Shown: piece by piece, positions 1 through 64,000 of the stretch
Layout: each line of letters begins with the position of its first letter
Position numbering within the stretch: position 1 is the first letter of the stretch
From: Lama guanicoe
Lineage: Eukaryota
Reading direction: 5' to 3'
Length of the DNA stretch: 64,000 bases
NCBI GenBank assembly: GCA_013239625.1
Contig: MU053513.1
Location: 1,228,927 to 1,292,926 of the forward strand
Position numbers and translations under genes: made by a program
The notes under the pieces: generated by a model
The model's database searches: none
What the model was told of the DNA's origin: nothing
What the model saw: only the letters and a program-made list of their open reading frames with translations

Positions 1-1084
1 AAAAATCCTTGCACTTGTTCAAAGTGTAGAGTTTTGAATGAAGTTATTAAGAGCCCCCTCTGACTGACGTAAAACAAATACTTCATGATAGGAAAGTATA
101 AGCGGTTGAAACTGGAAAGAACCTCCAACATCACATAGCCTAATTTTATTCATTTCATGGGGAAGAAAATAACTGAGGCCAAGGAAAGAAGTGGTTTGCC
201 CAACAACTGTTCAGCGTCTGGGCTAGGACCAGGTTAGACCTACACAACTCAAAATGCAGTGTGCTCCCTAAGCTCTTTGTGGTAAAGCACGTTCAGTTAC
301 TGAGGCAGGTGTATTGTGAGGGGACCTTCATTCCTCAAAAAAAAATAAGTGCAGCTGTATAACTCTGATGACTAAGGCCACGACAGAGCATGGAAAAGAA
401 AGCTGAGGATATCATGGGTGGGTCTTCTCTGGCTGACTAAGGACTGTGGCCATTATTCTATAAGCATGTCAAGCCATTAAAGGATTTTAAATAAAACAAA
501 ACAAAAACCAGAAAGCAAAACAAAACTTCCCTATTGCATACATGGGATATGACCTTGCCAACTCGCTTGAAGCTCTCAACAGAAACGCTTCCTTATCTTG
601 TTGCTTTTCTTTCTACCCAACTCAGCAACAACAATGGTCCTCTATTATAGAAGTCTTGTGAGGAAGAAGGTAGAACGGAGTCTTTGCCTGAATAGTTAAA
701 CTCAGATCTGTAATTCCTGGCTCAAGTGAGGTCCAGGAAGGAACTTGAACTAGCCAGAGAGTAAAGGAATCAGGGACCTACTGATTCTAAGTACATTCGA
801 GAGCCCCCACTGCGTCACCAGAGTGCTGTCTGGGGGAAAGCAGGGAAGAGATTTCTGGCTGCAGAAGTCCCTCCAGCATGATTTCTCCAATTCTATAAGG
901 AACAGAGGGAGGAATGCTGCCCCCTGTATAATCCTTGTGTAGCTCCTCAGTCTTCCAGGGACTAAAAGTGATACAGTCCACCGACCCAGGCACACATATA
1001 TAAATTAATTATACAAAAATTAACTCAATCTTTGTTAACAGGTTTAGCAGTTAAGGTTATCAGTTTACTATCAGGAGGCAAAGC

Positions 1085-1450
1085 TAAATTGAGGTGCAAC
1101 CTACAAGACAATGACAAGAATTCTTCAAAAGTGTCAAGGTCATAAAAGACAAGGAAGGACTAAGAAATTGTCCCAGAGTCTAAGGGGTCATGACAATGTA
1201 ATGCTGTATCTCGGACTGGACCCTGGAACAGAAAAAGGTCATAAGTAGAAAAGCTGGTCACTCAAAGAGAATCTGTAATTAAGTACAGTAAAGCAAGATG
1301 TTAACAGTAGGCGAAGCTGGGTGAGGGCTATATATACACATATATACAGATATGTGTGTATATACATACACACACACACATACATATACATATATATATG
1401 AAATTTCCTTGACATTTTTGAAACTATTTAGTAAACTTAAATTTTAGAAA
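1085..1450 (+). mobile_element. Old L1M 3'-end fragment with internal (TA/CA)n microsatellite
   Basis: 'ttcaaaagtgtcaaggtcataaaagacaaggaaaggactaagaaattgtcccaga...gcaagatgttaac' resembles ancient L1 3' UTR. Confidence 0.6.
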
Positions 1451-2025
1451 AAACCATTTCCTACTGAAACTATCAATTCTATGTCTATGAATTTATTCTA
1501 AGGACATAAATAGGAATGTGTGCAAAACTCCACAGGATGTTCACCTCAGTGTTGTTTATGAAACAGAAAAACAGTAGCAGCCTCCAACAATCAGAGACTT
1601 GTAAAATAGGTTATCGTATACCTACACAATGGAATAGTCTGCAGCCATTAAAATGATGTGGCCTAAGAATGCTTACAGGTGACATGAAATGTTTATATTG
1701 TAGTTAAGAAAATAAAGATTATAAAATAATAGCATTTCAGTTTGATTACTATAGTAATAATTACAATAGTTGAAACTTACTGCATAATTACTACGTACCT
1801 TCTGAAATAGGTCTACTAATAGGTCCTACTCGCATTTTAATGAGAAGGAAAAAAAGACCAAATATGGTTAATTAACTTACACAAGGTCAAACAGTAAAGA
1901 TAGTCTGGCTCCCAAAATCACACCCTTAATACATCCTCTCTAATACATGTGTGTATGGTTTGAGCAATGCATGGAAGAACATCAACAGAAATGTAACAGG
2001 ACTTAGCAGAGGCTGGGTATGTACT

Positions 2026-2590
2026 CGTGGTAAGCAGGCTTTCTAGAATGGCCCCCTGAAGATGTCCCAACCTAATCCTTGAATAAAAGAGCGATGCCCC
2101 TCATGATCATGCTATACTACAAGGCACAGCTGACCTTAACACAGTGAGATTATCGAATCACAAGAGCTTCTTTAAAAGCAGAGAACTTTCTTCAACAGGT
2201 AGCACAAGCAGCCAGTGAGCTTCCAAGTGTGAGGAGGATTCAGAGCATTGTTTCTGCTTTGTTGATGGAGGAGACTGTGTGAGAAAGGAGGTCTCCCAGC
2301 TGCCTGTAGGACCAGAGAGCGCCCCAGCTGACAGCCAACCAGACCTCACATCTACAGCTGCAAGGAACTGCAGTCCGACAACAACCTGAACCAGCTTTGC
2401 AGAGGATTCTTCCCCGAGCCTCCACGTTGGAGCCCAGCCTCACCCTTACCTCGATCTCAGTTCCCTGAGTGGAGAACTCAGTTGAATCCGCCCCGACTTC
2501 TGACCTACAGAACTGTGAGATAATAAAGTGGGCAGTTTCACGCTGCTAAGTTCGTGGGAATTTGTTACAAAACAACAGAAAACTAATACA
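2026..2590 (+). mobile_element. MaLR solo LTR (MLT1-type)
   Basis: Typical end 'gacttctgacctacagaactgtgagataataaa...aactaataca'. Confidence 0.8.
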
Positions 2591-4064
2591 GCACTTAAGA
2601 GGGACTTAGAATTAGGAGACAGCAAAATTTATATGTGAAAACCTACAACAGCATCACACTTGATAGAGAAAATATAGAAGTATTTTACAATCTGGAACAA
2701 GATAAGGACATCTATTACTACTACCACTGCTTAAGTTAGGATTCTAATTCCTGACCAATGCTATATTTAAAAATGAGGATATAAGAATTAGAAGAAAACA
2801 TTTGTTATCTAAAGTGATTAGAATCAATAGATGATGAAACCAATAAAAGAGTTCAGTAAGTTGTTGAACACATGACCAACTTAAAAAAGTCAAAAACACT
2901 TCTCTACACTAACATTATCAACCACAGAATATAAGAAAAAATACCATTCAAAATAGCATAGAAATGATAAACTATCTAGGAATTTAATTAATCAAGAAAT
3001 AAACAAGCCCTTTAAAGCGGCTTATATTTTTCACTTCTTTTTCTGTACTTCTCAAACTTTATTTAATGAATATATATTAGTTTGCTAATAAAAATGTACC
3101 ATATCAATAGTGATATTCAAAATAGTTAGAGCATTGGCACCAATCAATCAGAACAACAAGGCAATAAAGTAGTTCAGATGTACAGGTATGTGTCTAGTGA
3201 AAAAGAGCTTTATGCCTTATACTTGTTAATTAAGTGATTATTGTATTTCTCTCCTTCAGCCTTCCACTTTCTTCAAAGAATTTCTCAATCAATTATTTTT
3301 CCCTGTAGTTAGAAAACAAGTGAAAAGAGAGCAATTAGCTCAACAAGGCAAGCTGGCTTACTGAAAAGATTGCCAGAAACGAAAAACAGAGCTGGCTGGG
3401 AGGAGGATGTGTCCACGGAGATAGAGAATGACAAAGTAAGAAAGCAAAACCAGCGCATGTGGCCGGCAGGTGACCAGCAGGCTGGCCATCCCATCCTGCC
3501 TGAGGGGGCAGAGTGAAAACATGTGGCTCAGATTACAACTCCCTGCATGAACTCAGCTGTTCGGAGAATGCAAACAGTGGTGACCTGCTTTCAAATTATG
3601 AAATGACAAGGTTAAAAATCCTCGGAGCTTGATTTTCAGACCCTGGGGGTAAGCAAAAGATAGTCATTAAAGCACACGGACATACCAAATAAGCACTTCT
3701 ACAAAATCCCCCAGAGCGGTAAGTAAATTTAACATAAAAAGCAACCTAAGAGGTCAAATTGTTTTCGCTGTGTAAACACGTTCAAGGAAGGCAATAGAGC
3801 ACCGTCTATACAATTTAACCATGATTGACCCCAAACTGAAAGCAGTTTGTTGCCAAATTGCACTGATGATTCATTCATATCGCTAAGAAAGGTGCAATAG
3901 GTCTGAAAACGACCACCAAAGGCATCAAGACTCTTCTTCCCTTGGGAGATTGTCAGCAAATGCTCCAGAAATTTCTCCCTTGCACTGCCATAAAACTGGT
4001 TCCAATGCCACTCCCTTCTTTCCAGTATATAAACTCCTGTCATTTTTTCCATCAAGCTACCAAG

Positions 4065-4165
4065 TTTTGTGGTATTATTTGCAATACCAGAAAGCCAGGC
4101 CCTTCCTCTGTGGGTATATAGAAAACATTGTATTTCTAAGAGGTTTTGCAAATAATACCACAAAA
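4065..4165. repeat. Inverted repeat / hairpin with 20-bp perfect arms
   Basis: ttttgtggtattatttgcaa (4065-4084) is the exact reverse complement of ttgcaaataataccacaaaa (4146-4165). Confidence 0.95.
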
Positions 4166-6088
4166 ATGGCCTCGCTTAAAAGAACATGACTTTTCCCAGA
4201 AATAAACAAGAGGGGATGAACATATGAAATCAACAAGAAGCTGGGCATTGTATTCAGGTAAGTGATTTGATAAAGAAGGGCTGAACTCGCCTTCGGATTT
4301 CCCTGCTTGGCTTAACCAGTGAAAGATACAAGATCCAAAACCCTAAACTGCAGAAGTCCAAAATCCCAAAAAGGTAAAATGGTGTCTGGTTGGCATCTTC
4401 GAGCAGAATTGACCTTATTAAACACATTCATATTAAGAAGCACCTCATGAAAAGAAAGGAGGCAGTACAAACCTAAAATTGGCTTCTACTGCAAGTTTAT
4501 GGAAAAGAAATCAGGGTGAGGAAAAGATGAGATCATTTAACCCAAAGAAGAAAGGAAAATGGAAAGTTTACAGATCGATGATTGAATCAAAAAAAACCCC
4601 AAGAATTGCATTTCTAGAAGAGAACTCAGTCTCACAATTGGTATTTAAGAGCCGACCTCACTAAATCCAGTGACCACCAGAGACAACATAATCCTGAATT
4701 CAAGGGTGCTTTGGTCAAGCACGCTACCCTCCATAGCTTGGTGTAGAGTAAACAGACAGGAAGTTTCCAGCAAAGCTCCTCCTTGGAAGGTCATGGGCAC
4801 CTGCTCGCAGGGTTCTGTTGTAATAGAGCGAGTTCTGCTCATGCCTCCCCACATAAGCTCTAAGTTCCTTTGAAGTGAGGATCCCATTTTATTCATGCTT
4901 ATATAGCCATGTAGCACATGCGCAAATGCCCACGGTAGGCACCTAGGGAGCGCTTTTCAAACTACCACTGAGTTTTACTAGAGTATCATATGGAATCATG
5001 GGCATAACAGTAACAAAAAGAATCACACAGCACCTTTTACTGGATGCTCACCAGCTGTCATATGACAACTCACAGGTTACTTGATTAAATGAGTGATACA
5101 GTCAGTGAAGTTATCCATATTTTACAGGACTTAAAATTGAAGCCCACAAAGGAGGCGTGGTGAGTACGTGCAAACTTGGGTAGTGAGAAATGTCTGCGCA
5201 CTGTGAGAGGCCACAGGACTCACCTAATTAGAAGCAGAGATTCAAGTACAGCCTAAGGATATTGAGTTGAGCCATCTGTTGTGGAGTCAGGGCTGACAAA
5301 GATGCTTAGTGGTGGGAGACAACATAAAAATCAGGACGTCTTTGCCTATAGAAGATGCCTGCTAAACGTTTGGTAAGTGAATGCAGAGCTGGAGGGGGAA
5401 ACTCAACCACCTTCCCCAGTCAGGGAGTCCTATGAGGTCCTAACTCTGGCGTTCAGCTGGGGATGAATGCTGATCCTTTCTTCCCACCGATGGAAACTGG
5501 AGAATATTTAAGCACCTTGACTCAGAACGCACTGCCTCTTCTCCAGTCAGAATTTGCTGAGGCTTGTTATGGTAGGGCCTGCTCTTTCTCTGCCCTTAAA
5601 TATTTTAAGGCCCTGCAGAAAAACTCTGTGAAATAAAATGATAAGATGTTGTACACAGTTTAAACGGTGTCAACTATGATATTCAAATCATAGCAAAAAA
5701 AAAAAAGTTTCTTATGCCAGAGTCAATGCCTAAAAACTCCAGACAAGGGATGTGTAAATTCCTGACCCACAATTCATCTGTTAAGTATTACACACCGTCC
5801 TAGAAATGTAGGTATGTGTGTGTGTGTCCTTCATAATGTAATCACAAACACAGTCATGGTCGGATATTTCTCTTCTATAGCAAAATAATTATTAGGGAAT
5901 ACCAAAGCTGAATTCTCTAGAGTCAAGAAACAGAAAACCATTTGTCACTGAAGCATGGAAATATCTAATTTGTGTGTCTCTGTGTGTGCATAGCTGTGCA
6001 AAACTGAAATCAAAAAAATTATAATAATACATAACAATAAAGAGAATTAAAAGAGAGACAAATAACCTCATCTCAAAAGCAAAATAAG

Positions 6089-6265
6089 CTAACTACTATA
6101 CATAAAATAGATAAAAAATAAGGTCCTACTGTATAGCACAGAGAAGTATATTCAATACCTCGTAATAGCCTATAATGAGAATGAATATATATATGTATGT
6201 ACAACTGAGTCACTATGCTATACACCAGAAATTAACACATTGTAAACCAACTACAGTTCAACTTA
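6089..6265 (+). mobile_element. 5'-truncated L1 3' end
   Basis: 'ggtcctactgtatagcacag...acattgtaaa' motif; TSD aaaagcaaaataag (6075-6088) / aaaaggaaaataag (6266-6279). Confidence 0.85.
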
Positions 6266-6858
6266 AAAAGGAAAATAAGATGGATAATTGCATATTCTCA
6301 AATGAGTGTTCATCAAAATGCTCTTTGCTAAGTCAGCAGAGAAGATATACTGAGGTTATTAACCAAGTAGAATAGATAAGATAGAACTAAATATTCCCGT
6401 TAAAATTTGTGCCACACTATATAATTGTATCTTAAGCCTTAAGAAAATATCGTTTTGAAAGTGTTTCCTTTGATACTCACAACTGAATCCGTATTTAATA
6501 GTGATCTATCATTTGCCTTACTTCCCAATATAAGTTCTAAAAAAGTGATGTGTTCATTACTCAAGTTTCAAATGAAATTTCAAACAACTTTCTGCTATAT
6601 TCCTGTTCTGTTGTAATCCACTAGCAGCCAAAATTATCTTTTAAAACTATGTATCAGATCATATCCTTCTCTTGTTAAAAAGACATTCCAACTGAATTGA
6701 ATCCAAACTCACAGTGACCCACGAGGTCGTAGACAATCTGACCCTTGCCTCCCTCTCATCCTCAAATCCTACCAGCCTCACCTGGGCTCCCCTTGCTCCA
6801 GTTAATGGCCTTTGTTTTGTCTCTCATTACAAGAAGCTCATCCCCACCACTGGGTTTT

Positions 6859-7114
6859 TTTTTTTAATCATTATTATTACTGAACTATAGTCAGTTTACA
6901 ACATTGTGTCAGTTTCTGGTGTACAGCATAATGTTTCAGTCATACATATACATTTGTATATTCATTTTCATATTCTTTTCCATTATAAGTTACTACAAGA
7001 TATTGAATATAGTTCCCTGTGCTGTGCAGCAGGACTTTGTCGTTTATCCATTTTATACATAGTAGTTAGTATCTGCACATCTCAAACTCCCAATTTAACC
7101 CTTCCCACCCTCTT
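6859..7114 (-). mobile_element. 5'-truncated L1 3' end inserted in an L2 remnant
   Basis: Poly-T then L1 3' UTR; TSD cccaccactgggtttt (6843-6858) / cccaccacagggcttt (7115-7130). Confidence 0.85.
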
Positions 7115-9887
7115 CCCACCACAGGGCTTTTGTGCTGGCTGTTCCCTCTATCCAACCACCCTGTCCATATGTCTTCCCATGGCTGGCTCCTTTTAGTCAC
7201 CCAGGCTAACTTCATCCTGAGGCCATCCTTGACCATTCAACCTAAAACAGCCCCAAGTCCCACCGTCAGTCATAGCATTTACTGCCCTTTGAAATCATTC
7301 TGTTAATCTCTTTGTTTACTTATTCTCTCTCTCTCTTTCTCTCTCTCTCTCCAAACAGCCTCTACCTCTGGCAACCATCACCCTCAGAAGAATGAAATCT
7401 CCAGGAAAGTGGGGCTGAGGCCTGTCTTGTCCAGCACAATAGTCCTGGAAGACAGGAGTGTCCAATACATGGAAGGCACTGAGAAAAATACTTGTTGAAT
7501 TAATAAGCAGTCTTCTAATAATGAAATCTATTCTATTTCTGGATGTGTTTTAGTTGCTTTTTTACAGTGGATTCTCACTGAGGAGCCATATCTTTGGCTC
7601 TCTTTAAAAATCAGGACTATGGCTTCCTCCAGCTGCAAACACACCTGGTATGATGGCAAGACATTTGGAATAAACAGGCTGTTCAGTGAGAGATGAACAC
7701 ATTCTCAAGATAAAAGTTTGTTTTGTTGCAATCAGAATTCTGAAACTGGCTCCTCATGGCATCCTCTGGTTCCAATCAAGCCTCCCTGGTCCTTCCAGAC
7801 ATTCAGCAAGGACTCTCTCCCCTGGATGAGGTGTTAAATTTCAATGACAGAAGAGAAGAGAAAAACACTCTCAAAGTGTAAAAACATTCTGTACAATATC
7901 TAGGTTATCTTTAATATTCAATACCAACTAACAGACCTGCCTTTTTTTTTTTAATTTACCCAAGTAAATTAGAACCCACTTACACTGGGGACAGAGGAAG
8001 GTAGGAGACTAAGGGCGTCATCCACGTTCTAGAAGGGAGAAGAGAAGCAATCTTTTTCTAATTTATTGAAGGCAGACTTTTTAGTAAATTTGTTCAAAGA
8101 TTTACTCCCGATCAAGCCTACGTCAGTAAACAGCAGAGTACAAAAATAATCCTGGTTTTAATCCTGTTCATCTTCCTCCACAAATCACAACCAACACAAT
8201 GTCTTTGAGCTGTCTTCACATGTGAGCTGCTCCCCATGAGTCTGGACTTCATTCTGATGATTCAACCTCATGATGCTAAATGCAAGTGATGTCCAGCCTT
8301 ATGTAACTGTATCCTTTGGGTAAACCTTCTGAACATGTAGAGTCATAAATATTTTCCATGTCTGAAGAAATATACAACTGAAGAGGTAATAGGGAGTCAG
8401 CGGGTTAAACTGTAAAGTGCTGACAGCATGGCCAGGCATATGGTAGGAGCTACAAATGAGGGGCTTTAATTAATTAGCTCTTATACAACAAAACAAAGCT
8501 TCTAAGCAAAAACTTGACATTTAAGATAATCATAATTCCAGGTTCTAGTTATACTTCAAAACCTTACTCCTTTTTTTCAAAAATAACATTTAAAAATAAA
8601 ACCCTTGTGTGACATCATATGCATTTAATAACCATCATTATAAAAATGTTGTTTCATTCATTAATTTCATTTCACTTATATAGAATTAAATGCTATGCTT
8701 TATCCATAAAAAGAGACATAAATGTGGGCTAGGATAATGAGAGCAGGTTTCATGAAGAAAATTATTACAAATGTAAATAAAAACAAATCAAGACTTTCAG
8801 AATTATAATTCCTCTAGTAAAAAGAAAACCAAATTTTCATCAGTGTACTGTGCTATAGTAACATCTTTTTAGAGAGCTGATATTTAGCCACTGGCCTTAT
8901 ATACATATTTGACTGTACTTCATGCTAAACCATGCAATTTTGGCATCCTATTTATGAAACATTGGCCTTTCTTCCAGAAATTTTGGAGGGGAAAATACTT
9001 AGTTACTTAACCGACATACATACATGAATGCTCTGACTTTAATTATCAAAGCAATACTTAATGAACTGTATTCACCAGTTCTTAAAGTCATGCTGCCATG
9101 TTAACTTCTCCCTCCCCTCCTCAGGCTGGGTGGTAGGTCTGTCACTGAGGGAAGTTTGATCTTGGGCCTCCTGGTGGTCTTCAATGGACAGGGAAAATGA
9201 AGTTAATTCCAAAATACAGAACTTCTTCCCTCAAGCAGAAACAGTTCTGAGTGTTTGGCCATGGGGTAGGGGTAAGAGAAATTTCTCAGGACTCCCTGGC
9301 TTCTATCACTTTGCTCAGGATCTGAATACGCAGAGCATCCTTCAGAAATCATCGTGATGCATGATTTTTAATTGACTGTCTGCTTGTGTCATTATTGTGT
9401 TTAGCAGATAAATAATCTCTGGGTGACTTGAATTGATGTGAACTTGAGTTTTCGGCAATCATGTAAAACAAACCAAGAAGTCCAAGAGAAAGGCAATACC
9501 CATGCTGTGGTTACAGCATATGCCAGTTAATACTCAAAGGAGGTATTCAAGACAAGGGCACTCCTACAGGTAAAGCAGGTCATTCATTCATCTCAACAGC
9601 CCAATATTAAGCAGCTTGCTAAGGTGACCATGAAATCCACATCAACCCAAAACTGCCTAAACAAGCAGACTGTCTTTTGTATTATTACCACTTATCTTAG
9701 ACAGACAAACCCAAAGTGGGCAATCAGGAGAGGCACAATGACACACAATGGAAATCGCCCCTAGACAGACAGACTGCTGTCTTCTCCAGCTTCCAGGAAA
9801 GCTTTCAGCAAGCTGGTTTTGATATCCATATCTACAGATCAGCCTGCTATGAACTTAGACAGATGAACTAAAAGGACAAAGATCTCC

Positions 9888-10484
9888 AGGAATCCCACTC
9901 CTGGGCAGATAGCCAGAGAAAATTCTAATTCAAAAAGATACATGTGTCCTCATGTTCACAGCAGCACTGTTTACAATAGCCAAGACCTGGAAGCAACCTA
10001 AATGTTCATGGACAGGTGAATGTACATATATATGTATATATATGTATGTGTACATATACACACTACTCAGCCATAAAAAACAATGAAATTATGCCATTTG
10101 CAGCAACACGGATGGACCTAGAGATTATCATACTAAGTGAAGTCAGTCAGAGAAAGAGAAATGTCATGGGGTATCATTTATATGTGGAATCTTAAAAAAT
10201 GATACAAATGAGCTTATTTACAAAACAGAAATAGACTCACAGACATAGAAAACACACTTACGGTTACCAAAGAGGAAAGGGAGGGGGATAAATTAGGAGT
10301 TTGGGATTAGCACATACACACTACTATATATAAAATAGGTAAACAAGGTCCTAATGTATAGCACAGGGAACTAGGTTCAATATCTTGTAATGACATATAA
10401 TGAAAATAAATATATATATGTGTAACTGATCACTATGCTGTACACTAGAAACTAACATTGTAAATCAACTAAACGTCAATAAAG
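9888..10484 (+). mobile_element. L1 3' fragment (end of ORF2 plus 3' UTR)
   Basis: 'atcccactcctgggca...tggaagcaacctaaatg'; TSD aaggacaaagatctcc (9872-9887) / aagggcaaagatctcc (10485-10500). Confidence 0.9.
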
Positions 10485-11559
10485 AAGGGCAAAGATCTCC
10501 TCTAAGTGCCACGCATTTAGAACTACTTAGTATTTCTTTCTTAACTGAAAACAGTTTGTTTGAAATAAGAAACAGTCTGCTTGAGTTGTCTTTGGATTTT
10601 AAGTGGAGAAAAGGATCGCCCTACATCCTGTAAGAGCTTCAAAAACACATCATGCTATCAAAGTTTATAAAGACCATGAAATTTTTTTTAGTTCTTTGGT
10701 ACGTCAGGTAGTTTTTGGATCCATAAATACTATATGAGAGATATATTGTCTCAAAAATGTCATTATAGAAGCATATAAAGATTAAGCTGTATCAGACACT
10801 AATTCTCTGTTCACCACGCTATACACAAGCACAATGACAGAGATATCCGTTGTCATTTGGCGTTGCAGTTTGGAACCAAGCTTTCATACGAGGAACTGAG
10901 GAATAAGAAGGCATTCACACAGTTCGTTCTTTCTATGTGCAATTCCAGTATGGCTTTTCCCCTAAAGAGTTCATTTCTAATTGAAGCAGATCCATAGGAT
11001 ATGCTGGGTTGGAGGAATATTCTCAGAAGTTTCTTCCTAGTGCACAGGTCTTGGGCAATTCCACACTAAATCCTGGAGCAGGACTGGGCAAGGAACAGGC
11101 CAGTTACAAGTGCTGAGGTCCACTGTGGTCTGTAGCAAATTCGTGGGACTAGGCAGAACTGATCTGCTTTCTAAACTAGGAATTAGCCATGCTCTTCCCT
11201 TCATTGACCCTCTTCCGATTTAACTTCATACATCCTAAGTTGGCAGAACTAAAGCATCTCCCAGAATACAGGCCATGGAATATGAGGACAGGTTCCTCCC
11301 CATGATTTATTTTTTTCAATTTCAGAATTCTGGAACCCAACCAAGAGGTACCAAGGGGCATGGCTGAGAAGGAAAGAAAAGCTCTGCTAGTTTTGTTTGA
11401 ATGCTACGATGATGCTGCGCTCCGTTGATAAGAATGGAGCTGAAGTGTCTTAGACTATCTCAATAATTAACAAATGTAGAAATAAAATCCAAAATACTGA
11501 AAAAGTCTACCGCTGTTATTGCGATGATCATGCTAAGCGTCAGTATAAGATAAAGAAGA

Positions 11560-13830
11560 TACCAAGGAAAAATGTTTTAAAACATCAGAGAGGGAAGGTT
11601 TGTTTATATTTATAAAAGGCACAATTTATAACAAAGATATAACAGACATGAATTAGCCCCTGATGACATGACACTGAAATCTAAGTCATCAAAATCCAAA
11701 GAAATACAAATATAAGCTAACAAAACACAAATAGAATAAAATTCTAAGTTCTTATATACACACACTGTCTGACAGAACAATTAGAAAAATAAGAAAATAA
11801 GATTCTATAACTAATAATTATGATTCAACAGTTACATGTTGAACTTTGTAACTTAAAAAAAGAGAGAGAATGTAGATTCTTTTCAAATTCCCATGGGCTA
11901 TTAACAAAATCTGACAATAAAAAGTTAACTAACTTGAAAACAGTAAGATTTGTAAGTTGCTATAAGACATTTTAAAACTATTAAGCTAAACAACCCTTTG
12001 GAAAGACTAATTTTAAAAGAAAAAATACAAATGATTCACAAAACATTGGTAAAATAAACATATATTAATGTATACATTTATAATTTGTATATGTATAATA
12101 TATAAATTAATAGAGAAGAATCTTTATAAGCAAATTCTCAGTACAAAAGTTTGCTACTAAATTTATACTCTTAAAAACTGATTAAATTCTACTAAAATGT
12201 ACCAATGTGGGATTAAGAAAAAGTAGAAAACTCAAACCAACAGCCAGAAAAAAAAACTAAAGTTCTATTTAAAAAACTATTGAAATGGTGTCAAACCATC
12301 ACAAAAAAGCTGACATCTAAATTACTTCAATTATTTCAGTACATAGAAAAAAATTTCCCTACTGTCTTTTAAAACTAGTATAATTCCAGTATTAAAAGCA
12401 GAAGAATAAAAGAAAAGAAAATTAGAGAACTTTTCTAAAAACAAAAACATGCATGAAAGTTTCTCCAAAAATGTATACAAGTGCCCAACAACCACATGAA
12501 AAGATGTTCAGCATCATTAGTCACCAAGGAAATGCAACTCAAAAGCAGAATGAGCTACCACTGAACATGAACTAGAAAAGCCATAACAAAATGTTGTTAA
12601 AGAAACTAAGTTTTGGTGAAAATATGGAGACATTGGAACCCTCATCCATTGCCATTACATGGAAGAACCTTGAAAATCTCATGTTAAGTGAAAGAAGTCA
12701 GACACAAAAGGCCGCATATGGTAAGATTCCATTTATATGAAATATCTAGAATAGGCAAATCTGTAAGGCCAGAGGATGGAGCAGTGATTGCAAGGGACCG
12801 CAGAGAGCAGGGAATGAGGAACAAGTGGTTAGTGGGCATGGGATTTCCCTTTGTGGGGGGTGAGAATGTTCCGGAAAAGACAGGGGTGATGGTTACCCAG
12901 CACTGTGAATGCACTGAATGTCACTCAATTGTACCCTTTAAAATTACTTAAATAGTTAATTTTATGTTATGTGAATTTTGTCACACTAAAAATAAAAAAT
13001 AAATGTATCAAGATCAGTGCTTTCTTATACACGTGTATGAAAAATAAGAGAAAATAATAAAATTTGATTGACAATAGAAAAAAATGTTTTCAAATCTTAG
13101 AATAAAAATGATGTGAAGCACTGTTATGAAGAAACTATGAAATTAATATTCAAAACATGATTCTGATCGCGAAAGAGAACACTCTATATTGTAACTGACA
13201 AACTGAACACAAGTCTAAATAAAATCTGAGGAAAATGTTAACTATAAGCAAACCTAAAGTTAGATCAAAATAAAGGGTATAGAAAGATCCAGACACATTT
13301 AAGAATTTTACATATAATAAAGGTAGGAATTTAAAACAGTCGCAAAAAGATCATTTAATAAATGATTTGGGGATAACTCGCTAACCAGTCAAAAGAAAAT
13401 TCATGTTATTAACTGCAAACTAACCAAACCAACGTAAATTACATATGTTTTAAAAACACAGATACAAAAAAGGAAAAGCAAAAGTGCTAGAAGAAAAAAG
13501 AAATGAACACCAGTATCATCTTAGCCTGAGAAAGTACTTCTTAACATGAAACAGAAAGCAGTAACTACAAAAGAAATTATTGATTCATTCGCCACATGTA
13601 TAATTAAGATGCTAAATTAAAAGGCTAACAATGAACCTGGCAAAACAACTACTTTCATAACCATTGATTGCATAATGATTTTTATTTACTAGCATTATCT
13701 GTTCTTTGTTACTCACAGAGTCCTTGAAAATACCCACACATTCACCAGAAAAGGAGATAATGCCCAATACTAAACAACAAAAAAGTTTAACTACTTTGCG
13801 AACCAAAGAAATTAAACTAATAGTCATTCT
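11560..13830 (+). mobile_element. Decayed old L1M ORF2 and 3' fragments (includes an L1MB-like 3' end at about 12660-13000)
   Basis: A-rich strand bias; 'atgaaaagatgttcagcatcattagtcac', 'gtgaaagaagtcagacacaaaaggcc'. Confidence 0.7.
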
Positions 13831-15609
13831 GTCTCAGGTGGGTAAAAGGATGCACCCAGAATGCTGAGTGTTTATCTCTGGGTAGTGAGATTTGGATGAT
13901 TGTTTTTAATTTTAATTTGTAGTTTACTATATTTTCTTATAATAAAATTTTATAGTTAAAGAAAACATTTCATTTTTCAAAGCAGCTTGAGGGAACATAA
14001 TAACATGAAATTTAATAGGTTCCCCAATAAGGAGAAGATGTCCGTGGAAACAAAGGGAGATCTTTCCAACGGAGTTCCTAAAGCATGAGAGCGCCCTCTC
14101 CACCCTCACACCTACACATGCCAGCTTCCCGGGGCCTCTGCTGCCTCGTCCTGGCTCCTACATTGTCTCTCTCTGTCATTCATGCGGTTTTTATTTTCTT
14201 TGTCTTCTGGTCCTCTGCCCTGACCATAAATGCAAGAAGCCAAATAAAGGAAGATGGAATCATAGTAAGAACAGTAACAATTACTGTTGCTGCTCCAGCT
14301 ACAGCGTTATTATTTAATACTTAACTAACGCACCGCTGGGCCCAGAGTTCTCCACTATTACTGAAGCAGTTAACCTTCTGCCCTGCTCCCAGGCAAGGCC
14401 AGAAAAATATAAGTGGTCATATTTATGTCTTGTTAAAAGAGGAAAGAGAAGGAATAGGACGATGCACGTAACAGATTGGAGGAGCGAGTGCAAAGATCGT
14501 GAATAAGTTAAAGGAGCTAGAAAGGACGGTTTCTAGAATCTAGGTCGGGAGTACTTCCCCTGGTCATGTTTCTGTGTCTGCTTTTCTCTCCGCCTGGAGA
14601 GACACCCAGCCTCTTTGTTCAGCAAGAGCCTGCCGAGAGAATAAACCGATGAGTAAATAAATTAACAAGCAGATTAAAGCATAAGTGATTTTTAATTGTC
14701 TTCATTTACATTATTAATGTTCCCAGCCTTGCTTTTCTTTATTTTCAGTCCTTTCTAACACTTTCTTAGCCTAAATTCTTGGAAACAGTTAGTGGTTTTT
14801 GTAACCTTCGTTTTACCAACATTTATTTCTCTTTTATGTCCTGAATCACTTTCCTTGTCAAAAGATAGTATAAACTATTAATCTGAATTTTTAAATTTAT
14901 GTTATCTAACAATTTTTCTTCTACTCATGTTTCATTACTTGAAAAACCTTCTAGCTTTTAATATTAACTTCTTACAACCTGCTATATTCTGATCTTGTTC
15001 TAACCTTGCTCGGACCTGTCCAAAACACTAGTTTCTTATCTGCAGCTTTTTATCACTCTAGAAATTATATACATTATTATCTCTTTTCTCCTTGGTTTTA
15101 CATTACAATTTACATTACTTGACTTTGGATCACATTTATTTCCAGTAATTTTTCCCTCCAAATCATATACTACAGATATTTATATGTTATCAAAAATAAT
15201 CTCATCCATTACATTCATGACGAATACTGGCTATTCTATTATAAAGTATAATCGAATATCATCATATTTCCATTTTCTATACATGTCCTCTCTTCTCCTT
15301 TTCAATAAGTCCTGTTGATTAAGGCCATAGATATTGTGACCAATTAAATCAAAGAGACTGTTATTCTGTATCTAGAACACCGCCCAGCAGTTGGTAGGTG
15401 CTCAATAAATCTGTCAATTAAATAAACCAGTAATTACTTGCAGACCACCAAATCAGAAGTAATAGCTTCCTACTCCAGTGCCATCATTCATTTAATAACT
15501 AATTAAAAAGTGCCTTTGATCATTGCGTTGACAGACGATCTCTCGTTGGCTTTTATGGATTGGCAGCATTAATATTTAATAGTAACAGACAATAATGATA
15601 ATAGTATAA

Positions 15610-15800
15610 TGACTGAAGCATATGGTACTGTGTCAGGCACTATTTTAACTTACATACGTTAATTTATTTAGTTCTCACAGCAACCCAGTGAAATAAGTAC
15701 TATGACCCTACCAAGTCTACACGTGAGGAAACTGAGGCAAAAAGTGGTTAGGGACATCTGGAAAGTGGAAGAAACAGGACTTGAGCCCAGACTCTTCTAT
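15610..15800 (-). mobile_element. MIR
   Basis: Core 'gaggaaactgaggc' with 'gtcaggcactattttaa...ctcacagcaaccc'. Confidence 0.7.
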
Positions 15801-18681
15801 TGCCTCTTCAAGAGCATATTACCTCTTACTCTATTTCTTTTACTCCAACTAAGTTATAGGCTCTTTGGGGAAAGAGCTTTATCTTTTACTCCCTGGAAAC
15901 AGTCACAGCCCCAAGAGAAATGCCTTATGCATAACATTCTCAATATTTTTTGCTGATGTTAACTTCATTCAAAAATGATTAATACCTCATAAGTTATTAT
16001 AATGATAAATTATTAGAATATTCGAACTCCAATAAGATGCAAAAGATCAGCACAAAACATCTTTACTTCTCGTGAGGCCGTGAAATAGGGAGCAATAATC
16101 TGAACCTTCAAGTGGAAAATGCCCAAGAACGTTTTCTGGAGCTATGAGCTCCCCCGTCCCTTTCCAGTGCAACCAAACCTTCTCAACAGAGGACTGAAAT
16201 GGAAAACATCTGAACAGATGATTGTTTCTAATTGAGATGCTGGGTGGCAATGCCTGCAATGGCTTTTTGAGGATTTGGAGATTGTGTTGAGCATTTACTC
16301 TGTGCCAATCCCTGTGTCTCGAGAAAAATTGCAAGGGCAGATTATATTTTCTGCCCCTTTTAAGTGCTTTTAAGTGAGTACTGTTATTATAATCAGTCCA
16401 CAGATGCACAAAATTGGCTGAGAGTAACTCCAGGTCACTCCAGGTGGGGTTGGGACCCTGCCCCCTGCCTGAGCTTGAATAATTACAGTATTCTAAAAGA
16501 AAGGCTTGATTTGGGTACAACTAAAATAACTAAAGAGAATCCTACGAAATCCAATTGTCTCCGTCTCCTTTGCCATCACACCGCAGCCACACTCCATTTT
16601 AGCATTTCACAATCTGAATTTAATTTGGGGATTCAGTAGCTCAGGAGGAGTGAGCGAAACCACCTCCTTTTCTGTATAAAGCGACAACTGTACCCACACC
16701 TCGGGGGCATTGCCATCCTGACACCCAGCACAGAGGATGGGCAGAATGACAAATTTACACAAGCTTTGAAAGGTAGTATGTGCAAATATCCAGAGACAAA
16801 TTTCTCCTATTGAGTGAAATCCTCTGTAGATACAGAGCAGTAGCATTGCTATACCAGGTAAAATATATCTGGTGTGGCTGTAAGCACCTTCCAAAGCAGG
16901 TGTAAATGGAATGCATTTTATATACCTCCTGTAAGTGTAAGACTAAGCAAATAAAGTTACAATGGGCAACCCAGAGAGATTCTGGACACATCAACATCTT
17001 GAATTGTTCTTCAAATGTTTGGGAGTTTAATAAAAACCCCAAAACACATTAAGCCAGAAGAGTTTTAGATCCATGAGGGTATAAATTTAATCCACATGTT
17101 TCTGATTCATTTACACTTGAATCATTCAAGCAATGTTTTGTAAGTGCTGTCTCAAACGTCTATGATATCTTTGGCCATTTTTATGTCTTTCTCCTTAAAA
17201 GCAGGAAGTCATATTTTGCCAAGAGTAAATAAACTTAAAATACCAAAGTATTCCAGACCACCATGCACATCTGAAGCAACAGATTTTTGTGTAAAGTCTC
17301 GACCTAGCAGTGTCTTTTTTTTTTTAATTGATTGACTTTTGCTGGTCCAGTTTTACCCCATACAGTTCCATGAAGGGAGAGAAAATACTCAAAGGAGTTC
17401 AATTCCAAAGGCCTATACATAGCTCAATATATACCAGATCACACTGTAAACCTATGTGTAATATAATGTATATTGAGATACTGTGTGAATAGAAGATCGC
17501 CCCAAGCTGGCTGGATTCTGCAGGAAACAGACTTAGAGACAGAGATCTTACATGCAGGAATTGTTCTGGAGAGTGTGAGGCGATGAGGAAAGCAGGATTT
17601 CAGAGAGGGAGAAGCAGGTCTGGAATGCAGTTACAAGCTCTGAAGCACGGATGACCCTTCAGAAGTGTCCGACATGAGGCAATGAGGTCAACCGATTGAG
17701 TCCTGATCTCATCAGCATAGTTTCAAAGTGGAAATGAGGACCGTCACCCACTGAGCCCTCCTTCACATGACATTCATTTAGCAAAGGAATTAAGCCCAAT
17801 TCTGTGCCAGACGTCGGTCCCTTTCTTCAAGGAGCTTACATGCCAGAGGCAGAAGCCAAACAACCTCGAAATAAACACAGTTAAAGGTACCCCGAGTTGT
17901 CAGATCCTGCTAAGTGCTACGGGAGAAATAAAGCCAAGGAATGGAAGAGAGAGAGAAAGGGTACCTTTGAAAACAGCCCAGCTAGACAGCATGACATTAA
18001 AGAGAGGAGTCAGGGGAGAGCCACATGGATGTCAGGAGGAAAGCACTCCAGGTAAGAGGACGCCGAGGCTTCAGGGACAGGGATGTGTCCCCAAATCTCT
18101 TTGAAGGTCCTGTCGCTGACCTCACACCATGTACTCTGTGCCCACCCAAACATGAGAGCAGCCCGAATTCTTATCATGTAAAAATACATTAATATATCTC
18201 TAAAGCATACCTTTTCTCTTCTGGATATAAATTTTGAGTTACTTAAGAATGTTTACACATTGTTCACATTTTCTTTTCACTTGAAGCATATAAATGTACC
18301 TCTGTCCACCATCCTTTTGGTGTAGAGACAGGTGCACAGACCCATACACGGAGTTCCATTACACAGTTCTTAATTACGATCCTGAGAGCCAACCTTTCAA
18401 AGAACGCAATCCTCCCCAATAGCTGAAATGTCCTCTTTTGCTGTGTTGTTCCGTCATTTGCCACTCGCTCTGTGAGACCTGGTCATTCTGATGCCAACGC
18501 CTTTAGCAATTCAGTAAAATTCAATTAACCATTCAGTTCTTTGATTTATATCTGACAAATATCTTCGTGACCAAATGTTTGACTCTATTGACTAGAAATA
18601 CTAGCATAAAATTAGCAACCTCAGGAAACTCAAATTCAAACTCTGCTCATGCAAGAAAACACATTTCCTGGGTAAACTCAC

Positions 18682-18746
18682 CTACGTAAGATACCATTTT
18701 TCTCTGCAGATATTTTATACTTCTTTTCCCAATTCAAAATGATCCT
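18682..18746 (-). CDS. PTGFR: Candidate alternative cassette exon of PTGFR (65 nt; tandem acceptors give 68 or 70 nt)
   Basis: Pyrimidine tract gtgtttttcttctcttc, then AAG/AG/CAG acceptors; consensus donor TAG|GTGAGT at 18682|18681. Reads RIILNWEKKYKISAEKNGILR in phase with exon 2. Confidence 0.6.
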
Positions 18747-19544
18747 CTGCTCTTGAAGAGAAGAAAAACACCTGAATGGCCTTCCAGGAACAGATCGCTG
18801 AAGTTTAATTGTATTATAGAGTGACAACTGCTGACTTAGGGAACAGATTAAAAACAACCATTTGGTTTAAACATCTGCTCAAGTAACTCTCATGTACAAA
18901 ACTCAGAATCCACATTCTGGTCAATCATTTCCAATCTCCTGACATTCATACTACTTAAGTTACAGTCAACCAGTCAACAAGTATTTACTGCTCTGCCGAA
19001 CTAGTGAAACAAGCACAGCGATAATAAAAAATCCCTTTTAGGATTACATATTCTAGAAATGGAACATTAAAAAGAACCATTACCCACAGAACGACAGAAA
19101 CAAACAATATTTTTTAAAATGTTATCTGAAAGTGCTGGTAAATGTCTTCTTTTCCCCCTCACTCTAGAAACATCAAAAGAATACCTTCAAGATTGATTTA
19201 TTAAGAAGTGATTCACTTAGGATGCCCAGAAGACAATTTTATAATTGCCATTTGGCCATCAAGGATATTTGTATTAACTTGTTCCTAAATGGAACTGTAA
19301 GCTAAGTGCCTATTGTATTTTCCCTGTATTTTTCAGTTGGGATTGTAATGAAATGAATTTATATGAGTTAACCGTGTTTAAAACTATAAAATTCAGATAT
19401 TGTAAAGTTTTAAAGGTCCTTAACAAGTTATATTTTCAACTAATATTATGATTTTCTATATTTCTGAATCTCAGTTCCTGAAAGCACACATACACTTCCT
19501 ACTTTGTGAAAATAAAAAAAAAAATTAAATTAAAAAAAATCACC

Positions 19545-19850
19545 AGAGGGGATTTACAGGGTAGTGAAAGTATTCCATATGATGCAGTAATGGTGGACGC
19601 ATCTGTCAAACCCCACACACTGTACAACACAAAGAGAGAACCCTAATGTAAACTGTAAACTTCAGTCAGTAATAATGTATTCATATTGGCTCATCAACTG
19701 TAGCAAATGTCCCACCTCAATGCCAGATGTTAATAATAAGGATGTCTGGGGCAGGAGGGGTGGAGACACAAGAAGGTATATGTGGACTCTGCTTTCCACT
19801 CATTTTTCTGTAAACCTGAAACTACCCAAGAAAAATAAAGTCTATCAAAA
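19545..19850 (+). mobile_element. Old L1M 3' end
   Basis: 'tgtacaacacaaagagagaaccctaatgtaaact...aaaataaagtctat'. Confidence 0.75.
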
Positions 19851-20309
19851 GCGAGAGAGGGAGATTTCATGATCACTTTCCCTTTGTATTAGTTAAAACT
19901 GATCATCTAAATGAATAAAGTATCCCCTTTTGCATCAGCTACGAGTTGAAATAGTTTTAGAAATGATGCCACTATTGGTAAGTTTTGATGCAATAAACCC
20001 TGCCAAGCCCAGGCATCATTGTCGGCACGACCCACCGCCTCCCTTTAGGGTGTGCTCCTGGACCCTTCTTCCAGTTTGACACTTGAAAGTGACAGTGAAC
20101 ACAGGAGTCAAAGAGTGTGTACACACGTTCATTCCAATTACAAATTCAACATTTCATACGTATCAACCACAGAGAGAAGGTACGTGTATAATGGAGGGCA
20201 TTGATCTGGGAGCTGTCACAATTACAGTGCATCTGTAGGCACTGAGAAGCTTGGTTTCAGAGATACGTTAAAAGTCAAGAAGTTTTTAAAGGAGGGTGGA
20301 CTGGTGAAT

Positions 20310-20465
20310 GGGGAGGGTGTAGCTCAGTGGTGGAGCTCATGCTTAGCATGCACGAGGTCCTGGGTTCAATCTCCAGTACTTCCATTAAAAATAAGTAAGT
20401 AAATGTAAATAAATAAACCTAATTTATCTCCCCCACAAAAGAAATAAAAAATTTAAAAAATAAAA
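20310..20465 (+). mobile_element. tRNA-derived SINE (camelid vic-1 type)
   Basis: GGGGAGGGTGTAGCTCAGTGG (A box), GCTTAGCATGCACGAGGTCCTGGGTTCAATC (B box), A-rich tail. Confidence 0.85.
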
Positions 20466-22991
20466 CAGGGTGGAGAACAATGGCTCAGTCTTTTACACCC
20501 ATGCAGTCCCTCCTGGGCATTTAGGGGAAACAGGAGAAATGTTTCAACTGAGGAGTGAGTACTGGCTGTTATTGTGGCATTCCCAAGCCTGACTTTTACA
20601 CTCTGGTTCCCTTTAGAGCTGTCTGATGACCTCAACCTAACATGCCAGGCACTTGTGTCCAGACCACAAGTTATAAATCCTTTAGCCAGAACTTGCCATG
20701 AAGACCCAAGTCTCCACAAGAGGAAGAATGCCAGGAACAACTCAAAACATCAGCCCCCAAGGAGTATCTGTGGGAGACCTACTACGCAACCAACGCAGAA
20801 ATAATGTTTACCCTAAAAAGCGTTTTAGAAGCATTGACATATTGGCGTCACAGATGTAGCAATAATTCTTTAAGAGAATGCAGATCTCAGAAAATGTTCC
20901 ACAAAAACATAAAACTATGTTTCCACTAGGAAATATGTTTAGAATATGGATTAAATTGTAACATCTATTTTAACAGTAAAGAAAGCCAAAAATTCAGGAA
21001 AAGAAACTAGAGAAAAACATAAATTCAAAATATCCACGGCGAGAATAAAATTTCGCTACTGTCCATCATCTTACAGTAGTTGACCTATAACTCCTATTTC
21101 TCACCGTCAAAAGGCAGAACTGAGCAGACTTTTAAAGATGACCCAGAACAAACTAAAAACTGAAACACCAGTGATTACTCCAGTTGTCCAGATTATCTGT
21201 CTCTCACTGAGTTCACTATTTCACGGTTTCTGGGTTTTCTCCAGAGCTCTGATCTTCATTTTAAATTTTTCATTAAATATTTTCAGCTACCTCTTTTCTC
21301 CCCGTCTCAGTATTCCCTTTCTAGCCCTCAAATTCATCTCATTTTTTTTTCTCAGACACACTTTTTTATTTTGAAAAGCTACTCTATCTCAAAGTTGAAG
21401 GCAAAAAAAGGAGCATTGTCTAAGGGAATTCCCTTTGTCAAGCAGTATAAATTAAACTCTCCAAGGATGAACACTGAAATGATTCCAAGTGTTGATAGAA
21501 CTGGTCTCTCCTATTCAGATTCAAACAACCAAACCATGAGCTCAGATCAGACCCCTACATGGGTTCACCTAAGGCCTCCTAAACTGACAATAAGCAGGTC
21601 TCAGAAGGTTGACTTCCCATTGACAGATGGAGCCCAGTCTCTCGTAGGTTGGGCACCGAGGACCAATTCCAGGACATCATAGGAGAAAAGAATATTTAAA
21701 TGATACAATTCAAGGAGCTAAATTCCAATTGTGAGAAAATACATTGGAAAAGAAATCAGGAAACATTTAAAAAGTAGAAGTCATTTTGCAGAATAAAATT
21801 GACTGCCATAGGATCTGTCCACAAAAGCCCAAAAAGCAGCTCTCAGAAACTTTTCTGTTCCCCAGGACCATCAGGATTGTCTATGAAAACTTCACTGGCA
21901 ACAATTTTTGGACAATGGGCCTGTGGGGACCTAGAAAAACTGCATTAGTAACTAACAAGCCCCTTCATACTACTACGCGATGTATGACCACGACCTCGGT
22001 GTCATGTCTGCCAGCATCTCACCTGCGTATTTTTACCTTACTTCTACCTGCGTATCTACCATTTGGATACTGGCCTGTTTCCCCACTGGTACAGAAAAGG
22101 GAATGAAAATAATCTTTGCTGCCCTGAGAAGCTACCTACACAAGGATGTTTCCTCTTTCATATGTTGTCACTTTTTCCATCATAAACTGCTGGAGAGAGT
22201 TACAGTCATACTTATCAATCATAAGTATTTTTCGTCTTCCACCTAGAAAGTCATATAAATGATTTATGTTTGTGGCTAATTCTTTAACTTTACCTTTCTG
22301 CCTTCACTTCCAAATAGAAATAACAAGATGTTAAATATAGCTGCAGGCTAAATTAAAAAAGAGGAAGGATTGAAATGAAGAGAATCCCAGGCTCTCCTGC
22401 CAATCATACCTCTCCCTGCCTTCCTGGCAGCCTGGGTTAGTGAATTAGTGATTTCTTTACCTGATCTACCCATTGAGCTCACCTGAACCATCCAACTATC
22501 TCAACTCAGCACCTCCCTTTGCAGGCTGAGATTCGGTCCTTGTGTGTTGAGAAGAACCCAGTCTATAAGTTAAATGTCTATGAGAATTACTACCAAGGCT
22601 TACTGGAGTCCATTCCAATATTGTTTCATAGTTGGTCGTTTTCTTTCACATTTTAGAAACTAATCGTATTCAGTGTATGTAAACTATGTCACTTTTACTA
22701 AAGTTACTTGATGTCACCCTGCAAGCAGGTCACACTACAGTTAGAACTGTTTAGCAAGATATATCTTTTAATTCAGGGCTTACAGGGAAATAACCATCTG
22801 TGTCATAAATAGCTTAAATCTAAAGCTATTTAGAGTGCTAAAATAAGATCTGAGTAGGGGTAAATTCCAGCATTTAAAAGATGAAACAGCACTGCCCATC
22901 AAGGCTAACAACTTTGAAAAACTCAGCAAAGACTGTACTGAATGTAGATTAACTGAAGAAAGCAGAAATTGTCAAAACCATAGGTCCTTAC

Positions 22992-23789
22992 CAGAAACGG
23001 ACTCCAGCAAACACAGGAGACACACATGATAGCGAGGAGCTGGATGACCATTTCAAAGTGATGAGACTTGCCTTGTCTGTGCTGCTGACTTTTAAATGTA
23101 ACTCTTAAAAGTGAAATGCCTGTGATGGCATTGCACAAGAGTGAAATACCAAGGGCTAGGAGCCCCAGAAAAGAAAAGAGTAGAAGATAAAACCTATCTT
23201 CCCAGTCTTTGATGTGCTCTGTTTTGTAGAAACACCACGTCCTTGACGCCTGAATTTTATAGTCACGATGCCCAAGGATGGGTAGCAAAGCGATGAAAAC
23301 GGCAAAAAAGCACACGCCACTCAACATCATTTTAACATGTTTGGATGTAAGTTTCGTAGAGTGAAATATTGGTTTGGTGACACCAATACATCGCTCAATG
23401 GCCATCACACTGCCTAGAAAAAGTGGGCACAGACCAGAGAATACCAGGCAGATACCAAAAATACTGCAAAGGACGTTTGATTGGTCAAAGTGGATCCAGT
23501 CTTTATCAGAAGCATATACAAAGACTGCTATAGCTCCATTGATGAGGTGGCCAAAAAAATCTGTGATTACCAGAGCACTTGCCAAAAGCAAAAACGATGC
23601 CTTGTATTTCTGTCTAAATCTCTGGTATGCCTTCATGAGAATCGCGATGGCAAGGCTGTTTGATAATATTCCCACTGTCATGAAGATTATTGAAAAAGAT
23701 ATTGAAGTCCCTTTTTCTGTCTGGCAAGTCGTATTTGACAGGAGCCCAGCTGCAGGAGACACTGGCTGTTTGGAATTGTTCATGGACAT
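22992..23789 (-). CDS. PTGFR: Prostaglandin F2-alpha receptor (FP), first coding exon, codons 1-266 (N-terminus to end of TM6); last coding exon lies outside the window
   Basis: Translation MSMNNSKQ...MAIERCIGV...QASRTWCFY...CWSPFL shows the prostanoid-receptor ECL2 motif and ERC in place of DRY. It spans 798 nt and ends at a phase-0 donor CTG|GTAAGG (22992|22991), the conserved TM6 intron position of prostanoid receptors. Confidence 0.98.
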
Positions 23790-23861
23790 TGTTGTGGAGA
23801 TAAAAGCCGTCCACTCAAGTCATCTCCCTCTCAAGACAGTGCAAGCTTGCAGTCCAGAGAT
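23790..23861 (-). other. PTGFR: 5' UTR portion of PTGFR exon 2 (72 nt)
   Basis: Acceptor ttctctgtcttcatactacAG|ATCTCTGG with AG at 23863-23862, 72 nt before the ATG; total exon length 870 nt. Confidence 0.9.
23820..23861 (-). CDS. Upstream ORF, exon-2 part (ISGLQACTVLRGR*)
   Basis: Continuation after splicing; TGA at 23822-23820, same frame as the PTGFR ATG. Confidence 0.55.
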   Translation of the reverse strand: MSGLQACTVLRGR

Positions 23862-25303
23862 CTGTAGTATGAAGACAGAGAAATCATGAGCACTGGACTG
23901 CTGTTCGTCTGACATTTAAGGTCAAAGCACCCCAGCACCCTGCGGTGGGAATCAGATTTATCTGGCCTATCACGAGCAAGATTACATCATCCAGAAAACA
24001 GCACACATCTGCCTGCGGTTCCACATTTCATTTTCAAGGTAAAGAAGCTACCAGAATTGAGACCCCCGCCCCCTTGGTTAACCTCTGTGGCTAACTCTGC
24101 AAATGGGCACCTCCTACATCTCCTCCTGACACGTCACTGACACCTTAAAACCCTGAAGGTTTACAAAGTCACTAGCAAGATTAGATTTAAACCCAATCGA
24201 GTTTTTAAAAGCATAATAGCCTATTTTAATAACCGGATGACCTTCTGAAGTTTCTGCTTTTTTGTCTGATGGGTTTTGTCCGCAGAGTGCAGATTATTCC
24301 TTTAGGAACTGTGTCTGCTTGTCAGGCAGACAAAATACTCTCCAAACTTTGGGAGGGAGCAAAATTCACTGACGCTGAATGGGGTTTCTCTGAATAAATT
24401 CTAAAACTATTTGATCTCGATCAAATAGCAACAAACCACACGTATCAGTGGCCCAGGAGACGGGTCGGTGTTGAGTCTCTAGGGGGGGCTTTCTGGTCCA
24501 GCTACCACCTGTGCAGAAATCCCGGGTCCTGACGGGAAGGGTTGGCTGCGCTCGCTGTGAGCACATCTGCCTGGTGCTGCTGATTAAGCCAGTTTCGGGG
24601 CAGCAGCATGCAATGTGAATTATTTATTTGTCGCTCTTTCCCTCGTGAGTCGAGAACTGAGTCACAGACCCTCTATACCCACCACCACTGCCACCCCGCC
24701 CCGAGTTAATTCGCCTGGCGTTTCCCGAGCAGCTTTCCGGGAGGCTAGAACTCCGGAGCCAGCCTTTCCTGGGACCGGCCCAAGCGGGGCCGCCCCGGTT
24801 GCCTGGAGGGCCGCCGCCTCCTTCGGGTCTTACTCACAGCTTTCACCCACAACTACCCCGCCGCCCCCAGGCCTCTGCTTGCAACATCCTTCCCAAACCT
24901 CTTAACTTGCTGAAACTTTCAGCGATTGCTCAAACGCCAGAGGGCCGGCTTCCCTCCCACCCGGGGGTGCGCCAAAGGCCTGGGCCGGCCTCGGTGCCGG
25001 AGTGGGGCGGGCAGGGAACCAAGGGGGCATTTACGCATTTCCTTCTCCGAGACCCTTTCTACCCGGTCCCCGTGAGCGCAGCTCAGAATCCGGATGGGTG
25101 AGCAAGGATACCCTGTTCTCCGCGGGCCTCCCCAGCTTGGGCATCTGGTCCAAACTTGTTGCCAAGCGCAGGCAAAGGTGCGCTCTAGCGCTGCCGGCTG
25201 CAGCCGCCGAGCGCCCGGGGGTGAGGTGGCTAGACCTCAGTGGGGTCTGAGCATCCGAAGGCCAGCTCGTGGGAATCCAGCCACTAGAGGGGTGATTGGT
25301 TAC

Positions 25304-25369
25304 CTTGTGATCCCGGGCCGCGGGCAGGGCTCTCGGAGGAGCAGAAGAGCGCGCCGGGCCGTGGGCCAT
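25304..25369 (-). CDS. Upstream ORF, exon-1 part (MAHGPARSSAPPRALPAARDHK)
   Basis: gggATGG strong Kozak context at 25369; exactly 22 codons to the exon-1 donor. Confidence 0.55.
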
Positions 25370-25481
25370 CCCGCCCCAGCTTCGCTCCTCAGCCGCCGCA
25401 GGTCCCGCCGGCGCCGCGCCGCGCCGCGCCGCGCTCTGGCCCCGGCTCCGGCTCCGGCTGCGGCTGGATGGAGTTCAGTCT
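25304..25481 (-). other. PTGFR: PTGFR exon 1 (5' leader); 5' end approximate
   Basis: Donor CACAAG|GTAACC at 25304|25303 inside the CpG island. The spliced junction resembles the human PTGFR 5' UTR as I recall it. The TSS cannot be fixed from sequence alone. Confidence 0.75.
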
Positions 25482-28207
25482 AGCGGCGGGTCCCCCCGCG
25501 CGCTCTGCCCGCACGGAACCTGCCCGGCGCGCTCGGCTTCTCCGATTTCCTAGCACCTAGAGGCGCTCGCCTCCTGGGCGGGGTGGAGGGCGTGGGTGAC
25601 CTCCGCCCCTTCCTCCCTTCTCTCCTCTCCGCCCCTTTTGCCTTTAGCCCAGAGCCGGACCAGGAGAGAGTTGAGCACCGCGCTGGGATGCTCCGGCCCC
25701 CGCATCAGCATCGGAGCTGCCCTCTCAACAGCCCGACCGCTTAGGGGAAAGTTTTGTTTCTAACTCATTTTCCAGCTAAAGTCGCCATCTCTACGGCTGA
25801 AAAATAGGAATCTGGGGAGCTGAGGAACGTCTTCGGACCGCTGTCGTGACAGCGTGTTGAACTGTCAGATTGTAGTTTGCAGACAATTCATCCAGGTAGA
25901 AAGAAAGAGACGATGTATTTGGGGAAAGGTTAGTGGCCGATATCCTTAGGAAGTTAAAAACGGGTGTTCAGCCTAAGTGTTGTCAATAAGAAAGTCACTG
26001 CCTTAGGATTCACTGTGGCTTAGAGGACTGGACTGTTTCTTGCTTTCTAAAGAATGAGAGAAGGGTTAGGGTTAGGTTTAGGCGAAAAGTGTTCTCAAAC
26101 ACCTGCAGATAAGGCATTAGTAACATTTTAATGATTTTAAAAGCCCAATGGTGAGAGAATTTCTAATGGTATGTTTACCCAAAGAGATATGAATCTAACA
26201 AATTTTGTGGCGATCATTTCATGATCAAGTTTTAAAATATCCACTACTTCACCAGGTTAAAATTGAGCCATTTTAATCCTGTAACTGCTTTTTGCCAGCA
26301 TTGTTTTGATCCATATCTCTTAACTGTATCTCATTTTTATATCTAAACACTTATGGGAATCTGCTACTGACCTTTGCTCTTTATTAGTAAAATGTTGCCA
26401 CCACATATGTGAAAAACCAATGTCACAAGAAAACAACCCCTCTTTTCTCCATTCTAAAATCAGAAGGGGCCTCTAAATTCCTGGCAATTGAAAAGGATCA
26501 TAAAATACTAGAGGGAGAGAAAATAAATTAGCCATTTACTATAGAAAAGAATGGTTGCAGAGTTTTCCCCTGTGGCAGATACTGAGATGTTTTTAATGAT
26601 ATGATCATAACTTATAAAATAAACTGTTACTGAGGTATGGGGAGAATTGAAAATTTTGGTTGATCAAATATTCTGGTTAGCAGAGAAATGTTACATCTGG
26701 ATGATCAGTATCCGTAAAAACAACTATGTAATAAACCACACTGAAAACGTGAGTGACACAGAGCACTGGTCTTTCCTTTAATGATTAATAGCACTTAATT
26801 ACATTATATGCAATTATCCATTTACTTATGTCTCTCCCACTGAACTAAACGCCTACAGAGGTCTTAGTCATCTCTCCATCCTCACCCAGGACTATCCTGA
26901 CCACTTAGCAAATGCTGTTAGAATTCATCAGTGTTACAGTCAGCATTTCCTGTATTGTATCTCAAGATCTTAAAAAGTCTCATCTCTCATTGGTGCATCT
27001 TACTAACATCAACTGCTGTCTACAGGGTAAAAGAGGAAAAATCTCATTCCTGCCATTTCAAATTGTAACATTTATTATGTGATCTGTTCAAAACAATATT
27101 AATTTACTTTTCAAAAATACTAGATAAATCCTAATTTTTGAAAAGATATCTTCTTTGCATGTATTCTTGGAGTTCCTTTTTTAGAATCCATTTCTTAATC
27201 AAGACACATTTCACCTGAGTATCAATAAAAGATTCTAAAGCACTTACATTGCTTCTCAACATGGAAAGAATATATTAGTATTAGTAGAGCAAACAGCCAA
27301 TTTACATGGAAGATTAAACACCTAACTACTCTTAAAAGAAAAAAGATGTATGTGTCTGGCTTGTAAGACCCAAGTCCGATCCCCTATTCAAAGTTCCCCA
27401 TGGCAGCCTCTGACTGCATATATAAGGAAGAAGAGCTGGTGAATCCGCAGATGAGGGAAACAAACAGATCAAAAATTAGCAGGGGGTGAGGGGTGGCTGA
27501 TAAACTCTTCTGAAAAGTGGTAATTGGTATTAATAATGCTGAGAAGTGGGCGTGCTTAAAACTCTTATTTTATACATTCCTTCAGCAAATTTCTTGAGCA
27601 CCTACTTTTTGTCAGGCACTGTTTCTAGGAGGCAGAGTTACAGCTAGGTGAACAAAGCATACAAGCCCCTGCTCTGTCTGGCTTCTGGACTGGAGGAGGA
27701 CACTTATTTTTGTGGCATGTGTGCCCAGAACCTGGACGTGATTGTGTGCATTCCATTTGGGTTAATGGAGATAAAGCTGATGTCAGACTGTGTACAAGGA
27801 GCTAATATACCATAACAGGTGTGTGCCTGGCAAACACCTTCACTCATTAGATGGAGAACACTTTGCTCAGAAGAGTGTACAGGCTATAATTAAAGTCAGA
27901 GAAACCGGGACTCAGTGACACTGAGGCTGAAATAAAAATGCCATAAAAATCAAAGAGTGTGTTGGAAGTTGATTTTTATAGTTTTAATAAAACTGTCTTG
28001 GGAAGCTTTTCTGATATTTACCATCAACATTAATGCTAGGAAATATGCCTCAGTTTGGTAGTAATGAAAATAATAACAACTTCTTTTGCCTTTTTATTTT
28101 CATTATGTAACTGTTTGAAATACAAAAAGTAACATGTGCAAGGCATTTGTAAGTTGTGAATCATAATATAAAATGAACACCCATGCACCTACCACCTAAT
28201 GTAAGGA

Positions 28208-28652
28208 CTGCATTCATTTCCTAGCGCTGCTGTGACAAAGTACCACAAACTGAGTGGCTTAAACAGTGGAAATGTATTGTCTTACAGTCTGGACGTTAGA
28301 AGTCTGAAATCAAGGTTTTGGCAGGGTTAGTTCCTTCCGAGGGCTCTGAGGGAGACTGTTCCACGTCCCTGTCCTTGCTTCTGGCAGTCTTGATCGCTCC
28401 TTGGCTTATAGATGCATCACACCAATCTCTGCCTTCACCTTCACATGCCATTCTCTCTGTGTCTGTCCTCACATGGCCATCTTCTTATAAAGAGCCCAGT
28501 CTTATTGGATTAGGGATCCACCCTCCTCCAGTACAACCTGGTCTTAATTGATTATATCTGCAACAACCCTATTTCCTAATAGGATCGCATTCTGTGATAC
28601 TGGGGGTTAGGATTGAGACATATCTTTGGAGGGGGGTTAATTCACTCCATAG
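28208..28652 (-). mobile_element. MaLR LTR (MLT1-type)
   Basis: 'gctgctgtgacaaagtaccacaaactgagtggcttaaac...gaagtctgaaatcaagg'. Confidence 0.8.
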
Positions 28653-28659
28653 CAAGGAC

Positions 28660-29790
28660 TATACTAGAACATTACTAATATTGTTACATCTCTCTGCATA
28701 TTTCTGCCTCCATTTCATTCCTCTGTATCCCTCCCCGAGAAGTAACAGAGATAACCATGGTCCTGAATTGTGTGTCTGTCATCATTTTCTTGCATTTTAT
28801 TGTTTTATACATAAATATGCAGATGAACCAATATATTATTTAACTTTCCTTGTTTTGTAATGTTAACCTTCTGTCACTTGCTTTTTCTTAATGCAAGAGT
28901 TATAGGGTGCATGCATGTTGTTGTATGCAATGGTAGTTATTCATTTATAAAATTCTGTAATAACTCAATGATCACATAATGAAATTTTTAAAATACCATT
29001 CTGTTAATAACCATTGGGACTATTTCCAGTTTGGGGTTCTTAGGGAATAATCTACCATGAATAATCTTCTATTCATCGTTTTGTGTAGGAGTGTCTGTAG
29101 GATCTATACCTAGATAAAATTACTGGGTCATAGGGTATGAGAATGTCCAACGTTCCAAGACAAGACCAAAATCTTGTGTTGACTCGCAGTCCTTCAAACT
29201 GTGCATAAGAGTTGTCTTCAGCCACATTTGTGCTAATTCTTGGAATTGTCTCTCTTTTTAATTATTACCAACCAGGTGATTGCAAAATGGTATCACCTTG
29301 TGGGACTAAATTATATTTCCCTTTGCATTCCTGTTTCTTCTTCTGTGAAATATCTGTTTGCCTCTTTTGTCCAAATGTTATTAGGTTATTTGCCTTCTTA
29401 CTAATAATTCTTCATGTGTTCTAGATGCTAATCCTCTACCAATTATAGAGGAAACAACTTTTTCCATATCACAGCTTACCTTTTCATTCTCTTTGTGCTG
29501 TCATTTTTGTTACAAACAGTTCTTAATTCAATGTGATCAAATTTAAATATTTTAGGTCTTATTTTTTGTCATGCTGTTTAGCTTTTTTGGTGTCATATTC
29601 TAAAAGACCTTCTAGAACCCCAATTATAAAGATCTGCTATATATTTTCTAAACATTTTGACATTTTTTTCCTTCCACATTTAAGTCTTTAATCCTTCAGG
29701 TAATGACTTTGAGCATTTGTGAGGTAGGAAGCCAGGGTTTTTCTCCATATGGATAATCAATATTAGTGGTGCCATTATTAAATAATCCCA
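28660..29790 (-). mobile_element. Decayed old L1M fragment
   Basis: T-rich antisense L1 motifs: 'ggactatttccagtttgggg', 'aaatggtatcacc', 'acatttaagtctttaatcc'. Confidence 0.65.
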
Positions 29791-29792
29791 CT

Positions 29793-30055
29793 ATTATGGG
29801 TTGCATTGTGTCCCCCAATATGTCTATATTGAAGCCCTAAGCCCCAGAACCTTAGAAAATGACCTTATGTTGAGACAAAGTCTTTACAGAGTAATCAAGT
29901 TTAAAATGAGGCCATGAGGATGGGTCCTAATCCCACACGATTAGTGTCCTTATAAAAATGGGAAATTTAGAGACAGACATATATCCAGGGAGCACAATAC
30001 ATTCTAGCCGTGTAACCCACCCAGTTTGTGGTGCTTTGTTATGGCAGCCCCAGCA
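29793..30055 (+). mobile_element. MaLR LTR fragment (MLT1-type, internally deleted)
   Basis: 'tatgggttgcattgtgtccccc...ccacccagtttgtggtgctttgttatggcagccc'. Confidence 0.75.
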
Positions 30056-31455
30056 TATGTATCCATCCTCCCTTCCCCATTAATCTGAACTATGGATCTC
30101 TCATAGACCCAGTTTCCATATATGATGGGGACATTATTATTCGCCGTAGAATCAAACCTGCACTAGGCACTTTCATCATGGTATAATGCTTAATCCTCTA
30201 AACAAATGTGTGAAGTCCAGCTGACCATCATCTCTTACCCGAATTATGGTGACAACCTCCTCCCAATTGTCTCCAGTCTTGTTTGACTCCAGTCAACAGC
30301 TGCCCGCCGTCAGATTGCTCTGTTCAGTATAGGCTCCCAGGCCAGACTGGCCAAATTCATGTTCAAGGCCCTCCACTTATAACTAGTTCCATTACCTTAG
30401 GAAATTACCTAAATCTTGCGTGCCTTGGTTTCCTTATTTTAACAATGCAAAAAAATAATAGTACCTACCTCCCGGACTTGTTACAAGACTCACACTAGTT
30501 AAGCACATTGAAAGTACCTGGTGTTCCATGTGTGGTAGATGTCATTATGTCTTTCTAAAATGCCAATACGGCTTTCATGTTGGACCCCAATATAACTATA
30601 TCGGCTCATCACTTCCCCCAAGCAGGTTCTTTGGGACCTGAGTTCCTATGAGGTTAATTTTTTTTTCAAACATTAATTAGGTATGGGAAAGCCATTAAAC
30701 AAATGGTATATGGAATTCTTTAATCGAAGAATGTTAAGAGATACTCATGTGCATTGTGAATCTTCTGGAAGGGAGAGAATGCTCACTGGGTCCTACTGGA
30801 CTCTAGTCCCTCTGGGAAGAACTATTTGGGAAATGCTACTGTCACACTGAGGATAAACTCTGAATTCTTTAAGGATTGTTTCAGGCTCTTCCTAATCCAT
30901 CACCCTGCTTCTGCCCCAAGGCTTACCTCTCATTTGTCACCCTGAGAACTCTGTGCTTCGGCCACACAGACATCCTCAGCTCCTGGGACCTGACCCTGAG
31001 CCTCCTGCCACCTCCGTCTTTAGCCCTCCTCCTTCAGCCTTTCACACGTTGCCTGAGTCCTTGTCAGGCTTCAGGGCTCAGCACAAATTTGTACGCTTTC
31101 TGGACATCATGCAAACTGCACACCTGTCATCACCGTGGTGTTTCCAGTACCTTTTTTTTTTCATCTGTAGAAGCAAATTTTTAATGGCTGCTTAATTATA
31201 TCACTACATTTTTATTGCTGTATAGTACTCACTTAAGCACTTAAAAATAGGAAATGTACAAAGATTAAATTAAGAGACAGTAAAGTGACAACACATTTGG
31301 CCTTTATATAAGAAAAGGTCATAACCACGTTGTTGACATGTAACAGTTTTAATACAACAGTTAAAATTGTGAGTCTACAGCAGAAGTCATCTGTAGTTAA
31401 ACAGGAAACAATGTTGGAAAAGACCATGTTAAAACAAATGCTGTGGAGGTGCTCA

Positions 31456-31523
31456 GGAAGGAAGGAAGGAAGGAAGGAAAGAAGGAAGGAAGGAAGGGAG
31501 GGAGGGAGGGATGGAGGGAGGAG
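31456..31523 (+). repeat. (GGAA)n/(GGGA)n microsatellite
   Basis: Direct reading of the tandem repeat. Confidence 0.95.
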
Positions 31524-31969
31524 ACATACTACAGATGTGGAAATCCAAGCACAAAGAAGTTAAGTAACTTGCCTGATTAGAGTGGCAAGTACATGTGACA
31601 AAATCAAGCCTGTCTGAGCACAAAACCCTTACTCTCACCAACTCTTCGTATTGCCTCTGGGATTAAAAAAAGAAAAAGTGCTGTCCTTTCTGCAAACAGT
31701 TTGTTGCTACTGAGTCTACCACCAGAAGGACAGATGCCCAGATTGTTTTTCTTTCAGTGCAAAAAGTTTTGCAATAATCCATCTATATTCTTTCATAACA
31801 TCCAAGACCAACAGTGCCACTTTTTTAGCACTAGTATTTTTGTTAACTCTTAAAGATAGGCAGAATTGAAAGTCTACGGGGTTGAAAGAAGGGAAAGGTT
31901 GGAAAGAGGCAGAATTGAAAGATAGTGTTTATTGATTTCCTGCCCTGTACCTAGAACTGTGACAGGTTA

Positions 31970-32412
31970 TTTTTTTTTTAATACAGTTGATTTACAATGT
32001 TGTGTTTGTTTCTGGTGTACAGCACAGTTATACATATGTATTCTTTTTCATATTCTTTTTCATTATAGATTATCATAAGATGCTAAACATACTTCCTTGT
32101 GCTATACAGTAGGATTTTGTTATTTGTCTATTTTATATGTAGTAGTTAGTATCTCCGAATCCAGAACTCCTAATTTACCCCTCCTACCCTTTGCTCTTCA
32201 GTAACCATGTTTGTTTTCTATGTTTGTGAGTCTGTTCCTGTCTTGTAAATATGTTTATTTGTGTCATTTTAGATTCCACATATACGGTATTTACCTTTGA
32301 CATAACTTCACTTAGTATGACAATCTCTAGGTCCATCCATGTTGCTGAAAATGGCTTTATTTCATTCTTTGCTATGGCTGAGTGGTATTCCATTGTCTTT
32401 ATCCAGTCATCT
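31970..32412 (-). mobile_element. L1 3' fragment
   Basis: Poly-T followed by 'tctctaggtccatccatgttgctg...tttatccagtcatctgt'. Confidence 0.85.
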
Positions 32413-33924
32413 GTGTGATAGCTCTTCGCATGCACACATCAGGTGACCAGGTGTTCATTTTATCCTCATTATACCAAGGAGAGATGAAGAAACCAAAGCC
32501 GAGAGAACATAAATTCTTTGCCCGAGATCACACAGCTGTGTTGAAAGTAAGCTACAACACAAACCATGAAGTGCTCAGCAATTTCTGTTTCATTCAGGGA
32601 ACGGAGACAAGTGCAGATCTTAAACCTCCTGTCTATTCCCACACATCCCCACCAGCCAGGACCCTGCTCCTGGCTACTCCCTCTGGAGCCTGGGGTGCCT
32701 ATGACTATTCACTATTTATTCTACAAATTTATTGGACTCAAAGTGACCAAAGTGCTCTGCTAAGGACTTTTGAGATGCAGAGATCATGCTGCCCCAGCCC
32801 CTGTCCTCAAGAAACTTAAAATCTAGAGTGGCATGTCAGTTCTTGTCAGTGATCCCCTATTTTCTTTCACTTCTCTTTCCATTTCACCTTCATCCTTTTC
32901 CAGGCTCCCCATATGCCCTTTTGATGCTTTTCTTCCTGACTTTCCTGACTTCAATATTTGATGTCGGTATCTTGGATCCAACTAAGGAACAAATTTAACC
33001 CAGTAAAATAATATTTTTAAGTAGCCTTAAGCAGGGGGGACAAGACATATAGCATTTGACAAAAGTGAAAGTGAAAAGTAAGAGTCTGCATCATGGGAGG
33101 GAATGGACCAGTTGCAGCATCATGGAAGGCACTGGGGTCCCCAGTACAGGGGCCAAAAAGAAGGACAATATTGTGTGAAGAAATGTTGCCTTTCTCACTT
33201 TTTTCTCGCATGCTCACGTATGAAAAGATATAGAATTTATATGTATTGAGAATTGACTGGGTCTCCAGGTCATGCTAAACACTTTACATATATATTCAAT
33301 TAACATTACCAGGAACTCTTTAAAAAAAAAAGGCAAAACCATGATCATTTTGCACATGCAGGAACTGAAGCACAGAAAGATTAAGTAGTTAAATCACACA
33401 ACGGTAGAGGAAGAACTCAGTCCCAGATCTGGTCAACTCCTGAGCCCCTTGACCTAAGCCCTGGCCCATCCTGCCTCCCTAAAAATGATCAGCAGGCAAG
33501 ACTCCCCTGCCCTCTGTGGTTGGACACGCAGGGTTGTCCCTGAACTGGCAGCTGTCACAGAATGTTCTTTTGTGGCTAAGTGGTTATCAGGGATCATCTC
33601 AATTCCTTATCTGCATTCAATACTTGTCCACAGTTTTCACGTGACTTTGCTTTAGTGACATTTCCAAACACCAGCATCCAAATCCAAAGCAAATCTGAAA
33701 CCACCATGAAGGGGGATGAGGCCGTCCTTGGAAAAGGAAAGAAAACCACCCCTTAAAAAAAATTTAAAATTAGTCCCTTGAACAGTAATTCAAGTAAAGA
33801 GAACTTGAAAAAGAAAATTTGGATAGGTTCACTGTTCCTCCAACTCAGCACAAAGGGGAAACTGCCTTCCCTGAAAGCTGGAGCCATCACAGCTGTGGAA
33901 ACCTTATCAAAAAGCTGAATTCCA

Positions 33925-34174
33925 TTTGTAGATACTGACAGGCATATGCAGAATAGATAAACAAGATAATACTGTACAGCACAGGGAAATATACACAAGA
34001 TCTTGTGGTAGCTCACAGCAAAACAAAATGCAACAATGAATATATGCATGTTCACGTATAACTGAAAAATTGTGCTCCACACTGGAAATTGACACAACAT
34101 TGTAAACTGACTATAACTCAATAAAAAATGTTAAAAACAAACAAACAAAAAAACAAACAAACAAACAAACAAAC
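33925..34174 (+). mobile_element. Young L1 3' end with (AAAC)n tail
   Basis: TSD aaaagctgaattcca (33910-33924) / aaaagctgagctcca (34175-34189); closely similar to 39030-39237 in reverse orientation. Confidence 0.9.
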
Positions 34175-36433
34175 AAAAGCTGAGCTCCAGAGTAGGACTG
34201 GCTTCTTGGCCATGCAACCAGCTCAACCTTGAAATTCCTCAGTTATTTTATCTTTGAACTTGTGTGTTTAAGCGAAGTCCAATGGGACAATGGAGCCTGC
34301 ATCAGGGGCTTAGACCTCCAGCTCCCACACAATCCCACCTGGCCTGGGACAGGTCCTCAGCCACCCATTCCCTTGTCCCAAACTTCAGCCAGCCTCCCCT
34401 CAGCAGCCCCGCCAGGTGACTGCTGCCACTCTGCACCTCGGAAGGGGCCTGGTCACAGCTTGGGTAGGGTGGGGTAGACACACACCCTGAGGCATCTCAG
34501 GGCCAAGCATGACTATGGCTGCTCCCATTCCAGGTGAGACTTGTCTGGGCCAGGGCAGGGGCAAGCCTCTCGTCCCCCTAATCAGGTGCTGAGCACATCC
34601 TGACACAGAGGTTTAAGATCTTTAATAGTCACCCATTCTACTGTGAATTGGGACTGTGGTCCCATGTAAATAGGGGACCCTCTGGCTCAACGCCTTTGAC
34701 CCAAGCTCCCTGCTGGGACACTGCACATGAGTCCCTTGGCTGATAAGAGGAGGGACCCACTAGCCATCAGGCCTCAGGAAACACACGCTCAACCCAAATC
34801 ACGCAGAGGGACCCTTGGGTACCTGTGGAGGGTTGGCGCTGACTCCTACGCCCCAAGTACCCCTCAGCCAGCTCCAGGCTGGGGGATTTTCTCTTCTTCC
34901 TTCCAGTCTTCCTTATTCTGGGTTGACTTTGCCTCTGACCAGCTAGAGGTGCCCTCAAAGGACAAGCCACAAAATACAAATTGTGTAATTTCGGTGATTC
35001 CACACCCCAGTGAAATGTGATATTTGTATTTGCACTGGCGTTGCACAATATAGAGAACAGTAAAATTCATGCTAGTAATGTAGCGTTTTAGTTTTTATTT
35101 TCTTTGGACATCAAACAGCGAATAAACAAAACCATGACAAATCCAGAGAGAGCCCACACACAAAAAAGCTTTATATTTTAATACTTTTAACAGCTTTTTT
35201 CCCCTGCTTTTTGCATTTCTTTCTCCACTTCTACACACCCAGCACTGCATCCTAGTCGTCCGTGTATGGTGCCCAGGTTCTAACACACAGTCAATAAACA
35301 TTTGGTAAATGAATGAATAAGTTCCTACAACAATTTCTCCCTTCCAGTTGGCACTAAACACTTTCTACCTGCTAAACTGACCAAGAGGCTGTGTCCTCTG
35401 TGTTTTCGCATCTTCCATAAAACTTAGCACAGTTCCTTTGTTGATGCTCATTACTGTGGAAGGAATAACCACATACATTTGTGTTTTCCCTTGTCTCAGT
35501 CAATGTAGCTCTCTAGACAATGTAAAGTGGGGATATAAATTATAGACTGAATAAATTAAAGCAAAAAATACTCTCAAGGCAGGGGAAAAAATTGAGGGGA
35601 AAAGTCGTTCTCAGACAGAATTGTGCAACCAATTCGCCTCGTTCTCCACACCACGTTTCACAGTGAGGCAGAGTTGAAGCATCACGTATCATTTTCTGGA
35701 AAGCCAGTTACAACTTATTCTAACACAGTCAACATTATTTCTCGTATCATAAAATTTTTAAAAATCAAGTTGAAAGTTAAAAGCTCTGTATTGTCACGAA
35801 TTTTTTTTTAAGTTCAAAAAAACGAAAACCTTGGCTTTCAGAATGTGACTCCTCTGCCAGGAAGAGGCGCTCATCTTGTGAAAGTGACAGCAGAGCCAGT
35901 CACCGCTCATCAGAGGGAAAACGCTGCCGTCAGAAGTCGTGTCCTCGGCAACTGTTAGCTTTGCTTTTTTTCACGAGTTGGGCGTTTGGTCTTTCTCGTC
36001 ATCATAACTGAGAATAATATTCTTCAGGGGATAATCATCTGACAGAAATGTCTCCCTTTCCAGAGCACATTCCAGAGCGTTCCAGAACACGTCTCCTGCA
36101 CATTTGAATCCCTTCTGCATCTCTGCTGCTGCTGATGGATCAATCACAATTGAAAGAGTAAAACTTGGTCTCAAAATGTGAACCTTCTCCTGCCATCTCC
36201 TTTCCTTTCAGCAGTCCCAGGTATCCAGTGGGTCACTATATTAGGCATCTTTGATGCCCTTTCTCCCCCTACCCAACCCAGAGCTCAGTATGCCAGCTCA
36301 GTCACCAATGAGCTGATTATCTTGGACACGTCACTTGAGCCCTCTGATCTTCACACGTCCCATCCACACACTGGAGAACAGGCAAAGGAAAGAAAAAGAG
36401 AGATGGTTAGACTAGAATGGTCTTTAGGATTCT

Positions 36434-36805
36434 TTATAAGTCAAGGTTCTCCAGCAAAACAGAATCAGTAAGATGTGCATGTGTGTTCATGTGTGTGTGT
36501 TCACATATACACTACAGACATTACATCTATATGCATTATGTGTATTACATATGTGCCCTATATGTAAAATATATACTATATATATATACATTATAAATAG
36601 TTATATGTATATAGAAAAGACATACTACATGACTGTTCAGACCACAGGCAGAGACCCTGAAGAACCATGTCCAGCTCCAGTCCACATGTAGACTGCTGGA
36701 GAATTCCCTCTCGCTTGGGGAAGGCTTTTTGTTCTATGCAGGGGTTCAGTGTATGTACATAGACACACATCTTATTGGTTCTGTTTCTCTGGAGACCCCT
36801 GGAAA
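36434..36805. mobile_element. MLT2/ERVL-type LTR with internal TA/TG simple repeats
   Basis: Termini 'agtcaaggttctccagcaaaacagaatc' and 'ttggttctgtttctctggagacccctg'; the final 'aataca' is displaced to 37390 by a nested insertion. Confidence 0.7.
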
Positions 36806-37390
36806 TGTTGCTGGAAAGTGTGTTGCAGCTCAGTATCAGAGCTCAGTGTTACAGCTCGGTTGTGACAGCAACCTGGATCCCAGAGAGAGACCAAGCAGCA
36901 CTCAGAGAGTTAGAGATCTCAGGTTTATTATGCCAGCAGGCCCAGAGGAGTTAACACTCCAAGCTCTGGACCCCGTCTGTACGTTTACACAGGCTTTTAT
37001 AGGCTGCCAGTTTACACTTTTCAACATTTTATGCAAATAAGGTAGAACAGAAGTTGACTAATTAAGAACAAGCTTTGTAGAAATGGACCAATCAGGGGGG
37101 AGAGAAATGGACCAATCAGGAGTGAGGGAAATGGACCAATCAGGAGTGAGAGAAATAACCAATCAGGAGTGAGCTCCATGCAAATGAAGCACTACAAATG
37201 GACCAATCAGGAGTGAGCTCAGGGAAACAATAGAATTTTAGAGGTAAGTTCCACTTTCCTAGAAGTAAGCCATTTCAGAGGCAAAAAGTGAGATAAAGCT
37301 GCTGGGCCAGGGAACTGGATGGTCCTGGCAGGAGAGTAGTGGTACTGCCTGGGGGTCCTGCTGGTCTTTTTTATGGGGCTTCCAACCTCA
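36806..37390 (-). mobile_element. Solo ERV LTR (about 585 bp)
   Basis: On the minus strand: TG start, tandem CCAAT array (37081-37220), TATAAAA (37001-36995), AATAAA (36929-36924), CA end. This is U3-R-U5 order. No clean TSD found. Confidence 0.75.
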
Positions 37391-39003
37391 ATACAAATCC
37401 TAATCTTACTCCTTATCCTACTAAATGAAACTGGCCCTCTCATGCACCATGCAGGTGATCAGGGCAGCAGCCAGCCAAGTAGCATTCCAGACAGAGAACC
37501 AGCCACACAAGGAACTAGAGGATAGAATAAGAATAGAGAGAAACCAGTTTGTAGGGAGCAGGTGAATCCCAGGCCCCCAGATGCAAGGTCTGCTCCAGCT
37601 CCCTTTGGCTTGTGGTTTGAGTTCACTGATACATCTCCATCAGAACGGGCCCTGGAATCTGCCAAGGAAGGCAGGGACAGACACTCCCTGCTAATTCTAC
37701 TGCTGGTTTATTCATTTATTCAACATTTATTTGTTTGGCATGAACAAAATTCTGGGTGCAGTGATTTTAGACTTTCTGGAGTGAGTTTACCATCAAGTTA
37801 TACAGCTGAAATTTAAGTGGGCAAGAGATCTTTGATAGAATTGGCATGGTGGACATAGTCCAAATACATTGAAGAGGAGAGGGCAGTGGAGTTCATAGTC
37901 ATACCACGTCTGCAGGTGATTTTAGAATTTAAACCACATCAGGGTGCAGGAGGGAAAACACACTGGGTAAACCATGCTGCCACTGAAAGCCTGAAAGTGC
38001 TTAGAATATGAAATGAACCCCTGGGCCAGGACTAGGCTGGCAATCACTATGTTGTTATGCCTTTCATTTGCCAAGACATGTGCTCAGAGTGGTCAGTCCA
38101 GGCTGTTCTGTCATGAGGACCTCCTGAGACTGACCTATCTGACTAAAATTTAGTTACTATTCCTTGACACACCTCATACAGAATCTGACAGTTTCAGATA
38201 CATTGAATCCAGGGATAAATTCCACCAAAAGCACCCACTATAAACCAAACCTATATAACAAAAGAAGAAAAAAAATTAAGAAGAAATTATTTCATAAAAA
38301 TTATTGTTTGACCTTAAAATAATCAATCAAAAATTTATAAAATAAAAGGAGGCAGTGATATCTGCTGAAACTCAGTTGATTTCAAGTACAGTCCTATATT
38401 TACACTCAGAATAAATGGAGAACGTTTGTCTCACACATCTCATCAGCTGATTGAGTTCACTCTTCCACACCTCTTGGTGTTTTAAAACTAATTTAGAAAT
38501 GTCTCTGTGTCTACAGTTAGCTCCTGATTTACCGTATCAATAATTTTTTTCAATTGAAGCCTATTTAACTTTATTGAACAGATATTTATTATCGTCTAGA
38601 GAATAACTTGTAGCAAGTCTGTGAAAGTCTCCTCTTTCTAGCTGCAGGCTCTACAGTGGCTTACATATCAGCCTGCAAGCTGCCTCTCGAATCATCCATC
38701 TTCCCCACTCCCCATAACCACCCTGGCTCTTTTCCTGCCTTGGAGCACGTGTACTGTTGTTATCTCTGCCTGGAATCATTTTCCCACAGATACGCACTTA
38801 GCAAACTCCTTTATCAACTTCACGTCTTTGTTCAGATCTCACCTTCCCAGTGAAGTCTCTTCCTGGTTATACTGTAAACTGTTCCCCACAAGCCTCACCA
38901 GCACCCCTGCAGGAACCAGACCCTCTCCATCCCTCTTACCCTGTGCTAATTTTCTGCTTTCCCATAGGACTTACTACTTTCTAACATAATACATGATTTC
39001 TTT

Positions 39004-40161
39004 TCCATTTACTTTTATTTTTTATTTTTTTAACTTTTTTATTGAGTTATAGTCAGTTTATAATGTTGTATCAATTTCCAGTGTAGAGCACAATTTTTTA
39101 GTTACATATGAACATACATATATTCATTGTCACATTCTTTTTTGCTGTGCACTACCACAAGATCTTGTGCATATTTCCCTGTGCTATACAGTATAATCTT
39201 GTTTATCTATTCTACATATGCCTGTCAGTATCTACAAATTTCGAACTCCCAGTCTGACCCTTCCCACCCTCCTCTCCCTTGGGACCCACAAGTTTGTATT
39301 CTATGTCTATGAGTCTGTTTCTGTTTTGTATTTATGTTTTTTTTCTTCCGATTCTATATATGAGTGATCTCATATGGTATTTTTCTTTCTCTTTCTGGCT
39401 TACTTCACTTATAATGACATTCTCCAGGGACATCCATGTTGCTGCAAGTGGCATTATGTTGTCATTTTATGGGTGAATAGTATTCCATCATATAAATATA
39501 CCACATAGTCTTTATCCAGTTATCTGTCAGTAGACATTTAGGCTGTTTCCATGTCTTGGCTATTGTAAATAGTGCTGCTATGAACATTGGGGTGCAGGTG
39601 TCTTTTTGAAGTAGGGTTCCAAGCAATAGAAACAAAAGCAAGAATAAACAAATGGGACCTAATTAAACTTATAAGCTTCTGCACAGCAAAGGAAACCATA
39701 AACAAAACAAAACAACAAACTATGGAAGGGGAGAAAATTTTTGCAAAAGATGAAACTGACAAAGGCTTGATCTCCAAAATACATAAGCAGCTCATACAAC
39801 TTAATAAGAAAAAAACAAACAACCCAATCCAAAAATGGGCAGAAAACCTAAACAAGCAATTTTCCAAGGAAGAAATACAAATGATCAATAGGCACATGAA
39901 AAAATCCTCAGTATCACTAATTATCAGAGAAATACAATGATACAATGAGGTATCAACTCACACCAGTCAGAATGACCATCATTCAAAAATCCACAAATGA
40001 TAAATGCTGGAGAGGCTGTGGAGAAAAGGGAACCCTCCTACACTGCTGGTTGGAATGCAGCTTGGTGCAGCCACTGTGGAAAACAGTATGGAGATCCCTC
40101 AAAAGACTAAAAATAGACTTACCGTATGACCCAGGAATCCCACTCCTGGGCATATATCCAG
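39004..40161 (-). mobile_element. L1 insertion with 5' inversion (minus segment 39004-39618, inverted plus segment 39619-40161)
   Basis: Perfect 16-bp TSD aatacatgatttcttt (38988-39003 / 40162-40177); ORF2 peptide [19 protein letters not shown]. Confidence 0.93.
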
Positions 40162-40236
40162 AATACATGATTTCTTTATTCATTGTCATTGTTCTTTGCT
40201 GTCTGTCTGCTCTTCTCATATGAAATCTGCATGAAG

Positions 40237-40697
40237 GCATTCGTGTCCCATGGCTGCAACACCAGATTACCACAGACTTGGTGGTTTGAACAACATAAAT
40301 GTGTTCTCTTATGGCTCTGGAGGTCAGAAGTGAGAAATCAGTTTCCCTGGACCATCGGCCTGTTAGCTCCGATGGGCAGATGCATCTCCTTCTCTTTTTC
40401 AGCTTTAAGAAGCCACCCTCGTTTCTTGGCTGGTGGTTCCTCCCCATACCTTCAAAAATGCATCACTCCACTCTCTGCCGTCTCCTCTTCTGAAGGAAAT
40501 CCCTCTCTGCCTTCTGCTTGTAAAGACACTGTAACGACATTCAGGGCTCACCGGGATGATCCAGGCTAACCTCCCATCTCAAGATCCTTAACTTAATCAG
40601 ATTACCAGCAAAGTCCCTTTTGCCACAGAAAACAACATATTCACAAGTTCCTGGGACTATGATGTCGACACCCTTGGTGGGCATTTCTCAGCCTACC
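40237..40697 (-). mobile_element. MaLR LTR (MLT1-type)
   Basis: 'ttaccacagacttggtggtttgaacaac...ctcccatctcaagatccttaacttaatc'. Confidence 0.8.
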
Positions 40698-41948
40698 CCG
40701 GTGAGGATAAGAATTTTGTCTGTCTTGTTCCCTCAGGTTATCTCTACCCAAACCCGGAACAGAGCAAGGACTCAATAAACACCAGATTAGTAAAGTTAAA
40801 CTGCTGTATATGGTAAAATCATACAACTCGTTTAAAATACTTAGATCAGAATTTGAATGCATCATATCTGATCTTGAGAATCACTCACAGAGAATTTCAC
40901 AGTCTGGTAAATGTATCCAAAGGAGCCATACTGCCGAGTGTTATGCACATCATTAATTTACCTCTGCCATCTCGTAGGACATTTCTCTCCGTGAAAGAAA
41001 TGAATTTCTCTATTGAAATGAATCTCCCCTGAATGATTAAATTGAAATATGATCTCCTTTTGTTTCCTTTTTAAAAAATTATTCCACTTTTTTGTTTTGT
41101 CTGTGTGCTGTACAATCTCTGTGAAGGGCTGCTTCTCAGGACGCACACTAATTCAGAATGCTTAGCTAGCCAGTCAGCACTTACCAAGCGCATATTAGTC
41201 TTGGCATGCTCTTAAAGATGTTTATTACCTCACAGAAAAGAATGACAACTCCAGACGATAACCCACAATGTTGACTCTCAGAAATGAATATTTTACCATT
41301 TGGCTATTAGAGATTCATAAACCTCATGGGGATAACTAGGAGCAATAGTCACACTCAGCTAATAACTACTGGAGCTGTAATCCACTCTGTTAAGTGATTT
41401 ATCAGGCTATGGATATAGACTTCATTCATTCATTCATTCATTTGTCTTGTTCCACAAAAGATCTGACTTCGGCTTAAAGGGCGTTGTTTTAATAAACTGA
41501 TGGTTAGATTAAAATACAAGTTTAGAATTCAAAATCAAAGCTGGGCAAAATACAAATGAGAGAGAAGGACATTAATACCAGGGAAGCTTAAATGTGCCAC
41601 TTACCAGCATGAAAGAACTACTATGCTTGAGTCTAACATTTAGATCTAAGCTTATCAGTAGGCCCCGTGTAAAGGAAGAACAGTCGTATGGTTGCTGCAA
41701 ATGCCAGTTCTTTGGGGAGGGAGGGGACTGTTCCTAGCACATGAATGAGAGCTGCCATGATGGAATAAGCATAACATGAGGTGACAGGTAATGTGCAAAG
41801 GTGACTGAGAACACTGGAGTCATGACAATCTGGATTTGAAAACTGGCCCAACTGCTTAACCTCTGTAAGCCTCGGTTTTTTCATCTGTTAATAGGGCTTT
41901 AAAAAGTACCTACTTAATGGTATTATTGCAAAGAGTAAGTTATGCTGT

Positions 41949-42285
41949 GGGGCGAGAATCTGGCTCAGTGGTAGAGTGTGCACATGAGGTCCTGGGTTCA
42001 ATCTCCAGTCCCTCTATTAACAGATACACACTACTATATACAAAATAGACAAACAACAAAGACCTACTGTATAGCCCAGAGAACTATTTTCAATTTCTTG
42101 TAATAACATATAATGGAAAACAATCTGAAAATATATATATGTGTATATATGTATAATTGAAATGCTTCGCTGTACACCTGAAACTAACATTGTAAATCAA
42201 CTACACTTGAATAAAACTCAAAAATTTTAAATAGATAAATAAACTTTATTCTCTCTGCTGACCCAAAAGATTTTTTTTTAAAAAA
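41949..42285 (+). mobile_element. vic-1-type SINE interrupted by an L1 3' end (about 42021-42230), nested in a MIR
   Basis: SINE head with A and B boxes at 41949-42020, L1 3' UTR, then SINE tail 'ataaataaactttattctctc'; MIR core 'aacctctgtaagcctcggtttttcatctgt' upstream. Confidence 0.75.
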
Positions 42286-43489
42286 GACTAAATTGTATGA
42301 TCTACGCCAAGCCATTGAATGTGGATAGTAAATATCTATCTACCTTAAAGGACTGCTGTGCAGAGGAAGCGACGCACCACCGTCAGGCACAGGAAAAGGC
42401 GTGTGCCAAGAGAGTCAAGCAAAGCAGGCCATTACTAACATTCACTAACGGTTCACATCTGAAACTAATGAGCTGCATGCGGGCCTAACCAGAAGCATAA
42501 AGTTCAACGTGAGGCTCTGGTGTGCTCTTTTGTATAAATCACAATGAGATGGGGTTAATTTGACAATTTCTTAATACATTGCCAACTTTGTCATAAAGGA
42601 CAGTAATATCTGATATTAGTGAGCGCCTGCCATAGAGCCAGACGTCGTTCCCAGGAGCTCACACATAACATGTCCCCGAATATTCACTGCAACCTCACGA
42701 GGGAAATACTGTTCTGGTCTTCATCATACAAAGAAACGGGAGTTCCAAGAGTCTGAGTCGCTTGCCTAACCAAGCCCAGCAGGTAAGTACCTGATAACCC
42801 TAGGTCTCTCCAAATTTGATTGAACGAATTGTCATGATCTTATTATAATAGCAGACTGGAAAGTTCAACTAGGGACCATAATGTAACTCCTCATTTAAAG
42901 GTCGGGAAACAAATCCCAGAAGAGGTTGGGAACTTGTCCAGGTAATTGTGGCAAAATTAATGTGAAAAGCTTACCCCTCTGTGGGGACTGTGGCGGGATG
43001 TAGCCAATGACTCTCTGTGGCTGAGAGAGCTGTGGTTGACGGTGCATTAAATTTATGACGAGAGTGGTTCCAGGGCTGCTCTGCTGCAGCATAGACTTAA
43101 CATTCAAAAACGATTCACTGAAAAGAATTCATTAAAATTAATGTTTGACTGAATCTGATGACTCTGTTCTGGTGGCTCACTTGATCACCTCATTAAACAG
43201 AGTTATTGTCTTATTCTCCCCATGAACTTAGTAATGAAGCACAGCCTTGATCACTGGGAGCCCAGTAAGCCAGGCCCCTGTCTTGCCACTTTGTCTGGAT
43301 CTCCCACTCTGCAATTAACAAGATGACTAGATCTCATTCAATGAGAGCAGGCTCTTTATTTCTCTCAGTCATTCATCAGACATCTAATAACGGTTCCTAA
43401 AGAGCATTGCACACTTTGAAAATTCTTGACATTGCCTATTTTCAAGAACTTTAGTTGGTCATCTGCATACTTGGACTTTCAGGAGTAAT

Positions 43490-43735
43490 CAACATTTTTG
43501 AGCATTTTCTATGGTCCCAAGAACTCTCTTAAATACATTACCTATATTAATTCACTAATGCATTTTAGTCTCAGGTCAGGACTATGAGGCAGGTACTATT
43601 ATTAACCTAATTTTGCAGCTGAGGAAATTTATAAGGAGGCTAAGTAATGGATCCAGGGTCTCAAAGTTAGTAGGTGGTAAATTGAGACTCAAATTCAGGC
43701 AGTTGACGATCCAGAGCCCACATTCTGAATCAAAT
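43490..43735 (-). mobile_element. MIR
   Basis: 'atgaggcaggtactattattaacctaattttgcagctgaggaaa'. Confidence 0.7.
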
Positions 43736-44644
43736 TCCATTGACTGACCTCACAGGAAAGATGTCAAAGGAAACTGGAATATACTGTGTCTGTCATTTTG
43801 TTCTAACAAAACTGAAGTGATCAAAAGAGAAAAGCAATATATAAGTATGGAACTCTTCTAAGAATTGGTACATTGCCTGTGCCCTGAAAGGTTAGCCTAT
43901 CTGCCTCTGCATTCATCCCAAATTTTCAAATATTTGTATTTGGAACTAATATTTATAGAGCACCCACCAGCTAGATAATGTGCTAAACATGGAACATGAG
44001 CTTGTCCTCTTGTAACCAAGGAGACTGCAAGCTAGGGCATTGCTTGGTCCTCACTCAGATCTTGACCCCCCTATACAGCAGCCATACTCTCATCCTCTCT
44101 AATAAAACCAACATGGGATCAAGGCTGAAATAATATATAGTCATGAATAGTGAGAATTAAAGGGTCTAACAAAACTCAGAGCACAGTCATTGCATGTTGT
44201 TACCCATTTCATGATATACAACACTGCATGAATTCATAATATTTTTCTCACATTACAATTTTAATGATCTAATATATAAAAGGTATATTTACAATACACA
44301 TATTTCTATTGAATACACTTTGTATATTTATAACATTTCTCACATTACAATTTCATTAAATACTTTAATAATCTTTTCTCATTTCTTCTTAAATCAATCT
44401 GTTTCCTTATGAAATATGGACTTACATTAATAGTTTTCCACACTTTTGCAAACTAAAACAATATATACCAGACACATTCTATTGCAATGTTCTCCTCCAT
44501 GGTTTCTGAAGGTCATTTCACAACTGAGTTCCTTATGGAGGTCATTTGGGGCAGAGAAACAAGCAGCCCAGATGTCCATTTTACAGTCCATTGGTCTCCC
44601 TTCTGCTCAATCCCTACACTGTTTTTGAAGCATAAGATAAGCAG

Positions 44645-45545
44645 AACGCTAATTATTAGAGAAGTGCAAATCAGAACCACAATGAGATATCACCTCAAAC
44701 TGGTCAGAAAGGCCATTATCAAAAAGTTTACAAATAACGAATGCTGGAGAGACTGTGGAGAAAAGGGAACCCTTCTACACTATTGGTGGGAATGTAGTTT
44801 GGTGAAGCCACTATGAAGAACAGTATGAAAATTCCTTAAAAAACTAAAAATAAACTTACTATATGATCCAGCAGTCCCACTCCTGGGCATATATCCAGAG
44901 AAAACTCTAATTTGAAAAGTTACAAGCACTTCAGTGTTCATAGCAGCACTATTTACAATAGCCAAGACATGGAAGCAACTTAAATGTCCGTCAACAGAAG
45001 ACTAGATAAAGAAGATGTGGTATGTGTATATATATACAGTGGATTACTACTCAGCCATAAAAAATAATAAAATAATGCCATTTGCAGCATCATGGATGGA
45101 TCTGGAGGTGATTATACTAAGTGAAGTAAGCCAGAAAGAGAAAGAAAAATACTATATGATATTACTTACATCTAAAAGAAAGGACACAAATGAACTTATT
45201 TACAAAACAGAGATAGACTCACAGACATAGAAAACAAACTTATGTTTACTAGAGAGCAAAGGGGATAAGGAGGGATAAAATAGGAGTTTGGGGTTTGCAG
45301 ATACTAACTACTATAAATAAAATAGATAAACAATAAGGTCCTACTGTATAGTACAGGAAGTTCTATCCAATACCTTGTAATAGCCTATAATGAGAAAGAA
45401 TATGAAAAGAAATATATATAATATGTATAACTGAATCATGATGCTGTACACCAGAAATTAGCACAACATTGTAAATCAACTATACTTCAGTTTAAAAAAT
45501 AATAAACTAAATAAAAATATTAATAACAGAAAAAATAAAATAAAA
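44645..45545 (+). mobile_element. L1 3' fragment (end of ORF2 plus 3' UTR)
   Basis: Peptides IIREVQIRTTMRYHL and MPFAASWMDLEVIILSEVSQKEK; A-rich tail. Confidence 0.92.
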
Positions 45546-47600
45546 TGATTTTTCTCTACAGTCCAACAAGAACTTAAATAGTAAGAGCTCTTTAACACCA
45601 TTAGAAAATATAAGTTTTAAAATACTAATTCGGAAAGGATTTTTTAAAATATTGGGTTGAATATTTGAGCAAAAAAAAAAGTTGAATTGTATAGATCAAT
45701 CCTTAAAAACATTTTATTTGAAAATTACATGAAAAAACTGTATTTATAAGTTGACGCCTTTTTCTTTCTCCTAATGCTTCCCAGGGATCTAAAATCAAAA
45801 CCAAACTTTGCAGCTGTGTGTGTGCATCCAGTAAGGAGATGAGGTAGGCTGAAACCAGGGCAGGCCAAAATAACCAGGTACAAATTAGAAGCAACAACCA
45901 ATGGCTCAAGTGAATTCACCTTTTAAAACCAAATAACAATTAAGAGAAAGATTTTTCATTACTGATGCAGTAACAATCTTAACTGTGAAACTATGCATGT
46001 GCCCACCGGCACTTTTTCTCTATAATAATTGAAGAGAGGTTTTATGACTCATACTTCTCAAGACTCATCCTTGGTATTTTTATGAGGTTAAAGATGATTT
46101 TATGAAAACTAAAACCTAGATTTTCTGGACATCATCCAGAAGAGAAAGATTTAGGGATAATGTGAAAATTAATGTTAGCCATCCCCCAGCATCTCTGGAA
46201 AACTCAGGAAGGTAGACTGAGTGATTCAGAGGGACAGAAAGCAGAGGTCCAAAGACTGTTGGGGAGGACCCCTAATCCAGGCTACTCCCAGCAGCCGCAG
46301 GCAGCTGGCCTGGCAGGCTAAAGTCTGGCACTGAAGCATCCTCTTCTCTCCAGTGCAACGCCTTCGGGAAGGAGTGAGTATAAAACTATTCTGAACTGAC
46401 TGGTCAGGAGATTCCAAATAAATGTTTGAGGCTAACTATTGTGTCTCTCATTAAAAAGAGGAAGAGATTAAAAGTTCCACTTGAAAAAATCATCATTTTC
46501 TATTATTTATCAAAGGAAAACCTGAAAATATGTATGACTCCAATTAGATTTTCTTTTTTGCTGGTTAAAATACACAGTTTATCAATGGCTAATTGAAACT
46601 TACGGGTTTAAACTAATAACAATGCCTTTTTCTTATCATTTTTAAACGGAAGTTCAAAAAATTTTCTAAATTAACATATACATTATGATCAGATTGAAAA
46701 TATTTCCCAAGAAATGACAAGATAAATGTTCGTGAAGGAAAAAACATGTTCATGGAGATAAGTTTTTGTAATTTTTTCTATTATGTTTTATTGAACATTA
46801 CAAATCTTAATATGCACACTTAAGAATAAAATATCAAGTTGCAAAAAAAGTTGGATCACAAAATATTACTCCCCTATTCCCCTTTCCTTCCCTTTTTGAA
46901 GTGAAAAAAAAAGTCTATGAAAAGACCTTAGAAATATAAAGGCATAACTAGAAGGTGGAATAAAAAAGAACAAGAGAGTCAAGGCAGGGAGAAGTTATAG
47001 TAACAAAATCAATTTGCAGAATTTTTATAATTCTATAAAAAATAGTATACCAGCAATTCATAGGTTCCCTGTCATGAGATATCATTAAAAGTGAAAATTT
47101 GTTTACTTAACAAACAATTTTTGATGCATTGCCTTGGCATTGGATGACCCTGTGAACGTGTTGCAGTAAACAAAACACCAAGATCCCTTCCCTCTCAGAG
47201 CTTACGTTGTAATGGGAGGAGACACTGGGCTCTGGCACTTAGCTCTTCCCTCTGCCATGACTGCTCTTATCTTGTTCTCTCTTGACTCTCACTCTTTCTT
47301 CAGGACTCCAGTTAGCAGGTAACCAGACTAGCCCAGGAAGTATATGATGGTGGCTTGGACCAAGTTATGGAAATGTGAAAAATGATTGAACATATTTTGA
47401 AGGTGGAGTTGATAAGATTAACTGATTTGACATGGGATGGAAAGAAGAGAAGAGTCAAAGGTGCCTCCAAGATCTCGGGCAAAGCAACTAAAAGGATAGA
47501 GTTCCTATTAGCTGAGAAGGCTAAGACTCAGGGTAGAGAAGATAGGAATTCAGCTGCAGATATGGTAAGTTTCAGATGCCTGTTAGAAATACAAGTAGGA

Positions 47601-49328
47601 GGTTTATAGTGTCTTGTCTTATATTTAAGTCTTTAAGCCATTTTGAGTTTATTGTTGTATATGGTGTGAAGGAGTGTTCTAACTTCATTGATTTACATGC
47701 TGCTGTCCAGGTTTCCCAACATCACTTGCTGAAGAGACTATCTCTTCTCCACTGCATATCTTTACCTCCTTTGTTGAAGATTAATTGACTGTAGGCCAGT
47801 GGGTTTATTTCTGGGCTCTCAAGTCTGTTCGATTGATCCATATTGTTGTTTTGATTACTGTAGCTCTTTAGTGTTGTCTGAAGCCTTAGAGGGTTATTCC
47901 TCCAGCTTTGCTCTTTTTCTTCAGTATTGCTTTGGCAATTCTGGATCTTTTGTGAGTCCATATAAATTTTAGGATTACTTGTTCCAGTTCTGTGAAAAAT
48001 GTCCTAGGTAATTTGATAGGGATCACATTAAATCTGTAGACTGCCTTGGGCAGTATGGCCATTTTACCAATATTAATTCTTCCATTCCAAGAGCATGAGA
48101 TATCTTTCTGTTTCTTTACATTCTCTGACATAAATCTTAGCAATGTTCTGCCAGGGTAGCCTACCCAGGCAATAGAAATAAAAGCAAAAATAAACAAGTG
48201 AGACCTAATTAAACTTACAAGCTTTTGCACAGCAAAGGAAACCATAAGGAAAATAAAATAACAACCTATAGAATGGGAGAAAATACTTGCAAATGATGTG
48301 ACTGACAAAGGCTTAATTTCCAGAATATATAAACAGCTCATATAGCTTAATAACAAAAAAAAAATTCAAAAATGGGCAGAAGGCCTAAGCAACCAATTCT
48401 CCAATGAAAACATACAAATGGCCAATAGGCACATGAAAAAAGTGCTCAATATTGCTAATTATCAGAGGAATGCAAATCAAAACTACAGTGAGGTATCAGC
48501 TCACACCAGTCAGAATGGCCATCATTAAAAGTCCACAAACGATATGTGCTGGAGAGGGCGTGGAGAAAAGGGAACCCTCCTGCACTGCTGGTGGGGATGC
48601 AGTTTGGTGCAGCTGTTATGGAAAACAGTATGGAGACTCCTCAAAAAACTAAAAATAGACCTACCATATGATCCGGCAATCCCACTCCTGGCCATATATC
48701 TGAGGGATCTCTAAATCAAAAAGATACATACACCCCAATGTTCATAGCAACACTATATACAATAACTAAGACATGGAAACAACCAAAATGTCCATCGACA
48801 GATGACTGGATAAAGAAGCTGTGGTACATTTATACAATGTATTACTACTCAGCCATATAAGTAAAATAATGCCTTTTGCAGCAACATGGATGGATCTAGA
48901 GATCATCATTCTAAGTGAAGTGAGCCAGAAAGAGAAAGAAAAATACCATATGATAACACTTATATGTGGAATCTAAAAAAGAAAAAGGAGGACTCTAATG
49001 AACTTCTCCACAAAACAGAAACAGACTCGCAGATATAGTAAACAATCTTATGGTTACCAGGGGAAAGGGGGTGGGAAGCGATAAATTTGGGAGTTTGAGA
49101 TTTACAAATGCTAGCCACTATATATAAAAATAGATAAACAAGAAATTTCTGTATAGCACAGGGAACTATATTCAATGTCTTGTAATAACCTTTAATGAAA
49201 AAGAAGATGAAAACAAATATATGTATATATATGCATGACTGAGACATCAAGCTGTACACCAGAAATTGACACATTGCAACTGATTATTCTTTAACTAATT
49301 AACTAATTAATTAATTAATTTTTAAAAA
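47601..49328 (+). mobile_element. L1 insertion with 5' inversion (inverted segment 47601 to about 48115), inserted in an L2
   Basis: ORF2 peptides on both strands ([17 protein letters not shown] on minus); TSD agaaatacaagtagga (47585-47600) / agaaatataagtagaa (49329-49344). Confidence 0.9.
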
Positions 49329-49879
49329 AGAAATATAAGTAGAAGTATCGATCAGACAATTGCATACAATTTTATACCTAAGCCTGGAGATCAGACTGAA
49401 GATGTAATTTTGGGAATTGTCTACCTCTAGATGATTTCGTGTTCAAAAACAGATATTTATAATTGAGGACTGAAGTGTCAATCAATTCATCAAAAACACG
49501 CTCATCACTTCCTATGTAATTAACATATACCTGTTCTCAGCTAGCTGAACCCACTTGGCTAGTAAGTACATTGATACAATGATGAACCAAACATCAATGC
49601 TGTGTGTAATCTACATAGTATTTGCTGATACTTCCATGTAGGACAGTGGAAAAAGCTATTTGCAAGGCTATTATAAACTCGTTTTGAAATATTCAATTCT
49701 AGTTTATTTTCCAGGTGGTTTTAAAGCTGTGAAAGTTTTAAATGTTTCAACACTCTTTCATTTATTTACTCTTTTATCATCTGATTACTTCAAAATCACA
49801 TACATTAGGTTATTTTATAAATTTGCAGGCGATGAAGATATAAAATATGTCATACCACACTGTGAAGAGTAAATGATTC

Positions 49880-49969
49880 CTTCACTATGCTGTACACCAG
49901 AAACTAATGCAATACTGTAAGTCAACTATACTTCAATTTTTTAAAAAATAGTTTTACCTTCAAAAAAAA
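49880..49969 (+). mobile_element. Extremely truncated (90 bp) L1 3' tip
   Basis: 'tcactatgctgtacaccagaaactaa'; TSD aagagtaaatgattc (49865-49879) / aagagcaaattattc (49970-49984). Confidence 0.8.
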
Positions 49970-51607
49970 AAGAGCAAATTATTCTTATATCTTGACATTT
50001 CAAGTTGGATTTCAAGAGCTGTACAACTGAGTGTTTTATTTCCATTCCCATGTTTTTGAGAATAATTTCCTTCAGTATTAAGCTGTTTCAGCAATTATCA
50101 CACTACAATATGTCTTTTCTTCTACATCAATCAAAATCTTAAAGGTCCTTTATTAAATAAATCTGTAAATGTTTACATTTTCCTTGCATTGTTCTAATGC
50201 TTTTCCTGACCTTTTAATTTTACCGCAAGATTTTTCCATGAGTTAAAGTCAGTCAAATTCTTAAGATTCATGTTCGGTTTTTATACTGCATTGCTTCCCA
50301 AATTCTCCACAAGTGATTTACTACCGGGCTGACAAACTAGAAAATTCTTAGGAATTTATGTGTCCTTGTAAATATTCTCTGTCATATACGATGTGGGTAT
50401 TCAACTCCACTAACAATAATATACGTATGCATACATATCAATATACATAGTAATATTATTATCATTAGTGCAATGTTCTCTGACACTTACTTGGAAATAA
50501 CAAGTATACTTTCTCAGAAAATAATTCAAAATAGAATTCATGAGAGTCTAAACTCTGAATCAAGGTAGAGCAATACAATTGCTATGTTTTACTTATATAC
50601 ATATGGAATAAGCTATATATCAATTACATATAATTACACTTATTTATTTTCAAATTAATGTATTTAATTATATTAATAAATTTAAACCAAATTAATATAT
50701 ATTAATGATAATCTATAATTATATATTTATGTATACATTGCTGATAGAATAGAGCAATTATATTGTTCCACCTTGATTTAGATTTCAGACTCTTACAATT
50801 CTGTACTTTCCAAGAATATTTATTATTTCCAAAGAGGTGTCAGAGAATGTGGTGGCTCTATGTAAACAGAATGTTGTTGAGCAGCCAGAGCTCTGCATCT
50901 TCCTTAATGGGAGATGATGTCAGAATTTATCAGTCAGTTCAACAGCAACTGAGCTCCTTCTAATGCTGGAGAATCCACCATAACAAAGGTCTCTAACGTA
51001 GATTCACTGTCATGCTCACATCGTTTATTGAACAACATGCTCCTGAGATTATGCTCACCAGATCAAGGGTAATTCTGTAACTCAGCTGAGAACTGGCAAG
51101 GGATCTCAATCATCTTTGCAATCCCAGTTCTTGGCGCACAACCTATCCCACAAATATTTGTGGAATGAATAAGGATAATGAATAAGAAGACAGGGTTAAT
51201 AGTGTCTCTAATACTTCGTTATAATTCTGTACCTCCTTGCCATCATCTGAATAGTTTGAAAGTCTCTCAGTTTCCTTAATTCTTCTAACTCTTCAATTCC
51301 TTTTAACTAATTCATTGAAAACTTAGTTGGTCCCACTTCCAAGATAAATCCTGACTCCATCTATTCTGCTCTTTGCTGCCCCACAACATAGCCCAAGCCA
51401 CACTCTAAGTGTCACCTAGAATGCTGCACTAGCCAGCTCACAAGTCTCCCTGCTTCCACGTCTGTCTGCCTACAATCTTTCGTACAACTTCCAGAACAGT
51501 TTTTTAGAAATATAAATCTAATTAACGCCACTGACTTGCCTAATACGCACCAACAACTTCCCAGCATGACTTTTGGGTTTGTTTTTTGTTTGGTTGGCTT
51601 TTTGAGC

Positions 51608-51731
51608 TTTTTTTTTTTTTAATTGAAGTACAGTCAGTTACAATGTGTCAATTTCTGGTGTACAGCATAATGTCCCAGTCATGCATATATATACATATAT
51701 TCATTTTCATAATTTTTTCATTAAAGGTTAT
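51608..51731 (-). mobile_element. Short L1 3' tip
   Basis: Poly-T then 'aattgaagtacagtcagttacaatgtgtcaatttctggtgtacagc'. Confidence 0.8.
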
Positions 51732-52199
51732 GAGTCAACCTCTTTACTCCAGAAATTCTTCATGATCCAGGCCCTATCTACCTCCCAGCCTCCTCTTCTG
51801 CCATTCTTCCCCGAGCCCATACACTTCCAAGCACATGAGCCGAGCTGTAGTTTCCAGATATGCAAAGATCTTCAAGGCCTGCACACATGCTTTTTCCTCT
51901 GTTGCTTTGAAAATATAAGACAAAAAGTCTTCCATGACAAGGCTTGATTATTTCATGTCAGGGAAGATCACTGGACATTTTCTGGTGGAATGTTTAAATT
52001 CCATAGTTGTAAAGAAAATGCCACATGCTTACAAAAATAACTTTATAAAAAATTAGCCCCAAATGAAAGAGAATCAAACAGGTGTTAGGTTTCCATCCTA
52101 TATTATTAAGCATAAGAATTTAAAAAGTAGATCCTTCAGTAGCTACCGGAAAAAAATAGAATTCTGTGAATAAGATTTGTGACCTCAGAAATACTTGTC

Positions 52200-53085
52200 A
52201 GATCAAGTAGAGAAAAATTAAATAAAGTAACAAGGGATTAGAATAACCTGATAAGCTTGATTTACTAATATGTAGAATTTTGTACCAAATAAAATACTCA
52301 TTCTTTTCAGATACCATGGAATTATCTTCAAAATTAATGATATAGTAAATCATGAAAGAAGTTATAATAAGTTCCAAAAAAGTATAAATATTACAGTGTA
52401 TTTCGCTGACTACACTGCCATAAAAGCAAGTACTATTAACAGACATCGTCCACATCCCCACTCTCCAGCTAACCAGTTGCAACTTTTAAAATCTTCCTCC
52501 AAATAATTTGGGTTAAATAGAAATTAATTCTGAAATTATAGAACTTTAAAAGGAAGGACAATGATAACACATTCAAAGTGTAAGACAAAGTCAAGGAGCA
52601 TGGAATAAAAATATTATAGCCCCAAATGTACTTATTAGAAAATAAGATACATCAGACAAGTTAATTCCTCATTCTTTCAAAGGAGCTAGTGAAGAAATAA
52701 GTAAGCCGAAAGGGAGTCAAAAGGAGGAATTCATAGAGATAAAGGAGAAATTAATAAACTAGAAATTTAATATTTCCAGAAATTGCAAAATGGCATTGAA
52801 ACGTTTTCTAGCACGAATAAGACAAATATCTAGCAAGTCTGAATAAGAACAACAAAGAAAAAGAACAAATAATGTGAAAAATTAACAACAAGAAGGCCAA
52901 TATAATCACAGACGCAGATGAAATTGAAAATCTGCATAAAATAGGTGATAATCCAGAAAAAAAAATTAAAAATTTTTAATTGAACCAGAAGAGGTAGATA
53001 ACCGGAAAGGGCTAATCCTAAAAAATAACATTTAAAACTTGTCAAATTTGTACCATCCTAAATGCCACCAGGCTTCAACAGCTAC
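52200..53085 (+). mobile_element. Decayed old L1M ORF2 fragment
   Basis: A-rich L1-like sequence, heavily diverged. Confidence 0.55.
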
Positions 53086-56000
53086 CATTATTAGTATTCA
53101 ACCTAAGGATGAGGTACTGTGAGCAGGTAGCACTTTTCAGGCACTGTCCTGAGCACTTTACAGCACTCTGTTAAGTAACTACTACCTTCCTCCATTTTAT
53201 AAGCAAAGAAACGGAGACAAACAAAGTAACTTGTCAGCTTTCACACGGCTAATAAGGGGCAGGCCAGGTACAGGAACACAGACTGTGCACAGAGACCACA
53301 GGAGCCTAACTTCTTAACCTCCAGATTACATGCAAGAGTGATTTCACATGAAAACAGGGTGTTGAGAGATACAGAAGAAAAACTGATTATTTCAGAAAGA
53401 GTCAAAAAAGCTTTGATAAGAGGCAATATCAATTCTTGAGGTTAAAGAAAATAGAAACACCCAACTTCCTTTACAGGATAGAAAAGTATTTCTCAGAAGC
53501 CAACAGCAGACACAGCGCTCAAAGGGAAAACCAGAGAACAGAGCTCCTCAAACTGGTATTGAGGGAGGAGATGCCCACAGGTATGTTTAGAATAAAATAG
53601 CTTTCCCTGAACAAATAAGTTTGTTTGACTAGGTATTACGCAAATTAAACTGATTTCTTTTACACTGGGGCATTTCTCAGGGACTTTAATATGCTAGTTT
53701 GCTTGTTTCGTTGACTCCCCTGGAAGGGAATTCGCTGTGCTGTTTCCCTGAAACTTCTTCTGAACCCTTTGTTCTTCCCTCTGGGAACTAGTGTCCACAC
53801 CTACACAGCTTAGAAAAGGCTGCTCTGAAGCCTGATGGTTCTGAAGACCTCTGCACTAAAATTACTAACAAGGTGAAGATGGCCATTCGGATGCCTGCTG
53901 CTCACCATTACTCCAAATGACCTAGCCAACACATAAGAGGAAAAGGATAAGAGGTAAATATTGGTCAAGAAGAAAAAATAGTATTTGTAAATGATATGGT
54001 TGCCTACATAGAAAATTCAAGATCAAGATAGTCAATTAAAACCTTAAAAAGATAATTAATGTAGATTTTTAGGTACAAAATAATTTATGTGTATAAACCA
54101 GTCTTTGTACTCAATGAGCTCACAATTCACCCAGACAGATTTATGCGTAGTCAGAAGGCGGTGCAGAAGAAGGATGAGAGAGAAAAAAAATCATTGAACA
54201 TACATAAATCAGTTTATAATTTCCCCATCTTATCTCAAGAGTAGCAGTAAGATTAAAGGAAAAGCACATTTCCCTTGTTCTCAACGTCTGTATTCATAGA
54301 AAACCGTATCAGTCCACATGATAGTGGATAATACAATTAGAAGTAAATCTGCTTACAATTAGCTTACGAGGTAGCTTTCTGAGGTCCAAGATTTGGTAGA
54401 GTCTCAGGATTAAGAAGAAAATTACAAATCATCTAATATGGATCAAAAGCCTTATAAATATTTACCTCGATACAGTGTCCACTTCAGAGCATTTATCATG
54501 AGAAAGAAGTCAAAAATATGCACAATAATGTTCACATCACTTTTTGAGAATGCAACACTGCAAACAACTCCAATGCACACAAAAGTCTATTGTTTAAAGA
54601 AATTACGGTACTTCCATACTAGGGACTTAAATTGTGTATACTAAGCTGATCTTGAAAATTCCATGACCACGTGAAAATGTTTATGATGTGGTCGAAGAGA
54701 AAAGAGACGTACTAAAAAGTGTACAGTGTGATCCCAGCTTTGCAAACACACACATTTAGGGTCTCACTTGCTCCCTTTGCTGGGCACCATTGAGCAGAAA
54801 ATAACCTAAACAGTTATAGAGGATGCCCTGCTGATCAAATATTACTAGTGCTTATCTCCACATACTAAGATACATAGATGATTTGTGTTTTCCTTGCAGG
54901 CTTCCCATGTCTGCAAAATCTGCACAATTCTTTGTAAACATTCTTTGTAAACAAACAAAAAAAATTTTTTTAATACATGGTATTTTAACTTATCTAGGTT
55001 AACCACAAAACCTGTTCTTGGGCCTCCTGAATAATACTCCTGCCAGAGCGTTTTTCCATTCCATACTCAGAGGTCTCCAATGACGTGACCTAAGGATCCG
55101 CAGGAAGAACTCTCAGCTGTTAGAAAATGTGTTCTCATGTTTGGCTGTAATCTGAGTCCCAATAAACTTCCATTCGGTGGTCATGGAGAATAAGTTTATT
55201 CCTGTGAAAAACCACTGTCCTTCAAAAGTTTTTAAGATGTCAAGCACGTAGCCTGGATTCTTCTTTTCTCCAGATAAAATATCTCTCAGTGCTTTATGTC
55301 ACTTCGCTCAGTGGCATAGATTTGTAATATTTCCCTCAACATACGAAAAGATCCCTTAACTTAGAGCGGGAAAGAGGTGGCTCTAGTCTTGGCCAGTTTC
55401 TCAGCCTGGAGTATCATTTTTTTATGTAGTATTCATGCTACACTGCCTTTGCTAATTCAAAACAGCCATGTTTTTAAAACATGTTATTCAAATTATTCAT
55501 CTATTTTTGAAAGAATCAATGCCAGTCTCTCAAGTATGTAACCTGGGGTTTAGCAGAAGTCACAGCCTGAAAGTTGTTCAAGCACCAAATACTATATTTC
55601 TCGTCATTTGCTCTGTTGTTCAAGAGCTCTCCTCATGATTCCATCTACTGGGTAAGGAGTCGGCAAAAAAGAACTGGCCCAACCACTTCTACACGGGCGA
55701 TGAGAGAGAGAAAGAATGAAGCCCATTATTAATGAGAAATTTCTCAGCCCCAAGAATTTATAAAGGTTCCTAGTAACAGAATATCTTAACCGAAAGAATT
55801 CCAATAAAAGCAAACAAAATTACATAAATCATCTACACAGGCTTGTAAGACCTACTTAGTCATACAAGCAGATTTACAGTATAAAATAAGTAGACAGAAG
55901 GACACAGAACTATGGAATTGAAATATAGGATGGAGAAAAACATAGCCATGTTCAAGTGTGATACAGGCTGAAAGATACCACCATAGTTACGTCTCTGGAC

Positions 56001-57109
56001 AAAAGGTTGGATGGGAGCGTTGGAGGAGAGAGGAAGAGAGCACAGCCGTCCTCCCTCACCCTGAAGCCCTTGACTCTGCTTATACACACCTGGGTGTATA
56101 AGGAAGATGACCCCACAAAGCAATGTCTCAAATTGTTTTCAGGTCCCTGTGATAATTTTTCAGCTGGGAGACTGACACAGGAATCTCCCCCAAACATTGT
56201 TCCTGCAATTAGCCCCATGTCCTGCATCCTAAGTCTCCCCTCTCTGTTCAATCCTCCTGAAGCTTTCAGACCTGCTCTAAAGTCTTCCTTCCTGGACTCC
56301 GCACACCCTCAGCTACTATCCCATATCCCTGCTCCACTTCACAACAAAGCCGAGCAAAAAGTCTCACCATAATCTGTCGCCACTTCTCTACCCTCCAGTC
56401 CCTTTTCTTTTCAATACTTTATTAGTTTTTGATTAAATAAATAATAGTCACTGTACCTCATGAAAAAATGCAATGGTATAAGGATGTTTTATGTAAGATA
56501 ACCTAAGTTAATAATGTGGTTTGTATTTGTCCGCACCCGCTATGGGTGCAAATATATGTACATCAGAGAGGTGCTTTGCTATTGTTGTTTGTTCTTACTA
56601 AATGAAATTGTATAGCATAAAGTATTTGCAATTTGCTTTATTGATTTAATAATTCATGATAGAATCCACATCAGTCTGGCACCTGTCCTACGTGCCCCTG
56701 AAACCGCTCGTCAATATAAGTACATTACCTCTGTGTTACTGACCACCTCCACGCTGTGAAGGACAGTGATCACTTTTGTAGTTTTCCCCTTTCTCCAGCT
56801 CCCAGCTGAGTGTGAGAGGTGACTGCCTCTACCTTCTTAAAATCCATTTCATTCAAATCATTGAAATAAGGAAAAAAATGAATTTCAAGAAAAGCAGTTT
56901 TTTAAAAGGTCGTAGAGAGAGTTGAATATACAAGAGTTTAGCCATGTCAGAGTTGAGAAATTTGGCTTCTCCTTGAGAAAACAATGCTAAGTACACAAGA
57001 AAATATTCTCCCTTTGCAGAGGAAAGTTCAGCGACCTAGAAAACAGGCTAGACAAAGAGTGTCTAAACTCCAGAAACACAAAAGACAAGGCAGCTCATGA
57101 AATCAGGTT

Positions 57110-57345
57110 GAATAGTGTGGGAGCTAAGCCCCGGGGCCCCTGAGACAGAGGTCCCGGGTTTGACTCCACTGTCTATTATGCTGTGTGGCTTTGGGCAACT
57201 TATCAGGCCTCGCAGTGCCTCATCCTCCCTGGCTGCACATTAAAACTAGGTCAGTAATATCCCCTGTGATACAGATTTATTTTGAAGCTTAAATTAAGGA
57301 ATCTACTTGAAATGCTTAGCTGAGCTCCTGGCACAGAGGCAAGAT
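57110..57345 (+). mobile_element. MIR
   Basis: 'gctgtgtggctttgggcaacttatc...aatgcttagc...cctggcacagag'. Confidence 0.65.
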
Positions 57346-58534
57346 CCAAACATTTTCTGTGGTTACTAGGTTTCTGAAGAATTCATACTTTCATTTCTCA
57401 CATATTTATGGAGTCCACCAAGTAGATGATACTCAGCCTGAGCTGTCACTGAGGAAACATTGGCAGAACAAAATTGACAAGATCCCTGCCCACAATGGGT
57501 TCACAATTGGCAGGAGAGAGAAAAAACTAATAGGTGATCACAATGTAATGTGAACATAGAAGAGGAATAGAGAATGATATATGAGTCCCATAAAAATGAT
57601 AAAAACTAAAAAAATTCAGTCAAACACTGGATTGACTGACCTCTAGTTACTAAACCTACTGAATAGTTGGGCAAATTGAGTTTGTCATCTGTTTCAGGAC
57701 CCTAACAAGTCATGACAGCTCTCTAAGGTAAGGCAGAGACACCAAGAAGAAAGCAGAGTGAAGAATGCTGGGCAGTGGGAACAAGGTTGCTCAAAAGAGT
57801 CCGTAGAGAGCTGGCTCCATCCTTCCTGTAAAGAAAAAAAGCAAGTATGAGTTCTCTTCTCTCTACTTTATCCGTCTCTGACTTCACCTAGAATAGGAGT
57901 TTGCAAATTAAAAAGTTGATACTATGTTAAGGTGGAATCAGTCTAAATAAGCAAACATCTGAATTAAAGAAATTTTAATTATACTTTTACTACTTTTAAG
58001 CATATAAAATAATGAAGCTATTTCACAGGCACCAAGAAGGATATACATCTTGAAAGCAGGAAGGACATGTATGTTGAAATATATGTATAAAGTCATATGT
58101 AAATGTGAAATCATGTACATATGAACACATATAAATAAATACTTGTATATAAATAAAATCACAATTCCTGCTTTCAAGATGCTCAAAATCTAAGGAACTC
58201 AGGCTACCACAATTGTGTCTAATTTTGCCTCTGCTCTTGCTGCCTGCCAATCCATCCTGGAGCCAGGGTGAACTTTCTAACATCCAGACTTTGTCAAGAC
58301 CCTCTTCTGCTTAAAAGTCTGTGTTGCTGCTAGAATAAAATGCAAACTGCTGGGCTTGCTACAAGCCCAGCCTAACCTAGCTCCTGCTATTTCTGCAGCT
58401 TCATCCTTTGTCATCACCTCACCATCCTCCTCTTCCTCCCTTCCTCCCGGACCCTGCACACCCAGTCACATTGAGTGGCATTCATTTCCTTGAAAGTGCC
58501 TGGCTTCCCCAGTATTCATATGCTTATTTTCTCA

Positions 58535-58630
58535 TTTTTATTTATTTATTTTTTAGTGGAGGGACTGGGGATTGGACCCAGCACCTTGTGCATGCTAAGC
58601 ATGCCCACTACCACTGATTTATACTCACCT
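58535..58630 (-). mobile_element. tRNA-derived SINE (vic-1 type)
   Basis: Reverse complement contains 'tcagtggtagtgggcatgcttagcatgcacaaggtgctgggtccaatccccagt'. Confidence 0.8.
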
Positions 58631-59428
58631 CCTCAAAAATTCATCTGTTTAAAGACTAACTCCCAGTACCTCAGAATGTGACTACATTTGGAAATATGGC
58701 TTTTTAAAAGAGATAATTCAACTAGAATTTGTATCTTTTTTTCACATTCCACATATAAGTGATATTTGTCTCTGTCTGACTTACTTCGGTTAGTATGATA
58801 ATCTCTAGGTCCATCCATGTTGCTGCAAATGGCATTATTTCATTCTTTCTTATAGCTGAGTAATAGTCCATTGTGTATATGTATGTGTATATATATATAT
58901 ATACCATATCTTCTTTATCCAGTCATCTGTTGATGGACAACAACAAGATCCTATTGTATAGCATAGGGAACAATATTCAATTTCTCATAATAACATAAAA
59001 TGGAAAAGAATCTGAAAAGAAAAACATACATATATGTATGTATATGTATAACTGAGTCACTTTGCTGTAGACCTGAAACTAACACTGTAAATCAACTACA
59101 CATCAATAATTTTTTTAAAAAGGTAATTAAATGAAAACAAGGCCATGAGGATGGTCCCTAATCCAGTCTGACAGGTGTCCTTGTAAAAGGATGAGATTAA
59201 GACACAAAGAGACATCAGGGACACACAGGGAAAGACCATATGAGGGCACAGTGAGAAGGCAGCTCTTTTCATGCTCAGGAAAGAGGACCCAAGAGAAACC
59301 AAACCTGCTGACACCTTGACCTTTGACCCCAAGCCTCCAGAACTGCGAGAAAATAAACTCCTGCTATTTAAGCCACCCAGTCCACACATTCTGTAATAGT
59401 TTGTTATGACAACCCTAGTAAACTCCCA
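58631..59428 (+). mobile_element. MaLR LTR (MLT1-type) split by a 5'-inverted L1 3' fragment (about 58727-59120)
   Basis: MLT1 'cccagtacctcagaatgtgactacatttgga' resumes after 59120; the L1 switches strand near 58940. Confidence 0.8.
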
Positions 59429-59479
59429 CACATGCCCAGAAGTTTTTTTAAAGAAAAAAAAACAAAAAACAAACTGACC

Positions 59480-60800
59480 ACAAACTAAAAAATCACACAG
59501 AACAGGCTTATGGGAGATCTAAATTTTGGAATTAGAAAAAATATTTTGAAATAATTGTTATTGATACATTCAGAGATTAAATAAAAATGGAAATTCTCAT
59601 AAGGACAGTGAAAAGAATGAAAAAGAAAGAACAGACATTCCAGAATTTTTGAAAATACAATCATTGAAATTAAGATGAGGTTAACAGCACATGAGACACA
59701 GCTGAAGAGAAAATGTATGGACTGGAAGATTAACCAAAAGAAAATATCTACACTGATGCAAAGTGAAACACATTGACATGATGTGAGAGTCTAACACACA
59801 CGTGATTGGGGCTCCAAAAGGAAAAGGAGGAGAAAGAACTGAGAAGAAGTAATATTTAAAGAGAAAATAGCTGATAATTTTCCCAAACTGATAAAAGACA
59901 TCAAGCCATAGATTCAAGACTCTCCACAAACCACAAGCAGGATAAATACAATGGAAAGCACACCTAGGCACCTAGACATTGGACAATTGCTGGAGATCAA
60001 AAACAAAGAGAAAATCTTCAAAACTTCCAGAGATTATTGCTGATGTCTCAAAAAAATATGGGATAATATATACAAAGTATAGACAGAAAATAACTGTCAA
60101 CCTAGAAATTTATATTCAGCAAAAATGTTCTCTGAAAACAAATATGAAATAAGGATATTTTCATAAAAGCAAAAATCCAAAGAATTCATCACCAGCACAC
60201 TAAAGAATTGATTGCCTACATTAAAGAAAATACTGAAGAAAATTCTCTGGGCAGAGGAAAATTATTCTAGGTGAAAAATCCACTCATTCCACAAGAAATA
60301 GCAATAATAAAGAGTAAATACAAGGGTAAATCTAAATGAATATTGGTCATATAAAACAATAATTTCTTATGGGGTTAAAAATACATTGAACTAAAACGCA
60401 TGACAATAGTAGCACAGACGGAAAGAAGTGAGTAAATGGGGTTAAAGTGTTCTAAGATCCAGAAAAGTGATTTAAGTTTCAACAAACTAAAAATGCAACA
60501 TGTCAGGTTGCCACTAATACTATAGTAAAACATTGTGTAACTAACAGATAATTCAGGGAGGAATTATCTTAAACAATTCTTTAATTATCCTCAAAAAAAA
60601 AGGGTAAAAAACAGAGAAGAAAGAACAGAACAGGTAGGACTAACAGAAAGTAAATTACAAGATGACTGAATTAAAGAATTTTAACTGCTATATAACAATA
60701 CTTACATTAAATATACCAAAATTCTCCAAATAAAAGATTATCAAACCAGATTTTAAAAAAAATAACATTGTTACAGGACACACATCTTAAGTAAGGGTAT
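59480..60800 (+). mobile_element. Decayed old L1M ORF1-region fragment
   Basis: 'aattttcccaaactgataaaagacatcaagccatagattcaaga', 'aaataactgtcaacctagaaatttatattcagc'. Confidence 0.7.
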
Positions 60801-60809
60801 ATGGCTGAT

Positions 60810-61500
60810 TTTTATACCCACGAGACTAGATGAGATCACCAAGGTAGTAAGTCTGGTTAGACAAGAAAGATGAGCATTAAGAAGTGACTATCAGATTTGG
60901 CAACACGGTGGTCCTCTGGTAATCTCTGACGAGAACAGTCTGGGTGGGCTGATGAGAGTAAAAGCGTGACTGCAGTGGGTTCAAAAAAGAAAGGGACAGC
61001 ACGCAGCAAAGACTACATGTATATAGACAGCTATTTCAAGCATCCTTACTCTACCGGAGAATGTGGGAATGAGGCAATAGCCAAAGAGGAAGTGAGATCA
61101 GGAGGTACCTTTTCATTTGTTTTGTTTTTATTAAGGTAGGAAGGGACGTAGCAGCCCAGCTCTGTGCTACTGAGAATGACCCATTAAAGAGAGAAGCGCA
61201 AATTGCCCAAGTGATGTCTCCTCGTGTACAAGAGGAGAGATTATCCTTAGATAGGAGCAGATCCACAGCAACACAGGGGACAGAGTCTAGGTGTGCAGAT
61301 ATGCCTAGGTGGGTGAATGAAATGGAAGCTCGGGGATGTTTTCTGCAGAATGCTTCTATTTTCTTAGCAATATAGAAAGTAAGGCCATTACCTAAGTGTC
61401 AGGGTGAAGGAGGAAATTTTTCAAAGTTTGAAGGAAGAGGATAATGAAATAATTGTTTAGGAAAGTAAGAGAGTAGGCTACAGAAATAAGGGGTGATTGC
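60810..61500. mobile_element. L2 remnant
   Basis: 'gagactagatgagatcacc', 'gatttggcaacacggtggtcctctggtaatctctgacgagaacagt'. Confidence 0.6.
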
Positions 61501-63171
61501 TGAGCAGCACTGAGAATTCCAAATAAAGTCATCCTTCAAGGGCACAGAGGGAATATTAATCTAGCTACGGTAAGAAGTGGGGAGGGAGGGAGCATGAACA
61601 CACCTAAGCTGCTTCCCCGTCGTTAGACTCAGGACCTTGTCTGGAGTCTCTTCACCAATTTTGTTGTCTCTCAAATCCATGCCTATGATTATATTTCTTT
61701 TGCCTAAAATACCCTTGCTTCTCTCTTTTTCCTGGCAGAACTCTTTTCGTATTCTGTGGCTTTCCCTGATCCACAGAAAGTCATTGTATTTTTCCATCCT
61801 TCATGTCCGTTGTCCCTAGCACCCACTTCTATGATTGTACTCAGTACAATGCAGTGTGATATTTCTAATAGTCTTCCTAACAAACTATGGGCATCTTTAG
61901 AGCAAAGATTATCTTAAGCATTTCTGTGTTCTTACCTAACACACTAAGTATCCATCAAATGTCTATATGAGGAACTGAATCGATAATGTCCTACCTTTAG
62001 AGAGAATATAGGAACATTTCTAATCTTTTTTTTCAACGAGGAAAATTAAAACCTGCACAAATTTTTGACAAGATTTTTTGCATAGACTGTGTAATTATTC
62101 ATAGGTGTGATATGACAAGAAGCATTATTATCTCCTTTCTCTTTATTCATCTCTACTAGCTTGCAGTGCCTGATAAAATCTACATTAGAAATCCATCCTT
62201 TCAGGTAAATAATATATACATAAGATAACCCTAATTTTCTCTATCAAGAAAATTATCACTTAAATGTGAGCAATGCTCACAGTGTGTCTCTTTGGGGTTG
62301 TCCCCCAACCCCTCTCTATCCGAGCACCAACTTCCCTCACATCATCTCAGCCCCTTTCGCATGATGAAAAGAATGGTTTCCAGAGGTCATGGTTGTACCT
62401 ATGACTTTTATCCCTTAGCCAAAATAAGTACCTTAACCAAGCTTGACCAGTAAGAGTTCCGCCTCTAAATTTTAGAATTTGGAACAAAAGAAAAATTTAG
62501 TCTTTATTCTGATGGCTGAACTTGTCGCAAGTAAACACAGAAACTGTATTAGCCATGTTTTTCCATGTAGACCAAAGGAGTAGAAGACTGTCTGTAGGAG
62601 AGAAAAAAGATGCAGGCTCATTCAAAGAGTAATTAATGAGAGACACACAAAAAAAACCTGATAGTATTACAGCCCCTGGTTCTACATGTAACTACTGCTC
62701 AGTCCTTGGGCACCAGGAGCTATCCATGCATCCTCTTTCTGTTTTAAACTAGCTCAAATGAAATTCCATCTCCTGTACCAGAAGAGCCATAAGAGAAATT
62801 TATTAGAAACTCTCCAACTAAAGTCTAATGCCATCCTTCCTCTTCAACAAAGTAATGTGAGCAACTGTAATTAAATAATACAAGACATTTCCAACATCCC
62901 TCTCCCCAGTGCGGTGCTGGGGTCAACTTTGAACACAAGATGGTCTGAGGACTCCACAGGGGTGGATTTAAATAATTCTTGTGGCTGAGAGGATAGAGTA
63001 GGCACAGCTACAGAACACTAGGCACCTGGAGAGAAGCTAAGGAAAGTAAAGGAGAAATAGGTTTGCTGGAAAGGAAGGGGTCTAGGGTTGACCTTTGTCT
63101 ACTTTGCAATTCCATCACGGAACCAAGGATATTATTATTGAGATATACCCGAGAAAAACAATAAAATACCA

Positions 63172-63297
63172 AAGGAAGAGCAAGAGAAGTAGAAAGAGGA
63201 TGAGAAGGAGAAGAGGAGGAGGAATGAGGGGGAGGACAAGGAAGGTGAGGAAAAGGAGGACAAGGAGGCAGGGAATGATCAAGAGACAGATGAGATG
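63172..63297 (+). repeat. Purine-rich (GA) low-complexity tract
   Basis: Degenerate GAG/GAA triplets. Confidence 0.85.
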
Positions 63298-64000
63298 AAC
63301 TCTCAAGTTCTCTTCAAACTTTAAGAAGATACATGAGCTGTGAATGGAGAGAGGCCAGTTCTTGACTTATTATAGCTCAAATGTAATGTGCTGCTGCAGA
63401 TATTTAAAAACAAGCAAACAACATGCCTGGTAAATTATTGGGTTTTCAAATTCTAGCGATTCACTGGAAAAAGAAAATATGATCTCCCTTGAATTTCTCA
63501 TGATTGAATTTTTTTCTTTAGTCAAAGAAATAAATGATCAATCATCAGATATCATCACAATAAAAAGTTTGTAAGGAATGGGCTAACTTAGGAATACTTT
63601 GGGTTTGGTGATTATTTCAAGATACTTTTCAAATGTCTGTGGCTTTACCAGACCCCAAACACGTTTTGTCTCTTACCAAACCCCAAGTAAGTTTTGCCAA
63701 GTATTTTTTTACATTTAATTTTTTAAGCCACGTGTATTTTATATGAAATTTAGTTCATATGTTTCTAATTTATTTATACACAAATAATCAAAATTCTGTT
63801 TTGTAAGAACTATTTGATGTCCACAGAGGCATTCTACAAACTGAAATATTTTAATAATTTTAAAGCCTTTTTTTCCCTAGAAATAGATAATTTTTTTCTT
63901 TGAATTTACTTAAAGTTTCTCCTTATTCCCCAGACTTGGGCCCCAAAAGAAATTAAAACATAAAAGCTAGCAATATTTTTGTTCTAATTAAAATTAAGTT

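What the first reader, a model, noticed from the sequence alone, without database searches (positions are those of the whole stretch)
23790..25369. Spliced 35-codon uORF in frame with PTGFR, separated by one TGA-C stop
Seen: an ATG in strong context (gggATGG, 25369) reads 22 codons to the exon-1 donor. After splicing it continues ISGLQACTVLRGR to TGA (23822-23820), giving MAHGPARSSAPPRALPAARDHKISGLQACTVLRGR*. Exon 2 has exactly 72 nt before the main ATG, so this is the receptor frame, and the 10 codons after the stop (LEWTAFISTT) are open. The main ATG (acaATGT) has a weaker +4 base. The unspliced ORF track cannot show this uORF. Established: UGA followed by C is the leakiest stop tetramer, and uORFs commonly repress GPCR translation. 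From memory, the human leader encodes a similar-length uORF in the same frame (unverified). Inference: translational control of FP, a micropeptide, or a readthrough form extended by 46 residues.
Basis: partly seen in the sequence, partly recalled or inferred. Interest (0 to 1): 0.72.

Follow-up and report, generated by a model that had tools for sequence, protein, structure and literature searches.

The report
Known translated uORF upstream of PTGFR
This is the camel-family copy of a short upstream reading frame already catalogued as translated in the human prostaglandin F receptor mRNA; it most likely just dampens receptor synthesis, and a longer readthrough receptor would be a minor by-product.

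Summary
The window is camelid PTGFR. Human has the orthologous uORF, with the same 35 codons, 66+42-nt exon split and frame. It is catalogued as translated (c1norep136; Ji 2015; probably one dataset), so the element is known.

The peptide looks unconstrained: PhyloCSF is negative, no MS study reports it, and camel-human identity (25/35) matches the neighbouring intron's pseudo-translation (60-73%).

UGA-CUU reads through at 1.28% in reporters. No 3' stimulatory hairpin was found, and 0 of 92 named PTGFR proteins are N-extended. Ruminant-like leaders are frame-shifted and a shrew-like one has Met at the stop position.

Best reading: a peptide-independent repressive uORF pair, bypassed by leaky scanning and some reinitiation. 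An extended receptor would be about 1-14% of output in a toy model; I put functional readthrough at about 6%. Camelid splicing and start site are not read-verified. The scan holds no earlier PTGFR note; a similar layout in fungal cpcA was judged incidental.

The parts
25304..25369 (-). uORF1, exon-1 part: strong-context ATG plus 21 codons (66 nt)
   Evidence: the human orthologue has a 66-nt first block
23862..25303 (-). Intron 1 (1,442 nt), donor AAG|GTAACC, acceptor TACAG|ATC
   Evidence: human intron 1,435 nt from coordinates; not read-verified in camelids
23823..23861 (-). uORF1, exon-2 part (13 codons). The first codon is Ile here and Met in 6 of 9 distinct related leaders, i.e. a second in-frame uAUG that is absent in camelids and ruminant-like leaders
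23820..23822 (-). uORF1 stop TGA, followed by CTT G; in the receptor frame, 30 nt before the receptor ATG
   Evidence: the same hexamer reads through at 1.28% in reporters
23815..23823 (-). uORF2: out-of-frame Met-Thr-stop mini-uORF whose ATG overlaps the uORF1 stop (ATGA); ends 25 nt before the receptor ATG
   Evidence: translation not shown
23790..23819 (-). Ten open in-frame codons between the uORF1 stop and the receptor ATG
23781..23789 (-). Receptor start ATG (ACA ATG T; -3 A, +4 T) and a second in-frame ATG at codon 3 (TCC ATG A)
22992..23789 (-). PTGFR coding part of exon 2 (266 codons), ending at CTG|GTAAGG
   Evidence: N-terminus 100% identical to Camelus PTGFR P0003
25370..25496 (-). 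Inferred AUG-free, GC-rich 5' part of exon 1; 5' end placed by the human RefSeq offset (uATG at nt 128 of NM_000959)
   Evidence: an inference, not mapped in camelids
24400..26000 (.). CpG island around exon 1, with GC boxes at 25576, 25603 and 25629 above the inferred start
23862..24031 (-). Conserved 3' end of intron 1, used as the local non-coding control
   Evidence: pseudo-translation 60-73% identical to three related run-on gene calls

Best explanation
An old, peptide-independent, repressive uORF arrangement in the PTGFR leader. Scanning ribosomes meet the strong uAUG first; many translate 35 codons and terminate 30 nt before the receptor AUG. A long uORF with a short gap reinitiates poorly, so most are lost. 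Ribosomes that leak past meet the Met-Thr-stop mini-uORF and then the receptor AUG. Receptor output thus depends on leaky scanning plus some reinitiation and is held low. About 1% of ribosomes reaching UGA-CUU read through and make an N-extended receptor as a minor by-product. Shown: the anatomy; translation of the human orthologue; the readthrough rate of the hexamer in reporters. Inferred: camelid splicing and start site, repression itself, reinitiation rates, and use of uORF2.
For: Anatomy. Human orthologue with the same start, split, length and frame, called translated, with its AUG at nt 128 of NM_000959, hence inside the mRNA. No amino-acid constraint, which fits the common class of uORFs that keep their frame but not their peptide (45.8% of uORFs with ORBLq > 0.9 against 2.5% with PhyloCSF > 10; PMC13275300). 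eIF3 half-length on elongating ribosomes is about 12 codons in one study and preferred reinitiation gaps are 39-140 nt in two examples (PMC10275272). Translated uORFs are generally enriched for UGA (PMC7943595), so the stop needs no special explanation. Mouse Ptgfr log2 TE is -0.70, 8th lowest of the 42 neighbouring rows read, median +0.16; this is weak, confounded support.
Against: No reporter or perturbation of this uORF appeared in any listing. Retention of the ORF between camel and human has a 3-18% chance at 0.14-0.20 substitutions per site, the intron-calibrated range, under my two assumed indel rates, so selection on the ORF is not established. Ji 2015 notes that CDS translation is only slightly lower in uORF-bearing genes. 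A second study found eIF3 retained through 60 codons. The human evidence is probably one Ribo-seq study. Camelid mRNA structure was not read-verified.
Confidence: 0.6

Rival explanations
1. Tolerated by-product: the uORF is translated but has little effect, and it persists because the whole CpG-island leader and intron end evolve slowly.
For: The intron next to exon 2 is as conserved as the uORF (60-73% against 25/35), and an intronic TGA at 23989-23987 is also matched by W in 3 of the 3 related calls that cover it in that frame. Neutral retention is 3-18%. The layout arises in 1-6% of shuffles. The ruminant-like frame shift and the shrew-like change show the details can vary.
Against: A strong-context first AUG ahead of a 35-codon ORF is expected to cost downstream initiation (established scanning model; reinitiation limits). 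Start, split and stop are identical in two lineages on opposite sides of the boreoeutherian split.
Confidence: 0.2
2. Programmed readthrough: UGA-CUU is kept so that a 46-residue N-extended FP receptor with its own trafficking or signalling is made, or so that receptor output rises when termination is impaired.
For: A single in-frame stop with 10 open codons after it. UGA CUU gives 1.28% readthrough against a UGA median of 0.19%, rising to 5.1-6.8% on eRF1 knockdown. W (TGA read as Trp by the gene caller, or TGG) sits at -11 in 8 of 9 distinct related leaders, and the 72-nt frame is kept in 6 of 9. Because the uORF suppresses normal initiation, the extended form could be 1-14% of receptor in a toy model with assumed parameters.
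Against: It is not the UGA-CUAG motif (1.3-17%). There is no 3' hairpin (z +0.80 and +0.96). PhyloCSF is negative. 0 of 92 named PTGFR proteins are N-extended. Two ruminant-like leaders are shifted by a net 2 nt before the stop, and a shrew-like leader has Met at -11. The rodent-like context differs (Pro after the stop; UGA CCU 0.67%). The extension is basic (6 K/R, 2 D/E) with no signal-like segment (best 11-residue hydropathy 1.03 against 2.46 for TM1), which is unfavourable for a receptor without a signal peptide (inference). The W count is ascertainment-biased: leaders ending in TAA or TAG cannot appear as extended calls. TGA-C could also be kept for uORF2.
Confidence: 0.06
3. The uORF works through transcript choice or decay: alternative first exons or donors remove or reframe it, or termination upstream of the exon 2/3 junction feeds the mRNA to NMD.
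For: Other consensus donors lie in the CpG island (for example GCT|GTGAGT at 24838 and TGA|GTAAGA at 24834), and joining them to exon 2 changes the uAUG content. Several accessions share one protein in some species, which may reflect UTR variants. Predicted DENR scores differ between human isoforms (2.5 against 21.4), so human leaders differ.
Against: No transcript evidence was obtained for any alternative camelid exon. No paper holds PTGFR + UPF1 + nonsense-mediated.
Confidence: 0.1
4. The 35-aa peptide is a functional microprotein.
For: The ORF is translated in human cells and has the same length in camel and human.
Against: PhyloCSF -38.29 and -706.89, 0 MS studies, classed as young. Identity to camel is what local neutral divergence gives (P of at least 25/35 is 0.22-0.69 at 0.14-0.20 substitutions per site). 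The rodent-like exon-2 part is only 4-5 of 13 identical. No homologue was found for the unspliced exon-1 ORF among 31 candidates (an insensitive test).
Confidence: 0.04

Closest known systems
Human PTGFR uORF c1norep136 (GENCODE Ribo-seq ORF set; Sandmann 2023 PMC10032668 suppl. file 2 row 623; Ji 2015 PMC4739776 suppl. file 1 row 334)
   Same: Orthologue: 35 codons, 66+42 nt across intron 1, same stop position and frame; 25 of 35 residues identical (counted by eye).
   Different: Human has a second in-frame Met at codon 23 where the camelid has Ile. The catalogue classes it 'primatomorpha - young' on protein similarity (ORF structure was assessed only within that clade); the camelid copy shows the ORF structure is shared with a laurasiatherian.
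Peptide-independent, AUG-initiated repressive uORFs with conserved ORF structure (ORBL-high / PhyloCSF-low class, PMC13275300)
   Same: Start, stop and frame are shared without amino-acid constraint; UGA stop.
   Different: The ORBL score of this ORF could not be seen; repression is untested.
Mammalian programmed readthrough at UGA-CUAG (AQP4, OPRK1, OPRL1, MAPK10, VDR; PMC5868278)
   Same: UGA followed by CU; readthrough above the UGA median; two known cases (OPRK1, OPRL1) are GPCRs (recalled).
   Different: The context here is UGA-CUUG. The stop closes a uORF, so readthrough would extend the N-terminus, not the C-terminus. There is no coding signature, and the frame is lost in ruminant-like leaders.
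DENR-MCTS1-dependent very short strong-Kozak uORFs (PMC5473865, PMC6547434)
   Same: uORF2 is a 2-codon uORF in a GPCR leader.
   Different: Dependence in human cells is essentially limited to 1-aa uORFs, and mouse Ptgfr does not respond to DENR depletion (log2FC TE -0.02, p 0.88).

Membership tests
Orthologue of human PTGFR uORF c1norep136 | Same gene, start, exon split, length and stop position | tested here: met
Translated AUG uORF | AUG-to-stop ORF wholly upstream of the CDS on the spliced mRNA | tested here: met
   splice supported by human coordinates, not by camelid reads
Translated AUG uORF | Ribosome occupancy with periodicity | tested here: inconclusive
   Reported for the human orthologue (probably one dataset); no camelid data
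Repressive regulatory uORF | Removing the uAUG raises CDS translation | not testable with these tools
   No such experiment in listings; only an indirect low mouse TE
Repressive regulatory uORF | ORF structure conserved above background | tested here: inconclusive
   Kept camel-human; neutral retention 3-18%; ruminant-like shift; ORBL table not visible
Programmed readthrough (UGA-CUAG class) | UGA followed by CUAG | tested here: not met
   Context is TGA CTT G; motif definition
Programmed readthrough (UGA-CUAG class) | Extension frame and stop context conserved across mammals | tested here: not met
   Frame kept in 6 of 9 distinct related leaders, shifted in 2, altered in 1; protein-level evidence only
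Programmed readthrough (structure-stimulated class) | Stable RNA structure 3' of the stop | tested here: not met
   z +0.80 (120 nt) and +0.96 (80 nt)
Programmed readthrough (either class) | Extended product or post-stop footprints detected | not testable with these tools
   Drop-off scores exist in the PMC13010147 supplement, which could not be read
Conserved-peptide uORF / microprotein | Amino-acid-level constraint | tested here: not met
   PhyloCSF negative; identity at intron background
DENR-MCTS1 target | CDS translation falls on DENR depletion | tested here: not met
   Mouse fibroblast table row: log2FC -0.02; not tested in human or camelid cells

The most novel reading that the evidence does not exclude
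The in-frame UGA-CUU is a selected leaky gate. Ribosomes captured by the strong uAUG read through it (about 1% basally, 5-7% when eRF1 is limiting) and make a 46-residue N-extended FP receptor. Since the same uORF suppresses normal initiation, this form could be several per cent of all receptor and would couple receptor level or form to termination efficiency. That would be a uORF-readthrough route to an N-terminally extended GPCR, which I did not see described in the listings.
Probability: 0.06. Interest if true: 0.7.

Novelty: already known. Interest (0 to 1): 0.25.

Why it matters
The FP receptor drives luteolysis and parturition and is a drug target (recalled), so a translational brake in its leader could matter for receptor dosage and for interpreting 5' UTR variants. 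The uORF is already in the human catalogue. What this work adds is modest: the ORF structure is shared with camelids, hence probably older than its catalogue label suggests; the second uAUG is missing in camelids and ruminant-like leaders; a mini-uORF overlaps the stop; and the leader is a clean natural test case for whether uORF stop leakage ever yields N-extended receptors.

Tried and rejected
No own genome is held. The run list (RNA-type rows hold 0.25-0.30 of the words of 22900-25700) is not used as evidence. Searches for orthologous DNA were empty: metagenome contigs by protein (44 pattern hits, 0 confirmed) and by leader motif (0), and viral contigs (0). No exon-1 DNA of any other species was therefore seen. 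The unspliced exon-1 ORF had no homologue among 31 candidates. A third protein search on a related leader returned only P0002. Longer annotated PTGFR proteins (P0088, P0140, P0013) carry internal insertions, not N-extensions. A 3' readthrough hairpin was rejected. DENR-dependent reinitiation was rejected for mouse fibroblasts. The Schleich score of 2.47 back-calculates to a 2-aa uORF with Kozak strength about 87, but equally to a 1-aa uORF with strength about 37, so it is only consistent with a human uORF2. PMC7943595 supplements (4 files) hold no PTGFR row. Rfam gave 0 matches in 23200-64000. The bacterial promoter scan was irrelevant. Literature: PTGFR+uORF gave 1 unrelated paper, PTGFR+readthrough 11, FP upstream ATG 8, start-site terms 15, PTGFR+UPF1 0; only listings were seen and none concerned this uORF. 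Subscription papers on FP gene structure are outside the library.

Full report
Observation. Every coordinate checks out on the minus strand. A strong-context ATG at 25369 reads 22 codons to the donor AAG|GTAACC. The acceptor TACAG|ATC opens exon 2 at 23861, and 72 nt separate it from the receptor ATG at 23789. The spliced ORF is 35 codons, stops at TGA 23822-23820 (next bases CTT G), and is followed by 10 open codons. It is the first AUG on any mRNA starting between 25704 and 25370. The receptor N-terminus is 100% identical to Camelus PTGFR (P0003); the alpaca protein P0052 is the same over exon 2 (by eye), so the window is camelid, species unresolved. One feature was missed: an out-of-frame ATG at 23823 overlaps the stop and encodes Met-Thr-stop, ending 25 nt before the receptor ATG.

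Chance. In 20,000 exon-wise dinucleotide shuffles of a 265-nt model leader, 24% had an in-frame AUG with one stop before the CDS, 5.8% had TGA-C as that stop, and 1.0% also had a strong AUG context. The pattern alone would be expected in many genes.

It is already catalogued in human. Sandmann 2023 (PMC10032668; I saw passages and one supplementary row) lists c1norep136: PTGFR uORF, 35 aa, blocks of 66 and 42 nt, class 'primatomorpha - young', 0 MS studies, PhyloCSF -38.29 (primates) and -706.89 (mammals). Ji 2015 (PMC4739776; passages and one supplementary row) lists the same two-exon uORF at nt 128-235 of NM_000959 as translated, from breast epithelial and fibroblast Ribo-seq. I recall that 'norep' means found in one study only and that Ji 2015 fed that catalogue; no call confirmed this, but the two rows are probably one piece of evidence. 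The match in block sizes and intron length (1,435 against 1,442 nt) supports the camelid donor. Camel and human peptides agree at 25 of 35 positions (14/22 and 11/13, counted by eye).

Other mammals, at protein level only. No orthologous DNA could be fetched. However, automated gene calls that read TGA as Trp expose the exon-2 leader. That the code was used is shown by P0002 continuing with W where P0080 and P0082 stop, and by its W at the catalogued human stop. Among 155 stored proteins, 17 besides my own translation extend upstream of the receptor Met, and they represent 9 distinct leaders. Eight of the 9 have W at -11. Six of the 9 keep the 72-nt frame and start it with Met (human-like, macaque-like, P0118, bat-like P0072, rodent-like P0005 and P0006). 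Two ruminant-like leaders (P0004, P0047) switch frame before the stop and appear to begin exon 2 with ATC, like the camel. One member of a shrew cluster (P0065) has Met at -11. Taxon labels rest on cluster company and resemblance; 'rodent-like' is recalled. Two cautions apply. Leaders with TAA or TAG at -11 cannot appear in such calls, and outside human the W could be TGG. If ruminant exon 1 is unchanged (not seen), their uORF would end at the uORF2 stop, out of frame with the receptor (inference). None of 92 named PTGFR proteins has an N-extension: 87 start at the receptor Met and 5 are partial. This is weak, since annotation pipelines do not model readthrough.

Is the conservation special? 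The same calls run into intron 1, which gives a control. The camel intron end is 73% (49 codons), 60% (45) and 68% (62 columns, partly exon) identical to three of them in pseudo-translation, and an intronic TGA is matched by W in all three. Simulating 0.14-0.20 substitutions per site, the range that reproduces 62-72%, gives 22-26 of 35 identical residues for the uORF and a 3-18% chance of keeping start, stop and frame under two assumed indel rates. The peptide is therefore at background, and ORF retention is suggestive but not proof of selection. The table that would settle this (ORBL scores, PMC13275300; I saw main-text passages only) and the drop-off scores (PMC13010147; passages only) are in supplements I could not see.

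Readthrough. Cridge 2018 (PMC5829715; passages and supplementary rows) measured UGA CUU at 1.28 +/- 0.10%. The UGA median is 0.19% and UGACUA was 2.85% in the knockdown controls. UGACUU rose to 5.1-6.8% on eRF1 knockdown, and 121 of 19,549 human CDSs end in this hexamer. The established mammalian motif is UGA-CUAG, 1.3-17% (PMC5868278, passages); this site is not that. No stable structure follows the stop. A toy flux model with assumed initiation (0.5-0.95 at uAUG1, 0.3-0.6 at uAUG2) and reinitiation (0.05-0.2) puts the extended form at 1.3-14% of receptor. The extension is basic and lacks a signal-like segment. Leakage probably occurs; selection for it is doubtful, given the ruminant-like and shrew-like leaders and the general enrichment of UGA at uORF ends (PMC7943595, passages).

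Mechanism. The most likely working is ordinary scanning control. The strong uAUG diverts ribosomes. Thirty-five codons and a 30-nt gap are unfavourable for reinitiation (PMC10275272, passages, which also cites longer eIF3 retention in one study). uORF2 adds a second small toll, and the receptor is made by leaky scanning plus residual reinitiation. Mouse Ptgfr has a below-median translation efficiency among the 42 table rows I read of a much longer table (PMC6547434, supplement rows and the start of the abstract only). This is compatible with the model but confounded. It does not respond to DENR depletion. Schleich 2017 (PMC5473865; passages and one supplementary row) predicts only 2.5% dependence for the least affected human isoform. 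Repression has not been measured for this leader in anything I could find (listings only).

Earlier scan notes. None mentions PTGFR and none lies near this window. One note on a fungal cpcA leader describes a similar in-frame, single-UGA layout and judged it incidental. I did not check it and do not count it as support.

Verdict. A real and already catalogued uORF, here shown to be shared between camelids and humans. It is probably a peptide-independent translational brake (0.6). Functional readthrough to an N-extended GPCR remains possible but unlikely (0.06) and is cheaply testable. Interest 0.25.

Noticed in passing
window 23862-24031 (-): The last ~170 nt of intron 1 are strongly conserved (60-73% identity in pseudo-translation to three other mammals), more than a splice acceptor needs; possibly an enhancer or an alternative promoter or exon.
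   Followed up: partly
window 24834-24838 (-): Two strong donor-like sites (GCT|GTGAGT, TGA|GTAAGA) inside the intronic part of the CpG island, near GC boxes at 24790 and 24861; a candidate alternative first exon.
   Followed up: partly
window 23859-23861 (-): Exon 2 starts ATC here and apparently in ruminant-like leaders, but with Met in 6 of 9 distinct related leaders: a likely artiodactyl loss of a second in-frame uAUG.
   Followed up: partly
protein P0065 (shrew cluster): An in-frame Met 11 codons above the receptor Met, where other mammals have the stop; a possible natural 11-residue N-extension.
   Followed up: no
window 18669-18746 (-): Weak match (46% over 26 residues, E 0.001) to the alternative C-terminal exon of human FP isoform P0021; a probable remnant or orthologue of that intron-2 exon.
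   Followed up: no
window 14557-14629 (-): Two overlapping matches in different frames to the inserted exon of Camelus isoform X2 (P0102), suggesting a small indel between this genome and that model.
   Followed up: no
window 22199-22340 (-): Region matching the alternative C-terminal exon of a Bos FP isoform model (P0041; 76-80% identity, two frames).
   Followed up: no
window 25409-25434 (-): A run of GGCGC-type units in the GC-rich leader above the uATG; below the tandem-repeat score threshold.
   Followed up: no
window 37079-37173: Tandem array of four 24-nt units containing CCAAT, as in an LTR or promoter-like repeat.
   Followed up: no
window 34201-35000: GC-rich (52-63%) but CpG-poor block, probably a repeat element.
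   Followed up: no
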